This document shows, one piece after another, positions 1-64,000 of a stretch of DNA of 64,000 nt (positions within the stretch are counted from its first letter, which is position 1; every line of letters starts with the position of its first letter). The notes beneath the pieces are model-generated. The model saw only the letters and a list, made by a program, of their open reading frames with translations. It did not search any database and had not been told where the DNA came from. The stretch comes from an uncultured Verrucomicrobiae bacterium (GTDB taxonomy: Bacteria > Verrucomicrobiota > Verrucomicrobiia > Limisphaerales > Palsa-1400), in NCBI GenBank assembly GCA_963707025.1, contig CAVPOM010000018.1, positions 128,001 to 192,000 on the forward strand, read 5' to 3'. Made by a program: the position numbers and the translations under genes.

Positions 1-868
1 ACTTTTCCAGGATGAACCGCCCGTCGGCAAGGAAATCCGCCTCATGAACGTCAACTTCAAAGTGGTCGGCGTGCTCAAGGCCAAGGGCGCCAACATGATG
101 GGTTCGGACCAGGACGACATCATCCTGGCGCCCTGGACGACGATCAAATACCGCGTGTCGTCGGTTGGGTCCACGGCGGCGGCGGCCACGGCGACCTCGA
201 CGACCACGACCGTCCTGCCCAGCCAGGTTTATCCTCCCGCGCCGGAGTCCTTGTATTCAGTGCCGACGTCGGTGCAACAGGCCGACACGCCCCAGCCGGT
301 GCGGTTTGCCAATGTCAATCAAATCGTGGTGGCGGCCCGATCCGGCGGCGAAGTGGCGTCGGCGATTGACGAAGTCACCGCCCTGCTGCGGGAACGCCAT
401 CACATCCGGCCCGACATGCCGGAAGATTTCACCATTCGCGACATGACGGAAATGGCCCGGACGATGAGTTCTACGACGCAGTTGATGACGACCCTGCTGC
501 TGATCGTGGCGGCGATTTCGCTGGTGGTGGGCGGGGTGGGCATCATGAACATCATGCTGGTCTCGGTGACGGAGAGAACGCGAGAAATCGGGCTGCGCAT
601 GGCGGTGGGCGCGCAGTCCAGCGATATTCTGCATCAATTCCTGACAGAGGCCATCGTGCTGTGCCTGATCGGGGGTGCCGTCGGGATTGGGGTGGGACGC
701 GCGACTTCCATCCTGGTGCGGATGATCAAACACTGGCCGACCGCGGTCTCGGTGGGGGCGATCATCGTGGCGGTGGCCGTTTCGGCGCTGGTGGGAGTGC
801 TGTTTGGATTTTATCCGGCGTGGAAGGCGTCGCGTTTGGATCCGATTGACGCGCTGCGTTACGAATAA
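1..868 (+). CDS. MacB/FtsX-family ABC transporter permease, 5' truncated by the window edge
   Basis: C-terminal motifs VGGVGIMNIMLVSVTERTREIGLRMAVGA and GFYPAWKASRLDPIDALRYE; the frame is open upstream of the listed ATG at 44. Confidence 0.93.
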   Translation, partial: LFQDEPPVGKEIRLMNVNFKVVGVLKAKGANMMGSDQDDIILAPWTTIKYRVSSVGSTAAAATATSTTTTVLPSQVYPPAPESLYSVPTSVQQADTPQPVRFANVNQIVVAARSGGEVASAIDEVTALLRERHHIRPDMPEDFTIRDMTEMARTMSSTTQLMTTLLLIVAAISLVVGGVGIMNIMLVSVTERTREIGLRMAVGAQSSDILHQFLTEAIVLCLIGGAVGIGVGRATSILVRMIKHWPTAVSVGAIIVAVAVSALVGVLFGFYPAWKASRLDPIDALRYE

Positions 869-898
869 ATGAGCGGGATGATCTGTCATCGAAGTGCC

Positions 899-2332
899 AT
901 GAACAAAACGTTTTCAACGGCGCGCGCGGCCCTGGCCGTTTCTCTGGCCGTGCTGGCCCTAAGCAGCGGCTGCATGGTCGGCCCTGATTATCAGCCGCCG
1001 AAAACCGCGGCGCCGCCGGCCTGGTCCGGCCCGACCAACACCACCACCAACGCCGGCACGCGACTGTCGGCCAGCACGGTGGACACGGCCCGTTGGTGGA
1101 GCAAATTCCAGGACCCCAAGCTGACCGAGTTGGTCAACGCGGCGCTGCGAACCAACCTGGACGTGCAACTGGCCGAGGCGCTGCTGCGCCAGGCCCGCGC
1201 CGCGCGCGGGAGGGACGCGGGCGGACTGTGGCCGTCCGTAACGGCTTCGGGATCGGCCACCCGCACCGGCACGGTCAACGGGGCGAAGGTCGCGAACCCC
1301 AATGCGATCCGGGCGGGCGTGGGGGCGGCGTGGAATTTGGATTTTTTTGGCGCGACCCGGCGGCAGCTTGAGTCCGACGACGCCGCCATCCAGGCGGCCT
1401 GCGAAAATGTTTATGGGGCGCAGGTGACGCTGGTCTCGGAGGTGGCGCTGGACTACATCCAAGTGCGCAGCGCGCAGGAACAAATCGCCATTGCGCGGAC
1501 CAATCTTGCGACGGAGGTGCATACGGCGGAGGTGACCCGCCAGAAAGGGGTGGCCGGGTTCGTCAGCGCCCTGGACGAGGCCAATGCCGACGCGCAAGTG
1601 GCCACGACGGCGGCGACCATTCCGGTGCTGGAAACCAGCATTCAGCAGAATATTTTTGCCTTGAGCATCTTGCTCAACCGTCCGCCCGCCGATTTGTTGG
1701 AGGATTTGTCCAAACCCGGCGCCGTGCCGCTGACCCCGCCGGGGGTGCCGGTGGGATTGCCCTCGGACCTGTTGCGACGGCGGCCGGACATCCGCGCGGC
1801 GGAAGCCAGTTTGCATCAGGCGGCGGCCCTCATCGGCGTGGCGGTGGCGGACTTTTATCCGCAATTCTCCTTGACAGGGAATCTCAATTACCAGAGCAGC
1901 CTGGCGCGGGATTTGTTCGCGGGCGGCAACGGCATCTATTCCGGCGGCCCCTCGGTGAGCTGGCCGGTATTTTCGGGCGGCAGCACCATTTCCAACCTGC
2001 GGTATCAGCAGGCGGCGACGGACGCGGCCTATATCAAGTATCAGCAGACGGTGCTGGCGGCCTTGTCGGACGTGGAGAGCTATCTGGTGGCGTTTGCCAA
2101 GGAGTGGGACCATCGCAAGGCGTTGAGCGACGCCGTGGTCCACAATCGCCGCGCGCTCTACTTCTCGCAGCAGCTTTACCGGGCCGGCACCGAGGAGTTT
2201 CTGGTGCTGCTCGACGCCGAGCGTTCGCTCCTGGCTTCCGAGACCGCCCTGGCGCAGAGCAACCAGGCCATCGCGTCGGACCTGGTGAACATCTACCGGG
2301 CGCTGGGCGGCGGGTGGGAGGAGCTGAACTGA
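899..2332 (+). CDS. Outer-membrane efflux lipoprotein, TolC/NodT/OprM family
   Basis: Lipobox SSGC followed by MVGPDY; motifs GLPSDLLRRRPDIRAAE and YRALGGGW; directly follows the MacB-like gene. ATG 899 preferred over 869. Confidence 0.92.
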   Translation: MNKTFSTARAALAVSLAVLALSSGCMVGPDYQPPKTAAPPAWSGPTNTTTNAGTRLSASTVDTARWWSKFQDPKLTELVNAALRTNLDVQLAEALLRQARAARGRDAGGLWPSVTASGSATRTGTVNGAKVANPNAIRAGVGAAWNLDFFGATRRQLESDDAAIQAACENVYGAQVTLVSEVALDYIQVRSAQEQIAIARTNLATEVHTAEVTRQKGVAGFVSALDEANADAQVATTAATIPVLETSIQQNIFALSILLNRPPADLLEDLSKPGAVPLTPPGVPVGLPSDLLRRRPDIRAAEASLHQAAALIGVAVADFYPQFSLTGNLNYQSSLARDLFAGGNGIYSGGPSVSWPVFSGGSTISNLRYQQAATDAAYIKYQQTVLAALSDVESYLVAFAKEWDHRKALSDAVVHNRRALYFSQQLYRAGTEEFLVLLDAERSLLASETALAQSNQAIASDLVNIYRALGGGWEELN

Positions 2333-2337
2333 GAGGG

Positions 2338-4491
2338 TTATTTCTCCCATTCCATCTCAAGCTGGGCGAAGAGGAAGGCGTAAACGTCGGCTTCCTCGGC
2401 GATGCGCTCGTCCAGGGAACTGCCGATGCCGTGGCCGGCGGCGGAGGCGGTGCGCAGCCAAACGGGCGAGGGAAAGGGATCGCGGCTGGCGGCCTGGAGA
2501 CGGGCGGCGAATTTGCGCGAGTTGTAAGGATTGACCCGGCCGTCGTTGTCACCTGTCAATAATAATAAACCGGGGTAGCGCACCCCGTTCACCACATGCT
2601 GGTAGGGCGAGTAGGCGTAAAGGGCCTGGAATTGCGCCGGGTCCTGGACGGAGCCGAATTCGGTGACGTTGAAGGCGCCGTTGGGCTCCAGTTCGGCGCG
2701 CAGCGAATCGTAGATGCCGACATGGGAGACGACGGCGCGGGCCAGCTTTGGGTTCTGGGTGAGGAACGCCCCCATGAGCAGGCCGCCGTTGCTGGCCCCC
2801 TCGGCAGCCAGCTTGGAGGGCTGGGTGTACTTCTTGTCAATGAGCCATTGGGCGCAGGCGGCGAAATCGTCGAAGACATTTTGTTTGTTGGTCAGGCTGC
2901 CGGCTTTGTGCCATTCCCCGCCAAACTCGCCCCCGCCGCGGAGGTTGGCCACGACGTAAACGCCGCCGTGCTCCAACCAGAGGCTGCGGGCGGCGGAGAA
3001 GTCGGGGGTCAGGGAGATGCCGAAGCCGCCGTAGCCGTAGAGGAGGGTGGGATTATTGCCGTCCAGTTTGGTTTTTTTGCGGCGCATGATGTTCATGGGG
3101 ATTCGGGCGCCGTCCCTGGAGGTGGCGAATTCGCGCAGGACTTCGACGTTGCTGAAGTCGGCGGGCGATTTTCCGACGAGCGCGGTGCGGCGGATTTTTT
3201 TGGTGGCGGCGTCGAATTCACTCCACGCGTAAGGCTCGGTGTAACTGACGGTGTCAAACAGCAGCTCGTCGCCTTGGGGAGAGAGCATTTCCAAGACGGC
3301 GGAAATGGGGTCCTTCAGGGGAATGCGCCGGACGCCCTCGCCGCCGATGTAGCGAATTTGGGACGGGCCGCCCATCAGGTCCTGCACGTAGAGGCCGCTG
3401 ACGGTGGGGCAGAAATTCTCAATGACAGCCTCGCTCAAGGGGACGACGACCGGGAGCGGTGTGCGGCGGTCAGAGACCGCCGTTACAGGGTCGGTCAGGG
3501 AAAGGCGCAGGATTTTGCCGTGCGGGGCGTCTTTGGTGGAAAGCAAGTAGAGGCAGTCATCCTTGCCGAATTCGCCCTGCTTGATTTGATCGCTAAAGGA
3601 GGCCAGTTGTTTCCACTGGCCGTCGGGATCGCGCAAGTAAAGGGCGAATTCGCCGCCGTCGCCGTTGGCCACGGTGGCCAGGAGGTAACGGCCATCTTCC
3701 CGGGATTTGAGGGCGATTTCGGCGATGCGGGGCAGGCCTTGGCCCAACTCGAGGCGGTCCTGGCTGAGCGGCGTGCCCAGGCGGTGGAACCAAACCTGCT
3801 GGTAGAAATCCAAATCGGCCTCCGGCCGTTCGCCGGGGGCGGGGTAGCGGGTGTAATAGACGCCCGAGCCGTCGGCGTTCCAGGCGGCGCTGCCGCCGGC
3901 GGTGGCGCCATTGACGCGCGGGATTTTGTCGGCAAGCGGCTGGCCGGTGGCGGTGTCGTGGAAGAAAAGGGTTCCGTCCTCGGAGCCGTTGTCAGAGAGG
4001 GAAACGGCGACGCGTTTGCCGTCCAGGGAAGGCACGGCGAAGTCAATGGTGGTGGTCCCTTTGGGATTGAGCCGGTTGGGGTCGAGCACGACGCGTTCGG
4101 AGGAGGGATCGTTGGGGGACTTGAGGGTGATGAGCCAGGGCTGCTGGGCCGGGGGCTGGAATTTCAGGGCGAAGAGGAGCCCGGGGCGGGACTGGAGACC
4201 GAAGTAGCCGGGGGCGGTTTGGGAGTAAATTTTTTCCAGGCGTTTGACAATGTTGGAGCGGGCGGGGAGATTGTCCAGGCAAGCGCGCGCGAAGGCGTTT
4301 TGGGCGGCGCTCCACTGTTTGACTTCCGGATCGTTGAAGTTTTCCAGCCAGCGGTAATTATCAATGACGGTAACCCCGTGGTAAACGTTGGTGACGGGGC
4401 GCAACGGTGTGTCCGGCAGGCCGCCGGCGAAACCGGGATTTGCGGCGGCGAGCCAGGCGGCCAGGGCCAGGTTGAGGAGCGACGTTTTCAC
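2338..4491 (-). CDS. Prolyl oligopeptidase (S9A) with signal peptide
   Basis: GYGGF, NLRGGGEFG, catalytic GASNGG, DGRV and AGHG motifs. Confidence 0.95.
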   Translation of the reverse strand: MKTSLLNLALAAWLAAANPGFAGGLPDTPLRPVTNVYHGVTVIDNYRWLENFNDPEVKQWSAAQNAFARACLDNLPARSNIVKRLEKIYSQTAPGYFGLQSRPGLLFALKFQPPAQQPWLITLKSPNDPSSERVVLDPNRLNPKGTTTIDFAVPSLDGKRVAVSLSDNGSEDGTLFFHDTATGQPLADKIPRVNGATAGGSAAWNADGSGVYYTRYPAPGERPEADLDFYQQVWFHRLGTPLSQDRLELGQGLPRIAEIALKSREDGRYLLATVANGDGGEFALYLRDPDGQWKQLASFSDQIKQGEFGKDDCLYLLSTKDAPHGKILRLSLTDPVTAVSDRRTPLPVVVPLSEAVIENFCPTVSGLYVQDLMGGPSQIRYIGGEGVRRIPLKDPISAVLEMLSPQGDELLFDTVSYTEPYAWSEFDAATKKIRRTALVGKSPADFSNVEVLREFATSRDGARIPMNIMRRKKTKLDGNNPTLLYGYGGFGISLTPDFSAARSLWLEHGGVYVVANLRGGGEFGGEWHKAGSLTNKQNVFDDFAACAQWLIDKKYTQPSKLAAEGASNGGLLMGAFLTQNPKLARAVVSHVGIYDSLRAELEPNGAFNVTEFGSVQDPAQFQALYAYSPYQHVVNGVRYPGLLLLTGDNDGRVNPYNSRKFAARLQAASRDPFPSPVWLRTASAAGHGIGSSLDERIAEEADVYAFLFAQLEMEWEK
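3464..3487 (-). repeat. GTAG-type REP-like palindrome inside the prolyl oligopeptidase CDS
   Basis: cggcggtcagagaccgccgttaca differs at 3 of 24 positions from the intergenic copy cagcggtcacagaccgccgctaca (46791-46814). Confidence 0.7.
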
Positions 4492-4540
4492 GGGAGGGAG
4501 ATTAATCGGAAACGGAAGTATAAAGATAACGCACAGCCCG

Positions 4541-4816
4541 TTAAAAGCACGACAAATATCGTTTCGTGTTACTGACCGCTACATCCCGACATTTTTTCCT
4601 GGCATAAGCCCGGAATTGAATGAGATTGATGGATTTGAAGTCGGGATGAACTGAAACCTTCTCAGCATGAAGTCTCTCGATTAAGGTATTAAATGCCTCC
4701 TTCGCTTCCTTGCATTGGGTTGCAAGGGGGTCGGAAGCCCCTTCAAATTGCACAAATAAGGCAACAAGCTGATCTATGTCACTTCCGCAAATAACCCCGC
4801 TGGAATCACCTGGCAT
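4541..4816 (-). CDS. Small hypothetical protein, second gene of a low-GC pair; start uncertain
   Basis: ORF in an AT-rich islet overlapping the end of 4774..5181; no recognised motif. Confidence 0.5.
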   Translation of the reverse strand: MPGDSSGVICGSDIDQLVALFVQFEGASDPLATQCKEAKEAFNTLIERLHAEKVSVHPDFKSINLIQFRAYARKKCRDVAVSNTKRYLSCF

Positions 4817-5181
4817 TCAGAATCCTGTAGGTTTTGATAATAACGGTCTTGGGCTTCCGATTTGTAATCAAGGGCCAGATCGAAAAGATCACCAGTCCCG
4901 CATGCTGGATGATTTACTCGTAATTCTCGTAATGCTTTCAGGGCAGTATCACAAAAATCGGCCATCTTCTTCCAGATTTTGGCGGCCTCTTTTGGGTCTG
5001 CCTGCTGAATCGCAGTATAAGCACTTAACTGATAAGTGTGCATTATTGCTGACTTCACATTTACAACGTGCTGGAAAATCTTGTCACAATCCGCAATGGG
5101 GTCGAGCGTGGCGGCGGCCCTTTTTAATTCAGCAATCTGGCACCCATTCACGGCGTCTAAATTGTCGGTGAGTGCAATCAT
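4774..5181 (-). CDS. Hypothetical protein, 135 aa, probably helical, in a low-GC islet
   Basis: ATG-started ORF with protein-like composition in AT-rich sequence; no recognised family. Confidence 0.65.
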   Translation of the reverse strand: MIALTDNLDAVNGCQIAELKRAAATLDPIADCDKIFQHVVNVKSAIMHTYQLSAYTAIQQADPKEAAKIWKKMADFCDTALKALRELRVNHPACGTGDLFDLALDYKSEAQDRYYQNLQDSECQVIPAGLFAEVT

Positions 5182-5243
5182 AGTTCATTTTTCATGGCAC
5201 AGCTTAAGGCAAATCTGCATGGCAGTCAACCCCTTTCCACGCC

Positions 5244-5459
5244 ATGAACGACCTCGCGTGCCAGGCACAGAAGGAAAAGGAGGCGCTGGAAGCCGCCAAG
5301 GCCGCTCAGGAGGCGGTTGACGGGCAAATCGAGGATCAAGCCGTCGAGAAGATAATCGAGAGCCTCGAAGGGGCCAACGATAGGGAGCAACTCATCGAAG
5401 ACCTGACCGATCTGATGAACGGCGGTAAGTTGGATGTAACACAATGTAACGGGGTGTAA
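5244..5459 (+). CDS. Small acidic helical hypothetical protein or gene fragment
   Basis: 71-aa ORF with coiled-coil-like E/A/K composition, ending within the TGTAAC repeats. Confidence 0.4.
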   Translation: MNDLACQAQKEKEALEAAKAAQEAVDGQIEDQAVEKIIESLEGANDREQLIEDLTDLMNGGKLDVTQCNGV

Positions 5460-5510
5460 CGGGGGCGGTTTTCGTAAACCCTTGATAATCAACAACTGTA
5501 ACGGTGTAAC
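5435..5510. repeat. Five TGTAAC hexamers flanking an IHF-consensus site
   Basis: TGTAAC at 5435, 5445, 5455 (10-bp period), 5497 and 5505; the minus strand of 5475-5487 reads TATCAAGGGTTTA, matching WATCAANNNNTTR. Confidence 0.6.
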
Positions 5511-5612
5511 GGGTGTGGCGCATCTCACCCTGCCTGCATTTTGGTCTAACACACAAGAGGACATTGGGGTGCGTTGAACCAAACCAGTCCCAAGCCTTTC
5601 CCGGCCAACGCT

Positions 5613-6686
5613 TCACTGACGCATCGGCGGCGGGGCATTGGTGGCGGCGGCGGCTTTGGCAGGCGGGCGGGCGGGCGGTTGGAACGAGGCGGTGGAGATA
5701 ATGGGCGGGCTCATGCCCGGGGGCAGCGGCGGGGGCAGGATCATGCCTGGAGGCATGGGAGGATATTGCACGGGGCGAAAGCCGGGCGGCGGGGGCGGCA
5801 GGATGGGGAATCGTTGCACCAGGGCGCGCCAAAGGCTGCGCTCCTTGGGGGTCAGGGTCTCCCAACGGGCGGCATTTTTAAGGAATTCATCGCGTTGGGC
5901 GGTGTCCATGCCGGCGAATTTTTCGAAGGACTGGATGCAGATTTTGCGCTGGGCTTCGGGCAGGCCGGCAAAGGTTTTCAGGGCTGTTTCCATGGTGTGG
6001 CGCTCGGCCTCGCTGAAGGCGGTGAGGGTTTTTTGCTGGCGGGACTGGTCCTCCTCGCAGAATTGGCCGAATTGAGCGCTGCGTTGCAGGCGCTCGGGTT
6101 CGGGGACCGAATCCCATTGGGCCAGGGCCAGGGTGAGGGCCTGGTGGCGGTCGGGGGAAAGTTGGGCGAGCATCGCCTTTTTCCCGGCCGGGGAATTGGT
6201 CAGCCAGCGGGCATAGTCTTCCAGAAGGGGGCGGTCTTCCAAAGTGAGGTCCTTGATGAAGGCGGGGCGCTCGGCGGGGGCCAGGCCGAGCAGGCGGGAC
6301 AGTTCCCAGCGCAATTGGGTCTGGCGCAAGCGGGCTTCGCGGATGTCGGCCGGGAGGGCCTGGTATTCCTCGACTTTGGCGAGGAGGATTTTTTTGGAGT
6401 CGGCGGGTTTGTCGGCCAGGGCGCGTTCGCGCTGGGCCGCGGTCATGCCCAGAATGCCGCGGAAGTAAAGGACGGGGGAGGTTTGATGGAGGGTGACGCC
6501 GGGGGCGACAGCTTTGTATTCAATGGGAGGAGGAAAGGGAGGAAGATTAGGATTAGGATTAGGATTAAGATTGGAATTAAGACCGGGATGAGGAGGGGCG
6601 GGGGGGGATTGGGCGCGGAGGCCAATCGCGGCTGCCACGGCAAAAGTGACCAGGACAAGGCGGCGCAAATGGATGAGCAAGTTCAT
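5613..6686 (-). CDS. Exported DUF3106-like helical-repeat protein with Pro-rich tail
   Basis: Signal peptide and repeated W/F-x-x-L-x-P-x-E-R units; third gene of the sigma/anti-sigma operon. Confidence 0.7.
   Translation of the reverse strand: MNLLIHLRRLVLVTFAVAAAIGLRAQSPPAPPHPGLNSNLNPNPNPNLPPFPPPIEYKAVAPGVTLHQTSPVLYFRGILGMTAAQRERALADKPADSKKILLAKVEEYQALPADIREARLRQTQLRWELSRLLGLAPAERPAFIKDLTLEDRPLLEDYARWLTNSPAGKKAMLAQLSPDRHQALTLALAQWDSVPEPERLQRSAQFGQFCEEDQSRQQKTLTAFSEAERHTMETALKTFAGLPEAQRKICIQSFEKFAGMDTAQRDEFLKNAARWETLTPKERSLWRALVQRFPILPPPPPGFRPVQYPPMPPGMILPPPLPPGMSPPIISTASFQPPARPPAKAAAATNAPPPMRQ
6545..6582. repeat. (GATTAR)n hexamer tract, in-frame within the CDS, encoding NSNLNPNPNPNL
   Basis: gattag x3, gattaa, gattgg, aattaa; same unit as at 32091, 53875 and 61586. 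Confidence 0.8.
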
Positions 6687-7205
6687 TTATTGCAGGATTT
6701 GCAGGAGGGCGTCATCGGCGACTTGAACGCGGCTGAGATTTTCGATGGTGTGGAAGTTTTGCAGCCAGTCCACCGGCTGAAGGGTGGCCAGGGCGCCGAC
6801 GCTGGCCAGGTCGCGGGCCATTTTTTGGCGTTGGACGGTTTGGTATTCGAGGACGGTGGCGAGGCTCAGGCAAACCATGGTCAGACCGACGGCCAGACGC
6901 GGCATCCAGCCGGCCGGGAGCCAGGAGGCGGGGTCGAGCCGGTAGCGCCAGGCGGAGGGGGCGGGAGCGCGCTGGACGGCTTTGAGGACCAGAGCGGTAA
7001 AGTTGGAGGAGACGGGCGCGGGCGGCAGGCGGTCCAAGGCGCGGGTGAGGGCGGCCTCCAATTCCCACTGGCTGCGGGCTGCGGGATGGGCGGCGAGGTA
7101 TTGGCGCAGACGGGCCTGTTCGTCCGGCGTGAGGCCGCGACGCCAGGCCAGTTCGGTCAGTTCCTGCGAAACAGGGCTGGGCATGTCATCATTCACACTA
7201 TTCAT
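6687..7205 (-). CDS. Putative membrane anti-sigma factor
   Basis: N-terminal helical domain with a VSSNFT..VL motif and a single TM helix; ATGA overlap with the sigma factor stop. Confidence 0.75.
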   Translation of the reverse strand: MNSVNDDMPSPVSQELTELAWRRGLTPDEQARLRQYLAAHPAARSQWELEAALTRALDRLPPAPVSSNFTALVLKAVQRAPAPSAWRYRLDPASWLPAGWMPRLAVGLTMVCLSLATVLEYQTVQRQKMARDLASVGALATLQPVDWLQNFHTIENLSRVQVADDALLQILQ

Positions 7206-7864
7206 AAACACCGTTTGAGCGGCATGGTTTCGGTTTGTTTAAGAGGCGTGGTTTGGGCCGGATCCTCCTCCCAGGCGCCGGTTTGGAGATAAGGTTTGAG
7301 CCGGAGTTTCAAGGTTTCGCGGGCGCGATGGATGAGGGACTTGGTGGCGGAAAGGGAGAGGCCAATAACGCGGGCGATTTGCTCGTAGGAAAGCTCATCC
7401 TGGCGGCAAAGCAGGACGGCCAGGCGCTGTTTTTCGGGCAGTTGATCCAGGGCTTGCTGGATTTTGGCTTCGAGTTCGTTATGCAAAATGGCTTGCGGCG
7501 GGGTGAAGGTGCGCTGGTCTTCAAATTGGCGCGTGGCCGGTTCGTCGGTGTCCGGCAGGCTGGACTCGATGGACTGGGCGGGATGGCGGGAGCGGCGGCG
7601 GATTTCGTTGAGGCAGACATGGCGGGCGATGGTGAAAATCCAGGTGGAGAATTTGGCGGAAACCTGGTAGCGGGAGGCCGATTGGTAAACCCGGACGAAG
7701 ACGGTCTGGGCCAGGTCTTCGGCTTCGGAAAGATCGTGCAGCATGCGGAACATGAGGCTGACGATGGGCTGTTTGTATTTTTCGACCAATTGCTCGAAGG
7801 CGCGCATGTCTCCCTCTTTGGCGAGGAGCATGAGCGCGGCATCCGGGTCGGGCGGCTTGGCCAT
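7202..7864 (-). CDS. ECF RNA polymerase sigma factor
   Basis: Region 2 (AEDLAQTVFVRVY, KFSTWIFTIARH) and region 4 (LSYEQIARVIGLSLSATKSLIHRAR). Confidence 0.93.
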   Translation of the reverse strand: MAKPPDPDAALMLLAKEGDMRAFEQLVEKYKQPIVSLMFRMLHDLSEAEDLAQTVFVRVYQSASRYQVSAKFSTWIFTIARHVCLNEIRRRSRHPAQSIESSLPDTDEPATRQFEDQRTFTPPQAILHNELEAKIQQALDQLPEKQRLAVLLCRQDELSYEQIARVIGLSLSATKSLIHRARETLKLRLKPYLQTGAWEEDPAQTTPLKQTETMPLKRCL

Positions 7865-8092
7865 GGGCGTCAGTTTAACGCAACACCGGGCGGGAGACAA
7901 GGATGCGGCTGGAATGTTGGAGAAATGCTAAATGATAAAGGAAAAATGATGAAGGGCAGATCTTTTTGACGCGGATGATAATGGTGACCTTTTGCCAGTC
8001 CGGGAAGTACTGAGAACGCAGGAGCAACTTTCAGTCAGGCGGTGACTCCCGGTGGCCCAGGTCGCGCGGCAGAAAACATCCCAAGTCACGGT

Positions 8093-8584
8093 TCAGATAT
8101 CCGAGAACAGGATAGGGCGAACGTGCCTTCGCAAACGCTCAAGTTCGCCAGCATTGTGACAAAGGAGACCATGCGCCCATGTCTCGTCGGTGTTGTCACG
8201 GCAGTCCCTTGCCATCGCCAAGCCGATGGTTTCGTATGTAGAACCGAGATTCTGTCGCAACTCTTCGGGTTCGCTCCGCGCGCCCAGAACGAATACTCTT
8301 TCCCTCAAGGGATCTGGAATCGCGGCCCGCACTTCATTCAGCCGACCTTCCCTGCCATCGAAGTCAATCAGAAGAACCATAAACCGATTGGCATTTCGAT
8401 CCATTTCCGGGACGTGGTAAGCCTGAAAGCGATCCAGAACCTCCCGCCAGCCACCCGCCTCCTCAAGTATTTGCATTCTCCGAGTGTCCAACCGCGGATC
8501 GAGTTGGAAGCCGTTGGCCAATTGCCGGTTGGCATCGTCCTCCGGAAGCACGAAGACATGCGGCAGATACTTGTTCACGCTCAT
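8093..8584 (-). CDS. Putative TOPRIM-like nuclease partner of the ABC ATPase
   Basis: Beta-strand plus acidic motif (VFVLPEDDAN) and a later strand plus DxD (VLLIDFD); ATGA overlap with the ATPase stop; lower GC than the flanks. Confidence 0.6.
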   Translation of the reverse strand: MSVNKYLPHVFVLPEDDANRQLANGFQLDPRLDTRRMQILEEAGGWREVLDRFQAYHVPEMDRNANRFMVLLIDFDGREGRLNEVRAAIPDPLRERVFVLGARSEPEELRQNLGSTYETIGLAMARDCRDNTDETWAHGLLCHNAGELERLRRHVRPILFSDI

Positions 8585-9690
8585 GGTTCGACATCCCCGC
8601 GAATGAGCGCGCTCACCAGTTCTCCATTTACGGTGATATCACTTAGAGGCCGGACATTGGTGGGCTCAAGGTGGTTCTTCCTGTAGAGAACAAAGGTGTT
8701 TTCCTCAGAAAACCGTCGAATCGCTTCTGGATTATGCGACGTTGTGATGAACTGGCCGCCGGATTGGAAGGCTTTGCGAAGAGCCGTTATAAAGTGCCCG
8801 ACCTCGGACAGACCGAGATGATTGTCTGGCTCATCCCAAAAACACACCAGCGGCACGTAAGCATCATTCGCCGCAAGCACCATCGCGCAAATCATAAAGC
8901 ATTTCTCGCCGTCCGACAGGTCTGCGAAAGAAATGGTCATGTTTCCCAGGTCGTTCGAGAATTGCACCTCAAGGCTTCGAGAATCTTTACCAATCACCGG
9001 ATTCTTTATGTCTTTGATGTCCGGCATGACTTGTTTGAGGTAGGCATCAATCTTTCCGTATGCGGCCGGCGCGTAGGCCAGCAGACCAGAAAACCACGCG
9101 CCGAAATCCGTGACCTGAGTGTTCGGTTGCAAAGTCTCCAACTCGGAGTTCCCTTTAATCAAGCTGGGTATCGGACGAAGAATGAGCGTACGAGCGAGCC
9201 ACTGCTTGAAAATGAACAGAGGATCCTTCGTAGTCCGTTCCTGAACTATCGGCAAGGCAGCCAAATGCCAGTCAATGAGGAATCTCGCTTCTTTTTCCTG
9301 GCTTGTTGTTGCAAGATGCACTTGGGCTAATTCTCGCGTGAAGACCGGTTTGCCGTCTGCCGCAAGACTCTCTTCAAATACCCTCAATTCCTTGAACCCC
9401 GGCGGGAATTCGAAGGCGATAGAGTATTTATAGATCTGACCGCCCAGCTTGACTTCAATCTCGAATCTCATAGGAACGTCAGCACGCCCGCGAGCGAGAT
9501 CCTTCGGTTTCACAACATCATCCACGCGGCTCGCTCCTCGAGCGATCTTCTGAAGGATTTCGAGCGCAAGCCCGACCGTGGTCTTGCCCGCGCCATTCTT
9601 TCCAATCAGCAGCACGGAAGAGCGATCCGCGATCGGCAGTTCGAAATTCTCCAAACACCGGAAGTTATGAACGTAAAATCAACGTATCAC
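8581..9690 (-). pseudogene. AAA_21/ABC-type ATPase with an in-frame TGA at codon 4
   Basis: Walker A GKNGAGKT, signature LSDGE, Walker B FWDEPD, H-loop TTSH. The natural N-terminus from GTG 9690 reads M-I-R-*-F-Y-V-H-N-F-R-C-L-E-N-F (TGA at 9679-9681). Confidence 0.8.
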
Positions 9691-9786
9691 GAAGTGATGA
9701 TACTGCGCGCTCCGGGCTGCGTTCAATCGAAATGTTGTGCTGTGGTTGAAGCCGGCCCATAAATACATGGGAGCAAATTTTGCGGG

Positions 9787-11238
9787 GTGCCGTCTGATGG
9801 ACTGATGACAACTTTATTTTTAAGATTAGACGGGCTGATTTCGCCTTTTGGCCGGGTCGGCGGTTGGATATTTGGTCTGGCGGCTTTGCTGGCGCCGGCG
9901 GCGGCGGGTCATGCGGCCGATGCGCCTAAAACGGCTGATCCCTGGGTGATTCATGAATGGGGCACCTTCACCTCGTTGCAGGATGAGGCGGGCAAGGCGA
10001 TTGGAGGCATCAATACGGACGATGAGCCGACGCCGAAATTTGTGCATCGGCTGGCGGATTATTTGCTGCTGACGCCGGAGCAGCTTTGGCCGGCCGGCAG
10101 CAAGGGCACGCCGCATTGCCATCCGGGGGTGACGATGCGGCTGGAAACGCCGGTGCTTTATTTTCATCCGCCGGCCTCGGAGCCGACGGCGACGGGGATT
10201 GAGGTGAGGGCAAGGTTTCGCGGCGGGTGGTTGTCGGAGTTTTATCCGAACGCGGAGGCGGCCGCGCCGGGCTTCAATACCAACACGATGGGATTTGGGC
10301 CGTTGAACTCCAGCACGGAGGGGACGCTGGCCTGGAAGAATCTGGCGGTGGGCGGCGCTTGGGCCGGGCCGGCCACAGGCGCGCGCGTCTGGACGGCGCC
10401 GCGGGCGGTGCGGGCCGCGCCGGTGCGGACGGCGGAGGGGGAAAGCGAGCGGTTTTTGTTTTATCGAGGGGTGGGGCACCTGGACGCGCCGCTGGCCGTT
10501 TCGCAGGATGCCAGCACGGCGGAATTGGTGCTGCGCAGCCAATGTCCGCCGGAACTGGAGGGCAAGCCGGGGTTGAACGTGCGGTCCGTCTGGCTGGTGG
10601 ATATTCGGGCGGATGGCAAGGCGGCCTTCCGCGCCGGGCCGGCGCTGACGCTGAATGGGAATGGGAAGATCGCGGGGAAAATCTCCAGCCGTTTCGGGCC
10701 GGGGGATTACGCGGCGGGCAATCTGGAGAAATTGAAGACGGGCTTGCAGGCCGCGCTGGTGGAGGAGGGACTTTTTGGGGATGAGGCTCGGGCGCTGCTC
10801 AATACATGGGAGTTGTCGTATTTCAAGACGACCGGGATGCGCGTTTTCTTCATGGTGCCGCGGGTGTGGACGGATTTGTATTTGCCGCTGAGCGTGTCCC
10901 TGCCGGCGCAGATGACGCGGGTGATGGTGGGGAGGATCGAATTGGTCACGCCGGCGCAGCGGGAGATTTTGAACAAACTGCACCGGATTGCGGCGGAGGA
11001 GGTCCAGACGGCGGCTGGGCCGCCACAGACCGGTTGGAACGATCAAAGCAGGGCGGGCGGCGCAGTTGGGCAAAGTTATCAGTTATATCTGGGTCTGGGG
11101 CGATTTCGAAACGCGCTGATTTTGGAGGAAGCGGCCAGGAATCCGGCGGCGGGGCTGGGCCGTTTTATTGCGGCGCACGGATTGGAAGGGTATCAGGCGG
11201 CGGAACAATCAGAGGTGGCCACAGGCGGCGCGCCTTAG
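9787..11238 (+). CDS. Exported hypothetical protein
   Basis: Long ORF with host-like codon use, a signal peptide and conserved-looking blocks (VIHEWGTFTS, RLETPVLYF, FLFYRG). Start uncertain. Confidence 0.75.
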   Translation: MPSDGLMTTLFLRLDGLISPFGRVGGWIFGLAALLAPAAAGHAADAPKTADPWVIHEWGTFTSLQDEAGKAIGGINTDDEPTPKFVHRLADYLLLTPEQLWPAGSKGTPHCHPGVTMRLETPVLYFHPPASEPTATGIEVRARFRGGWLSEFYPNAEAAAPGFNTNTMGFGPLNSSTEGTLAWKNLAVGGAWAGPATGARVWTAPRAVRAAPVRTAEGESERFLFYRGVGHLDAPLAVSQDASTAELVLRSQCPPELEGKPGLNVRSVWLVDIRADGKAAFRAGPALTLNGNGKIAGKISSRFGPGDYAAGNLEKLKTGLQAALVEEGLFGDEARALLNTWELSYFKTTGMRVFFMVPRVWTDLYLPLSVSLPAQMTRVMVGRIELVTPAQREILNKLHRIAAEEVQTAAGPPQTGWNDQSRAGGAVGQSYQLYLGLGRFRNALILEEAARNPAAGLGRFIAAHGLEGYQAAEQSEVATGGAP

Positions 11239-11336
11239 CCCGACTTTCCCAACTGGAGGGGGTCGGAGTTCGTAAGTTGGTGCAAATCAGGGCAGCCTGC
11301 CAAAGGGTCGGCACCAAAATTCCATTCCCAATCATC

Positions 11337-11399
11337 TTTGGAGTGTGCCGACGGGTCGGCGCCGCTTCCCAAAGCGGGAGCAAGCTCCCGCACTCCAAA
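11337..11399. repeat. GGAG-type REP-like composite palindrome
   Basis: Outer arms tttggagtg/cactccaaa enclose hairpins gccgac-ggg-tcggc (imperfect) and gcgggagc-aa-gctcccgc. Confidence 0.7.
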
Positions 11400-11765
11400 A
11401 CCGGCTGTGTTACCAATCATCCTGCCGTCTGCTCCGGTGGCCTGCCTCAAGCCGGTGCTGTGGCACACTCAGGAGCGCTCCGGCGATCCTGTTCCATTCT
11501 GAACGGCGCCGCAAATTGGGGACTAATGATGAGGCGCTTGGTTTTCTTGATGCGCCGTCCAGCTTATGTTTAACATGCGAATTGCCGTTAGTGGAGTGAA
11601 GAGACCGGGCGGCTGCCGATGAAGCGATGGGCCGGCTGGCGGAGACGGTTTGGGGAAAGGATCGGAGCCGGCCGCGGCCAACATTTTTTTGGCGGAATAA
11701 TGAACAATTTATGGAAAGCAGCCGTCTCATTTACGAGCGCGAGAACCTTAAGCTTACAGCGTCGC

Positions 11766-12808
11766 ATGCCGCCGACTAAAGTTCGCCAGCCCCGCCTGAG
11801 TCTCAGGCTTTGCCCCGGCCTGCTGCTGGCGATGCTGCCCGGCTTCCCCGCCTTGGGCGCCACACCGGTGATGGTCACGCTGCCTGCCTATGCCGGCGGC
11901 GCGGAAATCCAGAAGGCGCTGGACAGCCTGCCGCCGGAGGAGAAGTGATTTTAAGCGCCGGCACCTGCGAGATTACCCAGCCGCTGTTGTTGCAGCACGA
12001 CGGCCTGACGTTGCGCGGCGCGGGAGCAACCACCATTTTGCATCTGGCAGACCAGGCGGAATGCCCGGTGGTGATTCTGGGGCCGCCCCTGGCCAGGAGC
12101 AGTCATCCGGCCGCGCATCTTCGCCTGGCGGATCTGGTCATTGACGGCAACCGGAAAAACCAGAGCGCGGAGCGCTGGCGGTCGGCTGGGGACGGCCCGG
12201 CCATCAACAACAACGGGGTGCAGATTTGGAAGGCGACCGATGCGGTGGTCGAGCATGTGGTGTGTTGCCGCTGCCGTTCCGGCGGCCTGGTCACGGTCGA
12301 AGTCCGCCGCCTGCGGGTGAGCGATTACGAGGGTTTTGACAATCAATTCGACGGGCTGGCCTGTTACCAGACGCAGCAAAGCCGCTTCGCCGGCTTGCGG
12401 CTGCATGACAATCTGGCGGCGGGCCTGTCAGTGGACCTTGGGTTCGATCTCAATCTCATCACCAACGCAGTGCTGGCCGGCAACGACCTGGGTGTTTTCA
12501 TGCGGGACTCGCGGGACAATCAGTTTCGAGGGCTGACCATTTCCAAGAGCCGGCACGATGGGATTTTCATGGCCCAAACCGCGTCGCTCACCGCCCAAGG
12601 CTGGCAGTATTCGCCCAACACCGAATGCGTTGGCAACAGATTCGAAAACCTGGTGGTCAACGATTGCGGCGGGAAGGCCTTTCAGGTCAACGACGCCTCC
12701 TGCACGGACAACACGATTGCCGGCGCCTGTTTCCAGCGCAACCTGCTGGGCGGTCTGGCCGAGCCTGCCGTCAACCTGGTCAGCGTGCGGGAACTGGTGG
12801 ATCGGTGA
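11766..12808 (+). pseudogene. Secreted right-handed beta-helix (pectin-lyase-like) protein, split by a 1-bp frameshift near 11933
   Basis: Signal peptide and IQKALDSLP lie in one frame; GGEVILSAG..LTLRGAG..IDGN and the beta-helix repeats lie in the -1 frame. Confidence 0.75.
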
Positions 12809-12953
12809 GGGTGGCCAGGCAGGGTCATCTGTTCCCAACGCCGCCACCCGGAAAACTCCGGCCCTGCGGGCACGGCTGCCTCTGGTTCCGCCCCTTAAGA
12901 CCAAGCGCAACTTTGATTTTTGGATGGTGTTCATCAGGATGAAGTGATATGAT

Positions 12954-13943
12954 ATGAGTGTGATGTCAAACATGAGATGGCCCGGCCTGGTCGGCGGAGC
13001 GATTCTGCTGGGCGGCCAGGGACTGTGGTGCGTTCTTGCGGCCAGCGCGCCTTCCGCCGCGGCGGGAGACGCGGACAACGCCAATCCATACGCGGTCATT
13101 GTTGACCGGAACCCCTTTCGTCTGAACCCGCCGCCGCCGCCCCAGTTGGCTACGCCGCCGCCGGCGCCGGAACTGCCGGAGGTAATCTTCAGCGGCACCA
13201 TGATCAACGCGGGACAAATGAAGGCCATGTTTGCGGTCCGGTCCAAGGCCCCCAAGGACCCCAAGGCGATACAAGCCGGCGGCGCGCAAGACACGACCAG
13301 TTACATCTGCCTCAAAGAAAATGAGACGGAGGGTCCGGTGCAGTTGCTGAAGATTATGAAAGGTGGAGACGAGGTTGAGATCATGAATTCCGGCACGCGC
13401 ATGGTGCTGAACATGAAAGACAACGGTTTTGCAAAGGAACAAGCCTCCCCCGCGCGTGGCACTGGCCCGCCGGGATTGCAGCAGGGTGCGCGGGGCAATC
13501 CCAATCTGAACATGCCGGCTGGCCAGCCGGGACAGCCTGCGGCGCAGAACACAGAATCCAGAGGCATATATGTGGGCGGAGCTGCCGCCGGCATGACAGG
13601 TCGCGGCGGCATCAATGTGGCCGGCCCAAACGTGGGTAATCCAGGCGGAGGGACAGTTATCGGTGGAGCACCCCAGGTGATGAACCAGCCAGGCATCGCC
13701 CAACTAGCGTCCTCTGGAGGGTACAACGGCGGGACCATGGTTGGCGGGGCCACGCGAACCGTCAACCCCGTCACCACGACTGCGCCGACGGCCATGAATG
13801 TCAATCCCTTCAATTCTCCGGGCAATCTGGGCAGCCAGTCGTCCTTGCCGCCGAATTCCACCCCCATTTCCACAGGGCCGCTGCGCAATGTGCAATTTCC
13901 GCCAATGCCGGGCCAGCCGGGCCAGCAGGGCCAAAAGGACTAG
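12954..13943 (+). CDS. Exported hypothetical protein with low-complexity G/P/N tail
   Basis: Signal-like N-terminus, NPYAVIVDRNPFRL block, small beta-rich domain loosely resembling GspC/PilP, then a disordered tail. Confidence 0.7.
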   Translation: MSVMSNMRWPGLVGGAILLGGQGLWCVLAASAPSAAAGDADNANPYAVIVDRNPFRLNPPPPPQLATPPPAPELPEVIFSGTMINAGQMKAMFAVRSKAPKDPKAIQAGGAQDTTSYICLKENETEGPVQLLKIMKGGDEVEIMNSGTRMVLNMKDNGFAKEQASPARGTGPPGLQQGARGNPNLNMPAGQPGQPAAQNTESRGIYVGGAAAGMTGRGGINVAGPNVGNPGGGTVIGGAPQVMNQPGIAQLASSGGYNGGTMVGGATRTVNPVTTTAPTAMNVNPFNSPGNLGSQSSLPPNSTPISTGPLRNVQFPPMPGQPGQQGQKD

Positions 13944-13961
13944 CCAGAGTTGGGGGCTTGC

Positions 13962-15122
13962 TTAACCGCGCAGGAACTCCGCGCCGGCCCAATCGGCGAA
14001 GCGCAGCCCCTGGCGGGTCAACTGAAACCGCTCCCCGTCCAGCCGGCCGTATCCCAGTTGGATCATGCGCTGAATTTCCGGCGCCCATTCGTGTTGCAGG
14101 GCAAAGCCGGTGCGCTGCTGGAATTGGTCCAGCGGCCAGCCCGCCGTCATGCGCAACCCAAAAGCGGCCAGTTCCCCCGCCCGCGCCAGAGGCGGCAACT
14201 GTTCGCTGGAGGCCAGCGCGCGGCGGCCCCGCTCCAACTGCTCGCAATACAAAGTGGTGTTGGCCACGTTGGTGGTCCGGCGGCCGGCGGCATAACCGAC
14301 CGCGCCCGGCCCCAAGCCGTGGAACCAGCCGCCCCGCCAATAGTTGACATTATGCCGGCAGGCGCGTTGCGGCAATTCGTCCCGCCCGGCGCCGCCCCGG
14401 GCAAAGTTGGCCACTTCGTATTGGCGGAAGCCCGCCGCCTCCCCCGCCGCCAGCAGTTCGTCGTACATGGCGCAGGCCAGGTCTTCATCGGGGGAGATTT
14501 TGCCGGACTGCAACTGGGCGAACAAGGCGGTGTCCTCCTCGTAGATGACCTCGTAACAAGCCAGGTGTTCGCTGCCCAGGGCGATGGCTTCGGCCAAAGT
14601 GGCGCGCCACATCTCCATGGTCTGGCCGGGAATGGCGAACATCAAGTCCAGATTCACGTTGTCGAAACCGCCGGCCCGGAGAAGGTCGAACGATTTGAAA
14701 ATCATCTCCCGGCTGTGGACCCGGCCGAGCCGTTGCAGCAAGGCGGGATCAAAGGACTGCACGCCCATGGAAACGCGGTTGACGCCCCAGTCGCGCAGGA
14801 GCCGGGCCTTGTCCGCCGAGACGGTGGCGGGATTGCATTCGACCGTCCATTCCGTCGCGCCGAGCATATTCAGGCGATCCATGGCTTTGAAGATGGCCTG
14901 CCATTGGCGCAAATTCAGGAGCGATGGGGTGCCGCCGCCAAAGAAGACGGTCTGCGGTTGCAAGTCCGCCGCCACCAATTCCATTTCCGTGACCAGCGCC
15001 CGGACATAGCGATTGACCAGCGCCCCGTCGGCGGCTTCCGAGTAAAAGGCGCAATAGGCGCATTTCCTGGCGCAAAAGGGCACATGAACGTAGAGACTGG
15101 TGATGGCCCGGTCGTTGGGCAT
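13962..15122 (-). CDS. hemW: Radical SAM heme chaperone HemW
   Basis: LYVHVPFCARKCAYCAF, FFGGGTPS, QYEVANFA and HNVNYW (HNxxYW). Confidence 0.9.
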   Translation of the reverse strand: MPNDRAITSLYVHVPFCARKCAYCAFYSEAADGALVNRYVRALVTEMELVAADLQPQTVFFGGGTPSLLNLRQWQAIFKAMDRLNMLGATEWTVECNPATVSADKARLLRDWGVNRVSMGVQSFDPALLQRLGRVHSREMIFKSFDLLRAGGFDNVNLDLMFAIPGQTMEMWRATLAEAIALGSEHLACYEVIYEEDTALFAQLQSGKISPDEDLACAMYDELLAAGEAAGFRQYEVANFARGGAGRDELPQRACRHNVNYWRGGWFHGLGPGAVGYAAGRRTTNVANTTLYCEQLERGRRALASSEQLPPLARAGELAAFGLRMTAGWPLDQFQQRTGFALQHEWAPEIQRMIQLGYGRLDGERFQLTRQGLRFADWAGAEFLRG

Positions 15123-15212
15123 CGTTGAGGCGAGCTTACACCGGACGGGCGGGAAAGGCGAGGCTGGAGGAAGGAAAATGGCGAAGCCGCGTCAAAAACC
15201 TTGAAAAAAACG

Positions 15213-15240
15213 GTCACTTTTTCAAAGCGGTGTCCGTGTA
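15213..15240 (+). promoter_or_regulatory. Putative ECF-type promoter, possibly autoregulatory
   Basis: GTCAC-17 nt-CGTGTA just upstream of the ECF gene. Confidence 0.4.
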
Positions 15241-15249
15241 TATAGTGAG

Positions 15250-16440
15250 ATGATGAATGATGACATGGCCTTGGTGAGGGAATATGCCGGGAGCAATTCC
15301 GAGGAGGCGTTCGCCGCCCTGGTCACGCGCCACCTCAACCTGGTGTATTCGGTGGCCTTGCGCCGGGTTGGCGATGCGCATCTGGCCGAGGAAATCACCC
15401 AGGTCGTCTTCATCATTTTGGCGCGCAAGGCAGGCTCGCTTGGCCCCAAGACCGTCCTGTCCGGCTGGCTGTGCCGGACGGCGCGCTACGCTTGCGCGGA
15501 CGCGTGGAAAAGCGAGCAGCGCCGCCAGCGCCGCGAACAACAGGCCCAAACCCAATTTATGTCAAACCCATCCGAACCCGAAGCGTGGACGCACATCGCT
15601 CCGTTACTGGACGAGGCGCTGGCGGAGTTGGGCGCCAAAGATCACGACGCCATCGTGCTCCGTTTTTTTGAAGGCAAGTCTATGCAGGACGTGGGCGCGG
15701 GCCTGGGCATGAACGAGGTTTCTGCCCGGAAACGCGTCAGCCGCGCCGTGGAGAAGCTGCGGGCTTTCTTTGTGCGCCGCGGCATTGCGCTGTCGGCGTC
15801 CGTGATCGCCGGAGCGGTGACCGCCCACTGGGTGCAAGCCGCGCCCGGCGGGCTGGCGGCCTCGGTTGCCGCGACCGCCATTAAAGCAACCTCCGTCAGC
15901 ACCTCAACCTTAACCCTACTGAAAGGAACACTAAAACTTATGGCATGGACAAAGCTCAAAACTGCCGCCGTGGCCGGGTTGGCCGCCCTCCTGGTCACCA
16001 GCACCGCCACCGTCCTTATTGTCAAATCCATCAAGCCAACGCCGCCAACGTCTTTGGCCTCCGTGCCTTTTCCGGGATATGACACGCCCGAGGCCGCGCT
16101 CCAGTCGTTTCTTTGGGCGGCAAGCCAGGGGGATTTTGAAAAGCTCCTGGCCTGCCTTTCGCCGGAGGAAAAGGAACAAACCGTGGCGGGAGCCAGAGAT
16201 GACGCCCGGCGGACCGGCAAATCCGAAGAGGAGGCCCGGCGCGCGTATATGGCTGCCCGACAAGTTCTGGACCTGCAAATCACTCAAAAAGAGATCGTGT
16301 CCGATGATGAGGTCCGCCTCCATGTCCATTCACCGTCGCGCCCGGACAAACTGCCGGACACTATTCTCGTGCTGAAGAAGATTGGAGACGAGTGGAAAGG
16401 GGCCGGACAAATTGGAAAGAACGGCCAGGTTCAACTTTAA
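15250..16440 (+). CDS. ECF sigma factor with C-terminal TM segment and extracytoplasmic extension
   Basis: Sigma regions 2 and 4 ([29 protein letters not shown]), then an Ala-rich linker, a TM helix and an NTF2-like domain (TPEAALQSF...LKKIGDEWK). Confidence 0.88.
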
Positions 16441-16522
16441 AATCCCGCGGCAGTTTTGCGATTGCCGACACAGTTTTGCGATTGCGATTGCCCCGTTCCG
16501 CGCCGCCCGCTACGCTTTTGCT

Positions 16523-17269
16523 ATGACTGCTGATGCCACGGGCGCGGCTGTCCGCACCGACGGACGCCGCCCCGATCAACTCCGCCCGGTGCGTTTTCAA
16601 AATGGCATCGCTCCGTACGCGACCGGTTCGACGCTGGTGGAATGGGGGAACACGCGGGTGATCTGCGGCGTGACGGTGGAGGAAGCGGTGCCGCGCTGGA
16701 TGAAGGAAAAGGGCGCGACGGGGGGCTGGATCACCGCCGAGTATTCCATGCTCCCTTACTCGACGCTGACGCGCAAGCCGCGGGACATTGCCAAAGGCAA
16801 AATTGACGGGCGCTCGCAGGAAATCCAGCGACTCATCGGACGGGCCATGCGCGCGGCGATTGATCTGGAACGCATCGGCCCGCGCACGGTCTGGCTGGAT
16901 TGCGATGTGTTGCAAGCCGATGGCGGCACGCGCACCGCTGCGATCACCGGGAGTTACGTCGCCTTGTCGCTGGCCATGCGCAAACTGGCCGCCGCGGGGA
17001 AGCTGGCGGAGGGTGCGGTTGTCAAACCGATAGCGGCGGTGAGTGTTGGGATCGTCGGCGCACAACCATTGCTGGACCTGGCCTACGATGAAGACGCGGC
17101 GGCGACGGTGGACATGAATCTGGTGATGAACGGGGCCGGGGAATTCATCGAGCTGCAAGGGACGGGTGAGGAATCCACTTACACTGAGGAACAACTGGGG
17201 GCCATGCTGGCCCTGGGAAAAAGCGGGATCAAACAATTGCTGGCGTTGCAACAAGCGGCGTTGGGGTGA
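16523..17269 (+). CDS. rph: Ribonuclease PH
   Basis: RTDGRRPDQLRP, GWITAEYSMLP, RSQEIQRLIGR, DVLQADGGTRTA and IELQGTGE motifs. Confidence 0.96.
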   Translation: MTADATGAAVRTDGRRPDQLRPVRFQNGIAPYATGSTLVEWGNTRVICGVTVEEAVPRWMKEKGATGGWITAEYSMLPYSTLTRKPRDIAKGKIDGRSQEIQRLIGRAMRAAIDLERIGPRTVWLDCDVLQADGGTRTAAITGSYVALSLAMRKLAAAGKLAEGAVVKPIAAVSVGIVGAQPLLDLAYDEDAAATVDMNLVMNGAGEFIELQGTGEESTYTEEQLGAMLALGKSGIKQLLALQQAALG

Positions 17270-17349
17270 GGGGGAGGCGCCTGTCGCCCTTTCCTCCAAT
17301 GCCGAAACCTGCTTGTCTTTCCGGCCCTGGGGGCTACATTAAAGGCGCC

Positions 17350-17601
17350 ATGAGCCTGGTAGAAATTGAAGCTGAGTTGGAGCAATTGGGACCGGATGAA
17401 CTCCGCCACCTCGCCTTAAAATCGTGGAGGACATTTGTGGAGAAGGAACAGCGCCAGCACGGGGTCAACGAGTGCGACGAGGGTGACCCGCGCCTGTTGG
17501 CCGCCTTGGACGAAGCGATTGCCAAAGCCGACGCGACCCCCGGCCAGGGACATTCGGGGAGCGAGGTTCGCGCCCGGCTGAACGAATGGACTACCGGGTA
17601 A
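17350..17601 (+). CDS. Putative antitoxin of a RelE/ParE pair
   Basis: Small acidic protein overlapping the toxin gene, with a C-terminal EVRARLNEW motif. Confidence 0.7.
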   Translation: MSLVEIEAELEQLGPDELRHLALKSWRTFVEKEQRQHGVNECDEGDPRLLAALDEAIAKADATPGQGHSGSEVRARLNEWTTG

Positions 17602-17882
17602 TTTTCAAAGGCGCCTTTCTGGCCGACCTCGAACGAATTGTGAGGTCTGTTGCCGTTCATAATCCGTCCGCCGCGCGCAAGTTGGGTGACATGATTATTC
17701 AAAGCAGTGAAAGCCTCTGTTTCTTTCCAGAGCGTCACCCCAAAGTTCGTCAACGTCCGGGAATCAGGCGATTTATCATAAAGAAATACTTCAAGGTGTT
17801 TTACCGGGTGCAACCTGAGTCACGAACCGTGGAAGTGCTCCGTTGTTGGGATGGCCGGCGGGCATCCGATCCTGTCTTGTAG
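17586..17882 (+). CDS. RelE/ParE-family toxin
   Basis: 98 aa, basic; YRVIF..AFLADLERI, L..FPER, YFKVFYRV..RTVEVLR.W motifs. Confidence 0.85.
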   Translation: MDYRVIFKGAFLADLERIVRSVAVHNPSAARKLGDMIIQSSESLCFFPERHPKVRQRPGIRRFIIKKYFKVFYRVQPESRTVEVLRCWDGRRASDPVL

Positions 17883-17935
17883 TCGCCGGGCAAACCTGGA
17901 GCGTTTTCAAGAAAACTGTAGCCGCAGCACGACGC

Positions 17936-17998
17936 GGCAGGGTCCCGGTCCCGAACTATCGGGACCCGCCGCGGCGCGCACGGAGTGCGCGCCCTACC
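17936..17998. repeat. REP-like composite with a tcccga-N-tcggga core
   Basis: Hairpins ggtcccga/tcgggacc and ggcgcgcac/gtgcgcgcc ending in ctacc; related copies at 47744, 53024 and 60033. Confidence 0.7.
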
Positions 17999-18168
17999 TC
18001 CCTCGTGTCGGCTGCATCGTTTCCTAAACCGCTCCAACATGGCGAAAAAAAGGGGCCGCGATTGGGGTCTCCTTGGCCGGAAACACCTGTCGCCTGGGAA
18101 ACGGGAAGCTCGGATGTTGAGCGCAAGCCAGGCCGTGAAGCTGCGGCGGGTGATGCGGCGCCACGGCC

Positions 18169-18729
18169 TCAGTTCCAGGAGAGGTTGTCGGGGGAATCGG
18201 CCAGCCAGCGCAGGGTGTGGTCTTTCTGGCGTAGGATTTCCTTCCAGAGCAGTTCCGGCTCGGACTGGAAGATCAAATCCACGCTGGCGGGATGGGTCAG
18301 CCAGTCGTGCCGGGCCATTTCCTGATCCAACTGGCCGGCGGACCAGCCGGCGTAGCCGGCAAAGAGGCGGAGCTTTTGGGTGGTGGAATAGGATTCGGCC
18401 AAATCCATCAGCGTCTCAATGGAGTGGCCGAGATTCAAATTGGGCAGGACATTGGCGTGCGGCACGAAAATGTCCGAATGGAGAAAGCTCAGGACGCCGG
18501 GCTGGACCGGGCCGCCCAGGAAAAGGGGCTGCTGCTTGAGGGCTTGGGGCAAGTTGGCCACCACCGCGTCGCCCACCTTGCTGCCGGCCGGACGGTTGAG
18601 AATCAGGCCGAAAGCGCCTTCGGCATCGTGCTGGCAAACCAGGACGACGGCGCGATGGAAAAAGGAGCCGTGCAGTTTCCCGCCGTCCAGGAGCAGTTGC
18701 CCCTGCCAGGAGTTGGAGGTGCCAGGCAT
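18169..18729 (-). CDS. YqgE/AlgH (UPF0301) family protein
   Basis: GQLL, F.RAVVLVCQH...GAFGLILNRP, GGPV and GYAGWSAGQL motifs. Confidence 0.93.
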   Translation of the reverse strand: MPGTSNSWQGQLLLDGGKLHGSFFHRAVVLVCQHDAEGAFGLILNRPAGSKVGDAVVANLPQALKQQPLFLGGPVQPGVLSFLHSDIFVPHANVLPNLNLGHSIETLMDLAESYSTTQKLRLFAGYAGWSAGQLDQEMARHDWLTHPASVDLIFQSEPELLWKEILRQKDHTLRWLADSPDNLSWN

Positions 18730-18734
18730 ATCGT

Positions 18735-20804
18735 CTAACGCATGAGTTCCTGCGCGGCCTCGACAATTTTGGCGCTGGTCAGGCCGTGCTTTTTGTAAAG
18801 GTCCGCCGCTTTGTAGGCCGACTGTCCGAATTCACCGCGAATGGCCAGAGTTTTCATCTGGTGATGGATGCCCGCCTGGGCCAACTGGTGCGCCACCTGC
18901 GCGCTCATCCCGCAAATCGCCTGATGGTCTTCGATGGTGACGACCCGCCCGGAACATTGCCGCACGGCCGGGCCGATGGTCTCCAGGTCCACGTGGTTGA
19001 CAAACGGATTGTTGATGACGGTGGCGGCAATTTTTTGTTCCTGCAGCAGGCGGCCGGCTTGCAGCGCCTGCCCCAGCAGCGGGCCGCAGGCGATGATGGC
19101 CACGTCTCCGCCCCCGGCCAGGATTTGCGCCCTGCCCCATTCATAACGGGCCTGTTCGGCCAGGTGAACGGGATAATTCTCGCGGCCGACAAAAAAGATG
19201 ACCGATTCGCCGTCGCCGCCCTGTTCGCGGGCCTGGGCGATGCGTTTGATGGCCTGGTAGATGAGCGCCTCCGCTTCGTCGGAGCAGGAACAGGCGATGA
19301 CGACGGTGTGCGGAATGGCGGAGGTGGCGGCGAAATAAGTGGTGGCCTCATGGGAGGCGCCGTCGGCCGCGTCCTGAAAACCGACATGGGAGAAGATGGC
19401 GATGAGCGGGGCCTGGGAGAGGGCGGACATGGTCAAAGGCAGGTTGCCCTTGGTCACGCCGAACTGGCCGAAGGTGTCCACGATGGGAATCAGCCCGGCT
19501 TTGGCCAGACCGGCTCCGGCGCTGACCATGTTCGCCTCGGCCACGCCCAGGTCCACAAAGCGGTCGGGAAAGGTCTTCTGGAAAAAGGAAATACCGGTCG
19601 AGCCGGCCAGGTCGGCGGAAAGGGAAAAAACGGGCAGGCCCTCCTGGGCGGCGCGCACCGCGCCTTTGGCCAGGCCGGCCTGGATTTTTTCGGCCTTGAC
19701 GGAGGGCGCGGCGGGAGGGGCGGCGGCGGCCTGGGCTTTTTTGGCGGCGTCCTTTTTCTCCCAGTCGGCGCGGAGGGCTTGGGACCAGGCGGCCAGTTCG
19801 GCGGGAACCTCCCCGCCAAAGTAAATCTCGTTGACAAACTCGGCAATTTTCTCGCCGCCGGCCAGGGGAAAACCGTGTCCGCCGGAGGAGCTTTCCATGG
19901 TGGACTTGACGCCGAAGCCCTTGATGGTTTTGACCCAGAGGCAAACCGGGGCGAGGGGATTGGCCCGGGCCTGTTGCAGGCCGCGCTCGACCGCCAGATA
20001 GACGGAGGAGAGCTCGTTGCCGTTGGGCACCTGGATGACATTCCAGCCCAAAACGCTCATGGCGGCGAAGGTCGGCTGCATGCTGAAGGAGTCCTTGGTG
20101 ATGCGGCCGGAGAGTTTGGTGTCGTTGTCGGAAATGACCAGGAGGAAAGGATTCAGCAGGCCCCTGGCCGCCAGGCCGGGAATGGCGGCGAAGGCCTCCT
20201 TGGCTTCGCCCTCCATGGACGCGCCGTCGGAAACGGTGCAGACGGTGAGGCGGTCATTTTTGAGCACATGGTCGGCCAGGGCCAGCCCCTGGGCTTGGGG
20301 AAGGGCCGAGCTGAGCGGGCCGTTGCTCAGGAGCACCCCTTGCGGGTTGAGGTGGGATTCGCCGTGGCCGGTCAGTTTGCTCTGGAGGCTGCGAAAGCCC
20401 TTCAAATCCTCGAAGGTCATGCCGTCAAAGCCATAGTTGGCGCGCAAGGCATAAATGCCGTTCTCCGTGTGGCCGGCGTCGTTGACGAAATTGTAGGCGG
20501 CGTGCCAGGGCCGGCCCTGCACGGCAAACAGGAAGCCGTGAATGGCCGACATGATCTCGGCGAAGGCGGCGGGGCCGCCCCAATGACTGGCGGCGCCACC
20601 GTTGACGGCATGAACGTCCATGAGGGCGACCAGGGCGCGCGTGGCGCGGGGATCGCCCAGCAACACCTCCCCGCCGGCGGCGTTTCTGACCCGGACGGAA
20701 TAGCGGGGCGGAGAGGCCGGAGCGGGAGCCAGTTTGGATTTGAGCTTGAGCGCCGCCAGGGGGGGCGCTGCCACCTTTTGCACTACAGATTTATCTTCGG
20801 ACAT
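18735..20804 (-). CDS. Transketolase-family TPP enzyme, single chain
   Basis: ASHWGG, LTGHGE, TPP-binding SDGASMEG...SDN, DLGVAEANM, ADGASH and VVTIEDH motifs. Confidence 0.85.
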   Translation of the reverse strand: MSEDKSVVQKVAAPPLAALKLKSKLAPAPASPPRYSVRVRNAAGGEVLLGDPRATRALVALMDVHAVNGGAASHWGGPAAFAEIMSAIHGFLFAVQGRPWHAAYNFVNDAGHTENGIYALRANYGFDGMTFEDLKGFRSLQSKLTGHGESHLNPQGVLLSNGPLSSALPQAQGLALADHVLKNDRLTVCTVSDGASMEGEAKEAFAAIPGLAARGLLNPFLLVISDNDTKLSGRITKDSFSMQPTFAAMSVLGWNVIQVPNGNELSSVYLAVERGLQQARANPLAPVCLWVKTIKGFGVKSTMESSSGGHGFPLAGGEKIAEFVNEIYFGGEVPAELAAWSQALRADWEKKDAAKKAQAAAAPPAAPSVKAEKIQAGLAKGAVRAAQEGLPVFSLSADLAGSTGISFFQKTFPDRFVDLGVAEANMVSAGAGLAKAGLIPIVDTFGQFGVTKGNLPLTMSALSQAPLIAIFSHVGFQDAADGASHEATTYFAATSAIPHTVVIACSCSDEAEALIYQAIKRIAQAREQGGDGESVIFFVGRENYPVHLAEQARYEWGRAQILAGGGDVAIIACGPLLGQALQAGRLLQEQKIAATVINNPFVNHVDLETIGPAVRQCSGRVVTIEDHQAICGMSAQVAHQLAQAGIHHQMKTLAIRGEFGQSAYKAADLYKKHGLTSAKIVEAAQELMR

Positions 20805-20860
20805 AATGAGTTTGGGTGGGGAAAATGGGGGCGGGCCGGCCGCGGCGGAAGGCGGGCGGG

Positions 20861-21235
20861 TCAGCCGCCGGTTTTTTGCAGGACCGCCTGGATTGCGTCC
20901 ATTAATTGATGCGTTTCAAAGGGTTTCCAGAGCATGACGCCGTTGACCTTGCGAATAAAATCCTCGATGTCGCGGTTGCCTTTATAGCCGGTGATAAAAA
21001 TGAAGCGCTGGCAAAGGCGCGGTTTGGTGCGTTCGACGGCGCGATAAAACATGTCGCCCGGCAAATTGGGCATCATCATGTCGCAGATGATGGCGGAGAA
21101 ATCCCGGGCGATGATTTGTTTCAAGCCGTCCACGCCGTTGGTGACCGAGACCAATTTGTAACCGTTGCAGGCGAAAAAGGGCGTCAGTTCCTCCGTCAGG
21201 GCCGTTTCATCCTCCAGCATCAGAATGGACTTCAT
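20861..21235 (-). CDS. Single-domain response regulator
   Basis: ILMLEDE, IICDMMMP, FITG and KPF motifs; start ATG at 21235. Confidence 0.9.
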   Translation of the reverse strand: MKSILMLEDETALTEELTPFFACNGYKLVSVTNGVDGLKQIIARDFSAIICDMMMPNLPGDMFYRAVERTKPRLCQRFIFITGYKGNRDIEDFIRKVNGVMLWKPFETHQLMDAIQAVLQKTGG

Positions 21236-21304
21236 CAGGCCGGTTTTGTCCGGCGCGCTGGCGGCTTTCTGCGGCGCTGCTGAATAGATTTTCACAATAA
21301 AACT

Positions 21305-21381
21305 TGGTGCGCGCGGCGGGAGTTGAACCCACAACCTGCGGCTTCGGAGGCCGTCACTCTATCCAATTGAGCTACGCGCGC
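21305..21381 (-). tRNA. tRNA-Arg (anticodon CCG)
   Basis: Minus strand GCGCGCGTAGCTCAATTGGATAGAGTGACGGCCTCCGAAGCCGCAGGTTGTGGGTTCAACTCCCGCCGCGCGCACCA folds as a cloverleaf with encoded CCA. Confidence 0.96.
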
Positions 21382-21490
21382 TGCTGCCCGGGCCTGCCGC
21401 GGCTCGACCAGATCATGGTCGCGGGCCAGGGCCATTCCGGTGCGGCACTGCTCGCAGCAATATGTCCTTTCTTGTCCCGCACGGCAAGAA

Positions 21491-22582
21491 TTAATCCGCC
21501 GTCAGGGCCTTGAGCAAACTATTCAGTTGCTCATCGCTGTGCTGGCTGGAGATGGCGAAGCGAAAATAACCGCCCTCGGGAGCGCCGGGATACTGGATGA
21601 AGGATGGGAAAATCTTGCGCGCCAGCAGGCGTGCGCGCAGCGCGCCGGCTTCCTCCGCGGTGGCAGGATGGAAGGCGATGATCGGCGTTGGGGCGGAGGC
21701 CAGGGGAAAGCCCTGCTCGCGCAGAGCGGTTTTAACGAGCTGGATGTTTCGCTCCAGGCGCTGGCGCAGGCGGGGATCGTTGCGCACCATGTCCAGCGTC
21801 GTGAGCACGGCGGCGGCCAGCGGCAGGGGCAAGGGGGTGCTCCCTGCAAACATGCGGCTGTGCCGCACGATTTTTTCCCGCAGGGGCGGCGCGCCCAAAA
21901 TCGCCCCGCCGTAAACGCCGAAGGCCTTGCTCAGGGAGATGGTCTGGATAATGCGCGCGCGCGAAACGCCGGCGTATTCGGGCGTCCCCCGGCCTTTTTC
22001 GCCCAAAATGCCCGCGCCGTGGGCGTCATCCACCAGGATCAGGCCGCGCGGGGAGAGGATTTGCAAATAGTGGGCCAGGGGCGCGACTTCGCCGCTGTGG
22101 GCGAAAAGGCCGTCGGTCAGGACAATCGGTTTGTCCTGGGCGCCGCCGCGGGCCAGGAGGCGGGCCAGGCCGATGGGATCGCGGTGTGGGAAGGACTGGA
22201 CCCGGCAGCCAAACAGACGGCCGGCATCGTGCAAACTGGGGTGGGCTTTTTCATCTATGAGCACGCGGGAAAAACCGCCTTGCAGCGCCTGGGCGGCAAT
22301 GGCGGCGGCGGCGTAGCCGCTGGAAACCAGAGTCGCCGAGGGCGTGTCAAAGAAAACCGCCAGCGCGGCCTCCAATTGCTCGTAAATCGGGTGATTGCCG
22401 GTCGTCAGGCGGGAGGCGGCCACGTTCAAGCCATATTTTCTCAAGGCCTTCCGCAACGCGAACATGACCCGTCTATGGCTGGAGAGGCGGAAATAATCGC
22501 AGCCTCCGAAATAAGACCAGGGGCGGTTCTTCCAGCGGATGAAGGTGCGGTTGAATTGTTGCAATGGGTCGGGAAAGGCCAT
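21491..22582 (-). CDS. bioF: 8-amino-7-oxononanoate synthase-like class II PLP enzyme
   Basis: ASRLTTGN, HPSL.DA, VDDAHGAG and SLSKAFG (PLP lysine) motifs. Specific substrate not certain. Confidence 0.7.
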   Translation of the reverse strand: MAFPDPLQQFNRTFIRWKNRPWSYFGGCDYFRLSSHRRVMFALRKALRKYGLNVAASRLTTGNHPIYEQLEAALAVFFDTPSATLVSSGYAAAAIAAQALQGGFSRVLIDEKAHPSLHDAGRLFGCRVQSFPHRDPIGLARLLARGGAQDKPIVLTDGLFAHSGEVAPLAHYLQILSPRGLILVDDAHGAGILGEKGRGTPEYAGVSRARIIQTISLSKAFGVYGGAILGAPPLREKIVRHSRMFAGSTPLPLPLAAAVLTTLDMVRNDPRLRQRLERNIQLVKTALREQGFPLASAPTPIIAFHPATAEEAGALRARLLARKIFPSFIQYPGAPEGGYFRFAISSQHSDEQLNSLLKALTAD

Positions 22583-22586
22583 ACGG

Positions 22587-22621
22587 GAGTGAAAAGTGGA
22601 GAGTGGAGAGTGGAGAGTGAA
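22587..22621. repeat. Heptamer tandem repeat (GAGTGGA)x5, degenerate
   Basis: gagtgaa aagtgga gagtgga gagtgga gagtgaa. Confidence 0.8.
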
Positions 22622-22634
22622 GAAAGCGCGCGGG

Positions 22635-23169
22635 CTAGAGTTGGGTGGCAAGGATGGCCAGGCCAGGCGCGGGAGACTTTGACGTCGTCGGCGGAAACGC
22701 CGCCGCTGAAGGCGGCGATCAACTGGCCGATTTTTCCCCGGGCGGTGACTCCGCCCTCCCAGCCGTTTTCACCGGTGAGGGGGGCGCGGACTTTGCTGCC
22801 GCTGTCCTTCAAGGTGTCGGCCATCTCGGCGGCTTTGGCGTAGGCAATGCCGAGCAAATTGCTACCCTTGTCCTTGTCGGTCGTGGGGGTTTTCAGGTTG
22901 CCGACGACGACCATTTTTGAGGACCAGGATTGGACGGTGTCGCCGGGGGCAAAGGCGACCAGGGCGACGCCTTTGATGTTGAGTTCCTGGGCGCGTTTGG
23001 ACATGGCCAGAAGAGCTTTGTCGAAAAGTTCTTCCTGCGAACTGCTCGCGCCTGCGGCGTTGCCGGGGGGAGGCGTTTTATCCTGGGCTGGTGAAATTGG
23101 AGTGCTCATGAGCAGGGCAACGGCTGGCAAGGCCAGCAGTCCTCTCAGGAAGTAATTTTTTGGCATCAT
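22635..23169 (-). CDS. Exported GlcG/HbpS-like protein with a +1 frameshift near the C-terminus (~22665)
   Basis: Signal peptide, IAYAKA, GWEGG, AAFSGG...DD motifs; removing one base restores ..KVSRAGLAILATQL-TAG (22635-22637). Confidence 0.65.
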
Positions 23170-23329
23170 GGCTCGTTTTATGGCGACGGTCAATTGATTA
23201 CCGGTTGATGGCCATAGAAGTGGCTTTTTCGTTGGCCGGTGTCACGCAAATTTTTCGGACGGCGGGGCGGGTTCAGGGATTGCGAGCGGCCTTCCTGCCA
23301 TGGAAACCGGAGATGCCGGGGAAAGCGGG

Positions 23330-23365
23330 GATGGGAGGGATGGGAGGACTGGGACCGATGGGACG
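23330..23365. repeat. Nonamer tandem repeat (GATGGGAgg-like)x4
   Basis: gatgggagg gatgggagg actgggacc gatgggacg upstream of leuC. Confidence 0.6.
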
Positions 23366-23451
23366 AAAAGTTCCCACGCAGGCGATTAGGGCGGTCTGGC
23401 AATGTTCGGGGTTGCGGGCGCGGGCGGCGGAGGGTAGGCTGGGGTTAATTT

Positions 23452-24822
23452 ATGACGCTGACTGAAAAAATCCTGGCCCGCGCGGCGGGAAAAAAATCGG
23501 TGGAAGCCGGGGAGAATGTCTGGGTGCGAGCGGACATTCTCATGACGCATGATGTGTGCGGGCCGGGGACGATTGGGGTTTTTCAACGGGAGTTTGGGGC
23601 GAAAGCAAAGGTGTGGGACCGGCAGAAGGTGGTCATTATCCCGGATCATTATATTTTCACGGCGGATTCGCTGTCGAACCGGAACGTGGATATTTTGCGG
23701 CAGTTCGCGCGGGAACAGGATTTGCCCTATTTTTACGACGTGGTTGAGGAGGGACAGGGGTCCTGGAAGTTTGATCCGGCCAAAGGAATGTTGCAACGGC
23801 AGTATGGAGCCAGTTACGCGGGGGTGTGTCATACGGCGCTGCCGCAGAAGGGGCATACCCGGCCGGGGGAGATTCTTTTTGGGACCGATTCGCATACCTG
23901 CATGGCGGGGGCGTTCAATGAGTTTGCCACGGGCATTGGGAACACGGACGCGGGATTTGTGATGGGGACGGGCAAGCTGTTGTTGAAGGCGCCGGAGACG
24001 ATGCATTTCCGGCTGGAGGGACGGCTGCAACGGGGCGTGATGGCCAAGGACATCATTTTGCATTGCATCGGGCAGATTGGGTTTGACGGGGCGACTTACC
24101 GGGCCATGCAGTTCGACGGAGAGGGAGCCAGGGGCCTGACCATGGACGACCGGATGACGGTGGCGAACATGGCGATTGAGGCGGGAGGGAAGAACGGGAT
24201 TTTTGAGTTTGATGATCAAACCAAGGCGGCGGTGGATAGGCGTTGCCGGCTCAACGGGACCAAGGCGGCTTATGAACCGGTGGAACGGGATGGGGGCGAG
24301 AAGTTTGTCTATGAGATGGTGGTGGACTTGGCCAAGTTGGAGCCGACGGTGGCCTGTCATCCGGACCCTGGAAAACGGCGGCTGGCCAAGGAATTGGGGG
24401 GGATCGAGCTGGACCGGGCTTATGTGGGGTCATGCACGGGCGGAAAGACGAGCGACTTTCTGGAGTTTGCGCGGGTGGTGAGGGGCAGGCGGGTGGTGAT
24501 TGACACCTTCGGGGTGCCGGCCACGCCGGAGATCGTGCAGGATTTGCAGACGGCGCGGTGGGAGGACAAGACGGTGTGGCAAATCCTGGTTGACGCCGGG
24601 GTGCAGATGACGGAGAACGCCGGATGCGCGGCCTGCCTGGGCGGGCCGGTGGACACGTTCGGGCGGATGAACTCGCCGCTGAAATGCATCAGCGCGACGA
24701 ACCGGAATTTCCCGGGGCGGATGGGTCACAAGGAGTCGCAGGTTTTTCTGGCGTCGCCGGTGACCGTGGCGGCGAGCGCGTTGACCGGGCACATCACCGA
24801 CCCGCGCGAGTATATGGGGTAA
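23452..24822 (+). CDS. leuC: 3-isopropylmalate dehydratase large subunit (aconitase family)
   Basis: MTLTEKIL, GTDSHT, GSCTGG, CAACLG and TNRNFPGRMG motifs. Confidence 0.88.
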   Translation: MTLTEKILARAAGKKSVEAGENVWVRADILMTHDVCGPGTIGVFQREFGAKAKVWDRQKVVIIPDHYIFTADSLSNRNVDILRQFAREQDLPYFYDVVEEGQGSWKFDPAKGMLQRQYGASYAGVCHTALPQKGHTRPGEILFGTDSHTCMAGAFNEFATGIGNTDAGFVMGTGKLLLKAPETMHFRLEGRLQRGVMAKDIILHCIGQIGFDGATYRAMQFDGEGARGLTMDDRMTVANMAIEAGGKNGIFEFDDQTKAAVDRRCRLNGTKAAYEPVERDGGEKFVYEMVVDLAKLEPTVACHPDPGKRRLAKELGGIELDRAYVGSCTGGKTSDFLEFARVVRGRRVVIDTFGVPATPEIVQDLQTARWEDKTVWQILVDAGVQMTENAGCAACLGGPVDTFGRMNSPLKCISATNRNFPGRMGHKESQVFLASPVTVAASALTGHITDPREYMG

Positions 24823-24987
24823 GTGAAGTTCTCCATAGGCCTCTGCCTCACAGGAATAGAGGGCACAGGGCGCAAGGGCCAGGCCGGCCGGGCGGTAAAA
24901 AAGGGTGGAAAACGGCTTGAAATGGCCTGAAATGGGGGTTTTGGCAAAAATGAACAAAAAAAGGCCAAAAAAAGGGTCGAAAATCTG

Positions 24988-25015
24988 TTGACATTCTACC
25001 GGCAGGGGGTAATCT
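24988..25015 (+). promoter_or_regulatory. Putative sigma70 promoter for the FecR gene
   Basis: TTGACA-16 nt-TAATCT preceded by an A-rich tract. Confidence 0.5.
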
Positions 25016-25048
25016 CGCACTGTTACAACATTCTAATCCAGAACTGTT

Positions 25049-25849
25049 ATGAAACGAACTAAATCCATTTTAATCTGCGGCTTGGTGTTGGCGCTGACTG
25101 GCTTGACCACTTTGCTCGTGGCGGCGAGCGGCAACAGGGACGCAAAAGCAATCGTCCGCTCCGTCCACGGCTACGTGACCTACCAGGCGCCGGAGGGGGG
25201 GCCCTATCTGCCTCTGAAGGTCAACATGGAATTGGTCCCGCGCACCGTTGTGAAATCCGGCGATGGCGCCGAGGCGTTCCTCCAAGTCAACGGGTCCACT
25301 TCCATGGTAAAGGTGGCGGAAAGAACCACCTTGGTGCTGAGGAAAATGGAGGACTTGGGGGCGGGCGACACTTCCACGGACTTGAAACTGGACGGCGGCT
25401 CGGTTTTGGCCAAAGTAAAGAAGCTCTCCGCCAATTCCGATTATAGAGTGACGGTGCTCAACGGCGTGGCCGGTATTCGGGGCACGGATTACCAGGTGAC
25501 GGCGACTTTTGAGGGGAACGGATCTTGGACGATTGTATTCACCAGCGTGACAGGCCCGATCACTTGCTCCGTAAATCTTCCGGCGGGTCAAAATGGCCAG
25601 GATACACGGACACTGATAGATGGCGAATCATGGACGGTAACGGCAGATGCGCAGGGCCAAACGCTGGTCATTAACCCGCCTGTGACACTGCCTCCGGTGG
25701 TGTATGCCGCGATACTTAAGGCCTTCGAAGGTTTTCCCGCTCCACCCCCACCGTCCCCCCCGACGCCTCCGCTGGTGGGCCCTTACATACCGCCCAACGA
25801 ATCTCCCTCCGAGACTGGTGGCAATGTGCCGCCCCCGCCTATTGATTAA
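25049..25849 (+). CDS. Exported FecR-domain protein
   Basis: Signal peptide, T.LKLDGG, VAGIRGTDY motif and a Pro-rich tail. Confidence 0.82.
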   Translation: MKRTKSILICGLVLALTGLTTLLVAASGNRDAKAIVRSVHGYVTYQAPEGGPYLPLKVNMELVPRTVVKSGDGAEAFLQVNGSTSMVKVAERTTLVLRKMEDLGAGDTSTDLKLDGGSVLAKVKKLSANSDYRVTVLNGVAGIRGTDYQVTATFEGNGSWTIVFTSVTGPITCSVNLPAGQNGQDTRTLIDGESWTVTADAQGQTLVINPPVTLPPVVYAAILKAFEGFPAPPPPSPPTPPLVGPYIPPNESPSETGGNVPPPPID

Positions 25850-25869
25850 TAGGCTGAGTTGACGGAAGT

Positions 25870-28842
25870 TTGGATTTTTGGCCCGGAGCAGCCTTGCGTT
25901 GCTCCGGGTCTTTTGTTTTAAATGGGGATGTGCGGCTGCGCTTTCCAAAGATCCCGACTTTGCCCAAACTGGCGGACTTGCCCAAACTTCCTTCCGATCT
26001 GCTCAGTTACAAGGAATGGGATGCAATGCTGAGGGATTGGGAAAGGCTGCTGCCGGGCGGAGGGTCGCCGCAGCAGAGGAAACTGCCGATGGTGCTCATT
26101 ACGGCAGCGGTGGTGACGGTGGTTTGCCTGCTCCAGATCGGCCAGATGGCCGCCTTGCAGAAAGTGGAGGACATGACTTATGACTGGCGGGTCAAGCTGG
26201 CGGGCCGCCTGGCCGGCCCCCATCCCAATGCGGCGACCAATCTGGGCCTGGTGGAAATCACCGATGACACGGTGGACATCGTCAGTGGCGGAACGCTGGG
26301 ATACAGTTCGGGATTGTTGTGGCCGCGCAGCGTTTACGCCAGGGCCTTGCAGGAACTTTCCCTGCAAGGGGCCGGGATGGCGGGGTTTGACGTTGATTTT
26401 AGTTTAAGGCGGCCGGGCGATCCGCCGGTGATCATGGACGGGCGGACAATCGGATCGGACGAATTCTTCGCCGAGACGCTGAAAAGAGCGGGCAACGCCA
26501 TCCTGGCCATGGCGCACAATGTGGCCCCGGCGCAGCTTTTCCAGCAGAGCGCGTCGGACCTGGGCAATATCAATGCCGAACGGGATGAGGACGGGGTATT
26601 GCGACGCGACCGGCCTTATGAAATATACCGGATCTGGGATCCGTTATTTGTCAAACAAATCGCTTTGGAGTGGCATTTGGACCTGGAGGATGTGAAGATC
26701 CAGTTCGACTCCCAGGCGTTCGAGGCGGGGGATATCACCGATTTGCCATCCTTTGCCGCCAAACTGGCCGGCCAGCCCGATGCCGTCTCCAAGTTCTTGA
26801 GGAGGCGGCTGGATAAGGCCACGACCGGGGCGTTGCTGCAATATCAAGGCTCCGGGACGGCGTCGAATGATTTGGCGGGGGGGCTGATCCAGGCGCTGAA
26901 TAAAATCGTGGCCGGCCCCTCCATTTACGAGGATGGCCGTTTTGCGGCAGTGAAGCTGCGCCCGGAAACCCTGCGGCTTTTTGACCGGGATTATGAGGAT
27001 GGCGGAGTGGCCCGGCTCAACCGCTTGCTCCTGGAAGACGCCTATCCGCTGGAATTGGCGAGGAACGAGGCGGCCGCAATCGTTATCGCAACCAAACGGA
27101 AAGACCCGCCCACGGTCACTTATCACCGCGACAAGGACGGCTTTGTGCCCATGTCGGAGATCACAAGCAATGCGCCCGCCAATCAGCCGCTCTTTATCCC
27201 GTTCACCTATACGCGGGTGTGGAGCATGGGAATCGTCCTGGCCGCCAGCGAGTTGAAACTGGACCTGGACAGCCCGGAAATCCAACGCCGGCAGCACCGG
27301 GTGGTTTTGCACGGGGACAAGGGTGTCACCCGGGTGATCCCGTTGGAATCGGACGGCAGCTACTATATAAACTGGGAACTGGGCCGCTCCAACACCCTGA
27401 GCCAGATCACCCGGGTGACAACCAATCATCCGGGTGCAACCAATCAGGTTGTCCTCACCAATCAAATTGTGCTCCGGCCCGGTTTTCAAGCCGGGTCGTT
27501 TGAGGAATTGTTGCTGGAAGCCAAGGCGCGGGCCGAGGGCCAGGCGGTGGACACCGGGCGGTGGAAGAACCGGCTGGTCGTAATCGGCTCGGCCGTGACG
27601 GCGTTCTCCGCGGTGGCGGACCAGGGGAACACGGCGTTGGAAAGCGGGACCAGCCTGGTGCTCAAACATTTGAATGTGGCCAATGCCATGCTGACCAATC
27701 GTTTTGTCACGACCAGTCCGCTGGCGCTGAAATTACTCATGATCCTGGTGATGGGCGTCATTGCCGGGTGGATCACCTCGGCGGTGTCCCGTCCGCTGAC
27801 CGGCACGGCCCTGATGGCCGCGGTGGTGGCGGTTTACGTGGGGCTAGCCTGCTGGCTTTATACCCGGCACCGGTTTTGGCTGCCGGTGATTCTGCCGCTG
27901 GGCTGTTCGGGCCTGGTCACCCACGCCATGGCGCTGACTTACCGGGTGCAGGCCGAGCAGGCGGAGAAGAAGCGGGTGAAGTCGGTTTTTTCCAAGATGC
28001 TGGCGCCGGAGGTGGTGGATGAATTGTTGAAAGCGGCCAAAATTTCCACGGGCGGGGTGCGCCGGGAGATCACGGTTTATTTTGCCGACGTGCGGGGATT
28101 CACGACGCTGACCGACAGAACCCAAACCCAGGCGGTGGAGTACGTCAAGCAACACAAGCTCACCCCGGAACAGGCCGAGGCCTATCACAACCGGGTGGCC
28201 AGGGAAATCCTGGATACGGTGAGCACTTACCTGGGGACCATCGCCGGGGCGATCAAGAAACACCACGGCACGCTGGACAAATACATTGGCGATTGCGCCA
28301 TGGCCTTCTGGGGCGGGCCGCTGCCCAATCCGCGCCATGCCGGCGATGCCGTGCGGTCGGCCATTGACGCGCAGCGGGCCATGCTGGATCTGAACCTGAA
28401 ACGGGACGCCGAGAACAAGAGGATCGCCCGGGATAGCGCGGCCCGCGCCGCGCAGGGATTGCCGCCGGAATCGCCCCTGCCGCTCCTGGCCATGGGCACC
28501 GGGATCAATACGGGGGTGGCGATCATGGGAATGATGGGATCGGATGCCGACGGGCTTAATTACACCGTGTTTGGACGGGAAGTGAACCTGGCCTCCCGGC
28601 TGGAGACCCTGTCGGGTTACGGCAGAATCATCATCTCGCACGCGACCTATCTGGCCTTGCAGCGGGACGACCCCGAGCTGGCGGCGCGGTGCGTGGAACG
28701 GCTGCCGGAGAATCTCAAGGGGTTCCGCGAGGCTGTCAGAAATTACGAAGTGCTCTGGAGGCCGGAGGGCGGGCCGGAGGATCCAACGCAGCAGCAGATG
28801 CCGACGATGTATGGCAGCGGCACAGGCACGTTTTTGCGCTAG
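25870..28842 (+). CDS. CHASE2-domain class III adenylate cyclase; start uncertain
   Basis: YDWRV..WPRS..GFDV (CHASE2), three TM helices, FADVRGFT, LDKYIGD and YTVFGREVNLASRLE. Confidence 0.92.
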   Translation: MDFWPGAALRCSGSFVLNGDVRLRFPKIPTLPKLADLPKLPSDLLSYKEWDAMLRDWERLLPGGGSPQQRKLPMVLITAAVVTVVCLLQIGQMAALQKVEDMTYDWRVKLAGRLAGPHPNAATNLGLVEITDDTVDIVSGGTLGYSSGLLWPRSVYARALQELSLQGAGMAGFDVDFSLRRPGDPPVIMDGRTIGSDEFFAETLKRAGNAILAMAHNVAPAQLFQQSASDLGNINAERDEDGVLRRDRPYEIYRIWDPLFVKQIALEWHLDLEDVKIQFDSQAFEAGDITDLPSFAAKLAGQPDAVSKFLRRRLDKATTGALLQYQGSGTASNDLAGGLIQALNKIVAGPSIYEDGRFAAVKLRPETLRLFDRDYEDGGVARLNRLLLEDAYPLELARNEAAAIVIATKRKDPPTVTYHRDKDGFVPMSEITSNAPANQPLFIPFTYTRVWSMGIVLAASELKLDLDSPEIQRRQHRVVLHGDKGVTRVIPLESDGSYYINWELGRSNTLSQITRVTTNHPGATNQVVLTNQIVLRPGFQAGSFEELLLEAKARAEGQAVDTGRWKNRLVVIGSAVTAFSAVADQGNTALESGTSLVLKHLNVANAMLTNRFVTTSPLALKLLMILVMGVIAGWITSAVSRPLTGTALMAAVVAVYVGLACWLYTRHRFWLPVILPLGCSGLVTHAMALTYRVQAEQAEKKRVKSVFSKMLAPEVVDELLKAAKISTGGVRREITVYFADVRGFTTLTDRTQTQAVEYVKQHKLTPEQAEAYHNRVAREILDTVSTYLGTIAGAIKKHHGTLDKYIGDCAMAFWGGPLPNPRHAGDAVRSAIDAQRAMLDLNLKRDAENKRIARDSAARAAQGLPPESPLPLLAMGTGINTGVAIMGMMGSDADGLNYTVFGREVNLASRLETLSGYGRIIISHATYLALQRDDPELAARCVERLPENLKGFREAVRNYEVLWRPEGGPEDPTQQQMPTMYGSGTGTFLR

Positions 28843-28920
28843 GTTTGGGGAATGGATAAGTGATGGTTTGACGCCTCCCATAATCTCAAAAGGATCAGGC
28901 TCCGAAACGGTTGGCAGCCT

Positions 28921-28948
28921 GTAACATTTTGCGGGTATTGCTTCTGAA
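28921..28948 (+). promoter_or_regulatory. Putative ECF-type promoter for the kinase-sigma operon
   Basis: GTAAC followed about 16 nt later by TTCTGAA, just upstream of the kinase start. Confidence 0.35.
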
Positions 28949-28956
28949 GGGGGTAT

Positions 28957-31311
28957 ATGAATGAAGCTGGAACGGACAAAAACATGCCAAAGCAATGCCC
29001 CCAATGCGGCGCGGCGCTGCCGGGCGGCGGGTTGGAGGGGCTTTGCCCCGCCTGCCTGCTCAAACAGGGGGTGGAAACGGGGCCGCCGCCGGGGCTGGTG
29101 CCATTCCAGCCGCCCAGCCTGGAGGAGGTGGCGCGCTTGTTTCCACAATTGCAAATCCTGGCTTTCATTGGCAAGGGCGGCATGGGGGCGGTTTACCAGG
29201 CCCGCCAGCCCGCGCTGGACCGGCTGGTCGCGCTGAAAATCCTTCCGCCGCAGGCGGCGGGCGGGCCGGGCTTTGCCGAGCGATTCAATCGCGAGGCCCG
29301 CGCCCTGGCCCGGCTCAACCATCCCAACATCGTGGCCGTCCACGAATTCGGGCAGGCGGGCGGCTCGCCGTTTTTCCTCATGGAATTTGTGGACGGGCTG
29401 ACCCTGCGCCAGTTGGAACAGGCCGGACGCCTTTCGCCGGCCGAGGCGCTGCGCATCGTGCCGCAGATTTGCCAGGCGCTCCAATTCGCGCACGACGAGG
29501 GGATCGTCCACCGCGACATCAAGCCGGAGAATATATTGATTGACAAGAAGGGGCGGGTGAAGATTGCCGATTTCGGCATCGCCAAAATCATCGGCGGCGA
29601 GGAGGCCGGAACGGGCATGACCGGCACCCGTCAGGCCATCGGCACGCCCCATTACATGGCGCCGGAGCAGGTGGAGCAGCCGCAGACCGTGGACCACCGG
29701 GCGGACATTTTTTCTTTGGGCGTGGTGTTTTACGAAATGCTGACCGGCCAGTTGCCGCTGGGAAAATTCGCCCCGCCCTCCAGAAAGGTGGAGATTGACG
29801 CGCGGCTGGACGAGGTGGTTTTGCGCGCCCTGGAGCGGGAGCCGGAGCTGCGTTATCAGCAGGCCGGCGACGTCAAAACCGAGATTGACACGATCTCGTC
29901 AACACCGCCGGGGAGGCCGCCGGAAAAGGCGGCGGCGCGCGCGCCGGGTCGGGGCGATGGCAATTCTCGCAAGGCGGTTTTTGGATGGATGGCGTTGGGG
30001 TTTTTGATCCTGGGAGTGTTGGGACTTCCTTTGTTAATTGCGATTCGGGCTGATGAGAACGCGGTGGGAGCTTTCACGGGATTGAGCCTGCTACTGGCCC
30101 TGATTTTTGGCATGATGAGCCGGCGCGAACAGGTTGGACAGGCCTCCACCATGGTGAGAACGCAGTTCCGACGCACGGTCACCATTGTAATCGTGGGACT
30201 ACTGGTTCTGGCCGCTGCATTAATGGTGATTGCCAGATTGCGGTATGCAGCCGTGGTCCGAAGGGAGGCGCAGGCAGCGGAAGCAATGCAGCGCCAGGCG
30301 GTGGCCCGAATGAAGGAACGCCAGAAGTCCCTGCACGTAAGGGATGAATACAATAAAGTCCTCCAGCAATTGGCGCTCCATCAAACCCTCGAGGCCAAGC
30401 TCGAGTCCGCGTACTCGACGAACAGCCCCATGGTCAAAACCAACCTAATGGAGATTGAAGCCCTCCGGGCCGAAAAGAAGCGGCTGGAGCAAGCAAATCC
30501 CGGCCTTGCCAACCCGACCGCAGCGTCCGACCTCCCGCCAATCAATCCCACCGCAGAAGGCGGGGTCGGACACGCCAAACCAACGGAAGCCACTGCTATC
30601 AGAGGCTCCATCGGAAGGTATCAAGATGGCGTCGGTGCAGTGGAGTCGTCCAATTCAGTCGTCTTCGCCATTCCCGCGCCCGCAGCCGAGGAAATCATCA
30701 AAAAACTTGGCGCGGGCAATGCGTTGCCCGTCGAGGCCTTCGTTCAGGACACCAACAAACTGGGCCACGGCATTTTGCTGGCGGTTGACCGTCAGGTTGA
30801 TCCCGCCACTGGCACTGTCAAATGCAAGGCAAGTCTTCAACCCGAGCCAGACCGGGTGGTTTTCATCAACCAGTTCGTGTCCGTTCGGCTGCTTCTGGAG
30901 ATGAAACACGATGTCGTCATCGTGCCGGCCACGGCCCTGATTCACGATCTTTCAGACCGCGTTTTGGTCATCAATCCGGATCGTTCATTTACTCGAAGGG
31001 AAGTCGTTGTCGGAATAATGGACGGCACCAATGCGGAGATCCAAAGCGGTTTGCAACCGGGTGAGACCGTCGTTGGCGACAACGCGCAGAAGTTCGAGGT
31101 AACCCGGGCCACCAACCCGGGCCCGCCAGTCAGTTTTACCGTCATTCCACTCACAAACGGCGGGCTGTCTTATCAGTGGCAGTTGGATGGAACCAATCTC
31201 GGTTACCAGTGGTTTGATAATGCAACAAATATCACGGTCAGGACCAATCAGGACGGAACTCTTCTCTTGATAAACTCCGGGTCCAATTCCACCGTCAAGA
31301 CCAACCAATGA
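28957..31311 (+). CDS. Membrane Hanks-type Ser/Thr kinase with a mosaic extracytoplasmic C-terminus
   Basis: N-terminal CPQC..CPAC; GKGGMG, VALK, HRDIKPEN, DFG, APE; three TM helices; then coiled coil, RND-adaptor-like and Ig-like segments. Confidence 0.93.
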   Translation: MNEAGTDKNMPKQCPQCGAALPGGGLEGLCPACLLKQGVETGPPPGLVPFQPPSLEEVARLFPQLQILAFIGKGGMGAVYQARQPALDRLVALKILPPQAAGGPGFAERFNREARALARLNHPNIVAVHEFGQAGGSPFFLMEFVDGLTLRQLEQAGRLSPAEALRIVPQICQALQFAHDEGIVHRDIKPENILIDKKGRVKIADFGIAKIIGGEEAGTGMTGTRQAIGTPHYMAPEQVEQPQTVDHRADIFSLGVVFYEMLTGQLPLGKFAPPSRKVEIDARLDEVVLRALEREPELRYQQAGDVKTEIDTISSTPPGRPPEKAAARAPGRGDGNSRKAVFGWMALGFLILGVLGLPLLIAIRADENAVGAFTGLSLLLALIFGMMSRREQVGQASTMVRTQFRRTVTIVIVGLLVLAAALMVIARLRYAAVVRREAQAAEAMQRQAVARMKERQKSLHVRDEYNKVLQQLALHQTLEAKLESAYSTNSPMVKTNLMEIEALRAEKKRLEQANPGLANPTAASDLPPINPTAEGGVGHAKPTEATAIRGSIGRYQDGVGAVESSNSVVFAIPAPAAEEIIKKLGAGNALPVEAFVQDTNKLGHGILLAVDRQVDPATGTVKCKASLQPEPDRVVFINQFVSVRLLLEMKHDVVIVPATALIHDLSDRVLVINPDRSFTRREVVVGIMDGTNAEIQSGLQPGETVVGDNAQKFEVTRATNPGPPVSFTVIPLTNGGLSYQWQLDGTNLGYQWFDNATNITVRTNQDGTLLLINSGSNSTVKTNQ

Positions 31312-31317
31312 TTTCAA

Positions 31318-32067
31318 TTGACGCCCGACGATTCAACCCACGCCACCGGCCCGCCGCGCGATTATTTTGCCACGACGCGCTGGACGGTCGTGCTCGCCGC
31401 CGGAAGCCGCGGCACGCCCAAGGCCGATGTGGCGCTGGAGGAATTGTGCCGCACTTATTGGTATCCACTTTACGCCTGCGTGCGGCGCCATGGGCATTCG
31501 CGCGAGGATGCCGAAGACCTGACGCAATCGTTTTTCGCGCGCTTTCTGCAAAAGAATTACCTCGAAAAACTCCGCAGCGAGCACGGCAAGTTTCGCGCCT
31601 TTCTGCTCGCGGCGCTCAAACATTTTCTGGCCAATGAATGGGACCGCGCCCGCCGGAAGAAACGCGGCGGCGGCGTCCCGCTCCTTTCCCTCGACTGGCA
31701 GGATGCCGACAGCCGTTATCAAATTGATCCCGCCGACCAGCTCAGCCCCGACAAAATTTACGACCGCGCCTGGGCGGTGACTCTGCTGGAACGGGTCATC
31801 GGCCGGTTGCGCGCGGAGAACGCCGCCGAGGGCAAGGCCTTGCTCTTCGAGCAGTTGCGGCCATTTTTAATGTTGGGCCGGAGCGACATTCCCCATGCCC
31901 AGGCCGCCGCCGGGCTGGCCATGACGGAAGGAGCGGTGCGGGTGGCGGTCCACCGGCTGCGCCGCCGTTACCGGGAACTGTTGCGCGAGGAAATCGGCCA
32001 AACCCTGGCCGATCCGGCGCAGGTGGAAGAAGAAATCCGGGCCTTGTTCAGCGCCTTTGCCGGGTAA
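31318..32067 (+). CDS. ECF sigma factor, kinase-associated type
   Basis: FATTRWTVV, YWYPLYA, AEDLTQSFF, GKFRAFL and VAVHRLRRRY motifs; no anti-sigma gene nearby; adjacent to the kinase. Confidence 0.9.
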   Translation: MTPDDSTHATGPPRDYFATTRWTVVLAAGSRGTPKADVALEELCRTYWYPLYACVRRHGHSREDAEDLTQSFFARFLQKNYLEKLRSEHGKFRAFLLAALKHFLANEWDRARRKKRGGGVPLLSLDWQDADSRYQIDPADQLSPDKIYDRAWAVTLLERVIGRLRAENAAEGKALLFEQLRPFLMLGRSDIPHAQAAAGLAMTEGAVRVAVHRLRRRYRELLREEIGQTLADPAQVEEEIRALFSAFAG

Positions 32068-32090
32068 GCCCTCCGCCCTTCCTTGTTTCC

Positions 32091-32174
32091 CAATCCTAAT
32101 CTTAATCCTAATCTTAATCTTAATCTCCTTCCTCGTGCAGCCGGGGAGAGATTAAGATTACGATTCAGATGAGG
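32091..32174. repeat. Inverted (AATCYT)n / (RGATTA)n hexamer hairpin
   Basis: Six AATCYT units, a spacer, then degenerate complementary units. Confidence 0.8.
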
Positions 32175-32213
32175 ACCTCCTTTGCCCAAAAAAGTGAACC
32201 CCTCACGCCCAGG

Positions 32214-32394
32214 GGCGTATCTTGACACTGCTACCGGCGTCAGGCGCAAGAACGCGCCAGGAGTGCGCCCGTCCTCGGGCGCAGCAGCGTGGGAAACACG
32301 GCGCGGCGGTGATTTTCCTGAGCACCCACACAATCCCTGGCTTGCTGCGGCCGGGGACGGCCGCACTCCGCCGGCCGCAGTGTCAAGATGCGCC
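32214..32394. mobile_element. MITE-like element of 181 bp carrying an internal REP doublet
   Basis: 18-bp terminal inverted repeats GGCGTATCTTGACACTGC / GCAGTGTCAAGATGCGCC (1 mismatch); flanking 11-bp direct repeats tcacgcccagg / tcacgcccggg. Confidence 0.7.
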
Positions 32395-32422
32395 TCACGC
32401 CCGGGATGCCGCCACAAGCATT

Positions 32423-32450
32423 TTGACAGGGGCGCGAAATTGGATATATT
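32423..32450 (+). promoter_or_regulatory. Putative sigma70 promoter
   Basis: TTGACA-16 nt-TATATT about 20 nt upstream of ATG 32470. Confidence 0.55.
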
Positions 32451-32469
32451 CTCTAAACAAAGCGCGTCC

Positions 32470-34314
32470 ATGAAATCGCTCCATCGCTGCGGCATTGGGT
32501 TGTTGGCGTTCCAGATGGGCCTGGCCTCGCTCTGCGCCCGGCAGATTCTGCTGCAGCCGCAGGGGCGCGGCGCCACCATCGTCAACAACATCTCCAACCT
32601 GCGCGTCGGCCGGCAATCCGCCGACGGCACCGAATTGGAGCTGACCATGGAGGTGACCTACGATGGCTTGCGCGGCCCGACGGTGCGCATTGTCCCGATT
32701 ATCTCCGACCGAAAGAAAGCGGAGGTCTCGCATTGGTTCGGGGCGGAAACCAAGGTGGTCGGCCAAGGCAAAGGCACCATCTCGCTCAAAGTAAAGTTTT
32801 TCAACGACGAACCGGGTGTCCCGCCCGAGCTGACCACCGACCGCATCCGCCTCATCATGCTCAGCGACAGCGGCAACAGCGTGGTGAGCGAGAGCCCTGT
32901 CCTCAAAACCATCAAATGGGGAAACCCGAACATCAAACCGGTCCCGTTGGAGCGCTCCGCCCCCGTAGCCGCGGATGAGGCCAAGGCCGCGCAACTTGCG
33001 GCCCAGAACAAGCAGGCGGCCCAACGCGCCCAGGCCGAAGCCGAAAAGCGGGCCAAGGATTTGGAGCGATTGCAGGCCCAAGCCGAGCAAAAAGCGCGCG
33101 ACGCCGCCCAACTCAAGGAACAAGCCGAGCGCTTGCGGGTGGACGCGGAAAACAGGCGGATCGCCGAGGAAAAGCGCCAGGCTGAAATCCAGCGCCAAGC
33201 CGATGAAAAAGCCAAAGCGGAGGATGCGCAACGCCAGGCCGAAATCAAGCGTCAAGCCGAGGAACAGGCCAAAGCGGAGGATGCGCAGCGCCAGGCCGAC
33301 ATCCAGCGTCTGGCAGAGGAAAAGGCCAAAGCGGATCTGGAGGAAAAGCGCCTCGCTGATGTAAAAGCCAAGGCGGATGCGGACTTGGCCCGTGCGCAGG
33401 AGGAGGCGGCGGCGCAGGCCAGGGAAGCCGAGCGATTGAAGGTGGAAGTCGCCGCCGAAAAAGCGGCTGAAGCAAAACATCTGGCCGAGGAAAGAACCAG
33501 GGCCGAGGCCGCCGCCAGAATCGCCGGCATCACCCCCTCCACCTCCTCCCGGAGCGCGGCCTTCGTCCTCTCCAAAACGGCCCGGACCAAGGTCAGCAAT
33601 GTGGATGTCGTCAACCGCAGCCTGGATCGCAGCGAAATGACCATCGAGGTCAAATACGACTACAAAGCCGAGGACGGCCTGGGCCTGATGGGGGTTGACG
33701 TTGCCAGCGCCGACGACGCGGCCGCCAGCACTTACTTCACCAGCCCCGCCGCGACCGTTGGCAAAAGCAGCCGCTCATTCCTCCTGTTCCCCGTCAAGTT
33801 CAATCCCTCCTCCGAAGCCATCCCCAAAAGCGGGTCCTTCGGCACCAACAAAGTCTGGGTTTATCTGGCGGGGCCGAACGGTGAAAAGACTTACATCTCC
33901 AGCGCGACCATGCTGCTGGTATGGCATCCTCCGCGAGCTGCCGCCGCCGCCGCGCCCGCCGCCGCCGCCCCCGCCGTCTCCGGGAGCACGGCCCGGATTG
34001 GAGATGTCACACAGAACAACGCCTTCAGCGGTTCGGCGGTGGTTCATTACAACCTGGGCGTTGACTCCGGCCGAATCCATGCCCGCCTTTACGATTCCGC
34101 CAACCCGGAGAGCGCCGGCTGGTTCGATTCCGAGGATGTCCCCATCAAATCCGGCCCGGGCATCAGTTTGGTCAATTTCAGGGTTCGGGCGCTCTCGCCA
34201 GGCCCTGCCATCTTCAGCGCCGACACCATTGAAATCACCCTCCTGGATGAGCAGAACAAAGTGCTGGCCACCGTCCAGACCAAATCCGACCTGAGCTGGG
34301 CCAAGCCCAAATGA
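32470..34314 (+). CDS. Exported protein with three related beta-sandwich-like domains and a long E/A/K/Q coiled coil
   Basis: Signal peptide at ATG 32470; internal repeats visible at protein level and as ~57-bp DNA repeats around 33180-33330. Confidence 0.8.
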   Translation: MKSLHRCGIGLLAFQMGLASLCARQILLQPQGRGATIVNNISNLRVGRQSADGTELELTMEVTYDGLRGPTVRIVPIISDRKKAEVSHWFGAETKVVGQGKGTISLKVKFFNDEPGVPPELTTDRIRLIMLSDSGNSVVSESPVLKTIKWGNPNIKPVPLERSAPVAADEAKAAQLAAQNKQAAQRAQAEAEKRAKDLERLQAQAEQKARDAAQLKEQAERLRVDAENRRIAEEKRQAEIQRQADEKAKAEDAQRQAEIKRQAEEQAKAEDAQRQADIQRLAEEKAKADLEEKRLADVKAKADADLARAQEEAAAQAREAERLKVEVAAEKAAEAKHLAEERTRAEAAARIAGITPSTSSRSAAFVLSKTARTKVSNVDVVNRSLDRSEMTIEVKYDYKAEDGLGLMGVDVASADDAAASTYFTSPAATVGKSSRSFLLFPVKFNPSSEAIPKSGSFGTNKVWVYLAGPNGEKTYISSATMLLVWHPPRAAAAAAPAAAAPAVSGSTARIGDVTQNNAFSGSAVVHYNLGVDSGRIHARLYDSANPESAGWFDSEDVPIKSGPGISLVNFRVRALSPGPAIFSADTIEITLLDEQNKVLATVQTKSDLSWAKPK

Positions 34315-34323
34315 GGCCGGCGG

Positions 34324-35355
34324 TCAGGGCCGGGTGCGGACCCGCGTTTTGACGGCGCGATTGCCGGCGCTCATGCGGCGAAAAAGTTCCGGCAAGTCCG
34401 CCAGCGCACACTCGCCCGTCACAAAGTCCCGCGCCGAAACCACCCCCGTCTCAATCAGCTCCAGGGCGCGCCGCATGGCTCTGGGCGTGTGGTGAAAACT
34501 GGACAGCACGGTCAGACTGGAATAATGGAGCAATTCGGTGTCCAGCGTCACCTTGGTCCCCGCCGGGCAGCCGCCGAAGAGATTGACCTTGCCGCCTTTG
34601 CGCGCCAGCCGCAGGGCCGCTTCCCAGGTCTCCGGTTTGCCCACCGCTTCGATCACCAGGTCGAAGCCGCCGCCGCCGCACGCGCTTTTCACTGCCGCCG
34701 CCAGGTCGTGCCGCCCCGTCATGTCAACAATTGCCGCCCCCAGTTTGGCCGCCGCCGCCAGCCGCTCCGCTCCCCGTCCGGCCAGGGTGACGGCGCATTG
34801 CCCGTGCCGGGCCAGCGCGGCGAACATCAACCCAATCGGCCCGCCCCCGATCACCAGCGCCCGCTGGCCGGGGCGCGGCTGCAACTCCTCCCAGCCCAGC
34901 GCCACGCAGGCCAGCGGCTCGGTCAGCGCGGCGTCGGCGAAGGCGGTCCCCGGCTTGAGCCGCAGGAGATTTTTCCGGACGATGCGCGCCGGGATGACCA
35001 CCGATTCGGCGTAAGCGCCATTGAGGAAAAGCAAATCGTCGCAAAGATTTTCCCGCCCGTCCTGGCAAGGGCGGCAGTGGCCGCACGGCGCGGAATTGCC
35101 CGCCGCCACCGCCTCGCCCGCCCGCCAGTCCGTCACCCCCGGGCCCAGTTCGGCAATGCGCCCGGCCAGCTCGTGTCCAAAGACCGCCGGCGGGGAGATC
35201 ATTTTCGCATGATAACCGCGTTTGAAAACCTTCAAGTCCGTCCCGCAAGTCAGGGCCGCCTCGATGGCCACGCGCACCTCGCCCGCCTGGAGGGGTTGCG
35301 CCGGGAGATCCGCCACCCGCAAATCTTCCCGGCCGTGCAGCACCACGGCTTTCAT
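34324..35355 (-). CDS. Zinc-dependent alcohol/polyol dehydrogenase (MDR family)
   Basis: CGTD, GHE, CGHCRPC..C, EPLAC and GGGPIG motifs. Confidence 0.92.
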   Translation of the reverse strand: MKAVVLHGREDLRVADLPAQPLQAGEVRVAIEAALTCGTDLKVFKRGYHAKMISPPAVFGHELAGRIAELGPGVTDWRAGEAVAAGNSAPCGHCRPCQDGRENLCDDLLFLNGAYAESVVIPARIVRKNLLRLKPGTAFADAALTEPLACVALGWEELQPRPGQRALVIGGGPIGLMFAALARHGQCAVTLAGRGAERLAAAAKLGAAIVDMTGRHDLAAAVKSACGGGGFDLVIEAVGKPETWEAALRLARKGGKVNLFGGCPAGTKVTLDTELLHYSSLTVLSSFHHTPRAMRRALELIETGVVSARDFVTGECALADLPELFRRMSAGNRAVKTRVRTRP

Positions 35356-35407
35356 GCGCGCACCCCCGGGCGGAGCGGCGGCGGGAGCCGGGGTGAAAGA
35401 GAGTCAA

Positions 35408-36376
35408 TCATAATTTGTCGCCCGCCGTTTTCGCCACGATCTCCCGCAGGCCGGTGGCCGGGCGAAATCCGGTGCAGGCCGCCAGCTTGTCCAAAACCGG
35501 TTTGCGCCGGAGCATGTCCTCAAACCCCGGCGCGTAGGCCTGCGCGTAGGGCACCAGCTCGATGGGCGAGGCCGACCGCATAATCCCGATCACCAGCTCG
35601 GCCAGGCCCCGGATGCTGATCTCCTCCGAGCTGCCGACGTTGCAGACCTGGCCGCGCGCGGCGGGGCAGTTTTGCAGCCGCACCAGCGCCTCAACGGTGT
35701 CAAGCACATAGCAAAAACAGCGCGTCTGCCGCCCGTCCCCATAGACCCGCAGCGGCTCCCCCCGCCGCGCCGCCTCCACAAAGCGGGGCAGCACCATGCC
35801 GTATCGTCCGGTCTGGCGCGGCCCGACGGTGTTGAACAGCCGGGCGATGACCACCGGCGTTTGCCGTTCCCGGGCGTGGGCCAGCGCCAGGAATTCATCC
35901 ATCAATTTGGAACAGGCGTAACCCCACCGGCTCAGATGGGGCGGCCCGATCAGCAGATCGTCCTCCTCCGCGAAGGCCGCCCGCTGGCTCTTGCCATAGA
36001 CCTCCGAGGTGGACGCCAGCAAAAAGGGGGTGCCGTGCGCGCTGGCCGCGTCCAGCATCGCCTGCGTCTCGCGCAAATTGGTTTCGATGGTGGCCAGCCC
36101 GGAATTCATGACCAGCTCCACCCCGACCGCCGCCGCCAGATGATAAACGGACTCCGCCACCGCCGCGATGGCGCCCAGATCGGGGCAATGGGAGATTTTG
36201 GACACGATGACATTGAGCCTGGGGTGCGCCTTGACCGCCTGCAAATTCTCCAGCCGGCCGGTCGAACAATCATCAATCACTGTTACCGCTTTGCCGTCCG
36301 CCAGCAGCCGTTCGACCAGATGCGACCCGATAAACCCCGCGCCGCCCGTCACCAAAATGTGATTGCTGCCAGTCAT
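35408..36376 (-). CDS. NAD-dependent nucleotide-sugar epimerase/dehydratase
   Basis: VTGGAGFIGS, ASTSEVYG, YACSK and RLFNTVGPRQ motifs. Confidence 0.93.
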   Translation of the reverse strand: MTGSNHILVTGGAGFIGSHLVERLLADGKAVTVIDDCSTGRLENLQAVKAHPRLNVIVSKISHCPDLGAIAAVAESVYHLAAAVGVELVMNSGLATIETNLRETQAMLDAASAHGTPFLLASTSEVYGKSQRAAFAEEDDLLIGPPHLSRWGYACSKLMDEFLALAHARERQTPVVIARLFNTVGPRQTGRYGMVLPRFVEAARRGEPLRVYGDGRQTRCFCYVLDTVEALVRLQNCPAARGQVCNVGSSEEISIRGLAELVIGIMRSASPIELVPYAQAYAPGFEDMLRRKPVLDKLAACTGFRPATGLREIVAKTAGDKL

Positions 36377-36599
36377 GGAGTTCTATTCTGCGGGAGAACC
36401 TCCCCGACACAAGCCCGAACGGGCCACGCCGAAGGAACAGGAGATGGACACGATTTTTCCGCGGAGGTCTGTCGAGCCGCGGCAAGGGCGCCTGGAAACG
36501 AAGACTGACCGGCGAGGACGCCGGTCAGCACACGCGAGGGCGCGTATGCTCCCCCCGCCGTTCCGGCGGCGCGAAGTTGGCATTGAAGTTGGGACGGGG

Positions 36600-38339
36600 A
36601 TGGGTAAATTGGCGGGCGTGAATGGTGAAAGCCCGCTGTTGCTGTTGCTGCGCGTCAATCTGCTCCACTCCTGGCGGCGGCTGAAATCCGTTCACAAAAC
36701 CTCCGGGGTCATGGCGCTGGCGGTGGGATCGTTCGTCGTGGGCTACCAGGCGCTGGCCTTTCTGCTGTTCTCGCGCGGATTCAAATTTGTCAACAATTTT
36801 TCGGCGCTGGGGGCGCTGTTGCTGGAGCGGCTGTTTTTTTTGCTGTTCGCCTTTCTGCTGGTGATGCTGCTGTTCAGCAATCTGGTCATCGGCTACGGCA
36901 ATTTCTTCCGCAACCGGGAGACGCAGTATCTGTTCAGCCTGCCCATCCCGGCCCGGGTGGTCTTTCAATGGAAATTCATCGAGACCACCGTGCTGGCTTC
37001 GTGGGCCTTTCTGTTTCTGATCGCGCCGCTGCTGGCGGCATACGGGCTGACGCGGGGCGTGCCGTGGTATTATTACGTGATGACGGGTGTGTCCCTGGGT
37101 TTGTTCATCGTGCTGCCGGGTGTGGCGGGGGCGTGGGTGGCGCTGGTGTTGGCGCGTTATCTGGACCGGCGCGCCTTTCAAGTGCTGGCCCTGCTGGCGC
37201 TGCTGGTGTTGCTGCCGCTGCTGGCCGTCTGGTTCCGTCCGCAAGCGCTGCCGGACAATCCGGTGGATACGCGGGTCCTGTCCAATCTGGACAAGCTGCT
37301 GACGCGGACGCGTTTTGCGGAATGGCCCTGGCTGCCGAGTTTCTGGCTGTCCACCAGCATGTTACAGTGGGCGGAAGGGGCGCTGGCGTCGGCCGGATTC
37401 TTTTTGCTGGTGCTGCTGAGCCATGTTTTGTTTTTTGGCTGCATCTCCTTTACTTGCGCCGGGAAGCTTTTCTATGAGTCGTTCTCCATGGTGCAAAGCC
37501 GGGAGAGCATCTTCCTGCGCTGGGGCTGGTTCCAAAAATGGCGGGAGCGCAACCGCCGGTTCGACTATGGCATCGGGGCGGCGGAAAGAGCGTTCCGTTT
37601 TTTATTCCATCCGCCGTGCGACGCGCTGGCCTTGCTGGTCAAGGATGCGCGCATGTTCTGGCGGGACACGGCGCAATGGGGCCAGACGCTGGTGCTGCTG
37701 GGATTGCTGGGCGTTTACGTGATCAACCTGCGCCATTTTTCCGAGCAATTGACCAATCCGTTTTGGGTGCATCTGGTGTGTTATTTGAACCTGGGGGCGT
37801 GCGCGCTGAATCTGGCGACGCTGACCACGCGGTTTGTTTATCCCCAGTTTTCCATGGAAGGCAGACGGCTCTGGATTGTCGGCCTGGCGCCGCTGGGCCT
37901 GGTGCAGGTGTTGCGGATCAAATTCTGGCTGGCCAGCCGGGCCGCCCTTGTGGTCAGCCTGGGTCTGATTGTCCTTTCCTGCCGCATGTTGCGCATTCCT
38001 TTTGACCGCACGGTTTATCTGGGCCTGATCATAGGGACGATGACGCTGACCCTGACCGCGCTGGCCACGGGATTGGGGGCGCTGTTTCCCAATTTTCGCG
38101 AGGAAAATCCGGCGAAAATCGTCAGCGGTTTCGGCGGCACGCTTTGTTTGCTGGCCAGTTTTCTTTACATTGTCGGCTCGGTCGCGCTGCTGGCCATGGG
38201 TTCGCCGTGGGGCTGGCACGGGGAAACTTCGGTCGGCTGGATTCTGGCGGGCTGGGCGGGCTTCGCCGCGCTGTCCGTGGCGGTGGGCTGGATGCCGTTT
38301 CGCCTGGGGCTGCAGCGTGTGGAAGAATTTGAGCTTTAG
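36600..38339 (+). CDS. Multi-pass membrane protein, putative ABC-2-type permease
   Basis: Many TM helices; ETQYLFSLPI, KDARMFWRD and FSMEGRRLW motifs. Start approximate. Confidence 0.75.
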   Translation: MGKLAGVNGESPLLLLLRVNLLHSWRRLKSVHKTSGVMALAVGSFVVGYQALAFLLFSRGFKFVNNFSALGALLLERLFFLLFAFLLVMLLFSNLVIGYGNFFRNRETQYLFSLPIPARVVFQWKFIETTVLASWAFLFLIAPLLAAYGLTRGVPWYYYVMTGVSLGLFIVLPGVAGAWVALVLARYLDRRAFQVLALLALLVLLPLLAVWFRPQALPDNPVDTRVLSNLDKLLTRTRFAEWPWLPSFWLSTSMLQWAEGALASAGFFLLVLLSHVLFFGCISFTCAGKLFYESFSMVQSRESIFLRWGWFQKWRERNRRFDYGIGAAERAFRFLFHPPCDALALLVKDARMFWRDTAQWGQTLVLLGLLGVYVINLRHFSEQLTNPFWVHLVCYLNLGACALNLATLTTRFVYPQFSMEGRRLWIVGLAPLGLVQVLRIKFWLASRAALVVSLGLIVLSCRMLRIPFDRTVYLGLIIGTMTLTLTALATGLGALFPNFREENPAKIVSGFGGTLCLLASFLYIVGSVALLAMGSPWGWHGETSVGWILAGWAGFAALSVAVGWMPFRLGLQRVEEFEL

Positions 38340-39076
38340 CGCCGGCTTTCCATCGCCGCTGCCAGCGCGGTGAACAACGCCGCATTGTCCATGCACCGGG
38401 TCAGGGTCATGTCTTTATGGAGCAGGCCAAATCCCTCGTTGAAGTACCCCCGGCCATTGAGGACGCAGGCGTCGGTCTGGTTTTCCTTCATTTGCAACGC
38501 CCCAAGGGTCCACTCACGGACGGCGGGCTTGTTCTGCCGTTCCAACTCATATTTCCAGCCCACCAAAAACGCCTTTGGGAACCAACCGCGCAATTCCGGA
38601 ATGATTTTCGGGGTCGGTTTCAATTCCGCCAGCAGATCTTTGGCGGGCGCCGGTTTTATCGGGGAATTTTTAGCCAGGGCGGCGTATTGCTTTTCCAGAG
38701 GAACATCGTCTTCTCCGCGCGTGGGAATTTTCGCAGATTTGATCTCGCGCAATTCCCCTGTTGGCGCGCGTTCCCAGATTTTGCCGAAGGTGAAATCGCT
38801 CACGGCCGCCGCGTGAAAGACCGCGCCCACGTCCGGCGAGGCCAGGGCGGCCAGGCGCCGGCGCAAATCCTCCGTGGTGGTGAAGGTCTGCTGGCGCTGC
38901 GCTTGGACGGCCGGCGGGCAGGTGGAATAATAGCCGGCCAGCAACTCGATCTGGTGTCCGAGGCCGGCCAGGTAATCGGCCAGGCCGGTGCCGAGGGCGC
39001 CGGTGGAGAAATTGGTCAGTCTCCGCACCTCGTCCAGTTCTTCATAGGTCGGCCCGGCTGTGACAATGCATTTCAT
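38336..39076 (-). CDS. coaB: Stand-alone phosphopantothenate-cysteine ligase (CoaB domain)
   Basis: IVTAGPTYEELDEVRRLTNFSTG, HAAAVSDF, LKPTPKII and VGWKYE motifs. Confidence 0.82.
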   Translation of the reverse strand: MKCIVTAGPTYEELDEVRRLTNFSTGALGTGLADYLAGLGHQIELLAGYYSTCPPAVQAQRQQTFTTTEDLRRRLAALASPDVGAVFHAAAVSDFTFGKIWERAPTGELREIKSAKIPTRGEDDVPLEKQYAALAKNSPIKPAPAKDLLAELKPTPKIIPELRGWFPKAFLVGWKYELERQNKPAVREWTLGALQMKENQTDACVLNGRGYFNEGFGLLHKDMTLTRCMDNAALFTALAAAMESRR

Positions 39077-39193
39077 GACTTTAATTGCAGCGTCGGCGCG
39101 GCGCGCCGATTTCGAGCCACAGGCTCGACACGACAAACAAGGAGACTAGCAAACTTCTTTGCTCTTTGAACTGCAAACTTTAGACTGGCGGGG

Positions 39194-41092
39194 ATGAGTG
39201 ACATTGTTGGCATTGATTTGGGCACGACCAATTCGTTGATCGCCGGGGTGGATGCGGGCATCCCTTATGTCATCGCCGATGCGGAGGGACAGCGGCTGAC
39301 GCCTTCGGTGGTCCATTTTCCAGGAGGCGGCGCCGCGCCGCTGGTGGGCCGTCCGGCCGCGCGCCTGCGCGTGGCGCATCCGGCGCAAACGGTTTATTCC
39401 ATCAAACGTTTCATGGGGCGGCGCGGGGCGGAAATCCCGCGCGAAGAAATGCTCGTCACCTATGCGGTGCGCGGCGAAGGCGCCGGGCCGGTGACGGTGG
39501 AAATGGCAGGGCGGCGTTATACGCCCGAGGAAATTTCGGCGGAGATTTTGAAGAAGTTGAAAGCCGGCGCCGAAGCCGCCCTGGGCAAAACGATCAGCCG
39601 CGCCGTCATCACCGTGCCCGCCTATTTCAACGACGCGCAGCGCAACGCCACCAAACAAGCCGGCGAGCTGGCCGGTTTTGCCGTCGAACGCGTTCTCAAC
39701 GAGCCGACCGCGGCCGCCCTGGCCTACGGCTTGGGCAACCTGGCCGGGCCCGGCAAAATCGCGGTGTATGATTTGGGCGGCGGGACCTTTGATCTGTCCA
39801 TTTTGGAGATCAACGGCGGCGTTTTTCAGGTGCTGTCCACCAACGGCAACACGCGCCTGGGCGGCGATGATTTGGACAAGCGGCTGCTGGATTTCATCGT
39901 GGAAAAAATCAAGGCGGCTGGCGGCCCGGACGCCAGCGGCGATCTGCCCATGCTCTCCCGCATCCGCGAGACGGCCGAGGCGGTCAAAATCAGCCTGTCC
40001 ACCGCGGAATCCGCCGAGATCGCGCTGCCCTTTCTCACGGCGGATTTTCATTTTCATCGCACCCTGGCGCGGACGGAACTGGAAGACCTGACCGGCGACA
40101 TCATCGGGCGCACGCGCGAGCATTGCCTGCGCTCGCTGTCCGACGCCAAGCTCCGGCCCGCGGACCTGGACCAGGTCATCCTGGTGGGCGGCCAGACGCG
40201 CATGCCGCTGGTCCGCCGGATGGTGGCGGAAATTTTTGGCTGCGCCGAATTCGAGGAAAGCCGCGGGGATCTGCGCCTGGGGGCGGATTACCACCGCTCC
40301 GCCGGGCCGCGGCTGAACACCTCGCAGAATCCCGATGAGGCGGTGGCGCTGGGCGCGGCCATCCAGGCGGGCATTTTGGGCGGGGGCTTCAAGAATATGC
40401 TGCTGCTGGACGTGACCCCGCTGTCGCTGGGCCTGGAAACTTTCGGCGGCCTGATGAACGTCATCATTCCGCGCAACTCGACCATCCCGGTCAAAGCCGG
40501 GGAGCTGTTCACCACCGCGGTGGATTATCAGGCCAGCATGCTAATTCACGTCCTGCAGGGCGAGCGGGAACGGGCCCGAGACAATTGGAGCCTGGGCCGG
40601 TTTGATCTGGAATTCGAGCGCGCGGCCAAGGGGGTCGCACGCGTCGGGGTGCAATTTGAAATTGACGCCAGCGGCCTGCTCCATGTCCTGGCGCGCGACA
40701 CCAAAACGGGCCGGCAGAAGATGGTCGAGATGAAATCCGCCGTGGATGTCGCCGACGCCCAGGTGCAAAAAATGGTGGAGGAATCCGTGGCCCACGCCTG
40801 GGACGACCTGCAGGCGCGGCAATGGATCGAAGCCAAACTGCGCGCCGACGAAACCCTGGCCGCCACCCGCAAGGCTTTGGTGGAATGCGCCGGGGAAATT
40901 GAGGCGGATTACAAAAGCAAAGTGGAAGCCGCCGTGAAAGCCGTGGAAGATCAACTGGCAGTGGAACCAGGCGAACCGGCCGCCCTCAAATCCGCTTTGG
41001 CCTCGCTGGACGAAGTGACCAAGCCGCTGGCCGATTTGCTGATGGACAAAGCGCTGGACGCCATGCTGCGGCAGCGCGGGGTGATTAAATGA
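39194..41092 (+). CDS. Hsp70-family chaperone (DnaK/HscA-like paralogue)
   Basis: GIDLGTTNS, TVPAYFNDAQR, DLGGGTFD, PDEAVALGAA and DVTPLSLG motifs. Confidence 0.93.
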   Translation: MSDIVGIDLGTTNSLIAGVDAGIPYVIADAEGQRLTPSVVHFPGGGAAPLVGRPAARLRVAHPAQTVYSIKRFMGRRGAEIPREEMLVTYAVRGEGAGPVTVEMAGRRYTPEEISAEILKKLKAGAEAALGKTISRAVITVPAYFNDAQRNATKQAGELAGFAVERVLNEPTAAALAYGLGNLAGPGKIAVYDLGGGTFDLSILEINGGVFQVLSTNGNTRLGGDDLDKRLLDFIVEKIKAAGGPDASGDLPMLSRIRETAEAVKISLSTAESAEIALPFLTADFHFHRTLARTELEDLTGDIIGRTREHCLRSLSDAKLRPADLDQVILVGGQTRMPLVRRMVAEIFGCAEFEESRGDLRLGADYHRSAGPRLNTSQNPDEAVALGAAIQAGILGGGFKNMLLLDVTPLSLGLETFGGLMNVIIPRNSTIPVKAGELFTTAVDYQASMLIHVLQGERERARDNWSLGRFDLEFERAAKGVARVGVQFEIDASGLLHVLARDTKTGRQKMVEMKSAVDVADAQVQKMVEESVAHAWDDLQARQWIEAKLRADETLAATRKALVECAGEIEADYKSKVEAAVKAVEDQLAVEPGEPAALKSALASLDEVTKPLADLLMDKALDAMLRQRGVIK

Positions 41093-41165
41093 TTGTCGGG
41101 CAGATTACAAAACTGTCATGTTTCGGTCATTGTTTGTTCCGGCCCGCCGGCCAGAATGTTTGCCT

Positions 41166-42276
41166 ATGAAACACCAAAATTATTTTTCAGGCGTCTTGAT
41201 GGCGGGCGGACTGGGATGGCTGGCCGTCGGCCTTGCGGCCCAAACCGCCTCGGCGGCGGAGCCTGTACAAAATCCTCAGCATCACCCAGACCATGGGCAC
41301 GGGCGGGATTGATTATGTGTATGCGGACAACGACGGCCGCCGCCTCTATGTTCCGCGCGGCAGCCAGATCCTGGCCTTTGACCTGGACACAGGCACGCTG
41401 GTCGGCTCCAACAGCGTCACCGGCCAGGCCGGCCACGGCGTGGCGGTTGATCCCAAATCCCACCATGGTTTCAGCAGCAGCGGTCCGGTCCGCATGTTCG
41501 ACACCAAGACCCTGGAGTTGATCAAGAACGTCGAGGTGCAAGGCCGGCCGGACGGCATTCTCTTTGAACCGGTGTCGGAACGGGTCTTTATCCTCAGCCA
41601 CAGCGCGCCCAACGCCACGCTGATTGACCCCAAGGACGGGTCGGTGACCGGCACGATTGATCTGGGCGGCGGGCCGGAGCAGGCGGCCAGCGATGAAAAG
41701 GGCACGCTTTATGTTGACTTGGAGGACCAAAACAACATCGCCGTGGTTGACTTGAAAACTCTCAAGGTGACGGCGCACTACCCGCTTGGGGACAAGGGCG
41801 GCGGGCCGGGCGGCCTGGGTCTGGATGCCAAAAATCACATCCTTTTCGCCATGTGCCACCAACCCCCAAACTGTGTCATTCTCAGCGCCAAGGACGGAAC
41901 CATTATCACCAACCTGCCAATTGGGACCGGGACGGACGGCGGCGGGTTCAATCCCAAGACGATGGAAGCGTTTAGTTCGCAGGGCGACGGCACGTTGACC
42001 ATCATCAAGGAGAACAGCCCGACCAGCTTTGAGGTGGAACAAACGGTGAAGACCAAGCCGCGCGCCAAGTGTTGCACGCTCGACACCAAAAACAATCACA
42101 TCATTTTGACCGCCATCGAGCCGGCGCCGGCGGGCAGGCCCGGGGTGGCGGCGACTCCTGCGACTCCTCCGCCAGGCGGGGACCAGGCGGGTGGCGACCG
42201 GCGCGGCGGACGGGGCGGACGGGGCGGACGCGGCGGCGGTCCGGGCCTGCTGGACATTATCATCGTAGGCCGGTAA
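41166..42276 (+). pseudogene. Secreted YncE-like beta-propeller with a +1 frameshift near 41264
   Basis: Signal peptide ending ..AQTASAAEP in one frame; YKIL..GTGGIDYVYAD..RRLYV in another; removing one T joins them. Confidence 0.75.
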
Positions 42277-42285
42277 GCGCTGGAT

Positions 42286-43146
42286 TTACCAGTAAAAAGC
42301 CGGACTGCCCGAGCCGGCGCGCGGGATCATTTGACGGAAAGGCGCCCATTCGACATGGCCGTCAATCATGGCCTGATTGCCCCCGGAGGGGATTTTGGAA
42401 CTGAGCAGATGCGAGGTGGTGAGGGGCTTGTTGACCGGATCGTCCGGATCCAGAGAATGCGGAAGACCGGTCCATTGATAACCGTCCTTCAAGGTCATGC
42501 TGATGGAGAGGTTTTGGCCCAGGGTGATGGTGGAGCAGGCCAGGAGCACCCGGCTGGCGACCCGGATCGGGAGAACCATGGAAGGAGCGGAAATCGGCGC
42601 CACCGTGGCCGCGGTCAGCTTGGTATTGATGTTGGTGCTAAAGTACCATGCACCGGCGTCATCGAAAAGTGTGGCGCCACTAAAGGTCTGGGTATAACCA
42701 ATAATGCGATTGCCTTCCCCGCCGTCTTCCCCCGCAAAATTGTTCCACAGGGTTAAAAAATCAGCGTCTGTATATAAATGCTCTGTGCCTGGGTCATACC
42801 AGACCTTGTATGGAGCGCCGCTGACTTCCATGTAGCTGCCAACTTCCTGCCTCATGTCCCACGGCTGGTAGGTAGTATTGCCGGGCAGGGTGGGCAGGAA
42901 ATCCTTGTTCTCATTGGCGTACATGGTCAGAGCCACCACCTGTTGCCGGGTGTTGCTTTTGCTCTGGGTGCGAACGGCCTGGTCCTTGGCCCTGGCCAGG
43001 GCGGGCAGAAGCAACCCCGCCAGGATCGCGATGATGGCGATGACCACGAGCAATTCAATCAAGGTAAAGGCACGGGCGGGCGGGCGGGCGCCATTTCCAG
43101 CCCCTGAAATGGGAAAATCTCCGCGCGATAATGGTTTGTCCCTCAT
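42286..43146 (-). CDS. Prepilin-type N-terminal cleavage/methylation protein with H-X9-DG-like C-terminus
   Basis: [25 protein letters not shown] and [14 protein letters not shown] motifs. Confidence 0.9.
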
Positions 43147-43289
43147 AAAAAATGGCGCTCTCCCGGCCGGCGCTCAAAACCGTTCAAATCCACGACCAGG
43201 GGTTGTGTGACCAGACCACTCTATCCCTTTCCCAAATACATACAACTTTTTTTCGCGCATTTTTGAGGCGGTTTTTCCTTGCCGATTTC

Positions 43290-43308
43290 GTATATTCATA
43301 GTAGATAC
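43290..43308. promoter_or_regulatory. Putative MazE operator palindrome
   Basis: GTATATTC-ATA-GTAGATAC (6 of 8 positions complementary) immediately upstream of mazE. Confidence 0.45.
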
Positions 43309-43314
43309 ATGGGA

Positions 43315-43557
43315 ATGAAAACTGCTGTGCAAAGATGGGGCAACAGCCTGGCAGTCCGCATTCCGCGCGCGTTCGCCCAGGAAACCCGATTGGGCAGCGG
43401 CACTGAAGTGGATCTGCGGTTGAAAGCGGGGACGCTGGTAATCAGCCGCGCTCGAAAGCGCCGCTACAGCTTGAGCGGTCTGCTGGCCCGGGTGCGGAAG
43501 ACGAATCTGCATTCAGAAACCGGGTGGGGCGGGCCGATGGGGAGAGAGGTCTGGTGA
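43315..43557 (+). CDS. mazE: MazE/AbrB-family antitoxin
   Basis: VQRWGNSLAVRIP, YSLSGLL and WGGPMGREVW motifs; GTGA overlap with the toxin. Confidence 0.92.
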   Translation: MKTAVQRWGNSLAVRIPRAFAQETRLGSGTEVDLRLKAGTLVISRARKRRYSLSGLLARVRKTNLHSETGWGGPMGREVW

Positions 43558-43919
43558 AAGCCGGATACGTTCCAAAACGCGGCGATTTGATCTGGCTGGA
43601 TTTCACTCCGCAGGCCGGTCAGGAGCAGGCAGGACGCCGGCCCGCGGCGGTTATTTCCAGCGGCCAATACAACAGGAAGGTTGGGTTGCTTTTGGCCTGC
43701 ACGGTCACAAACCAAAGGAAACAATATCCGTTTGAAGTTTTACTGCCGGAGGGTTTGCCGATCACCGGCGTGATTCTGGCCGATCAAGTGCGGAGTCTTG
43801 ATTGGAAGAGCCGCCGGGCGGTCTTTATCGGCTGTTTGGATGAAGAGGTTCTGGCGGAAATCCTGGGGAAGCTGGCGGTATTGATGGACGATGAAAAAGC
43901 CGGCCCGGATCCGCCTTGA
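43554..43919 (+). CDS. mazF: MazF/PemK-family endoribonuclease toxin
   Basis: YVPKRGDLIWLDFTPQAGQEQAGRRPA, YPFEV and DQVRSLDW motifs. Confidence 0.93.
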   Translation: MKAGYVPKRGDLIWLDFTPQAGQEQAGRRPAAVISSGQYNRKVGLLLACTVTNQRKQYPFEVLLPEGLPITGVILADQVRSLDWKSRRAVFIGCLDEEVLAEILGKLAVLMDDEKAGPDPP

Positions 43920-43969
43920 AGCACGCAACCAACCGATATTTTGCCTTCGCCTGCCAAACTTCCGCCCCC

Positions 43970-44371
43970 ATGGCAAACCCGGCGCTCACAAAACGCAAAG
44001 TCTCCGGCGGCCTGCTGGTCTTTATCGGCTACATGCTCTCGCCGCTTTCCTGGTGGAACGACCTCTTCGTTAATTGGCCGCTGGCGCTGGCCGCCGCCTG
44101 GGTCGTCAGTTGGTTCTGCAAACCCGCCTTCACCGCCAGTCTGATCGCGGGTTACTGGCTGACCAACCTCCTGGGCTTTTTCCTCATGCAAAAGGGCGGC
44201 GCGAAAATCATCAGCGGGGAGGACCGGCCTTATTCCCGGAAGAGTTTGCTGAGGGACCTGGCGATCTCTGTTCTTTACACCCTTTTGATCCTGGCGCTGG
44301 TAAAAGCAGGGTTCATCGGGCCGATTCAGGATACCGTCCACAAGATTCAGAAGTACGTTCACCTGTCGTGA
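43970..44371 (+). CDS. Small membrane protein
   Basis: Four hydrophobic segments and a GYMLSPLSWWNDLFVN block. Confidence 0.7.
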   Translation: MANPALTKRKVSGGLLVFIGYMLSPLSWWNDLFVNWPLALAAAWVVSWFCKPAFTASLIAGYWLTNLLGFFLMQKGGAKIISGEDRPYSRKSLLRDLAISVLYTLLILALVKAGFIGPIQDTVHKIQKYVHLS

Positions 44372-46599
44372 CCCCTTCCCCGCCAACGGCCTCTCCGCCT
44401 TGCCGCCCTCAGGCCCTGTGGATTTGCCTCCTTTTGGCGGCCATCACCCTCGCCGTCTATTGGCCGGTGACCGGCTACGAATTCGTCGGTTACGACGATC
44501 CCGACTTCATCACTGCCAATCCCACGGTGCAAGCCGGCCTGACCGTGCCCGGCCTGCACTACGCCCTGGGCGCCGAGGTCGCCCGCAACTGGCATCCGCT
44601 CACCATTCTCAGCCACATGCTCGATTGCCAGTTCTTCAAGCTCAACGCCGGGCGGCATCATTTGACCAGCCTCCTCCTGCACACCGCCAACACCCTGCTG
44701 CTCTTCCTGGTGCTCAAGCGCATGACCGGCGCGCTCTGGCGCAGCGCCCTGGTCGCCGCCCTGTTCGCCTGGCATCCCCTCCATGTCGAATCGGTCGCCT
44801 GGGTGGCGGAACGGAAGGACGTTCTCAGCGCGCTGTTCTGGTGGCTCACTCTCTGGGCCTGGCTCGCTTACACCGATGCCTGCAAAAATCCCGGTTCAAA
44901 GTCAAAACTATTTTATTCCCTGGCGGTTTTTCTTTTCGTCCTGGCGGCCATGTCCAAGCCCATGGTGGTGACGCTGCCCTGCGTTCTCCTGCTCCTGGAT
45001 TTCTGGCCGTTGGGCCGGTTCCAGCTCCGCGCCCCGCCGCCGTCCCCCCGGTCGGGCCGGGCCAAATCCCGCCCGGCGCCGCCGCTTGTCCAACCCGCCG
45101 TCGGCCGCCTCCCGTCCTGGCGCCTGCTGCTGGAAAAAATCCCCTTTTTCGCCATCAGCGCGGCGTTGTGCTGCAAGACGTTCCTCGTGCAGAAGGGCGG
45201 CGGGGCGATGTTGGACACGGCCAATCTCCCCCTCCTCTCCCGCCTTGGCAACGCCTTCATTTCCTACCTCCGCTATCCCGCAAAAATGTTTTGGCCCGCG
45301 AATCTTTCCGCCCTGTATATTAGGATCGGCGACTGGCCGGCCTGGGAGGTGGGCGGCGCGGTGCTGCTGCTGGCCGGGCTGACCGCCTGGATGGTGGGGC
45401 AGGCGCGGCGGCGGCCCTGGCTGGCCATGGGCTGGTTTTGGTACGCGGGCATGCTGGTGCCCGTCATCGGTTTGGTGCAGGTCGGCATGCAAACCATGGC
45501 CGACCGCTACACCTATCTTCCCCTGGTCGGCCTGTTCATCATCCTGGCCTGGGGCGGCGCCGATCTGGCCGCCCGGTTTCGCCCGCCCAAATATGTCCCC
45601 GTCCTCCTCGCCGCCCTCTCCCTGGCCGCCTGCCTGGTTCTCACCGCCCGTCAGATCCCCTGCTGGCAGGACAGCGAAACGCTCTTCAAGAAAATGATTG
45701 CCGTCACCAATAAAAACTTCATGGCCCATTTCAATTTGGGGAACTACTACTCGCGCCACGACCAAGCCGCTCTGGCCGTGGCCCATTACCGCGAGGCCCT
45801 GGCCGCCGAGCCCAACTACGCCGAAGCCCACAACAACCTGGCCGGGGTGCTCCTGGAGCAAAAGCTGTATGACGAAGCCATCCAGCATTACCAGGACGCC
45901 GCCCGCCTCAAGCCCTCCGCCACCGCCTGGTTTAACCTCGCGAACGCCTTGGCCGACACCGCCCGCGCCCGCCACGACACCAGCCTCTTCGCCCAATCCG
46001 TCCAGGCCTTCCAGCAATCGCTGCAACTGGAGTCGGATTCCTACGCGACCCGCAACAATTTCGGCATGGTCTGGCAGGACCAGAACCGGAACGACCTGGC
46101 CATCCCCGAATTTGAAGCCGCCGTGCGCGTAAAACCGGATTTCGAACTCGGCCATTTCAACGTGGCCAATTCCCTGTCGCGGGCGGGCCGCCTGGACGAA
46201 GCCATCACCCAGTACCAGGCCGCCGCCCGCCTCAACCCCGGCCGCGCCGAAACTTTCAACGGCCTGGGCGTTTGTTACGCCAGGCAGGGAAAAATGGAGG
46301 AAGCCGCCCGCCAATTCAGGCGCGTCACCGAGTTGAACCCCGGGGACTCCGGCGTTTGGGAAAACCTGGGCAACGCTTTGGGATCGCAAAACAAACTCGA
46401 CGAAGCCATCCCCTGCTATCTCAAGGCCCTGCAAATTGATCCCCGCAATTACGAGGCCGAATTCAACCTCGGCCTGTCCCTCCTTCATCAAAACCGCCGC
46501 GAGGAAGCCAGGACCCATTTCCAAGCCGCCCTGCGCATCCAGCCCGACTACCCGGCGGCCCGTCAGGCCCTGTCCGAACTCGACCGCCCCGCTCAATAA
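44368..46599 (+). CDS. TMTC-like GT-C membrane domain plus TPR repeats (putative protein O-mannosyltransferase-like)
   Basis: YDD, WHPLT, HPLHVESVAWVAERKD, SKPM and ADRYTYLP motifs, followed by several TPRs; GTGA overlap start. Confidence 0.85.
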   Translation: MTPSPPTASPPCRPQALWICLLLAAITLAVYWPVTGYEFVGYDDPDFITANPTVQAGLTVPGLHYALGAEVARNWHPLTILSHMLDCQFFKLNAGRHHLTSLLLHTANTLLLFLVLKRMTGALWRSALVAALFAWHPLHVESVAWVAERKDVLSALFWWLTLWAWLAYTDACKNPGSKSKLFYSLAVFLFVLAAMSKPMVVTLPCVLLLLDFWPLGRFQLRAPPPSPRSGRAKSRPAPPLVQPAVGRLPSWRLLLEKIPFFAISAALCCKTFLVQKGGGAMLDTANLPLLSRLGNAFISYLRYPAKMFWPANLSALYIRIGDWPAWEVGGAVLLLAGLTAWMVGQARRRPWLAMGWFWYAGMLVPVIGLVQVGMQTMADRYTYLPLVGLFIILAWGGADLAARFRPPKYVPVLLAALSLAACLVLTARQIPCWQDSETLFKKMIAVTNKNFMAHFNLGNYYSRHDQAALAVAHYREALAAEPNYAEAHNNLAGVLLEQKLYDEAIQHYQDAARLKPSATAWFNLANALADTARARHDTSLFAQSVQAFQQSLQLESDSYATRNNFGMVWQDQNRNDLAIPEFEAAVRVKPDFELGHFNVANSLSRAGRLDEAITQYQAAARLNPGRAETFNGLGVCYARQGKMEEAARQFRRVTELNPGDSGVWENLGNALGSQNKLDEAIPCYLKALQIDPRNYEAEFNLGLSLLHQNRREEARTHFQAALRIQPDYPAARQALSELDRPAQ

Positions 46600-46614
46600 A
46601 CCCGCTTCCACGAT

Positions 46615-46814
46615 TGTAGCGGCGGTCTGTGACCGCCGCCCATCGAGGGAAACCGCGGCCGCGTCCCAATTTGATGTTGTAGTGTCGGCGCCCTGTCCGC
46701 CGTCGCCTCGGCAAAGGGGGATGTGCGCCGATGTCGAGGTACAGGCTCGGCGCGGCAACAAATCAGGCCACTGCCGAAACCGCAGCATGGCAGCGGTCAC
46801 AGACCGCCGCTACA
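46615..46814. repeat. Inverted GTAG-type REP pair with a third REP between them
   Basis: tgtagcggcggtctgtgaccgccg (46615-46638) and its inverted copy (46791-46814); tgtagtgtcggcg.. at 46678, related to copies at 59437 and 39086. Confidence 0.8.
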
Positions 46815-46851
46815 GGAGTTTTGTGCGGATCTCACTTTGTCCAACCCGGTT

Positions 46852-47661
46852 TCACCGCGCCGGCGCGCGAGGCGCCATCGTCTTGTCCAGATACGCCGCC
46901 AGGGAAGAGACCTGCATTTCCGACAGCGGCCCTCCCTCCGCGCCGGAGAATCCCGGCATGACGGTATGCGGTTTGCCGCGGGCAATGATCGTCCTCCAGT
47001 AAGCCAAATCGGTGGGCGGTTTCAACCCGTGCAGGTCGGGCACAAAACTGGCCCGTTGCGGCGAGTCATGGCAGATGCCGCACGCCGCCGCATACAACTC
47101 CTTTCCCAGCAGCCCACGCGCCTTGTCCACATGGCAGGTCGCGCAATCCCCCTTGAAAATCGCCCTGGCATCCGCCGCCGCCTTGCCCATCGCCGCCTTG
47201 CGCTCCGCCGGTGTCAGCGGCGCGCCGGCCGGGCGCAATGGCGGGGGCATCGCCACCTTCAGCGTCAGGACGCGCTCCCCCACGGAAGTAAAAACCGTCA
47301 GCGTCTTGGTCACCGTTCCCTCCTCCTGGTCGGCCAGATCCACCCGGGCCGTGACGGGGCCGCTCGCCCCGGGAAGCAGAATCCACGGATTGGCCGGCAG
47401 GGTGGCAACGGTGCAATGACAGGAAGCATAAACCGCCTGGACGACGATGGTATTGGTCCAGACATTGGTGGCCTGAAACGTGAACAACGCCTCCGCCTCC
47501 TCCGCGCTGGCGTGGTATTCCTTTGTCTCCGAGTCAAACACCAGCGTCGGCCCGGCCGGGAGCCCCTCCGGCTTCGGCCTCTCCTGCGCCGGCAGTCCAC
47601 CGGCCGCGGCCAGGCCGCCCAGCCAAACCGCCGCCGCCCGGCGCCAATTCATCTTCGACAT
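46852..47661 (-). CDS. Exported DUF1573/Ig-like domain plus diheme cytochrome c
   Basis: Signal peptide, ASCHCT, two CxxCH motifs (CATCH, CGICH) and a distal MPGF. Confidence 0.85.
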   Translation of the reverse strand: MSKMNWRRAAAVWLGGLAAAGGLPAQERPKPEGLPAGPTLVFDSETKEYHASAEEAEALFTFQATNVWTNTIVVQAVYASCHCTVATLPANPWILLPGASGPVTARVDLADQEEGTVTKTLTVFTSVGERVLTLKVAMPPPLRPAGAPLTPAERKAAMGKAAADARAIFKGDCATCHVDKARGLLGKELYAAACGICHDSPQRASFVPDLHGLKPPTDLAYWRTIIARGKPHTVMPGFSGAEGGPLSEMQVSSLAAYLDKTMAPRAPAR

Positions 47662-47743
47662 GGCCCAAGCCTAGCAAAATCGCGCCCCGTGACAAAGCCC
47701 TCATTGCCGTCCGTGGCGCATCTCAAGTCTTGGACGGTTCCCA

Positions 47744-47805
47744 GGCAGGGGCGCCGTCCCGATTCAGAATCGGGATCAAGGCCGGCGCAGCGCCGCAACC
47801 CTGCC
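47744..47805. repeat. REP-like composite with a tcccgatt-N-aatcggga core
   Basis: Ends ggcaggg/ccctgcc; near-copy at 60033-60094. Confidence 0.7.
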
Positions 47806-47815
47806 AAAAACTCGG

Positions 47816-49288
47816 ATGCGCCCTCCACGGCATGGGATGGGGTTGATTTTTTCGCGCGAGGCCACTCCGGGATGGCGCAGGAAGGGAGGTTCCTCTATTG
47901 ATGTTTGGAAGTTGAGCCTGAAAACCGAACAATTGAAAAGCGCCGGCGCTGCGGCGGAAACATTCCCCGAGGGGGTGCGGCAGGTCCTGTGGTTTGTGCT
48001 CTTCAACGCGCTCTCCTATCAGATCATCCTCAATACGCCGATGATTTTGTATGCCAAAAGCATCGGGGCCAGCGCCACGGTGCTGGGCATTATCTCCGGG
48101 ATGACGCCGTTGCTGGTCATCTTTCAAATCCCCATGGCCAAACACGTCGGCCGGATCGGCTGCAAACGCCTCTTTTTCTCCGGGTGGTGGATGCGCACGA
48201 TCTTTGTGGTGGGGATGGCGCTGGTGCCGTTGGCCGGAGGGTTCCTCCCTCCGGCCGGCCGCCTGGCGCTGCTGTTGGCCAATCTGTTCGCCTTCAATCT
48301 CATTCGCGGGATTTGCACTTGCGGCTGGCTGCCGTGGATTTCGGCGCTGATTCCGGCGGCCCTGCGCGGGCGTTATTTGGTGCGGGACGCGTCCTGCCAG
48401 AATCTGGGCGGGGTGGCGGTTTTTGTGCTGGCGGCATTGGTCTTGAGCGGGCATTCGGAAGCGTGGCGGTTCGCGGTGCTCTTCGGGTTGAGCGCCGTCA
48501 TGGCCTGGGCCAGCCTGAAGTTTTTGCGGGGTGTTCCCGAAGTGGAAGCTCCGGCCGAAGGGCGCCCTTCGGCCCGGCCGGTGCCGTGGGGGGAGATCAT
48601 TGCCTACCGGCCCTTCCAAAAATTAGTATGGATGGCGGCGGGCTGGTCGCTGGCTTACGGCGGGCTGACTGCTTTTGTGGTGGCGTTCTTGAAAACGGAG
48701 TGCGGCATGTCGGAAAGTGAAATCATGCTGGTCACGTCGGTTTCCTTTTTGGGCGGCCTGACCAGCCTGGTGTTCCTGGGCTCGCGCCTGGACCGGTTGG
48801 GGAGCAAACCGGTTTTGACGTTCTCGATGGCGTCGTGGCTGCTCATCGTCGGCGGCTGGATTGTCATCGCGGGGCGGGTGATGGCCCCTTTGATTTGGGC
48901 GGTGCTGCTCCTGCAATTTGTCATGGGCCTGGCTTCGTCGCTGGTCGCCATGTCCACCACCCGGCTGGCCCTGACGGTCGTGCCGCCGATGGGGCGCGAT
49001 CATTTTTTCACCTTCTATTCCGTGGCGGCAAATTTGACGCTGGGATTGGCCCCGGTTTTTTGGGGCGCCGGGATTGACGCGCTGCGCACCGTTCATGGGG
49101 CCTGGCTGGGAATAGAGTGGAACCGCTTCAGTATTTTTTTCACGGCGGTGTGCGCGGTTTTCCTGTGGACGCTGGTGCTGTGCCGCCGCTTGGAGGAGCC
49201 GCAGGCGGTGACGATGGAGGAATTATGGCGGGACATCGTCCAGCAATCGCCCTTGCGGTTCTGGTTCCGGTTCTGGCCGAGGGGGTAA
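47816..49288 (+). CDS. MFS transporter; true start probably about 120 nt downstream
   Basis: About 12 TM helices and GSRLDRLGSKP (motif A-like). Confidence 0.85.
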   Translation: MRPPRHGMGLIFSREATPGWRRKGGSSIDVWKLSLKTEQLKSAGAAAETFPEGVRQVLWFVLFNALSYQIILNTPMILYAKSIGASATVLGIISGMTPLLVIFQIPMAKHVGRIGCKRLFFSGWWMRTIFVVGMALVPLAGGFLPPAGRLALLLANLFAFNLIRGICTCGWLPWISALIPAALRGRYLVRDASCQNLGGVAVFVLAALVLSGHSEAWRFAVLFGLSAVMAWASLKFLRGVPEVEAPAEGRPSARPVPWGEIIAYRPFQKLVWMAAGWSLAYGGLTAFVVAFLKTECGMSESEIMLVTSVSFLGGLTSLVFLGSRLDRLGSKPVLTFSMASWLLIVGGWIVIAGRVMAPLIWAVLLLQFVMGLASSLVAMSTTRLALTVVPPMGRDHFFTFYSVAANLTLGLAPVFWGAGIDALRTVHGAWLGIEWNRFSIFFTAVCAVFLWTLVLCRRLEEPQAVTMEELWRDIVQQSPLRFWFRFWPRG

Positions 49289-49319
49289 GCCCATGGCGGA
49301 GGGTGAATGGCGGGTTGGC

Positions 49320-50703
49320 TCAGGCGCCCAGTTCGGTTTCGAGCAACCGGGTAATCCGCTGGTTCCAGCGTTGCAGCAGCGGGGCTTTTGGCCCTTCCAG
49401 CAGCAGGCGCACTTTTGGCTCGGTGCCGGAGTAGCGCAGCAAAATCCGGCCGCCGTGGGATTGCAGTTCGGCTTCCGCCCGGCGCAGCAGGGAGGGCAGG
49501 CCGTCCACCTGTTCGAGCGGTTTTTTTTCGCGCACCACAATGTTGGTCAACAATTGCGGGAAGCGCGTCCAGCAGGCCGCCAATTGGGAGAGGGATTTGC
49601 CGCTGGCTTTCATGACGCGCAGGATTTGCAGCGCGGCGATCAAGCCGTCGCCCGTGGTGCTGTAATCGGCAAAGATGATGTGGCCGCTTTGTTCTCCACC
49701 CACGTTGTAATGGTGCCGGAGCATGGCGGCCAGGACATGTTGATCGCCCACCTGGGTGCGCAGCAGCTTGCCGCCGGCCCGCTCAATGACCGCCTGGAGG
49801 CCGGCGTTGCTCATGACGGTGGCGACGACGGTTTTGCCGCGCAAAGTTCCCTGGGCCAGGCATTCCAGACCGATGATGGCCAGCACGTCATCGCCGTCAA
49901 TCAACCGGCCCCGCTCATCGCACAAGATGACGCGGTCGGCGTCGCCGTCGTGGGCCAGGCCGAGGTGGGCCTTGTGTTGGAGGACCCGCTGGCAAAGGTG
50001 TTCCGGGTGCATGGAGCCGCAATCCTGGTTGATGTTGGTCCCGTCGGGTTTGTCGCAATAGACAATGACTTGGGCGCCCAGCTCGCGCAGCACGCAGGGG
50101 GTGGATTTGTAGGCGGCGCCGTGGGCGCAATCCACCACCAGGCGCATGCCCTCCAGGGTCAAATGACGCGGGAAGGAACTTTTGGCGTATTCGATGTAAC
50201 GGCCCAGGGCGTCGTCAATGCGCACGGCCTTGCCGATGGCGTCGGCGGTGGGACGAATGGTGTTGATCTCGCCGCTGAAGACCAGTTTCTCGATGCGCTC
50301 CTCGATGACGTCATCCAGCTTGTAGCCGTCGGCGCGGAAGAATTTGATGCCGTTGTCGGCGTAGGGGTTGTGGGAGGCGGTGATGACAATGCCGGCATCG
50401 GCCCGCAAACTGCGGGTGACGTAAGCGACCCCCGGCGTGGGCAACGGGCCGATGAGCAGCACATCCACGCCCATGGAAAGGACGCCGGAGGAAATGGCGT
50501 TCTCCAGCATGTAGCCGGAAAGAACGGGTGTCCTTGCCGATGAGGATTTTGTGTTTGCCCCGGCCGCGGGCCTGCGTTTCCAGGTTCTTGAAAACGTGGG
50601 CGGCGGCCCGGCCCAGCTTGAGGGCGGTTTCAACGGTGACCGGTTCGATGTTGGCGGTGCCGCGGACCCCGTCGGTTCCAAAAATCTTGGTGGGTTGGCT
50701 CAC
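49320..50703 (-). CDS. glmM: Phosphoglucosamine mutase with a +1 frameshift at ~50523, probably a sequence error
   Basis: [14 protein letters not shown] in one frame; LSGYMLE, TASHNP, DGDADR, GGEQSGH and RYSGTEP in another. Confidence 0.92.
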
Positions 50704-50716
50704 GGGGGTTGGCCTT

Positions 50717-51133
50717 TCAAGGGAGGGTGGCTTGGACGCTGACGGTGTGGGGTTTGAATTCCAGGACATAGATATTAGTGGGAACGCCCGGATGCAAATC
50801 CTCCTGGGTGGCGGTCGGGGAATGATAATCGGTCAGGTCCACATACACCTTGATTTCCCTGCCTTCCGGCCCGCGCAGTGTTTTGGCCTCGCCCATCACG
50901 GTGACCAGCACGTTGCTCGGAGTGAGGGTGAAGGCGCGGGCATCCCCCTCCTCTTGCAGGATGGAGATGGGCACCGCCAGGACTTGCCGGATGAAATGCT
51001 GGCTGGCCGACGGCTCGCTCAGGGTGAGGTCATGGTCCATGCTGAAATGGACCGCCATCCAAATGATCGTGCCCGAGGCGATGGAAAAAATCTTGAGCCA
51101 GAAATTATGGAAAATGAGGTGGCGCAGGGACAT
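50717..51133 (-). CDS. CdaR/YbbR-like protein with a single YbbR domain
   Basis: [13 protein letters not shown] segment, P..V.VTV.G and VYVDL motifs; lies between cdaA and glmM. Confidence 0.8.
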
Positions 51134-51135
51134 GG

Positions 51136-51984
51136 CTATTTGTTCTCCACCTTGGCGGGGGCCAGACCGGCCTTGGCCGGTTCGGAGGCGCGGGGTTGCA
51201 GCCACTTCAAAATCCGATGGGGCTTGCCGGGCTGGAGGAGCACGGAGGACAGGAAAGCTCTCAACTGTTCCCCGGTCACGCCCCGCACCAACTGCCCCTT
51301 GTAGGCGTGGGAAATGGAGCCGGTTTCCTCCGACACCACCACCACAACCGCGTCGGTTTGTTCGGACAGCCCGATGGCGGCGCGGTGGCGGGTGCCCAGG
51401 GAGGCGGCCAAATCCTGCCGCTGGCTCAAGGGGAAGATGCAGGCGGCATAGGCAATGCGGTCGCCCTTGATGATGACGCCGCCGTCGTGAATGGCGTTGT
51501 TGGGAAAAAAGATCGTTTCCAGCATCTCCGGGGTGGCTTCGCAATCCACCAGCAGCCCCGACTCGGTGGCTTCCTGCAATTGGATGGATTGCTCGATGGC
51601 GATGAGCGCGCCGATGCGCACGTCGGCCAGGCGCTCGACGGTCTGGATGATGACTTCGATGTTCTCGCGCTGTTCGCGCGTGGCGTTGAAGAGCGGATGG
51701 GTGCCCAGTTCGGCCAGAATGCGGCGCAGTTCCGGCTGGAAAATAATCAGGACGGCGACGGCGGCAAAGGCGACGAAGGAGCGCAGGAGCCAGTTCAACA
51801 CCTCCAGTTGCAACACCTGGGCCAGCAGGGTCAAACTCAGCAGGAGCAGGACAAAGCCGTAAACGACCGGCGCCCCGCGCGTGCCGCGCACAAAGTTGAG
51901 GCTGAAATAAATGGCCACCGAAAGAATGGCAATTTCCAGCACGGGCCGCCAGCCGTCATTTATGTCGTGGAGAATGCTATGCAT
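51136..51984 (-). CDS. cdaA: Membrane diadenylate cyclase CdaA/DacA
   Basis: Three TM helices, IIFQPELRR, HDGG, GTRHRAA and VVSEETG motifs. Confidence 0.94.
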   Translation of the reverse strand: MHSILHDINDGWRPVLEIAILSVAIYFSLNFVRGTRGAPVVYGFVLLLLSLTLLAQVLQLEVLNWLLRSFVAFAAVAVLIIFQPELRRILAELGTHPLFNATREQRENIEVIIQTVERLADVRIGALIAIEQSIQLQEATESGLLVDCEATPEMLETIFFPNNAIHDGGVIIKGDRIAYAACIFPLSQRQDLAASLGTRHRAAIGLSEQTDAVVVVVSEETGSISHAYKGQLVRGVTGEQLRAFLSSVLLQPGKPHRILKWLQPRASEPAKAGLAPAKVENK

Positions 51985-52822
51985 CAATTTGCCCTTCCAT
52001 CAGGCAACGGGTCAACTCCACCGCCTGCCGGGTCGCGGCCACGTCATGCGTGCGGATGATCCCCACGCCCTGCTGCGCCGCCCAGCAGGCGCAGGCCAGG
52101 GAGGCCGGCAGCCGCTCCGGCGGGGCGGCCCCGGACATCTGGCCCAGGAACGATTTGCGGGAGGCTCCCAGCAAGAGCGGGCGCTGCCATTTTGTAAAAG
52201 CGCCCAGGTGGGCCAGCAATTGCAAATTATCCTCCCGCCGCTTGCCAAAACCAATCCCCACATCCAGCGCCACCTGCTCGGCCGGCAGGCCGCACCCGGC
52301 CAGCCGGGCCAGGCGTCCGCCAAAAAACTCGTTCACCTCCGCCACCACATTCTTGTAAACAGGATTAAGCTGCATGGTCTCCGGCGTGCCTTGCATGTGC
52401 GTCAGCACATAGCCGGCACCGCTTTGGGCGGCGACGCGCCACATCTCCTCGTCGTCGCGGTTGGCGGCGATGTCATTGACCAGGCTGGCGCCGGCGCGCA
52501 ACGCCGCCCGCGCCACCGCCGGTTTGATCGTATCAATGGAGATGGCAATGGCAAGCTTGCCCGCCAATTGTTCGATCACCGGAATGACCCGCCGCAACTC
52601 CTCCCCTTCCGGCACCGGCCTGGCTCCGGGCCGGGTGGATTCTCCGCCAATGTCAATGAAGTCGGCTCCTTCGCCGGCCAGTTGCAGCGCGCGGGCCACG
52701 GCCCGGTCGGTGGAAAAATACTCCCCGCCGTCGGAAAACGAATCCGGGGTCACATTCACCACACCCATGAGCAGGGCGCGGCCGGGAAAGGCATATTCAA
52801 ATTGGCGGGCGCGCAACAGCAT
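51977..52822 (-). CDS. folP: Dihydropteroate synthase
   Basis: NVTPDSFSDGG, DIGGESTRPG, SRKSF and RTHDV motifs. Confidence 0.96.
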   Translation of the reverse strand: MLLRARQFEYAFPGRALLMGVVNVTPDSFSDGGEYFSTDRAVARALQLAGEGADFIDIGGESTRPGARPVPEGEELRRVIPVIEQLAGKLAIAISIDTIKPAVARAALRAGASLVNDIAANRDDEEMWRVAAQSGAGYVLTHMQGTPETMQLNPVYKNVVAEVNEFFGGRLARLAGCGLPAEQVALDVGIGFGKRREDNLQLLAHLGAFTKWQRPLLLGASRKSFLGQMSGAAPPERLPASLACACWAAQQGVGIIRTHDVAATRQAVELTRCLMEGQIDA

Positions 52823-53023
52823 TTATCCGGCGCTGCCAACTCGCGCAGGCCGGCATAAACTATGAACCTCCCCGGCGGGCGCTGTCAACGCCCGCGAGAA
52901 AATTACCGGAAAAAAAGCCGCCGGTCATGCGCCAGGGACGCCGGGGAAAGGTGGGGTCCCGGCCAGCCGGGACTGCCCGCCGTCGGGCCTTGGGAGAGGA
53001 ACCGACGTCGCACCACCTTCGTG

Positions 53024-53057
53024 CGGCGGGTCCCGATAATTCGGGACCCGCCCTGCC
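53024..53057. repeat. REP-like hairpin
   Basis: cggcgggtcccgataattcgggacccgccctgcc, an inverted relative of the 17936 copy. Confidence 0.7.
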
Positions 53058-53091
53058 ACCCGTGACTGGCGCATTACGGCGGCGCGCGGGG

Positions 53092-53721
<630 letters not shown>

Positions 53722-53874
53722 AGTTTTTGCGTGTTAATGTTTAGAGTTCAAATTTCGTTGCCGCATGGGCAATTTCACTGTCAACGACCCTTTAAAAATA
53801 GCAGACCTCCGCCCGAACACAAGCGCGGCGTTTTCGCTCGCGGCCGGAAGCATTTCACTCTGTTGGGCAACCGC

Positions 53875-53964
53875 CTCCTAATCTTAATCTTAATCCTAAT
53901 CTTAATCTCCTTCGGGCAACCGGTTCATGCGGATTAAGATTAGGATTAAGATTAGGATTAGGAG
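53875..53964. repeat. Near-perfect inverted (AATCYT)n hairpin
   Basis: Arm ctcctaatcttaatcttaatcctaatcttaatc pairs with gattaagattaggattaagattaggattaggag. Confidence 0.85.
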
Positions 53965-54060
53965 ACAGAAAGCGCCACCTAAAAAAGTGAAATGCGCCCG
54001 GCCGGCCCGGCCCGGCCACCAGCCGGTCTTGGCCATTACAAAAAAAACCGCATTTTTCCC

Positions 54061-54094
54061 TTGCACTGTTACCCGGTTAGTATTACCGTGGTAA
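54061..54094 (+). promoter_or_regulatory. Putative promoter and BlaI-type operator
   Basis: TTGCAC-17 nt-TACCGT overlapped by the palindrome TTACC-GT-GGTAA (54083-54094) and a degenerate copy at 54069-54080. Confidence 0.55.
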
Positions 54095-54099
54095 CTGTT

Positions 54100-54486
54100 A
54101 TGACCAATCCAAGGATCCATCGCCTCGGCGATCTGCAACTCAAAATCATGAAGGCGCTTTGGGACCGCCCCGAAGCCACCGTCTCCCAAGTCCACCAAAC
54201 CGTTTCGCCCGACGGCGGCCTGGCCCACTCCACCATCGCCACCATGCTGCGCAAGATGGAGGGGCGCGGGCTGGTCAAACACCGCCTGCTGGACCGCAAG
54301 TTCCTCTACCGCGCCCTGGTGCGGGAGGAGGTGGTGGCGCGCAAGATGTCCGAGCATTTCATCGAGGGCCTTTTCGAGGGCAGCCTGGCCGACATGGTGG
54401 CCCACCTGCTCCAAACCCGGGACATCAGCCGCCAGGAGTTGGAACGGCTGGAAAAACTCATCGCGGAGCAAAAAAGGAAATTATGA
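54100..54486 (+). CDS. BlaI/MecI/CopY-family repressor
   Basis: LGDLQLKIMKALW, LAHSTIATML..M..RGLV, LFEGS and ELERL motifs. Confidence 0.92.
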   Translation: MTNPRIHRLGDLQLKIMKALWDRPEATVSQVHQTVSPDGGLAHSTIATMLRKMEGRGLVKHRLLDRKFLYRALVREEVVARKMSEHFIEGLFEGSLADMVAHLLQTRDISRQELERLEKLIAEQKRKL

Positions 54487-57400
54487 TGACGCCGGATTTG
54501 CCTTTTTGGACGCGGCTGCTGGCCCACATCGCGGTGGAGGCGGCTTGCGTGGTGGGGATTGCTTTGCTCCTGGACAGGCTCATTCGCCCGGCGTTTTGGC
54601 GGCGCGCCTTGTGGCAAAGCGCGGCCGTCTGCCTCTTGCTCTTGACCGCCTCCGATCTGAGCGGTTTTGGCCGCGGCCTGGCCTCTTTTGTCTTCGGCCA
54701 CGCGCGCCCGGAACAAAAATTCGCCGTCTGGACCAGCCCCGTGGAAGCCGCGCCAATGCCGCTGCCACCGCCGCCGCGCTCCTTCGCGCCCGCTCCGGCC
54801 GCCGTTACCCTGCCCGTGGTCAAACCTGAAATCGCCCGGCCTGTTTGGTGGCCCGGCCTGCTCTGGCTCGGGGGCGGATTGGCCGTTCTGGGCCGTGTGG
54901 CTGCGGCGCAGATTCTTTTCATTTCGCTTCGCCGCCGCCGGCCCCATCTGGCCCGCGGCGATTTGAACAACCGCGTCGCCGCCATCCTGCAACGGCTGGC
55001 GGTGCGCCGTAAAATCCGCCTGCTCCAGTCTCCGGGCCTGACCGGCCCGATTGCCTTTGGCATACTGCGGCCCAGCGTCGGTCTGCCGGTGGATTTCGCC
55101 GCCAAATTCAGCCGCGCCGAGCAAGACGCCATGCTGGCGCATGAGCTGGCCCATCTGGCGGCGCGCGATCCGCTCTGGTATTTGCTGGCGGACGTGAGCA
55201 GCGCGGCGTTGTGGTGGCATCCGCAGGCCTGGTGGGCGCGCCGACGGCTCCATCGCGCCAGCGAACTGGCCGCCGACGAAGCCGCCGCGATTTTCCCCGA
55301 CGGCCCCGGCGCGCTGGCCCGGTGCCTGGTGAGCTTGGGGAAGCAAATGACCGGGTTTCCCGCCGCGAGCCGGATGGGCGTGGAAGGCGGCGGTTTCCGT
55401 TCCAATCTGGCCGAGCGTGTGCAACGTCTGCTTCGCCTGGCGGACACGGCGCGGCAACCGTCTTATGGCTGGCGCGCCCATGCCGCGAGATTCGGTGTCA
55501 TCATCGCCATTTCCGCCGCCGCCGTTGGGCTGTCCGGCTGTCTGCAAAACCGCGATGCCGTAAAGCAACCGACCTTGCAGGCGAACTTGAGCCAGGCCTG
55601 GGACGCCTCGCCCGCCGCGACCGTCTGGCATTCCGCGCTGCCGGCTGGAAAACCCGAACCTCCCGCGCCAAAAGCGATTACCGCCCTGCCGGTCAAATTT
55701 GAGTTGGGGGTCGTTGCAGCCGGCCAGCCGGGCAGTCCGCCGGTTCCCAACGCTGAGGCCAACGCCAGTCAACTGGGCGCTGGGTATGAGATTACCTTCA
55801 ACTCGCATCCGCGAGTTCGGAACGCCGCCGCTAACACCGATCAGACTGGCACTAGCAATGGCCGCGAGGCCATCGTGCGCAAGCTGCAAAACATCAAATT
55901 GGGCGAAGTGCCGGACGGTTTTGAACAAGGATTACCGCTGAGTGAAGTGCTGAACATCCTGACCAGGCTCGCCATCTCAAAGGACATTGACCACACCGGC
56001 GTCAATTTCCTGTTCAATCCGCGCGTCGGCGGCAACGCGGCAGGGGAACTCGTTGACCCCGGCACCATCACCATAAAAATCACTCCGCCCCTCAGAAACG
56101 TGAACTTGCTGCAAATGTTGGACGCGATCCGCCATACGGCCGACCAGCCTATTGACTTTTCGGTGGCCGATTACGCCGTGTGGTTTTTCGTCAAACCGCC
56201 GGCGAACGCCGCGCTGGAAAGCAGGCTTCAGCCCTTGCTTAATCCCGGTCCCGGCACAAGCCAGGAACGCCAGGCTGTCATGAGCAGACTGCAAGACCTC
56301 ACCATGAAGGAACAGCCGTCCGGTTTTGAACAAGGCCTGCCGTTGAGTGAAGTGCTGAACATCTTGAACAAGCTCTCCATCTCAAAGGACGCTGACCACA
56401 GCGGCGTCAATTTCCTGTTCAATCCGCGCGCCGGCGCCAACGCGGCCGGGGAGCTGGTTGACCCCGGCACCATCACCATAAAAATCACTCCGCCCCTCAA
56501 AAACGTGACCCTGTTGCAACTGTTGGACGCAATTCGCCAAATGGCTGACCAGCCCCTTGACTTTTCGGTGACAGATTACGCCGTGTGGTTTTTCGTCAAA
56601 CCACCGGAGGCCGCGCCGCCGGAAATCAGGACTCAGCCCGTCCCTCTTCCCAGTCCCGCAGCGAAGCAGGGCAATCTCGCGCCGCAGGTAGCGCCCGAAC
56701 CTGCGCTTCCTCCCAATGCGTTGAAGGCGATGCAAACTCCCACCAATGGAGCGGCCACCACGGAGGTCTTCTTGCTCCGATACGCTGATGCCAAGGCCGT
56801 CGCCTCTGCATTGAAGGATGTTTTCAACGCTCCAGACTCCAGACGCGGCGGCGGCGTTGCGGCTGCCGGCGGACGCCCCGGGCGCGCCGCGGCTCGCCTC
56901 AATGCGGTCGCGGATGACAGGAACAACGCCGTCTTGGTCAGCGCCCCTGGAGACTGGATGCCTGGCATCTCCAACATCCTGCTCAAGCTGGATATTCCGC
57001 AAGAAGACACCGTCCAGATCAAACTTTTTAAACTCCGTAGTGCCGATTGCACCGACGTGGCCAACCACCTGCTCGCCCTTTTCCCCGAACCAAAACTCCA
57101 GGCCAACCAGCCGAACCGAAACGGAGGCCGGGGCGCTACTCTCAAGGAGCAAGCCGCCGTCAACGCCGTGCCTGATCCGCGCACCCACTCAGTCCTGGTC
57201 ACCGCTTCAAAAGATACCATGGTCCAAATCACGAGAATCATTGACGAGATGGACAACGAACCGGCCCGGTCTGGGAAGTCATCTTCGCCGGCCGTGAAAG
57301 GTCAAGAGCCGCCTGAGCCAGCTTCGCTGGAAACGCGGATGTTTCATGTCAGCCCCGATATTTTCGTCCGGGGATTGGAAAAAATGTCTCCGCAAATCCC

Positions 57401-58409
57401 TGCCGGACAAAGCAATGCACCCGAAGGAGCCAGAATCGCCGACAGCGGAATCGGCGGCGGCGGGTTGGCTGGCGGAACTGGAGGCATCGGAGGAGGTATT
57501 GGCGCCGGGCTTGGAGGCCCTCCTTTTAGCACCCTCACCAACGCAACGGCTGGTCGCGGCGGAGTTGTAGTTCCGCTTGGAGGCCCTCCTTTTAGCACCC
57601 TCACCAACGCTACAAAGGATAACCTTATGGTGAGCCGCTATTTTACGAGCCTGGGCATTAACCTGACCAATAATGGGGCGTTCGTTTTTTTCAACAACCG
57701 CACTGGCGACATCCTGGTCCGAACCACGGCGCACGATTTGGATGCGGTGGAACGGGTCATCCAACTGCTCAACAAAACCCCGCCCCAAGTCCAGATTGAC
57801 GTCAAGTTCGCCAGCATGCCAGTGGGAGGTTACAAAAGCTTGGGCCAGGACTGGCCGACGACAAACGCCACCCTGCTTACAAACAGCCCCACCATCCTCG
57901 ATTCGTTGAATGACCGGCAGTTCCGCAGCGTCATCAACGCCATTGAACGAAAAAACGGAGCGGATATACTCAGCGCGCCCCGAGTGACAACGGAGAGCGG
58001 GCGAGCGGCGCATATCGCCATCCCAGACATCTTTGCGCCTGGCGACACCAACTATTTCCCGGAGACCGGTCCGACCGTGGACGTTCTTCCCACAGTTTCC
58101 GCGGACGGCTTCTCCATCCAAATGCTAATCATCCCCAGCTCCACGGAATTCGTCGGATATGATAACCCGGTGACGGCGCATTTGCCCGTGCCTCATTACC
58201 GTCTGAGACAGACGGTGATCACGACAAATGTTTTCGATGGCAATACGCTTGTCCTGCGCCCTCTCCCGGCGGAGAACGCCACCAACCAAAACCCGGTGTT
58301 CCTGATCTTCATTACGCCAACGCTCATTGACCCCGCCGGCAACCGCCTCCACACGGCCGAGGAGATGCCCATGGCCCGGCCACAGCCAGTCCCCAACCCT
58401 CCAAAATAG
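54483..58409 (+). CDS. M56/BlaR1-type metallopeptidase fused to repeated periplasmic domains and an abbreviated secretin
   Basis: GILRP.V.LP, AHELAH, WWHP..W, ELAAD; duplicated STN-like unit; three secretin N-like domains; ILSAPRVTT, GPTVDVLPTV and IFITPTLID motifs. ATGA overlap with the BlaI gene. Confidence 0.85.
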   Translation: MMTPDLPFWTRLLAHIAVEAACVVGIALLLDRLIRPAFWRRALWQSAAVCLLLLTASDLSGFGRGLASFVFGHARPEQKFAVWTSPVEAAPMPLPPPPRSFAPAPAAVTLPVVKPEIARPVWWPGLLWLGGGLAVLGRVAAAQILFISLRRRRPHLARGDLNNRVAAILQRLAVRRKIRLLQSPGLTGPIAFGILRPSVGLPVDFAAKFSRAEQDAMLAHELAHLAARDPLWYLLADVSSAALWWHPQAWWARRRLHRASELAADEAAAIFPDGPGALARCLVSLGKQMTGFPAASRMGVEGGGFRSNLAERVQRLLRLADTARQPSYGWRAHAARFGVIIAISAAAVGLSGCLQNRDAVKQPTLQANLSQAWDASPAATVWHSALPAGKPEPPAPKAITALPVKFELGVVAAGQPGSPPVPNAEANASQLGAGYEITFNSHPRVRNAAANTDQTGTSNGREAIVRKLQNIKLGEVPDGFEQGLPLSEVLNILTRLAISKDIDHTGVNFLFNPRVGGNAAGELVDPGTITIKITPPLRNVNLLQMLDAIRHTADQPIDFSVADYAVWFFVKPPANAALESRLQPLLNPGPGTSQERQAVMSRLQDLTMKEQPSGFEQGLPLSEVLNILNKLSISKDADHSGVNFLFNPRAGANAAGELVDPGTITIKITPPLKNVTLLQLLDAIRQMADQPLDFSVTDYAVWFFVKPPEAAPPEIRTQPVPLPSPAAKQGNLAPQVAPEPALPPNALKAMQTPTNGAATTEVFLLRYADAKAVASALKDVFNAPDSRRGGGVAAAGGRPGRAAARLNAVADDRNNAVLVSAPGDWMPGISNILLKLDIPQEDTVQIKLFKLRSADCTDVANHLLALFPEPKLQANQPNRNGGRGATLKEQAAVNAVPDPRTHSVLVTASKDTMVQITRIIDEMDNEPARSGKSSSPAVKGQEPPEPASLETRMFHVSPDIFVRGLEKMSPQIPAGQSNAPEGARIADSGIGGGGLAGGTGGIGGGIGAGLGGPPFSTLTNATAGRGGVVVPLGGPPFSTLTNATKDNLMVSRYFTSLGINLTNNGAFVFFNNRTGDILVRTTAHDLDAVERVIQLLNKTPPQVQIDVKFASMPVGGYKSLGQDWPTTNATLLTNSPTILDSLNDRQFRSVINAIERKNGADILSAPRVTTESGRAAHIAIPDIFAPGDTNYFPETGPTVDVLPTVSADGFSIQMLIIPSSTEFVGYDNPVTAHLPVPHYRLRQTVITTNVFDGNTLVLRPLPAENATNQNPVFLIFITPTLIDPAGNRLHTAEEMPMARPQPVPNPPK
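55917..56602 (+). repeat. Intragenic direct repeat of about 280 bp at a 405-bp offset
   Basis: ggttttgaacaagg...gtgtggtttttcgtcaaacc at 55917-56197 and 56322-56602. Confidence 0.9.
57509..57610 (+). repeat. Perfect 36-bp intragenic direct repeat
   Basis: gcttggaggccctccttttagcaccctcaccaacgc at 57509 and 57575 (LGGPPFSTLTNA twice). Confidence 0.9.
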
Positions 58410-58420
58410 GGCCGTGGCTA

Positions 58421-59424
58421 GAGCGTTTCCATAAATGATATAGCTTGACTGGGGCGAGAGGGCTGGCAGGCTTGAGCCATGCGAGCGATACCCGTGTCTG
58501 CGCGCGAGCGCATCCTGCAACTCTATGAACAAGGCAAAAGCACCCGCGAGATCGCGGACTTTTTCGGCTTTTGCGTGGCGGCGGTGCGCCGGGTCCGACA
58601 GCAGTTCCAAGAGCGCGGCACGCTCCAGCCGCAAACCCATTTGTGCGGGCGCAAAACGCTGCTGAACGCCGGACGCCAGGCTCGCCTGCAAAAGCTGGTG
58701 GCGGCCCAGCCCGACGCGACGTTGGCCGAGTTGGGGGCGCGTCTGGACCGCCCTTTCGGGACCTCCACTGTGGATTTGTGGCTGCGCAAACTGGGGTTGA
58801 GCTATAAAAAAAACGCTCTGCGCCGCCGAGCAGAACCGTCCGGACGTGGCCGAAAAGCGGGCCCATTGGCATGAGCGTCTGGCAAGTGACCCACCTGCCC
58901 GACTGGTCTTCGTGGATGAAAGCGGGGCCAACACCAAGATGACCCGTTTTTGCGGGCGGTCACCCGTGGGCCGAAGACTGGCGGCCCACGTCCCGCAGGG
59001 ACATTATCAGACCACCACCCTGGTCTGCGCCATTCGTCTGGCCGGGCCTGCGGCCCCCTGCCTCTTTGAGGGGGCCATGGACGGGGAAATGTTTTTGGCC
59101 TGGATCCAGCAGGGGCTGGTGGTGGAGTTGCGCAAGGGTGACTTGGTCATCATGGACAACTTGGCCACGCATAAGGTGACCGGAGTCCGCCAAGCCATCG
59201 AAGAGGCCGGGGCAACGCTGCTGTATCTGCCGCCCTATTCGCCAGACTTTAATCCCATCGAAAATATGTGGAGCAAGGTCAAACAAATTATGCGAGGTCT
59301 CGCGCCGCGAACCGCCAAGGAACTGCTCCAAGCGGCGAAGATTGCCTTTGAAGCCATCTCCACCGCCGATTGCCGGGGCTTCTTTTTAAACGCCCGCTAC
59401 GCTACATGATTTATGGAAATGCTC
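58421..59424 (+). mobile_element. IS630-family insertion sequence, complete
   Basis: Inverted ends GAGCGTTTCCATAAATGATATAGC and GAGCATTTCCATAAATCATGTAGC (reverse complement), flanked by TA on each side; DDE transposase inside. Confidence 0.93.
58479..59409 (+). CDS. IS630 transposase, OrfA+OrfB joined by a -1 frameshift at the A8 run 58806-58813
   Basis: HTH-like OrfA ending LGLSYKK; OrfB with FVDES, IMDNL..HK and LPPYSPDFNPIE. Confidence 0.9.
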
Positions 59425-59835
59425 TAATCCAATTGTTGTAGTGTCGGCGCTGCGCGCCGATTTCCGCAATTTCCGTATTTTCCCTTTGACAAAGCCGCCC
59501 TTAAAGCCTAATCTTCCCTACGTGAAAAGGGCGGTCAATATGGAGTCGGTGAGCTTCAGTCCCGCGTTTGGATCGGGGACGATTCCATACATAACCAATT
59601 CACTGTACTTTGAGGTTCCCGGCGCATTTCCTGTCCTCCGCAGCTTTCAGCGAAGGAAGATGAGCCTTTTTGCGGCAAATAAACTCAAGTGCCTTTCCAT
59701 GAACCATTTACACGCCAAAATGAGTTTTCCGGGTCAAACCAAGTCAAACCTGGTCAAGGTAGTTTTTTGAACCTCCGTGCCCATCTTTCCATCGCTCCAA
59801 TACATAACCATTTCACTTATGTATTAGCCAAAGAG

Positions 59836-59992
59836 AACCACAGATGAACGCGGATGAGCACCGGTTCAGCGGCACAGAACAGCGGGTTTCTCCGGACGCT
59901 TTCCGGCCACAGGTCGCTGGTGCCAGCTTCACACAGAAAAAAGCACATTATCGCCCCGCCCCATCCGTGTCTATCCGTGTCCATCGGTGGTT
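59836..59992. repeat. Imperfect inverted repeat built from ~10-bp units
   Basis: aaccacagatgaacgcggatga versus atccgtgtctatccgtgtccatcggtggtt. Confidence 0.65.
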
Positions 59993-60032
59993 CCTATTGC
60001 ATTTTTCCGGCTCAGTCTTTAGCCAATCCCCA

Positions 60033-60094
60033 GGTAGGGACGCCGTCCCGATTCGGAATCGGGATCCGGGTCGGCGCAGCGCGCCGACCCTCCC
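60033..60094. repeat. GTAG-type REP-like composite
   Basis: ggtagggacgccgtcccgattcggaatcggga...gggtcggcgc-a-gcgcgccgaccc. Confidence 0.7.
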
Positions 60095-60198
60095 AAAAAT
60101 CCAGATGCGCCAACTCAAGACTCTCCCAATTTGGGATTGCGTAACTTGGCCGTCTGGATAAACTGGCCGAACCCAAAAGCCATGAGGACTATCAATTT

Positions 60199-61566
60199 AT
60201 GAACGATGCCATCAATCGCCGCCTGTTTTTGAAGAAGGCCGGAACCGCGGGCCTCGGCCTCAGCGTGGCCGGTTATTTCGCCTCGTCGTCCGACAGTTGG
60301 GCGCAGACGCCCCCCGCCACGGGACGCACCCTCGGGCCGAACGACAAAATCACCGCCGCGGTCATCGGCACCAACGGCCGGGGCCTGGCCCATGTGGATT
60401 GCCTCCTCGCCCTGAAAGGTGTGGAAATCTCCCATATTTGCGACGTGGACGACCGCGCCATCGCCAAGGGCATCAAGGCCGCCGCCAAAGGGCAGCAGAC
60501 CGCGCCGAAAGGCGCCAAGGATTTTCGGAAGCTGCTGGAAGACAAAACCATTGACGCTGTCACCATCGCCACTCCCGACCACTGGCACGCGCCCATGGCC
60601 ATCCTGGCGCTGCAGGCCGGCAAGCATGTCTATGTGGAAAAGCCGTGCAGCCACAACCCGCGCGAGGGGGAATGGCTGGTCGAGGCGGCGGCGAAAAGCA
60701 AGGGCCTCTGCCAGATGGGCAGCCAGCGCCGCTCCTTTCCCAACACCCAGGCCGCCGTCAAGGCCATTCGCGAGGGGATGATCGGCAAGGCCTACATGGG
60801 CCGTTGCTGGTATGTCAACGACCGCAAATCCATCGGCCACGGCAAGCCGGTGGCGGTGCCGGAGTGGCTCGACTATGAATTGTGGCAGGGTCCCGCCTTG
60901 CGCCGCCCTTACATGAGCAACCTCATTCACTACAACTGGCACTGGTTTTGGAATTACGGCACCGGTGAGGCCCTTAACAACGGCACCCACGAAGTGGATG
61001 TCTGCCGCTGGGCCTTGGGCCTGGATTTTCCCGCCCGCGTCACCTCAAACGGCGGCCGTTATGCTTTTCAGGACGACTGGGAAACGCCCGACACCCAGGT
61101 CATCAGTTGGGATTTCGCGGCGGGCAAAACCATGACGTGGGAAGGCCACAGTTGCAACAACCACCCCATTGAAGGGCTGGAACGCGGCGTCATCATCTAC
61201 GGCACCGGCGGCTGGGCATTGCTCGAAGGCGACAATTGCAAAATTGTGGACAACTCCCGCAAGACGCTTCTCCAGCTCAAAAGCGGCGTGGTGGCCGATC
61301 CCACCAACACCATCAGCGCCACCGGCGCCGACATGGACACCCTCCATTTCAAAAACTTTGTGGACGCCATCCGCCTGGGCACGCCGCTGACCGCCCCGGT
61401 CAGCGAAGGCCACAAGAGCGTGGCCATGCTGCAACTGGGCAACATCGCCTGGCGCACCGGCCGCGCCCTCGATCTGGACAGCAGCAACGGCCACATCAAG
61501 AACGATGCCGAAGCCGCGAAATTGTGGGGGCGCGACTACGCGCCCGGTTGGGAGCCGAAGGTTTGA
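60199..61566 (+). CDS. Tat-exported Gfo/Idh/MocA oxidoreductase
   Basis: NRRLFLK Tat motif, ATPDHWH, YVEKP and QMGSQRR motifs. Confidence 0.93.
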   Translation: MNDAINRRLFLKKAGTAGLGLSVAGYFASSSDSWAQTPPATGRTLGPNDKITAAVIGTNGRGLAHVDCLLALKGVEISHICDVDDRAIAKGIKAAAKGQQTAPKGAKDFRKLLEDKTIDAVTIATPDHWHAPMAILALQAGKHVYVEKPCSHNPREGEWLVEAAAKSKGLCQMGSQRRSFPNTQAAVKAIREGMIGKAYMGRCWYVNDRKSIGHGKPVAVPEWLDYELWQGPALRRPYMSNLIHYNWHWFWNYGTGEALNNGTHEVDVCRWALGLDFPARVTSNGGRYAFQDDWETPDTQVISWDFAAGKTMTWEGHSCNNHPIEGLERGVIIYGTGGWALLEGDNCKIVDNSRKTLLQLKSGVVADPTNTISATGADMDTLHFKNFVDAIRLGTPLTAPVSEGHKSVAMLQLGNIAWRTGRALDLDSSNGHIKNDAEAAKLWGRDYAPGWEPKV

Positions 61567-61585
61567 CCCCCATTCCGCCCCCTCA

Positions 61586-61622
61586 TAATCTTAATCCTAA
61601 TCTTAATCTTAATCTTAATCTC
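61586..61622. repeat. (AATCYT)n hexamer tract, single arm
   Basis: taatcttaatcctaatcttaatcttaatcttaatctc between two co-directional genes. Confidence 0.85.
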
Positions 61623-61665
61623 TTCCGAACCCAATATTTGACACCCAGCCAACTCAAACCCTGCC

Positions 61666-62538
61666 ATGAAAAAATTACCCGCCCTCGCCTGCCTTGCCCT
61701 GCTCGCCAGCCTCTCCCCGGTGCGCGCCGCCGCCGCCGCTGCGCCCACGGACGCCGAGAAGCTGGGCTGGACCCTGGCGCTGCACTCCTATTCCTTCAGG
61801 CTGTTCACCATCTTTGACGCGATAGACAAGACCGCCGCGCTGGGGATCAAACACATGAGCATTTCGGGAAGCGTCCTGCTCTCCGGCACCAATCCGGTCA
61901 CCACGGTCAACGTGGCGGACAAGGACATGGAGGCGATCAAGGCCAAAATGCTGTCCGCCGGGATCAGTTGGCCGTTCGTCAACATTGGCGTGGTGCAACT
62001 GCCGGCCAACGAGGCGCAAAGCCGCAAGGTCTTCGAGTTTGCGCGCAAGTGGGAAATACCCATCCTCGTGGCCGAGCCGAATCCCAATGCGCTGGATGTG
62101 GTGGAAAAGCTGTGCAAGGAATACAACATCAAAGTCGCCATCCACGAGCATAAAAAACCCAATCAATACTGGGACCCGCAGTTCGTCCTCAACGCCATCA
62201 AAGGCCGCGGGCCGCTCATGGGCGCCTGCGCCGATGTGGGCCATTGGGTTCGGTCCGGATTGGACCCGGTGGAATGCCTGAAGAAGCTCGACGGGCATGT
62301 CCTGGCCGTTCATTTCAAGGACCTGGCGGAGAAGGACCCCAACACCCACGATGTCCCCTGGGGCACCGGCGTCTGCAATTCCAAGGGCCTGCTGGAAGAA
62401 CTCAAGCGCCAGCAATTCCACGGCGCCATCTGCGTGGAATACGAATATCACTGGACAACCTCCAGCCCGGAGATCGCCCAGTCCGTCAAATTCTTCAACG
62501 CCACCTGCGCCCAACTGGCCGCGCCGCTGACCAAATGA
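61666..62538 (+). CDS. Exported sugar phosphate isomerase/epimerase (AP_endonuc_2 TIM barrel)
   Basis: Signal peptide, AIHEH, ADVGHW, VHFKD and CVEYE motifs. Confidence 0.9.
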   Translation: MKKLPALACLALLASLSPVRAAAAAAPTDAEKLGWTLALHSYSFRLFTIFDAIDKTAALGIKHMSISGSVLLSGTNPVTTVNVADKDMEAIKAKMLSAGISWPFVNIGVVQLPANEAQSRKVFEFARKWEIPILVAEPNPNALDVVEKLCKEYNIKVAIHEHKKPNQYWDPQFVLNAIKGRGPLMGACADVGHWVRSGLDPVECLKKLDGHVLAVHFKDLAEKDPNTHDVPWGTGVCNSKGLLEELKRQQFHGAICVEYEYHWTTSSPEIAQSVKFFNATCAQLAAPLTK

Positions 62539-63902
62539 AACAGACCTGTTCCCGCCGCCGCTTTCTCAAAGTTTCCGCGCTGGCCGCCGGCGCGGCCGCC
62601 TGGCCCGGCCCGTCCCTCTTGCGGGCGCAGCCCGCGCCCAAACTCAACATCGCCATGATCGGCGTGGGCGGGCAGGGACTTTCCCGGCTCAAGGAAGCCC
62701 TGCAATGCGGCGCCAACATCGTGGCCCTGTGCGACGTGGACGATAAAATGATCGCCGCCGCGCGCCAGGCCACCGCCGCCACCCTGGGCAATCCCAATTC
62801 CTACGTTGACTTCCGCAAAATGCTGGAATCCGAAAAAAGTCTTGACGGAGTGATTATCGCGACGCCGGATCACTGGCACGCGCCCGTCTGCCGGGCGGCC
62901 TTTGCCGCCGGCAAGCACATTTTTTGCGAAAAGCCGCTCGCCCACGCCATTTCCGAAGTGCGCGATTTGCGCGAGCGGGCCGGCCGCTCCAAGGTGGTCA
63001 CGCAGATGGGCAACCAGGGCAGCGCCACCGAAACCATGCGCCGCGGCATTGAACTGATTCAAGGCGGCGCCATCGGGCAGGTCCGCACCGTCCATGTCTG
63101 GGTGGCGAAAAGCGGCTCCTTCAAGCCCGGCCAGGCGGCCCCGACCGGTGAGGACCCCGTGCCCGACGGGCTGCATTGGGACAATTGGATTGGCCCGGCC
63201 TCCTTCCATCCCTACAAAAAAACCATCTATCATCCCAAGGCCTGGCGGGCCTGGTACGATTTTGGCGGCGGCTCAATGGCGGACTGGGGTTGCCACGGCT
63301 TAAACCTTCCCTTCCGCGCCTTGAACCTCGGTTACCCCGCCGAAATCGAAACCGACATGCAGGGCGAAATCTCCGCCTGCTATCCCAAGGACGTGCGCAT
63401 CCACTTCGACTTCGCCGCGCGCGGCGCCTTGCCGGCGGCGACTGTTTGGTGGTATGACGGCGGGCGGCTGCCGCCGACGGACGCGATGCCAAAGGCGATG
63501 ACCGATTTCCTCGGAGAAATGCCGAATGCCGGCGTGTTAATTCTTGGTGACAAAGGATATACCTTTGGCGACCCGCACGCCGGAGCGCGCTTCATCCAGT
63601 TGAACGATGAAAAGGATGTGTCGCCCATCACCAATCATCCCGCCACCCGCGGCATTGCCAAGTCCCTGCCGCGCGTGCGGGGGCACATGCAGGAATGGCT
63701 GGCCGCCTGCCGGACCGGCGACAAAGCAACCCCCTACTCCAATTTTGAACTGGCCGGGCAACTGACCGAAACCGTTCTCTCCGGCGTCGTCGCCCTTCGT
63801 GCCGGCAAAAAGCTGCAATGGGACGGTCCGGGCATGCGGGCCGTCAACGATCCCGAAGCCGCCCAATTCATCCAAGCCAAATACCGCGCCGGCTGGATAT
63901 AA
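62535..63902 (+). CDS. Tat-exported Gfo/Idh/MocA oxidoreductase
   Basis: SRRRFLK Tat motif, ATPDHWH, FCEKPL and TQMGNQG motifs; ATGA overlap start. Confidence 0.93.
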   Translation: MKQTCSRRRFLKVSALAAGAAAWPGPSLLRAQPAPKLNIAMIGVGGQGLSRLKEALQCGANIVALCDVDDKMIAAARQATAATLGNPNSYVDFRKMLESEKSLDGVIIATPDHWHAPVCRAAFAAGKHIFCEKPLAHAISEVRDLRERAGRSKVVTQMGNQGSATETMRRGIELIQGGAIGQVRTVHVWVAKSGSFKPGQAAPTGEDPVPDGLHWDNWIGPASFHPYKKTIYHPKAWRAWYDFGGGSMADWGCHGLNLPFRALNLGYPAEIETDMQGEISACYPKDVRIHFDFAARGALPAATVWWYDGGRLPPTDAMPKAMTDFLGEMPNAGVLILGDKGYTFGDPHAGARFIQLNDEKDVSPITNHPATRGIAKSLPRVRGHMQEWLAACRTGDKATPYSNFELAGQLTETVLSGVVALRAGKKLQWDGPGMRAVNDPEAAQFIQAKYRAGWI

Positions 63903-64000
63903 GATTAGTTGTTACCGTGAGACATTTTGTCCTCTTTCCGAACGAGGGACGTGTGGTGGCGGGTGAGATACCATTCACATCGGACGTATCGGACGAAATA

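Follow-up and report, generated by a model that had tools for sequence, protein, structure and literature searches.

A blaI-type repressor gene overlaps the gene of an M56 protease with a long tail

The operon described here lies in a window of 64,000 nucleotides of DNA from an uncultured Verrucomicrobiae bacterium, to which all positions refer; its genes and protein features are on the forward strand. It begins with a gene for a BlaI-family repressor of 128 residues (54100..54486; PF03965, E 1.3e-28; MecI 1okr, E 4e-10). A perfect palindrome, TTACC-N2-GGTAA (54083..54094), ends 5 bases 5′ of the blaI ATG and is conserved ahead of blaI in 13/13 close loci, the original prediction having noted a BlaI-family gene with a palindromic operator; from what is known of the family, BlaI would bind there. 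In a weaker second copy upstream (54069..54079) the TTACC half is kept in all 13 of these loci and the other half is variable. The forward-strand hexamer at 54061..54066 may be the -35 element of the blaI promoter; TTG(C)AC, TTGAC(A/G) or TTTAC variants occur there in 13/13 close loci, and a strict sigma-70 scan found no promoter. blaI lies upstream of the M56 gene in 13/14 close and 19/20 distant loci, the two loci without it being sequences that begin inside M56.

The blaI stop is overlapped by the start of the second reading frame (ATGA), which runs without stops from 54483 to 58409. It encodes 1308 residues, close to the ~1300 predicted, in the order M56 protease, lipobox cysteine (Cys353), N0-N0-N1-N2-N3 and secretin core. 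A stop or misjoin between the M56 and secretin parts, raised earlier as a possible flaw, is not plausible: the fusion is intact in 12/14 related loci, and of the other two one leaves its contig end and one is frameshifted. Contigs from sequencing run X1, which may be the source sample, are identical over 58080-58329 and, in pieces, 55595-56177, and one X2 contig, from a relative, joins M56 to the first N0; this support is piecewise, the whole gene being spanned by no single contig. We found no description of an M56-secretin fusion in the literature searched.

Residues 1-355 (54483..55547) form the M56 zinc protease with its membrane helices (PF05569, E 5.5e-25, 88.6 bits against a cut-off of 31). 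The HELAH motif is indeed intact (residues 220-224; 55140-55154) and is followed by ExxxD (residues 261-265; 55263-55277), whose E261 and D265 line up with E242-D246 of BlaR1. H220, E221, H224, E261, D265 and R312 are invariant in 62/62 aligned sequences, and the predicted model (pLDDT 86.7) superposes on BlaR1 8exs with Z 17.4 (rmsd 3.9, 250 aligned). As candidates for the P1′ Phe of self-cleavage and its stabilising Arg we compared F305, nearly invariant, and R312; their spacing is unlike that of BlaR1 F284/R294, and the structural alignment stops at residue 308. The penicillin-binding C-terminal sensor is absent, the Pfam transpeptidase profile giving no match, and NF000326 reached 48.8 bits against a cut-off of 400, covering residues 127-267 only.

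The tail is a trimmed mosaic of the cell's own secretins

Two N0 domains follow the protease (55857..56198 and 56262..56603), the first from an Amuc_1098-like PilQ and the second an internal duplication with 83% DNA identity. They are 76% identical to each other in protein sequence and 49-52% identical to the N0 domain of the resident Amuc_1098-like secretin. Their fold matches the N0 domains of EscC (3gr5; Z 8.2, rmsd 2.6, 84 aligned) and PilQ (Z 6.8), so that of the two duplicated STN-like units first described the duplication stands, Pfam STN has no match and the fold is that of N0. The N1 and N2 domains (56760..57254; PF03958 twice) are 55-57% identical to a type II secretin N-domain gene (C6:475436-477139; next best 39%), with 71-84% DNA identity. 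N3, with a Gly-rich insertion (57330..57770), is seen in the AlphaFold model and completes the three secretin N-like domains noted from the sequence, two of which are Secretin_N stretches in Pfam. The tail model, with five N-domains and Pro-rich linkers, has a pLDDT of 85-95 in N0 and the strands.

The secretin beta-sandwich core (57774..58352) has strands of full length. Its fold aligns with InvG (6pee; Z 10.7, rmsd 5.7, 206 aligned), but the PF00263 score of 23.9 bits is below the cut-off of 27.5 (26.9 in a second run, or 31.8 with in-frame neighbours); the expected match of the C-terminal part to secretins holds for the fold, while the Pfam core profile gives scores on both sides of its cut-off. 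The jump in the core is real: DGNTLVL (1252-1258) is separated from FLIFITPT (1273-1280) by a 14-residue link (58257..58298; the same bases are found in run X1) in place of the hairpin of the amphipathic helical loop (AHL). The aligned AHL segment has 11 residues against 36 in 43/43 native secretins, and one relative (P0105) shows a deletion of equal length. Compared with the cell's own PilQ, the lip is reduced from 102 to 26 residues and the gates from 48 to 15 and from 32 to 14 (native minima 76, 42 and 29), these segments being named from general secretin topology. The AHL and lip are the parts by which secretins enter the membrane, according to the consulted sections of two studies (PMC6532946, PMC7545093).

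Across the family, the AHL segment has at most 24 residues in 52/73 fused cores, with 13 different lengths, and in 0/43 native secretins, whereas the strands and N3 of fused cores stay at native length. All 22 of 22 members of the window's clade have an AHL of 9-19 residues. Because 21/73 fused cores keep the AHL, its loss is not needed family-wide. Tail content is labile: P0006 and P0009 are without N3 and core, the syntenic orthologues L031 and L042 without N1-N2, other relatives carry extra SLBB, LysM, ExbD, SecDF head or TPR domains, and the number of N-domains, hence reach, varies between close relatives.

Secretin parts were recruited repeatedly and are under purifying selection

Monophyly of the fused cores was rejected (p-AU 1.3e-10; 26 against 25 rows), and the fused cores of the window's clade fall together with their own PilQ (SH-aLRT 99-100). 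The own-genome secretin ranked 1, 3, 2, 7, 1, 4, 2, 1, 8, 1 and 33 among 41 in 11 genomes, the rank of 33 belonging to G118; a pairing of G144 with G007 under LG+G4 was not recovered under a mixture model. An AHL-less core is also borne by P0180, from a separate M56 lineage. The fused cores are evidently polyphyletic and resemble each lineage's own PilQ, secretin having been recruited repeatedly. For N0, N3 and core the donor is the own PilQ, and for N1-N2 a second, type II secretin gene. The own PilQ copy lies on contig C14 in an operon whose genes we take, from their sequence, to be pilMNOP-like. Amuc_1098/PilQ of Verrucomicrobiota (NF042912; PMC4960237) is the best NCBIfam match of the fusion (E 7e-27), which differs from it in lacking the TPR region, lip, gates and AHL, in scoring 93.8 bits against a cut-off of 750 and in standing behind a protease.

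Between M56 and tail, at 55575..55637, Leu365 (TTG) falls in the alignment where sister genes have their internal ATG. We read this segment as what remains of an internal start with its signal peptide, a relic, since no Shine-Dalgarno sequence or hydrophobic core is left in this gene. Sister genes carry an internal Shine-Dalgarno sequence, ATG and signal peptide in frame: an internal Met with signal peptide occurs in 16/100 (18 including two found by eye), and the Shine-Dalgarno score is at least 5 in 6/9 of those with DNA against 15/420 background ATGs. In G027 the fusion is followed directly by a separate gene for a core that has a signal peptide and a degenerate AHL. The relic start and signal peptide between M56 and tail show that the fusion arose via read-through.

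Values of dN/dS were 0.15-0.19 for M56, 0.26-0.40 for N0 (syntenic pair), 0.29-0.45 for the core strands and up to 0.45-0.68 across whole tails, the constraint on the tail being about twofold weaker than that on native secretins. A neutrally evolving tail with an unconserved deletion, named earlier as a ground for rejection, is not what we see: dN/dS is below 1 and the AHL is short throughout the clade. Between the window and the syntenic L042, dS was 0.17-0.21 in the six controls, namely blaI and five genes flanking the operon, 0.26 in M56, 0.57 in N3 and 0.69 in the core strands; it is raised in the native PilQ core too (0.52), suggesting allele exchange. From the fusion to its own PilQ, dS was 1.0-1.24, above the PilQ-to-PilQ value of 0.52, and the fusion copy has therefore not been kept current with the resident secretin.

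The last membrane helix ends in an internal lipobox

The last helix (55473..55541) is shaped like a lipoprotein signal, with R331, R336, an Ala-rich h-region and L350-S-G-C353; the lipobox-like Cys was correctly placed, the codon of Cys353 beginning at 55539. This lipobox is internal, at residue 353 and not at the protein N-terminus, and lies ~48 residues past the presumed self-cleavage site. Compared with the L-[SAT]-G-C consensus, the clade has Leu at -3 in 23/23, Ser, Ala or Thr at -2 in 23/23, Gly at -1 in 22/23 and Cys in 23/23. The conservation looked for is thus present in one clade and not family-wide: the Cys is found in 24/100 family members, namely this clade and one independent case (LPGC, L084), and 76/100 have no lipobox. 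Because the neighbouring Gln+3, Arg+5 and Ala-6 are equally invariant, the conservation of Cys353 may have another cause than lipidation. Lgt and LspA are encoded by the host, with the lgt match split across two frames.

We assume processing at the internal lipobox. Its position matches the site in S. aureus BlaR1 that signal peptidase I cleaves, Gly331-Gln332, immediately past the last helix; the consulted part of that study reads the shedding as turnover, not output (PMC9834060). With this precedent, tail release, offered originally as an alternative, becomes the better-founded half of the prediction, and the tail is probably built to be cut free.

The repressor seems to act on its own operon alone

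The genome scan proposed earlier returned 3 perfect copies of TTACC-N2-GGTAA against ~1.2 expected, and the tandem double operator at blaI was the best such site genome-wide. The remaining perfect palindromes are situated within recR, within a response-regulator gene or ahead of a methylase-like gene, and different genomes have none of these in common. No convincing second operator was found in the genome, and the operon appears to be the repressor's sole target. The genome is 88% complete, and a true regulon could be concealed behind degenerate operators.

We found no blaZ- or mecA-like target. A scan of 20 loci, covering 64 of their 101 neighbouring ORFs, revealed no conserved third gene. 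The 64 ORFs scanned with Pfam held no defence-type families and are mostly housekeeping genes. At the window's locus the neighbours are sodA and IS630 (Pfam) and genes that we take, from sequence, to be folP, cdaA, glmM and oxidoreductases, in agreement with the remark that no pilus or type II secretion genes are adjacent; the genome has five other secretin loci. The cassette is found at several chromosomal places inside one clade, and the M56 subfamily is present in 37/151 genomes of the order.

Discussion

Judged from its sequence, the locus is a BlaIR-type pair in which the antibiotic sensor is swapped for a trimmed, pore-less copy of the cell's own secretins. With BlaR1-BlaI and MecR1-MecI of S. 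aureus, as described in the consulted parts of the structural work (PDB 8EXP-8EXT; PMC9834060), it shares the blaI and M56 operon, the palindromic operator, the HExxH/ExxxD ligands, the fold (Z 17.4) and, with BlaR1, a signal-peptidase site directly past the last helix. It differs in its secretin mosaic instead of a penicillin-binding domain, its lipobox of signal peptidase II type and its diderm host. CenIR (C. difficile), PvmSR (P. aeruginosa) and M56-TonB (Bacteroides) likewise combine a BlaR protease, a non-beta-lactam tail or none and a link to the envelope, but the available parts of these sources report neither a secretin tail nor an internal start for any of them; the CenIR text contains none of the terms secretin, Verrucomicrobia and internal start, and the PvmSR text does not mention secretin. 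About 94% of BlaR-like proteins are without a beta-lactam sensor, according to the available part of the CenIR preprint. Release at Cys353 would turn the tail into a secretin-like protein with a lipid anchor, akin to the liposecretin HxcQ of P. aeruginosa (PMC3542185, in part), unlike which its lipobox is internal and the pore-forming parts are missing.

We tentatively favour, at somewhat less than an even chance, a stand-alone, two-gene, autoregulated switch of the BlaIR type whose tail is a bait for secretin assembly and, once shed, the output. What the sequences and models provide are a repressor with a conserved operator at its own start, an intact BlaR1-like zinc protease and a predicted periplasmic tail from the own PilQ (N0, N3, strands) and GspD (N1-N2), stripped of membrane-entering and gating parts. 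By analogy with BlaR1, BlaI would repress the operon, the protease would cleave itself in the loop before residue ~305, repositioning of the tail would lead to cutting of BlaI, and the last helix would double as signal peptide. With the signal peptidase I site recoded to a lipobox, Lgt and LspA would shed a lipid-anchored tail. In E. coli the residue at +2 directs a lipoprotein to its membrane; if that rule holds here, Leu at +2 would leave the shed tail bound to the outer membrane. The tail would bind native secretin subunits that are unassembled or mislocalised, or the partners of such subunits, via N3, N0 and strand-edge surfaces; binding would shield the cleavage site or pull on the helix, BlaI would be cut and more fusion made, and the shed tail would act as a cap or holdase that restrains ring formation for as long as there is an excess. 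That the tail itself is the output follows from the operon appearing to be the sole target. In other bacteria, secretin multimers in the wrong place are toxic and subject to specific policing, and the Psp response (PspBC), an inner-membrane system for detecting and neutralising secretins, is a possible functional analogue (PMC5596341, in part), although its proteins are unrelated and recognition here would be via a self-copy, with the signal passed by repressor proteolysis.

The original idea of a secretin mimic is supported, the tail being derived from the cell's own secretins by trimming and kept under selection. Its other half, a tethered protein that spans the periplasm uncut while a core in or on the outer-membrane ring relays gate movement to the protease, is not supported for the window's clade, since 22/22 of its members have lost AHL, lip and gates; an outer-membrane-inserted sensor in this clade is unlikely, and we give the tethered sensor as a whole a poor chance. 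The tail is long enough (five N-domains, Pro-rich linkers) and 21/73 fused cores keep the AHL, yet cleavage at the lipobox would cut the tether and N-domain number differs among close relatives. The predicted contact of the tail with its own PilQ scored 0.37, against 0.00 for the best of 3 controls, and gives weak support to the favoured bait as well as to the tethered sensor, the solved secretin rings making a pass by model memorisation likely; its runs share at least 45% of contacts, with partner pLDDT of at least 54. The mark used was passed by 51/78 solved and 2/108 mismatched pairs, and scores up to 0.60 took in just 5/78 solved pairs, yet all 4 passing mismatches. Hardly credible is a decaying passenger, left when a stop codon was lost between the M56 gene and a downstream secreted gene, with only protease and repressor mattering: the relic start and signal peptide indicate read-through and constraint is ~2x weaker than in native secretins, but long open frames in 12/14 close loci, dN/dS well below 1, confident folds (pLDDT 85-95, N0 and strands) and the later gain of N1-N2 from another gene largely refute it.

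The mosaic, fast-changing tail (dS 0.57 in N3 and 0.69 in core strands against 0.17-0.21 in controls) and the several chromosomal positions of the cassette in one clade would suit an integrated decoy against pilus- or secretin-using phages or predators, in which a foreign protein aimed at secretin N-domains would strike the bait and so bring about cleavage of BlaI, after which the released pore-less copy would poison ring assembly and the receptor would be lost. We consider this unlikely, given the largely housekeeping neighbours without defence-type Pfam families in 64 ORFs scanned, a dN/dS that stays below 1 and a periplasmic bait beyond the reach of surface adhesins. Rather doubtful, too, is a generic reporter of export or folding (Sec, signal peptidase, Lol or chaperone capacity), in which failed shedding or folding, for example under an LspA inhibitor, would let the full-length protease build up and cut BlaI, secretin identity being minor. 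M56 tails are very diverse, with 254 architectures in the available part of a survey (bioRxiv 10.64898/2026.04.08.717257); domains from SLBB to TPR are added in relatives, tail content is labile under relaxed constraint (whole-tail dN/dS up to 0.45-0.68), and loss of the membrane parts could merely abolish toxicity. Against a generic role, secretin parts were chosen repeatedly, with two genes as donors and two M56 lineages as recipients, exact length is kept in N3 and strands, and a useful output is not obvious without a second operator.

The switch with a secretin bait may, more speculatively and with appreciably less confidence, belong to a secretin surveillance system in which one gene is sensor and effector: a copied, disarmed own secretin, freed by one of three interchangeable routes (internal start with a signal peptide, internal lipobox or separate downstream gene), would cap pilus or type II channel assembly under the control of its tethered twin, for quality control or phage receptor loss. 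For BlaR-like proteins this offers a concrete rule, under which the cell disarms a duplicate of its own envelope machine to serve as the tail and may then free it to act as effector. The tail may monitor or cap channel assembly, would supply a natural minimal, non-inserting secretin subunit for the study of ring assembly, and may be an instance in which an internal lipobox is processed out of a multi-pass protein. It would be a conserved design of two products from one gene in a widespread order of Verrucomicrobiota.

Locus and domain organization

The blaI gene (54100-54486; PF03965, E 1.3e-28) is followed by an ORF of 1308 aa (54483-58409) that overlaps the blaI stop through ATGA. Pfam placed Peptidase_M56 at aa 16-268 of this fusion, together with two Secretin_N stretches and a Secretin match below threshold, and its top NCBIfam match was the Amuc_1098 family. 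In AlphaFold models built with family alignments the M56 part adopted a BlaR1-like membrane protease fold (pLDDT 86.7; Z 17.4 to 8exs), while the tail comprised two N0 domains, N1, N2, N3 and a secretin beta-sandwich (mean pLDDT 70; Z 10.7 to InvG). The operator, the lipobox Cys codon and the core deletion lie where the original prediction had put them. The duplicated units that it described as STN-like are indeed duplicated; they gave no match to Pfam STN, and their fold is that of N0. A misjoin between the M56 and secretin parts, which it named as a possible refutation, is rejected, as contigs from public runs show the deletion and span the junction of M56 with N0; together with the relatives and related loci, these contigs rule out misassembly or chance fusion as the origin of the ORF.

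A 39-base repeat, 66 bases apart, lies in the Gly-rich insertion of N3 (57509-57613); it is single copy in the close relative P0123 and is therefore a recent duplication. Elsewhere in the genome, lgt and two other secretin genes are apparently split over frames (G000:C5:399601-400313, C6:785119-786806 and C6:136595-138458), suggesting indel errors of the assembly; the fusion ORF is unbroken. Ten bases after the fusion stop begins an IS630-family element with terminal inverted repeats (58419-59426), an element that neither syntenic locus (L031, L042) contains. It has two overlapping ORFs (HTH and DDE_3), and an A-run preceding their overlap suggests programmed frameshifting. Between sodA and blaI, inverted arrays of hexamer repeats surround a short spacer (53876-53963); the summed depth of contigs with this array was very high in soil runs, so that we regard it as a common repeat element.

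Distribution and relation to known M56 proteins

A search of 5.8 billion proteins, with 8000 candidates scored, yielded 102 relatives, mostly M56-secretin fusions; those labeled with an organism were nearly all from Verrucomicrobiota. At E 1e-20, 37 of the order's 151 genomes matched the M56 part, a count in which kin are not independent. The blaI gene lies directly upstream of the M56 gene in 13/14 close and 19/20 distant loci, and a perfect operator precedes blaI in all 13 close loci scored, near-duplicates among them. We conclude that the switch composed of blaI and an M56-secretin gene is real and widespread in one order. The surrounding genes are variable and for the most part housekeeping; among 64/101 ORFs scanned with Pfam, the sole pilus or defense neighbor was a T2SSF gene, located two genes away from blaI at locus L032.

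The fusion belongs to the M56/BlaIR family and is not a canonical BlaR1. The CenIR preprint (bioRxiv 10.64898/2026.04.08.717257) gives 254 architectures for M56 tails and a penicillin-binding domain in ~6%, and M56-TonB proteins and sensor-less BlaR are already known. Neither a fusion of M56 with a secretin nor translation starting inside an M56 gene was described in the open-access main texts searched, the preprint's list of architectures lying outside them.

Operator and predicted regulon

The perfect palindrome TTACC-N2-GGTAA occurs three times in the genome, against ~1.2 expected. Apart from the blaI site, one copy lies within a response-regulator gene and the other 130 bases upstream of a methylase-like gene. 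Three related genomes hold the blaI site alone, plus one within recR, and no extra perfect site was common to the genomes compared. Twelve near-match operators were present in the window's genome, two of which were mapped to genes, and a promoter scan found no sigma-70 promoter. From the perfect sites we infer that BlaI would regulate its own operon, the fusion being the principal product; weaker sites may extend the regulon. The same genome also carries two further blaI-M56 pairs and a blaI that has no M56 gene beside it (G000:C9:324496-328313, C4:130984-132938 and C7:330041-330445); both of these pairs have their own, different tandem palindromes.

The secretin core is trimmed and under relaxed selection

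We compared 73 fused cores with 43 native secretins (41 distinct), using segment names assigned in this analysis, after excluding seven partial or duplicate proteins and every core-less one. N3 and the strands are of native length in the fused cores, and shortening affects the lip (50/73), gate 1 (69/73) and gate 2 (45/73). The amphipathic helical loop (AHL) has at most 24 aa in 52 of the 73 and is kept in the other 21; the window's protein ranks among the most trimmed. According to two studies (PMC6532946, PMC7545093), the AHL and lip are the portions of a secretin that enter the outer membrane. With both cut short, the fusion should therefore neither form nor seat a pore: it is made of secretin parts yet is not a pore-forming secretin. 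An AHL-less core also occurs in a different M56 lineage (P0180). In four stand-alone proteins (P0185 and P0187-P0189; 211-240 aa), each with a signal peptide, the secretin core is reduced to its second half and the AHL is intact.

The final dN/dS and dS set was made without the pair from genome G153. dN/dS was 0.15-0.19 for M56 and 0.29-0.45 for the core strands, compared with 0.17-0.21 in the cores of native secretins; N0 gave 0.26-0.40 in the syntenic pair and 0.48-0.58 versus locus L033. Pairwise counting detected no positive selection, with no segment above a dN/dS of 1. Selection on the tail is thus purifying, though relaxed. The tail is also reshuffled quickly: the syntenic L031 and L042, 88% identical in M56, are without N1-N2 and have a deletion of another kind, and P0006 and P0009 terminate after N2. 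Core dS was 0.69, compared with 0.17-0.21 in blaI and five flanking genes; that of the native core, 0.52, was also raised. These core values are suggestive of allele exchange, though they fall short of proof.

The lipobox marks one clade

The original prediction had drawn attention to a lipobox Cys, which does not hold as a family-wide feature, being present in 24 of 100 proteins. In an M56 tree of 100 sequences, from which four distant proteins had been dropped, it is confined to a single 23-member clade (support 94) and the unrelated L084. In that clade, Leu at -3 and the Cys are found in 23/23, position -2 is always S, A or T, and -1 is G in 22; Gln at +3 and Arg at +5 are as fixed as the Cys. 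In sister clades the Cys column is occupied by W, S or A. Both Lgt and LspA were found in the window's genome. In S. aureus BlaR1, as PMC9834060 reports, SpsB cuts at Gly331-Gln332, just past the last helix, and sheds the sensor; this shedding is interpreted there as turnover, and the site is protected upon ligand binding. Because the lipobox sits at the position of the SpsB site, it is best read, by analogy, as the signal peptidase II counterpart of this known BlaR1 feature. L084 (G114:C15), an M56 protein of 2592 aa, combines a lipobox of independent origin with repeated N0/N3 units; its core follows in another frame, probably through a frameshift.

Origin of the tail

The genome holds five other secretin loci. 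N0, N3 and the core of the fusion match the Amuc_1098-like gene (pilQ) on contig C14 at 40-59% identity; Amuc_1098 itself is an abundant outer-membrane PilQ in Akkermansia (PMC4960237). N1-N2 match, at 55-57% identity, the N-domain gene on contig C6, where a 567-aa N-domain gene is followed after 19 bases by a 415-aa core gene with its own signal peptide (G000:C6:474169-477139, minus strand). These two genes apparently form a natural split type II secretin, the donor of N1-N2.

The core tree, built after removal of five more proteins, used only N3 and strand columns, excluding AHL, lip and gates. Fused cores do not form one clade: strong branches force at least four changes, and monophyly was rejected by the AU test (p 1.3e-10) on 51 of 111 rows, those without long branches. 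The window's clade and its own PilQ were grouped at 99-100 support. The resident secretin ranked among the top 8 of 41 for the fused core in 10 of 11 genomes, first in four of them and 33rd in the remaining one. dS between the fusion and its own native gene was 1.0-1.24, versus 0.52 between native genes and 0.55-0.80 among fusions. The secretin copy is therefore old at the DNA level, and recent or ongoing gene conversion from the genome's own pilQ is unsupported by these values. Because the cores are polyphyletic and dS to the own gene is high, we regard recruitment as recurrent at the clade level and not continuous.

A pattern search picked out 16 of 100 genes (18 when P0061 and P0069, recognized by eye, are counted) in which an in-frame Met, ~145 residues past HExxH, precedes a textbook signal peptide. 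Among the nine with DNA, GGAG lies 4-8 bases upstream of this Met in seven, AAAGGA in one and neither in one; a Shine-Dalgarno score of at least 5 was reached by 6/9 internal starts versus 15/420 tail ATGs. None of the 16 has a barrel core; most have N0 and N3, and some SLBB or LysM. In the window's protein the corresponding column is Leu365, followed by a decayed W-x-x-S-x-A stretch. Its codon is TTG in 10/10 distinct loci; of 29 invariant Leu columns used as controls, 3 have a single codon. For the window's gene, a functional internal start is unsupported, with no Shine-Dalgarno sequence in 9/10 and no hydrophobic core. Internal starts and the decayed relic show that the fusion began by read-through into a separately secreted gene, the free product of which is probably still made by some lineages. 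In three genomes (G126, G085 and G044; loci L077, L078 and L080) two tandem M56 genes lie behind one blaI. The first belongs to the core-less group with an internal start, and the second has a core in G085. In L082 (G027:C26) a free secretin-core gene with a signal peptide and a degenerate AHL lies ~60 bases after the fusion gene.

A possible feedback switch

We tentatively favor a feedback switch, at slightly less than an even chance; its steps of binding, cleavage and lipidation, like its signal, are inferred. The tethered tail would bind unassembled or misplaced secretin subunits or partners, this would lead to cutting of BlaI and production of extra fusion, and the shed extra tail would cap or hold those subunits or partners. 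We favor it because the repressor probably controls little beyond its own operon, the protease is intact, and the tail keeps contact surfaces, loses insertion surfaces and is detachable. The need for secretin surveillance is real, since mislocalized secretins kill cells and Psp in Yersinia detects them specifically (PMC5596341). Complex prediction of the tail with its own PilQ gave a weak pass, 0.37 against 0.00 for the control; predictions at this level are wrong in most cases, and solved rings probably aided this one.

The same tail could be a generic export reporter, an unlikely reading but the one we would consider next, or a phage decoy, which we think distinctly unlikely. An outer-membrane-tethered sensor is less probable still, and that the tail is a passenger seems very improbable. 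The locus itself is a variant of the known BlaIR switch, and the favored model gives it a sensor-plus-effector design that is open to testing.
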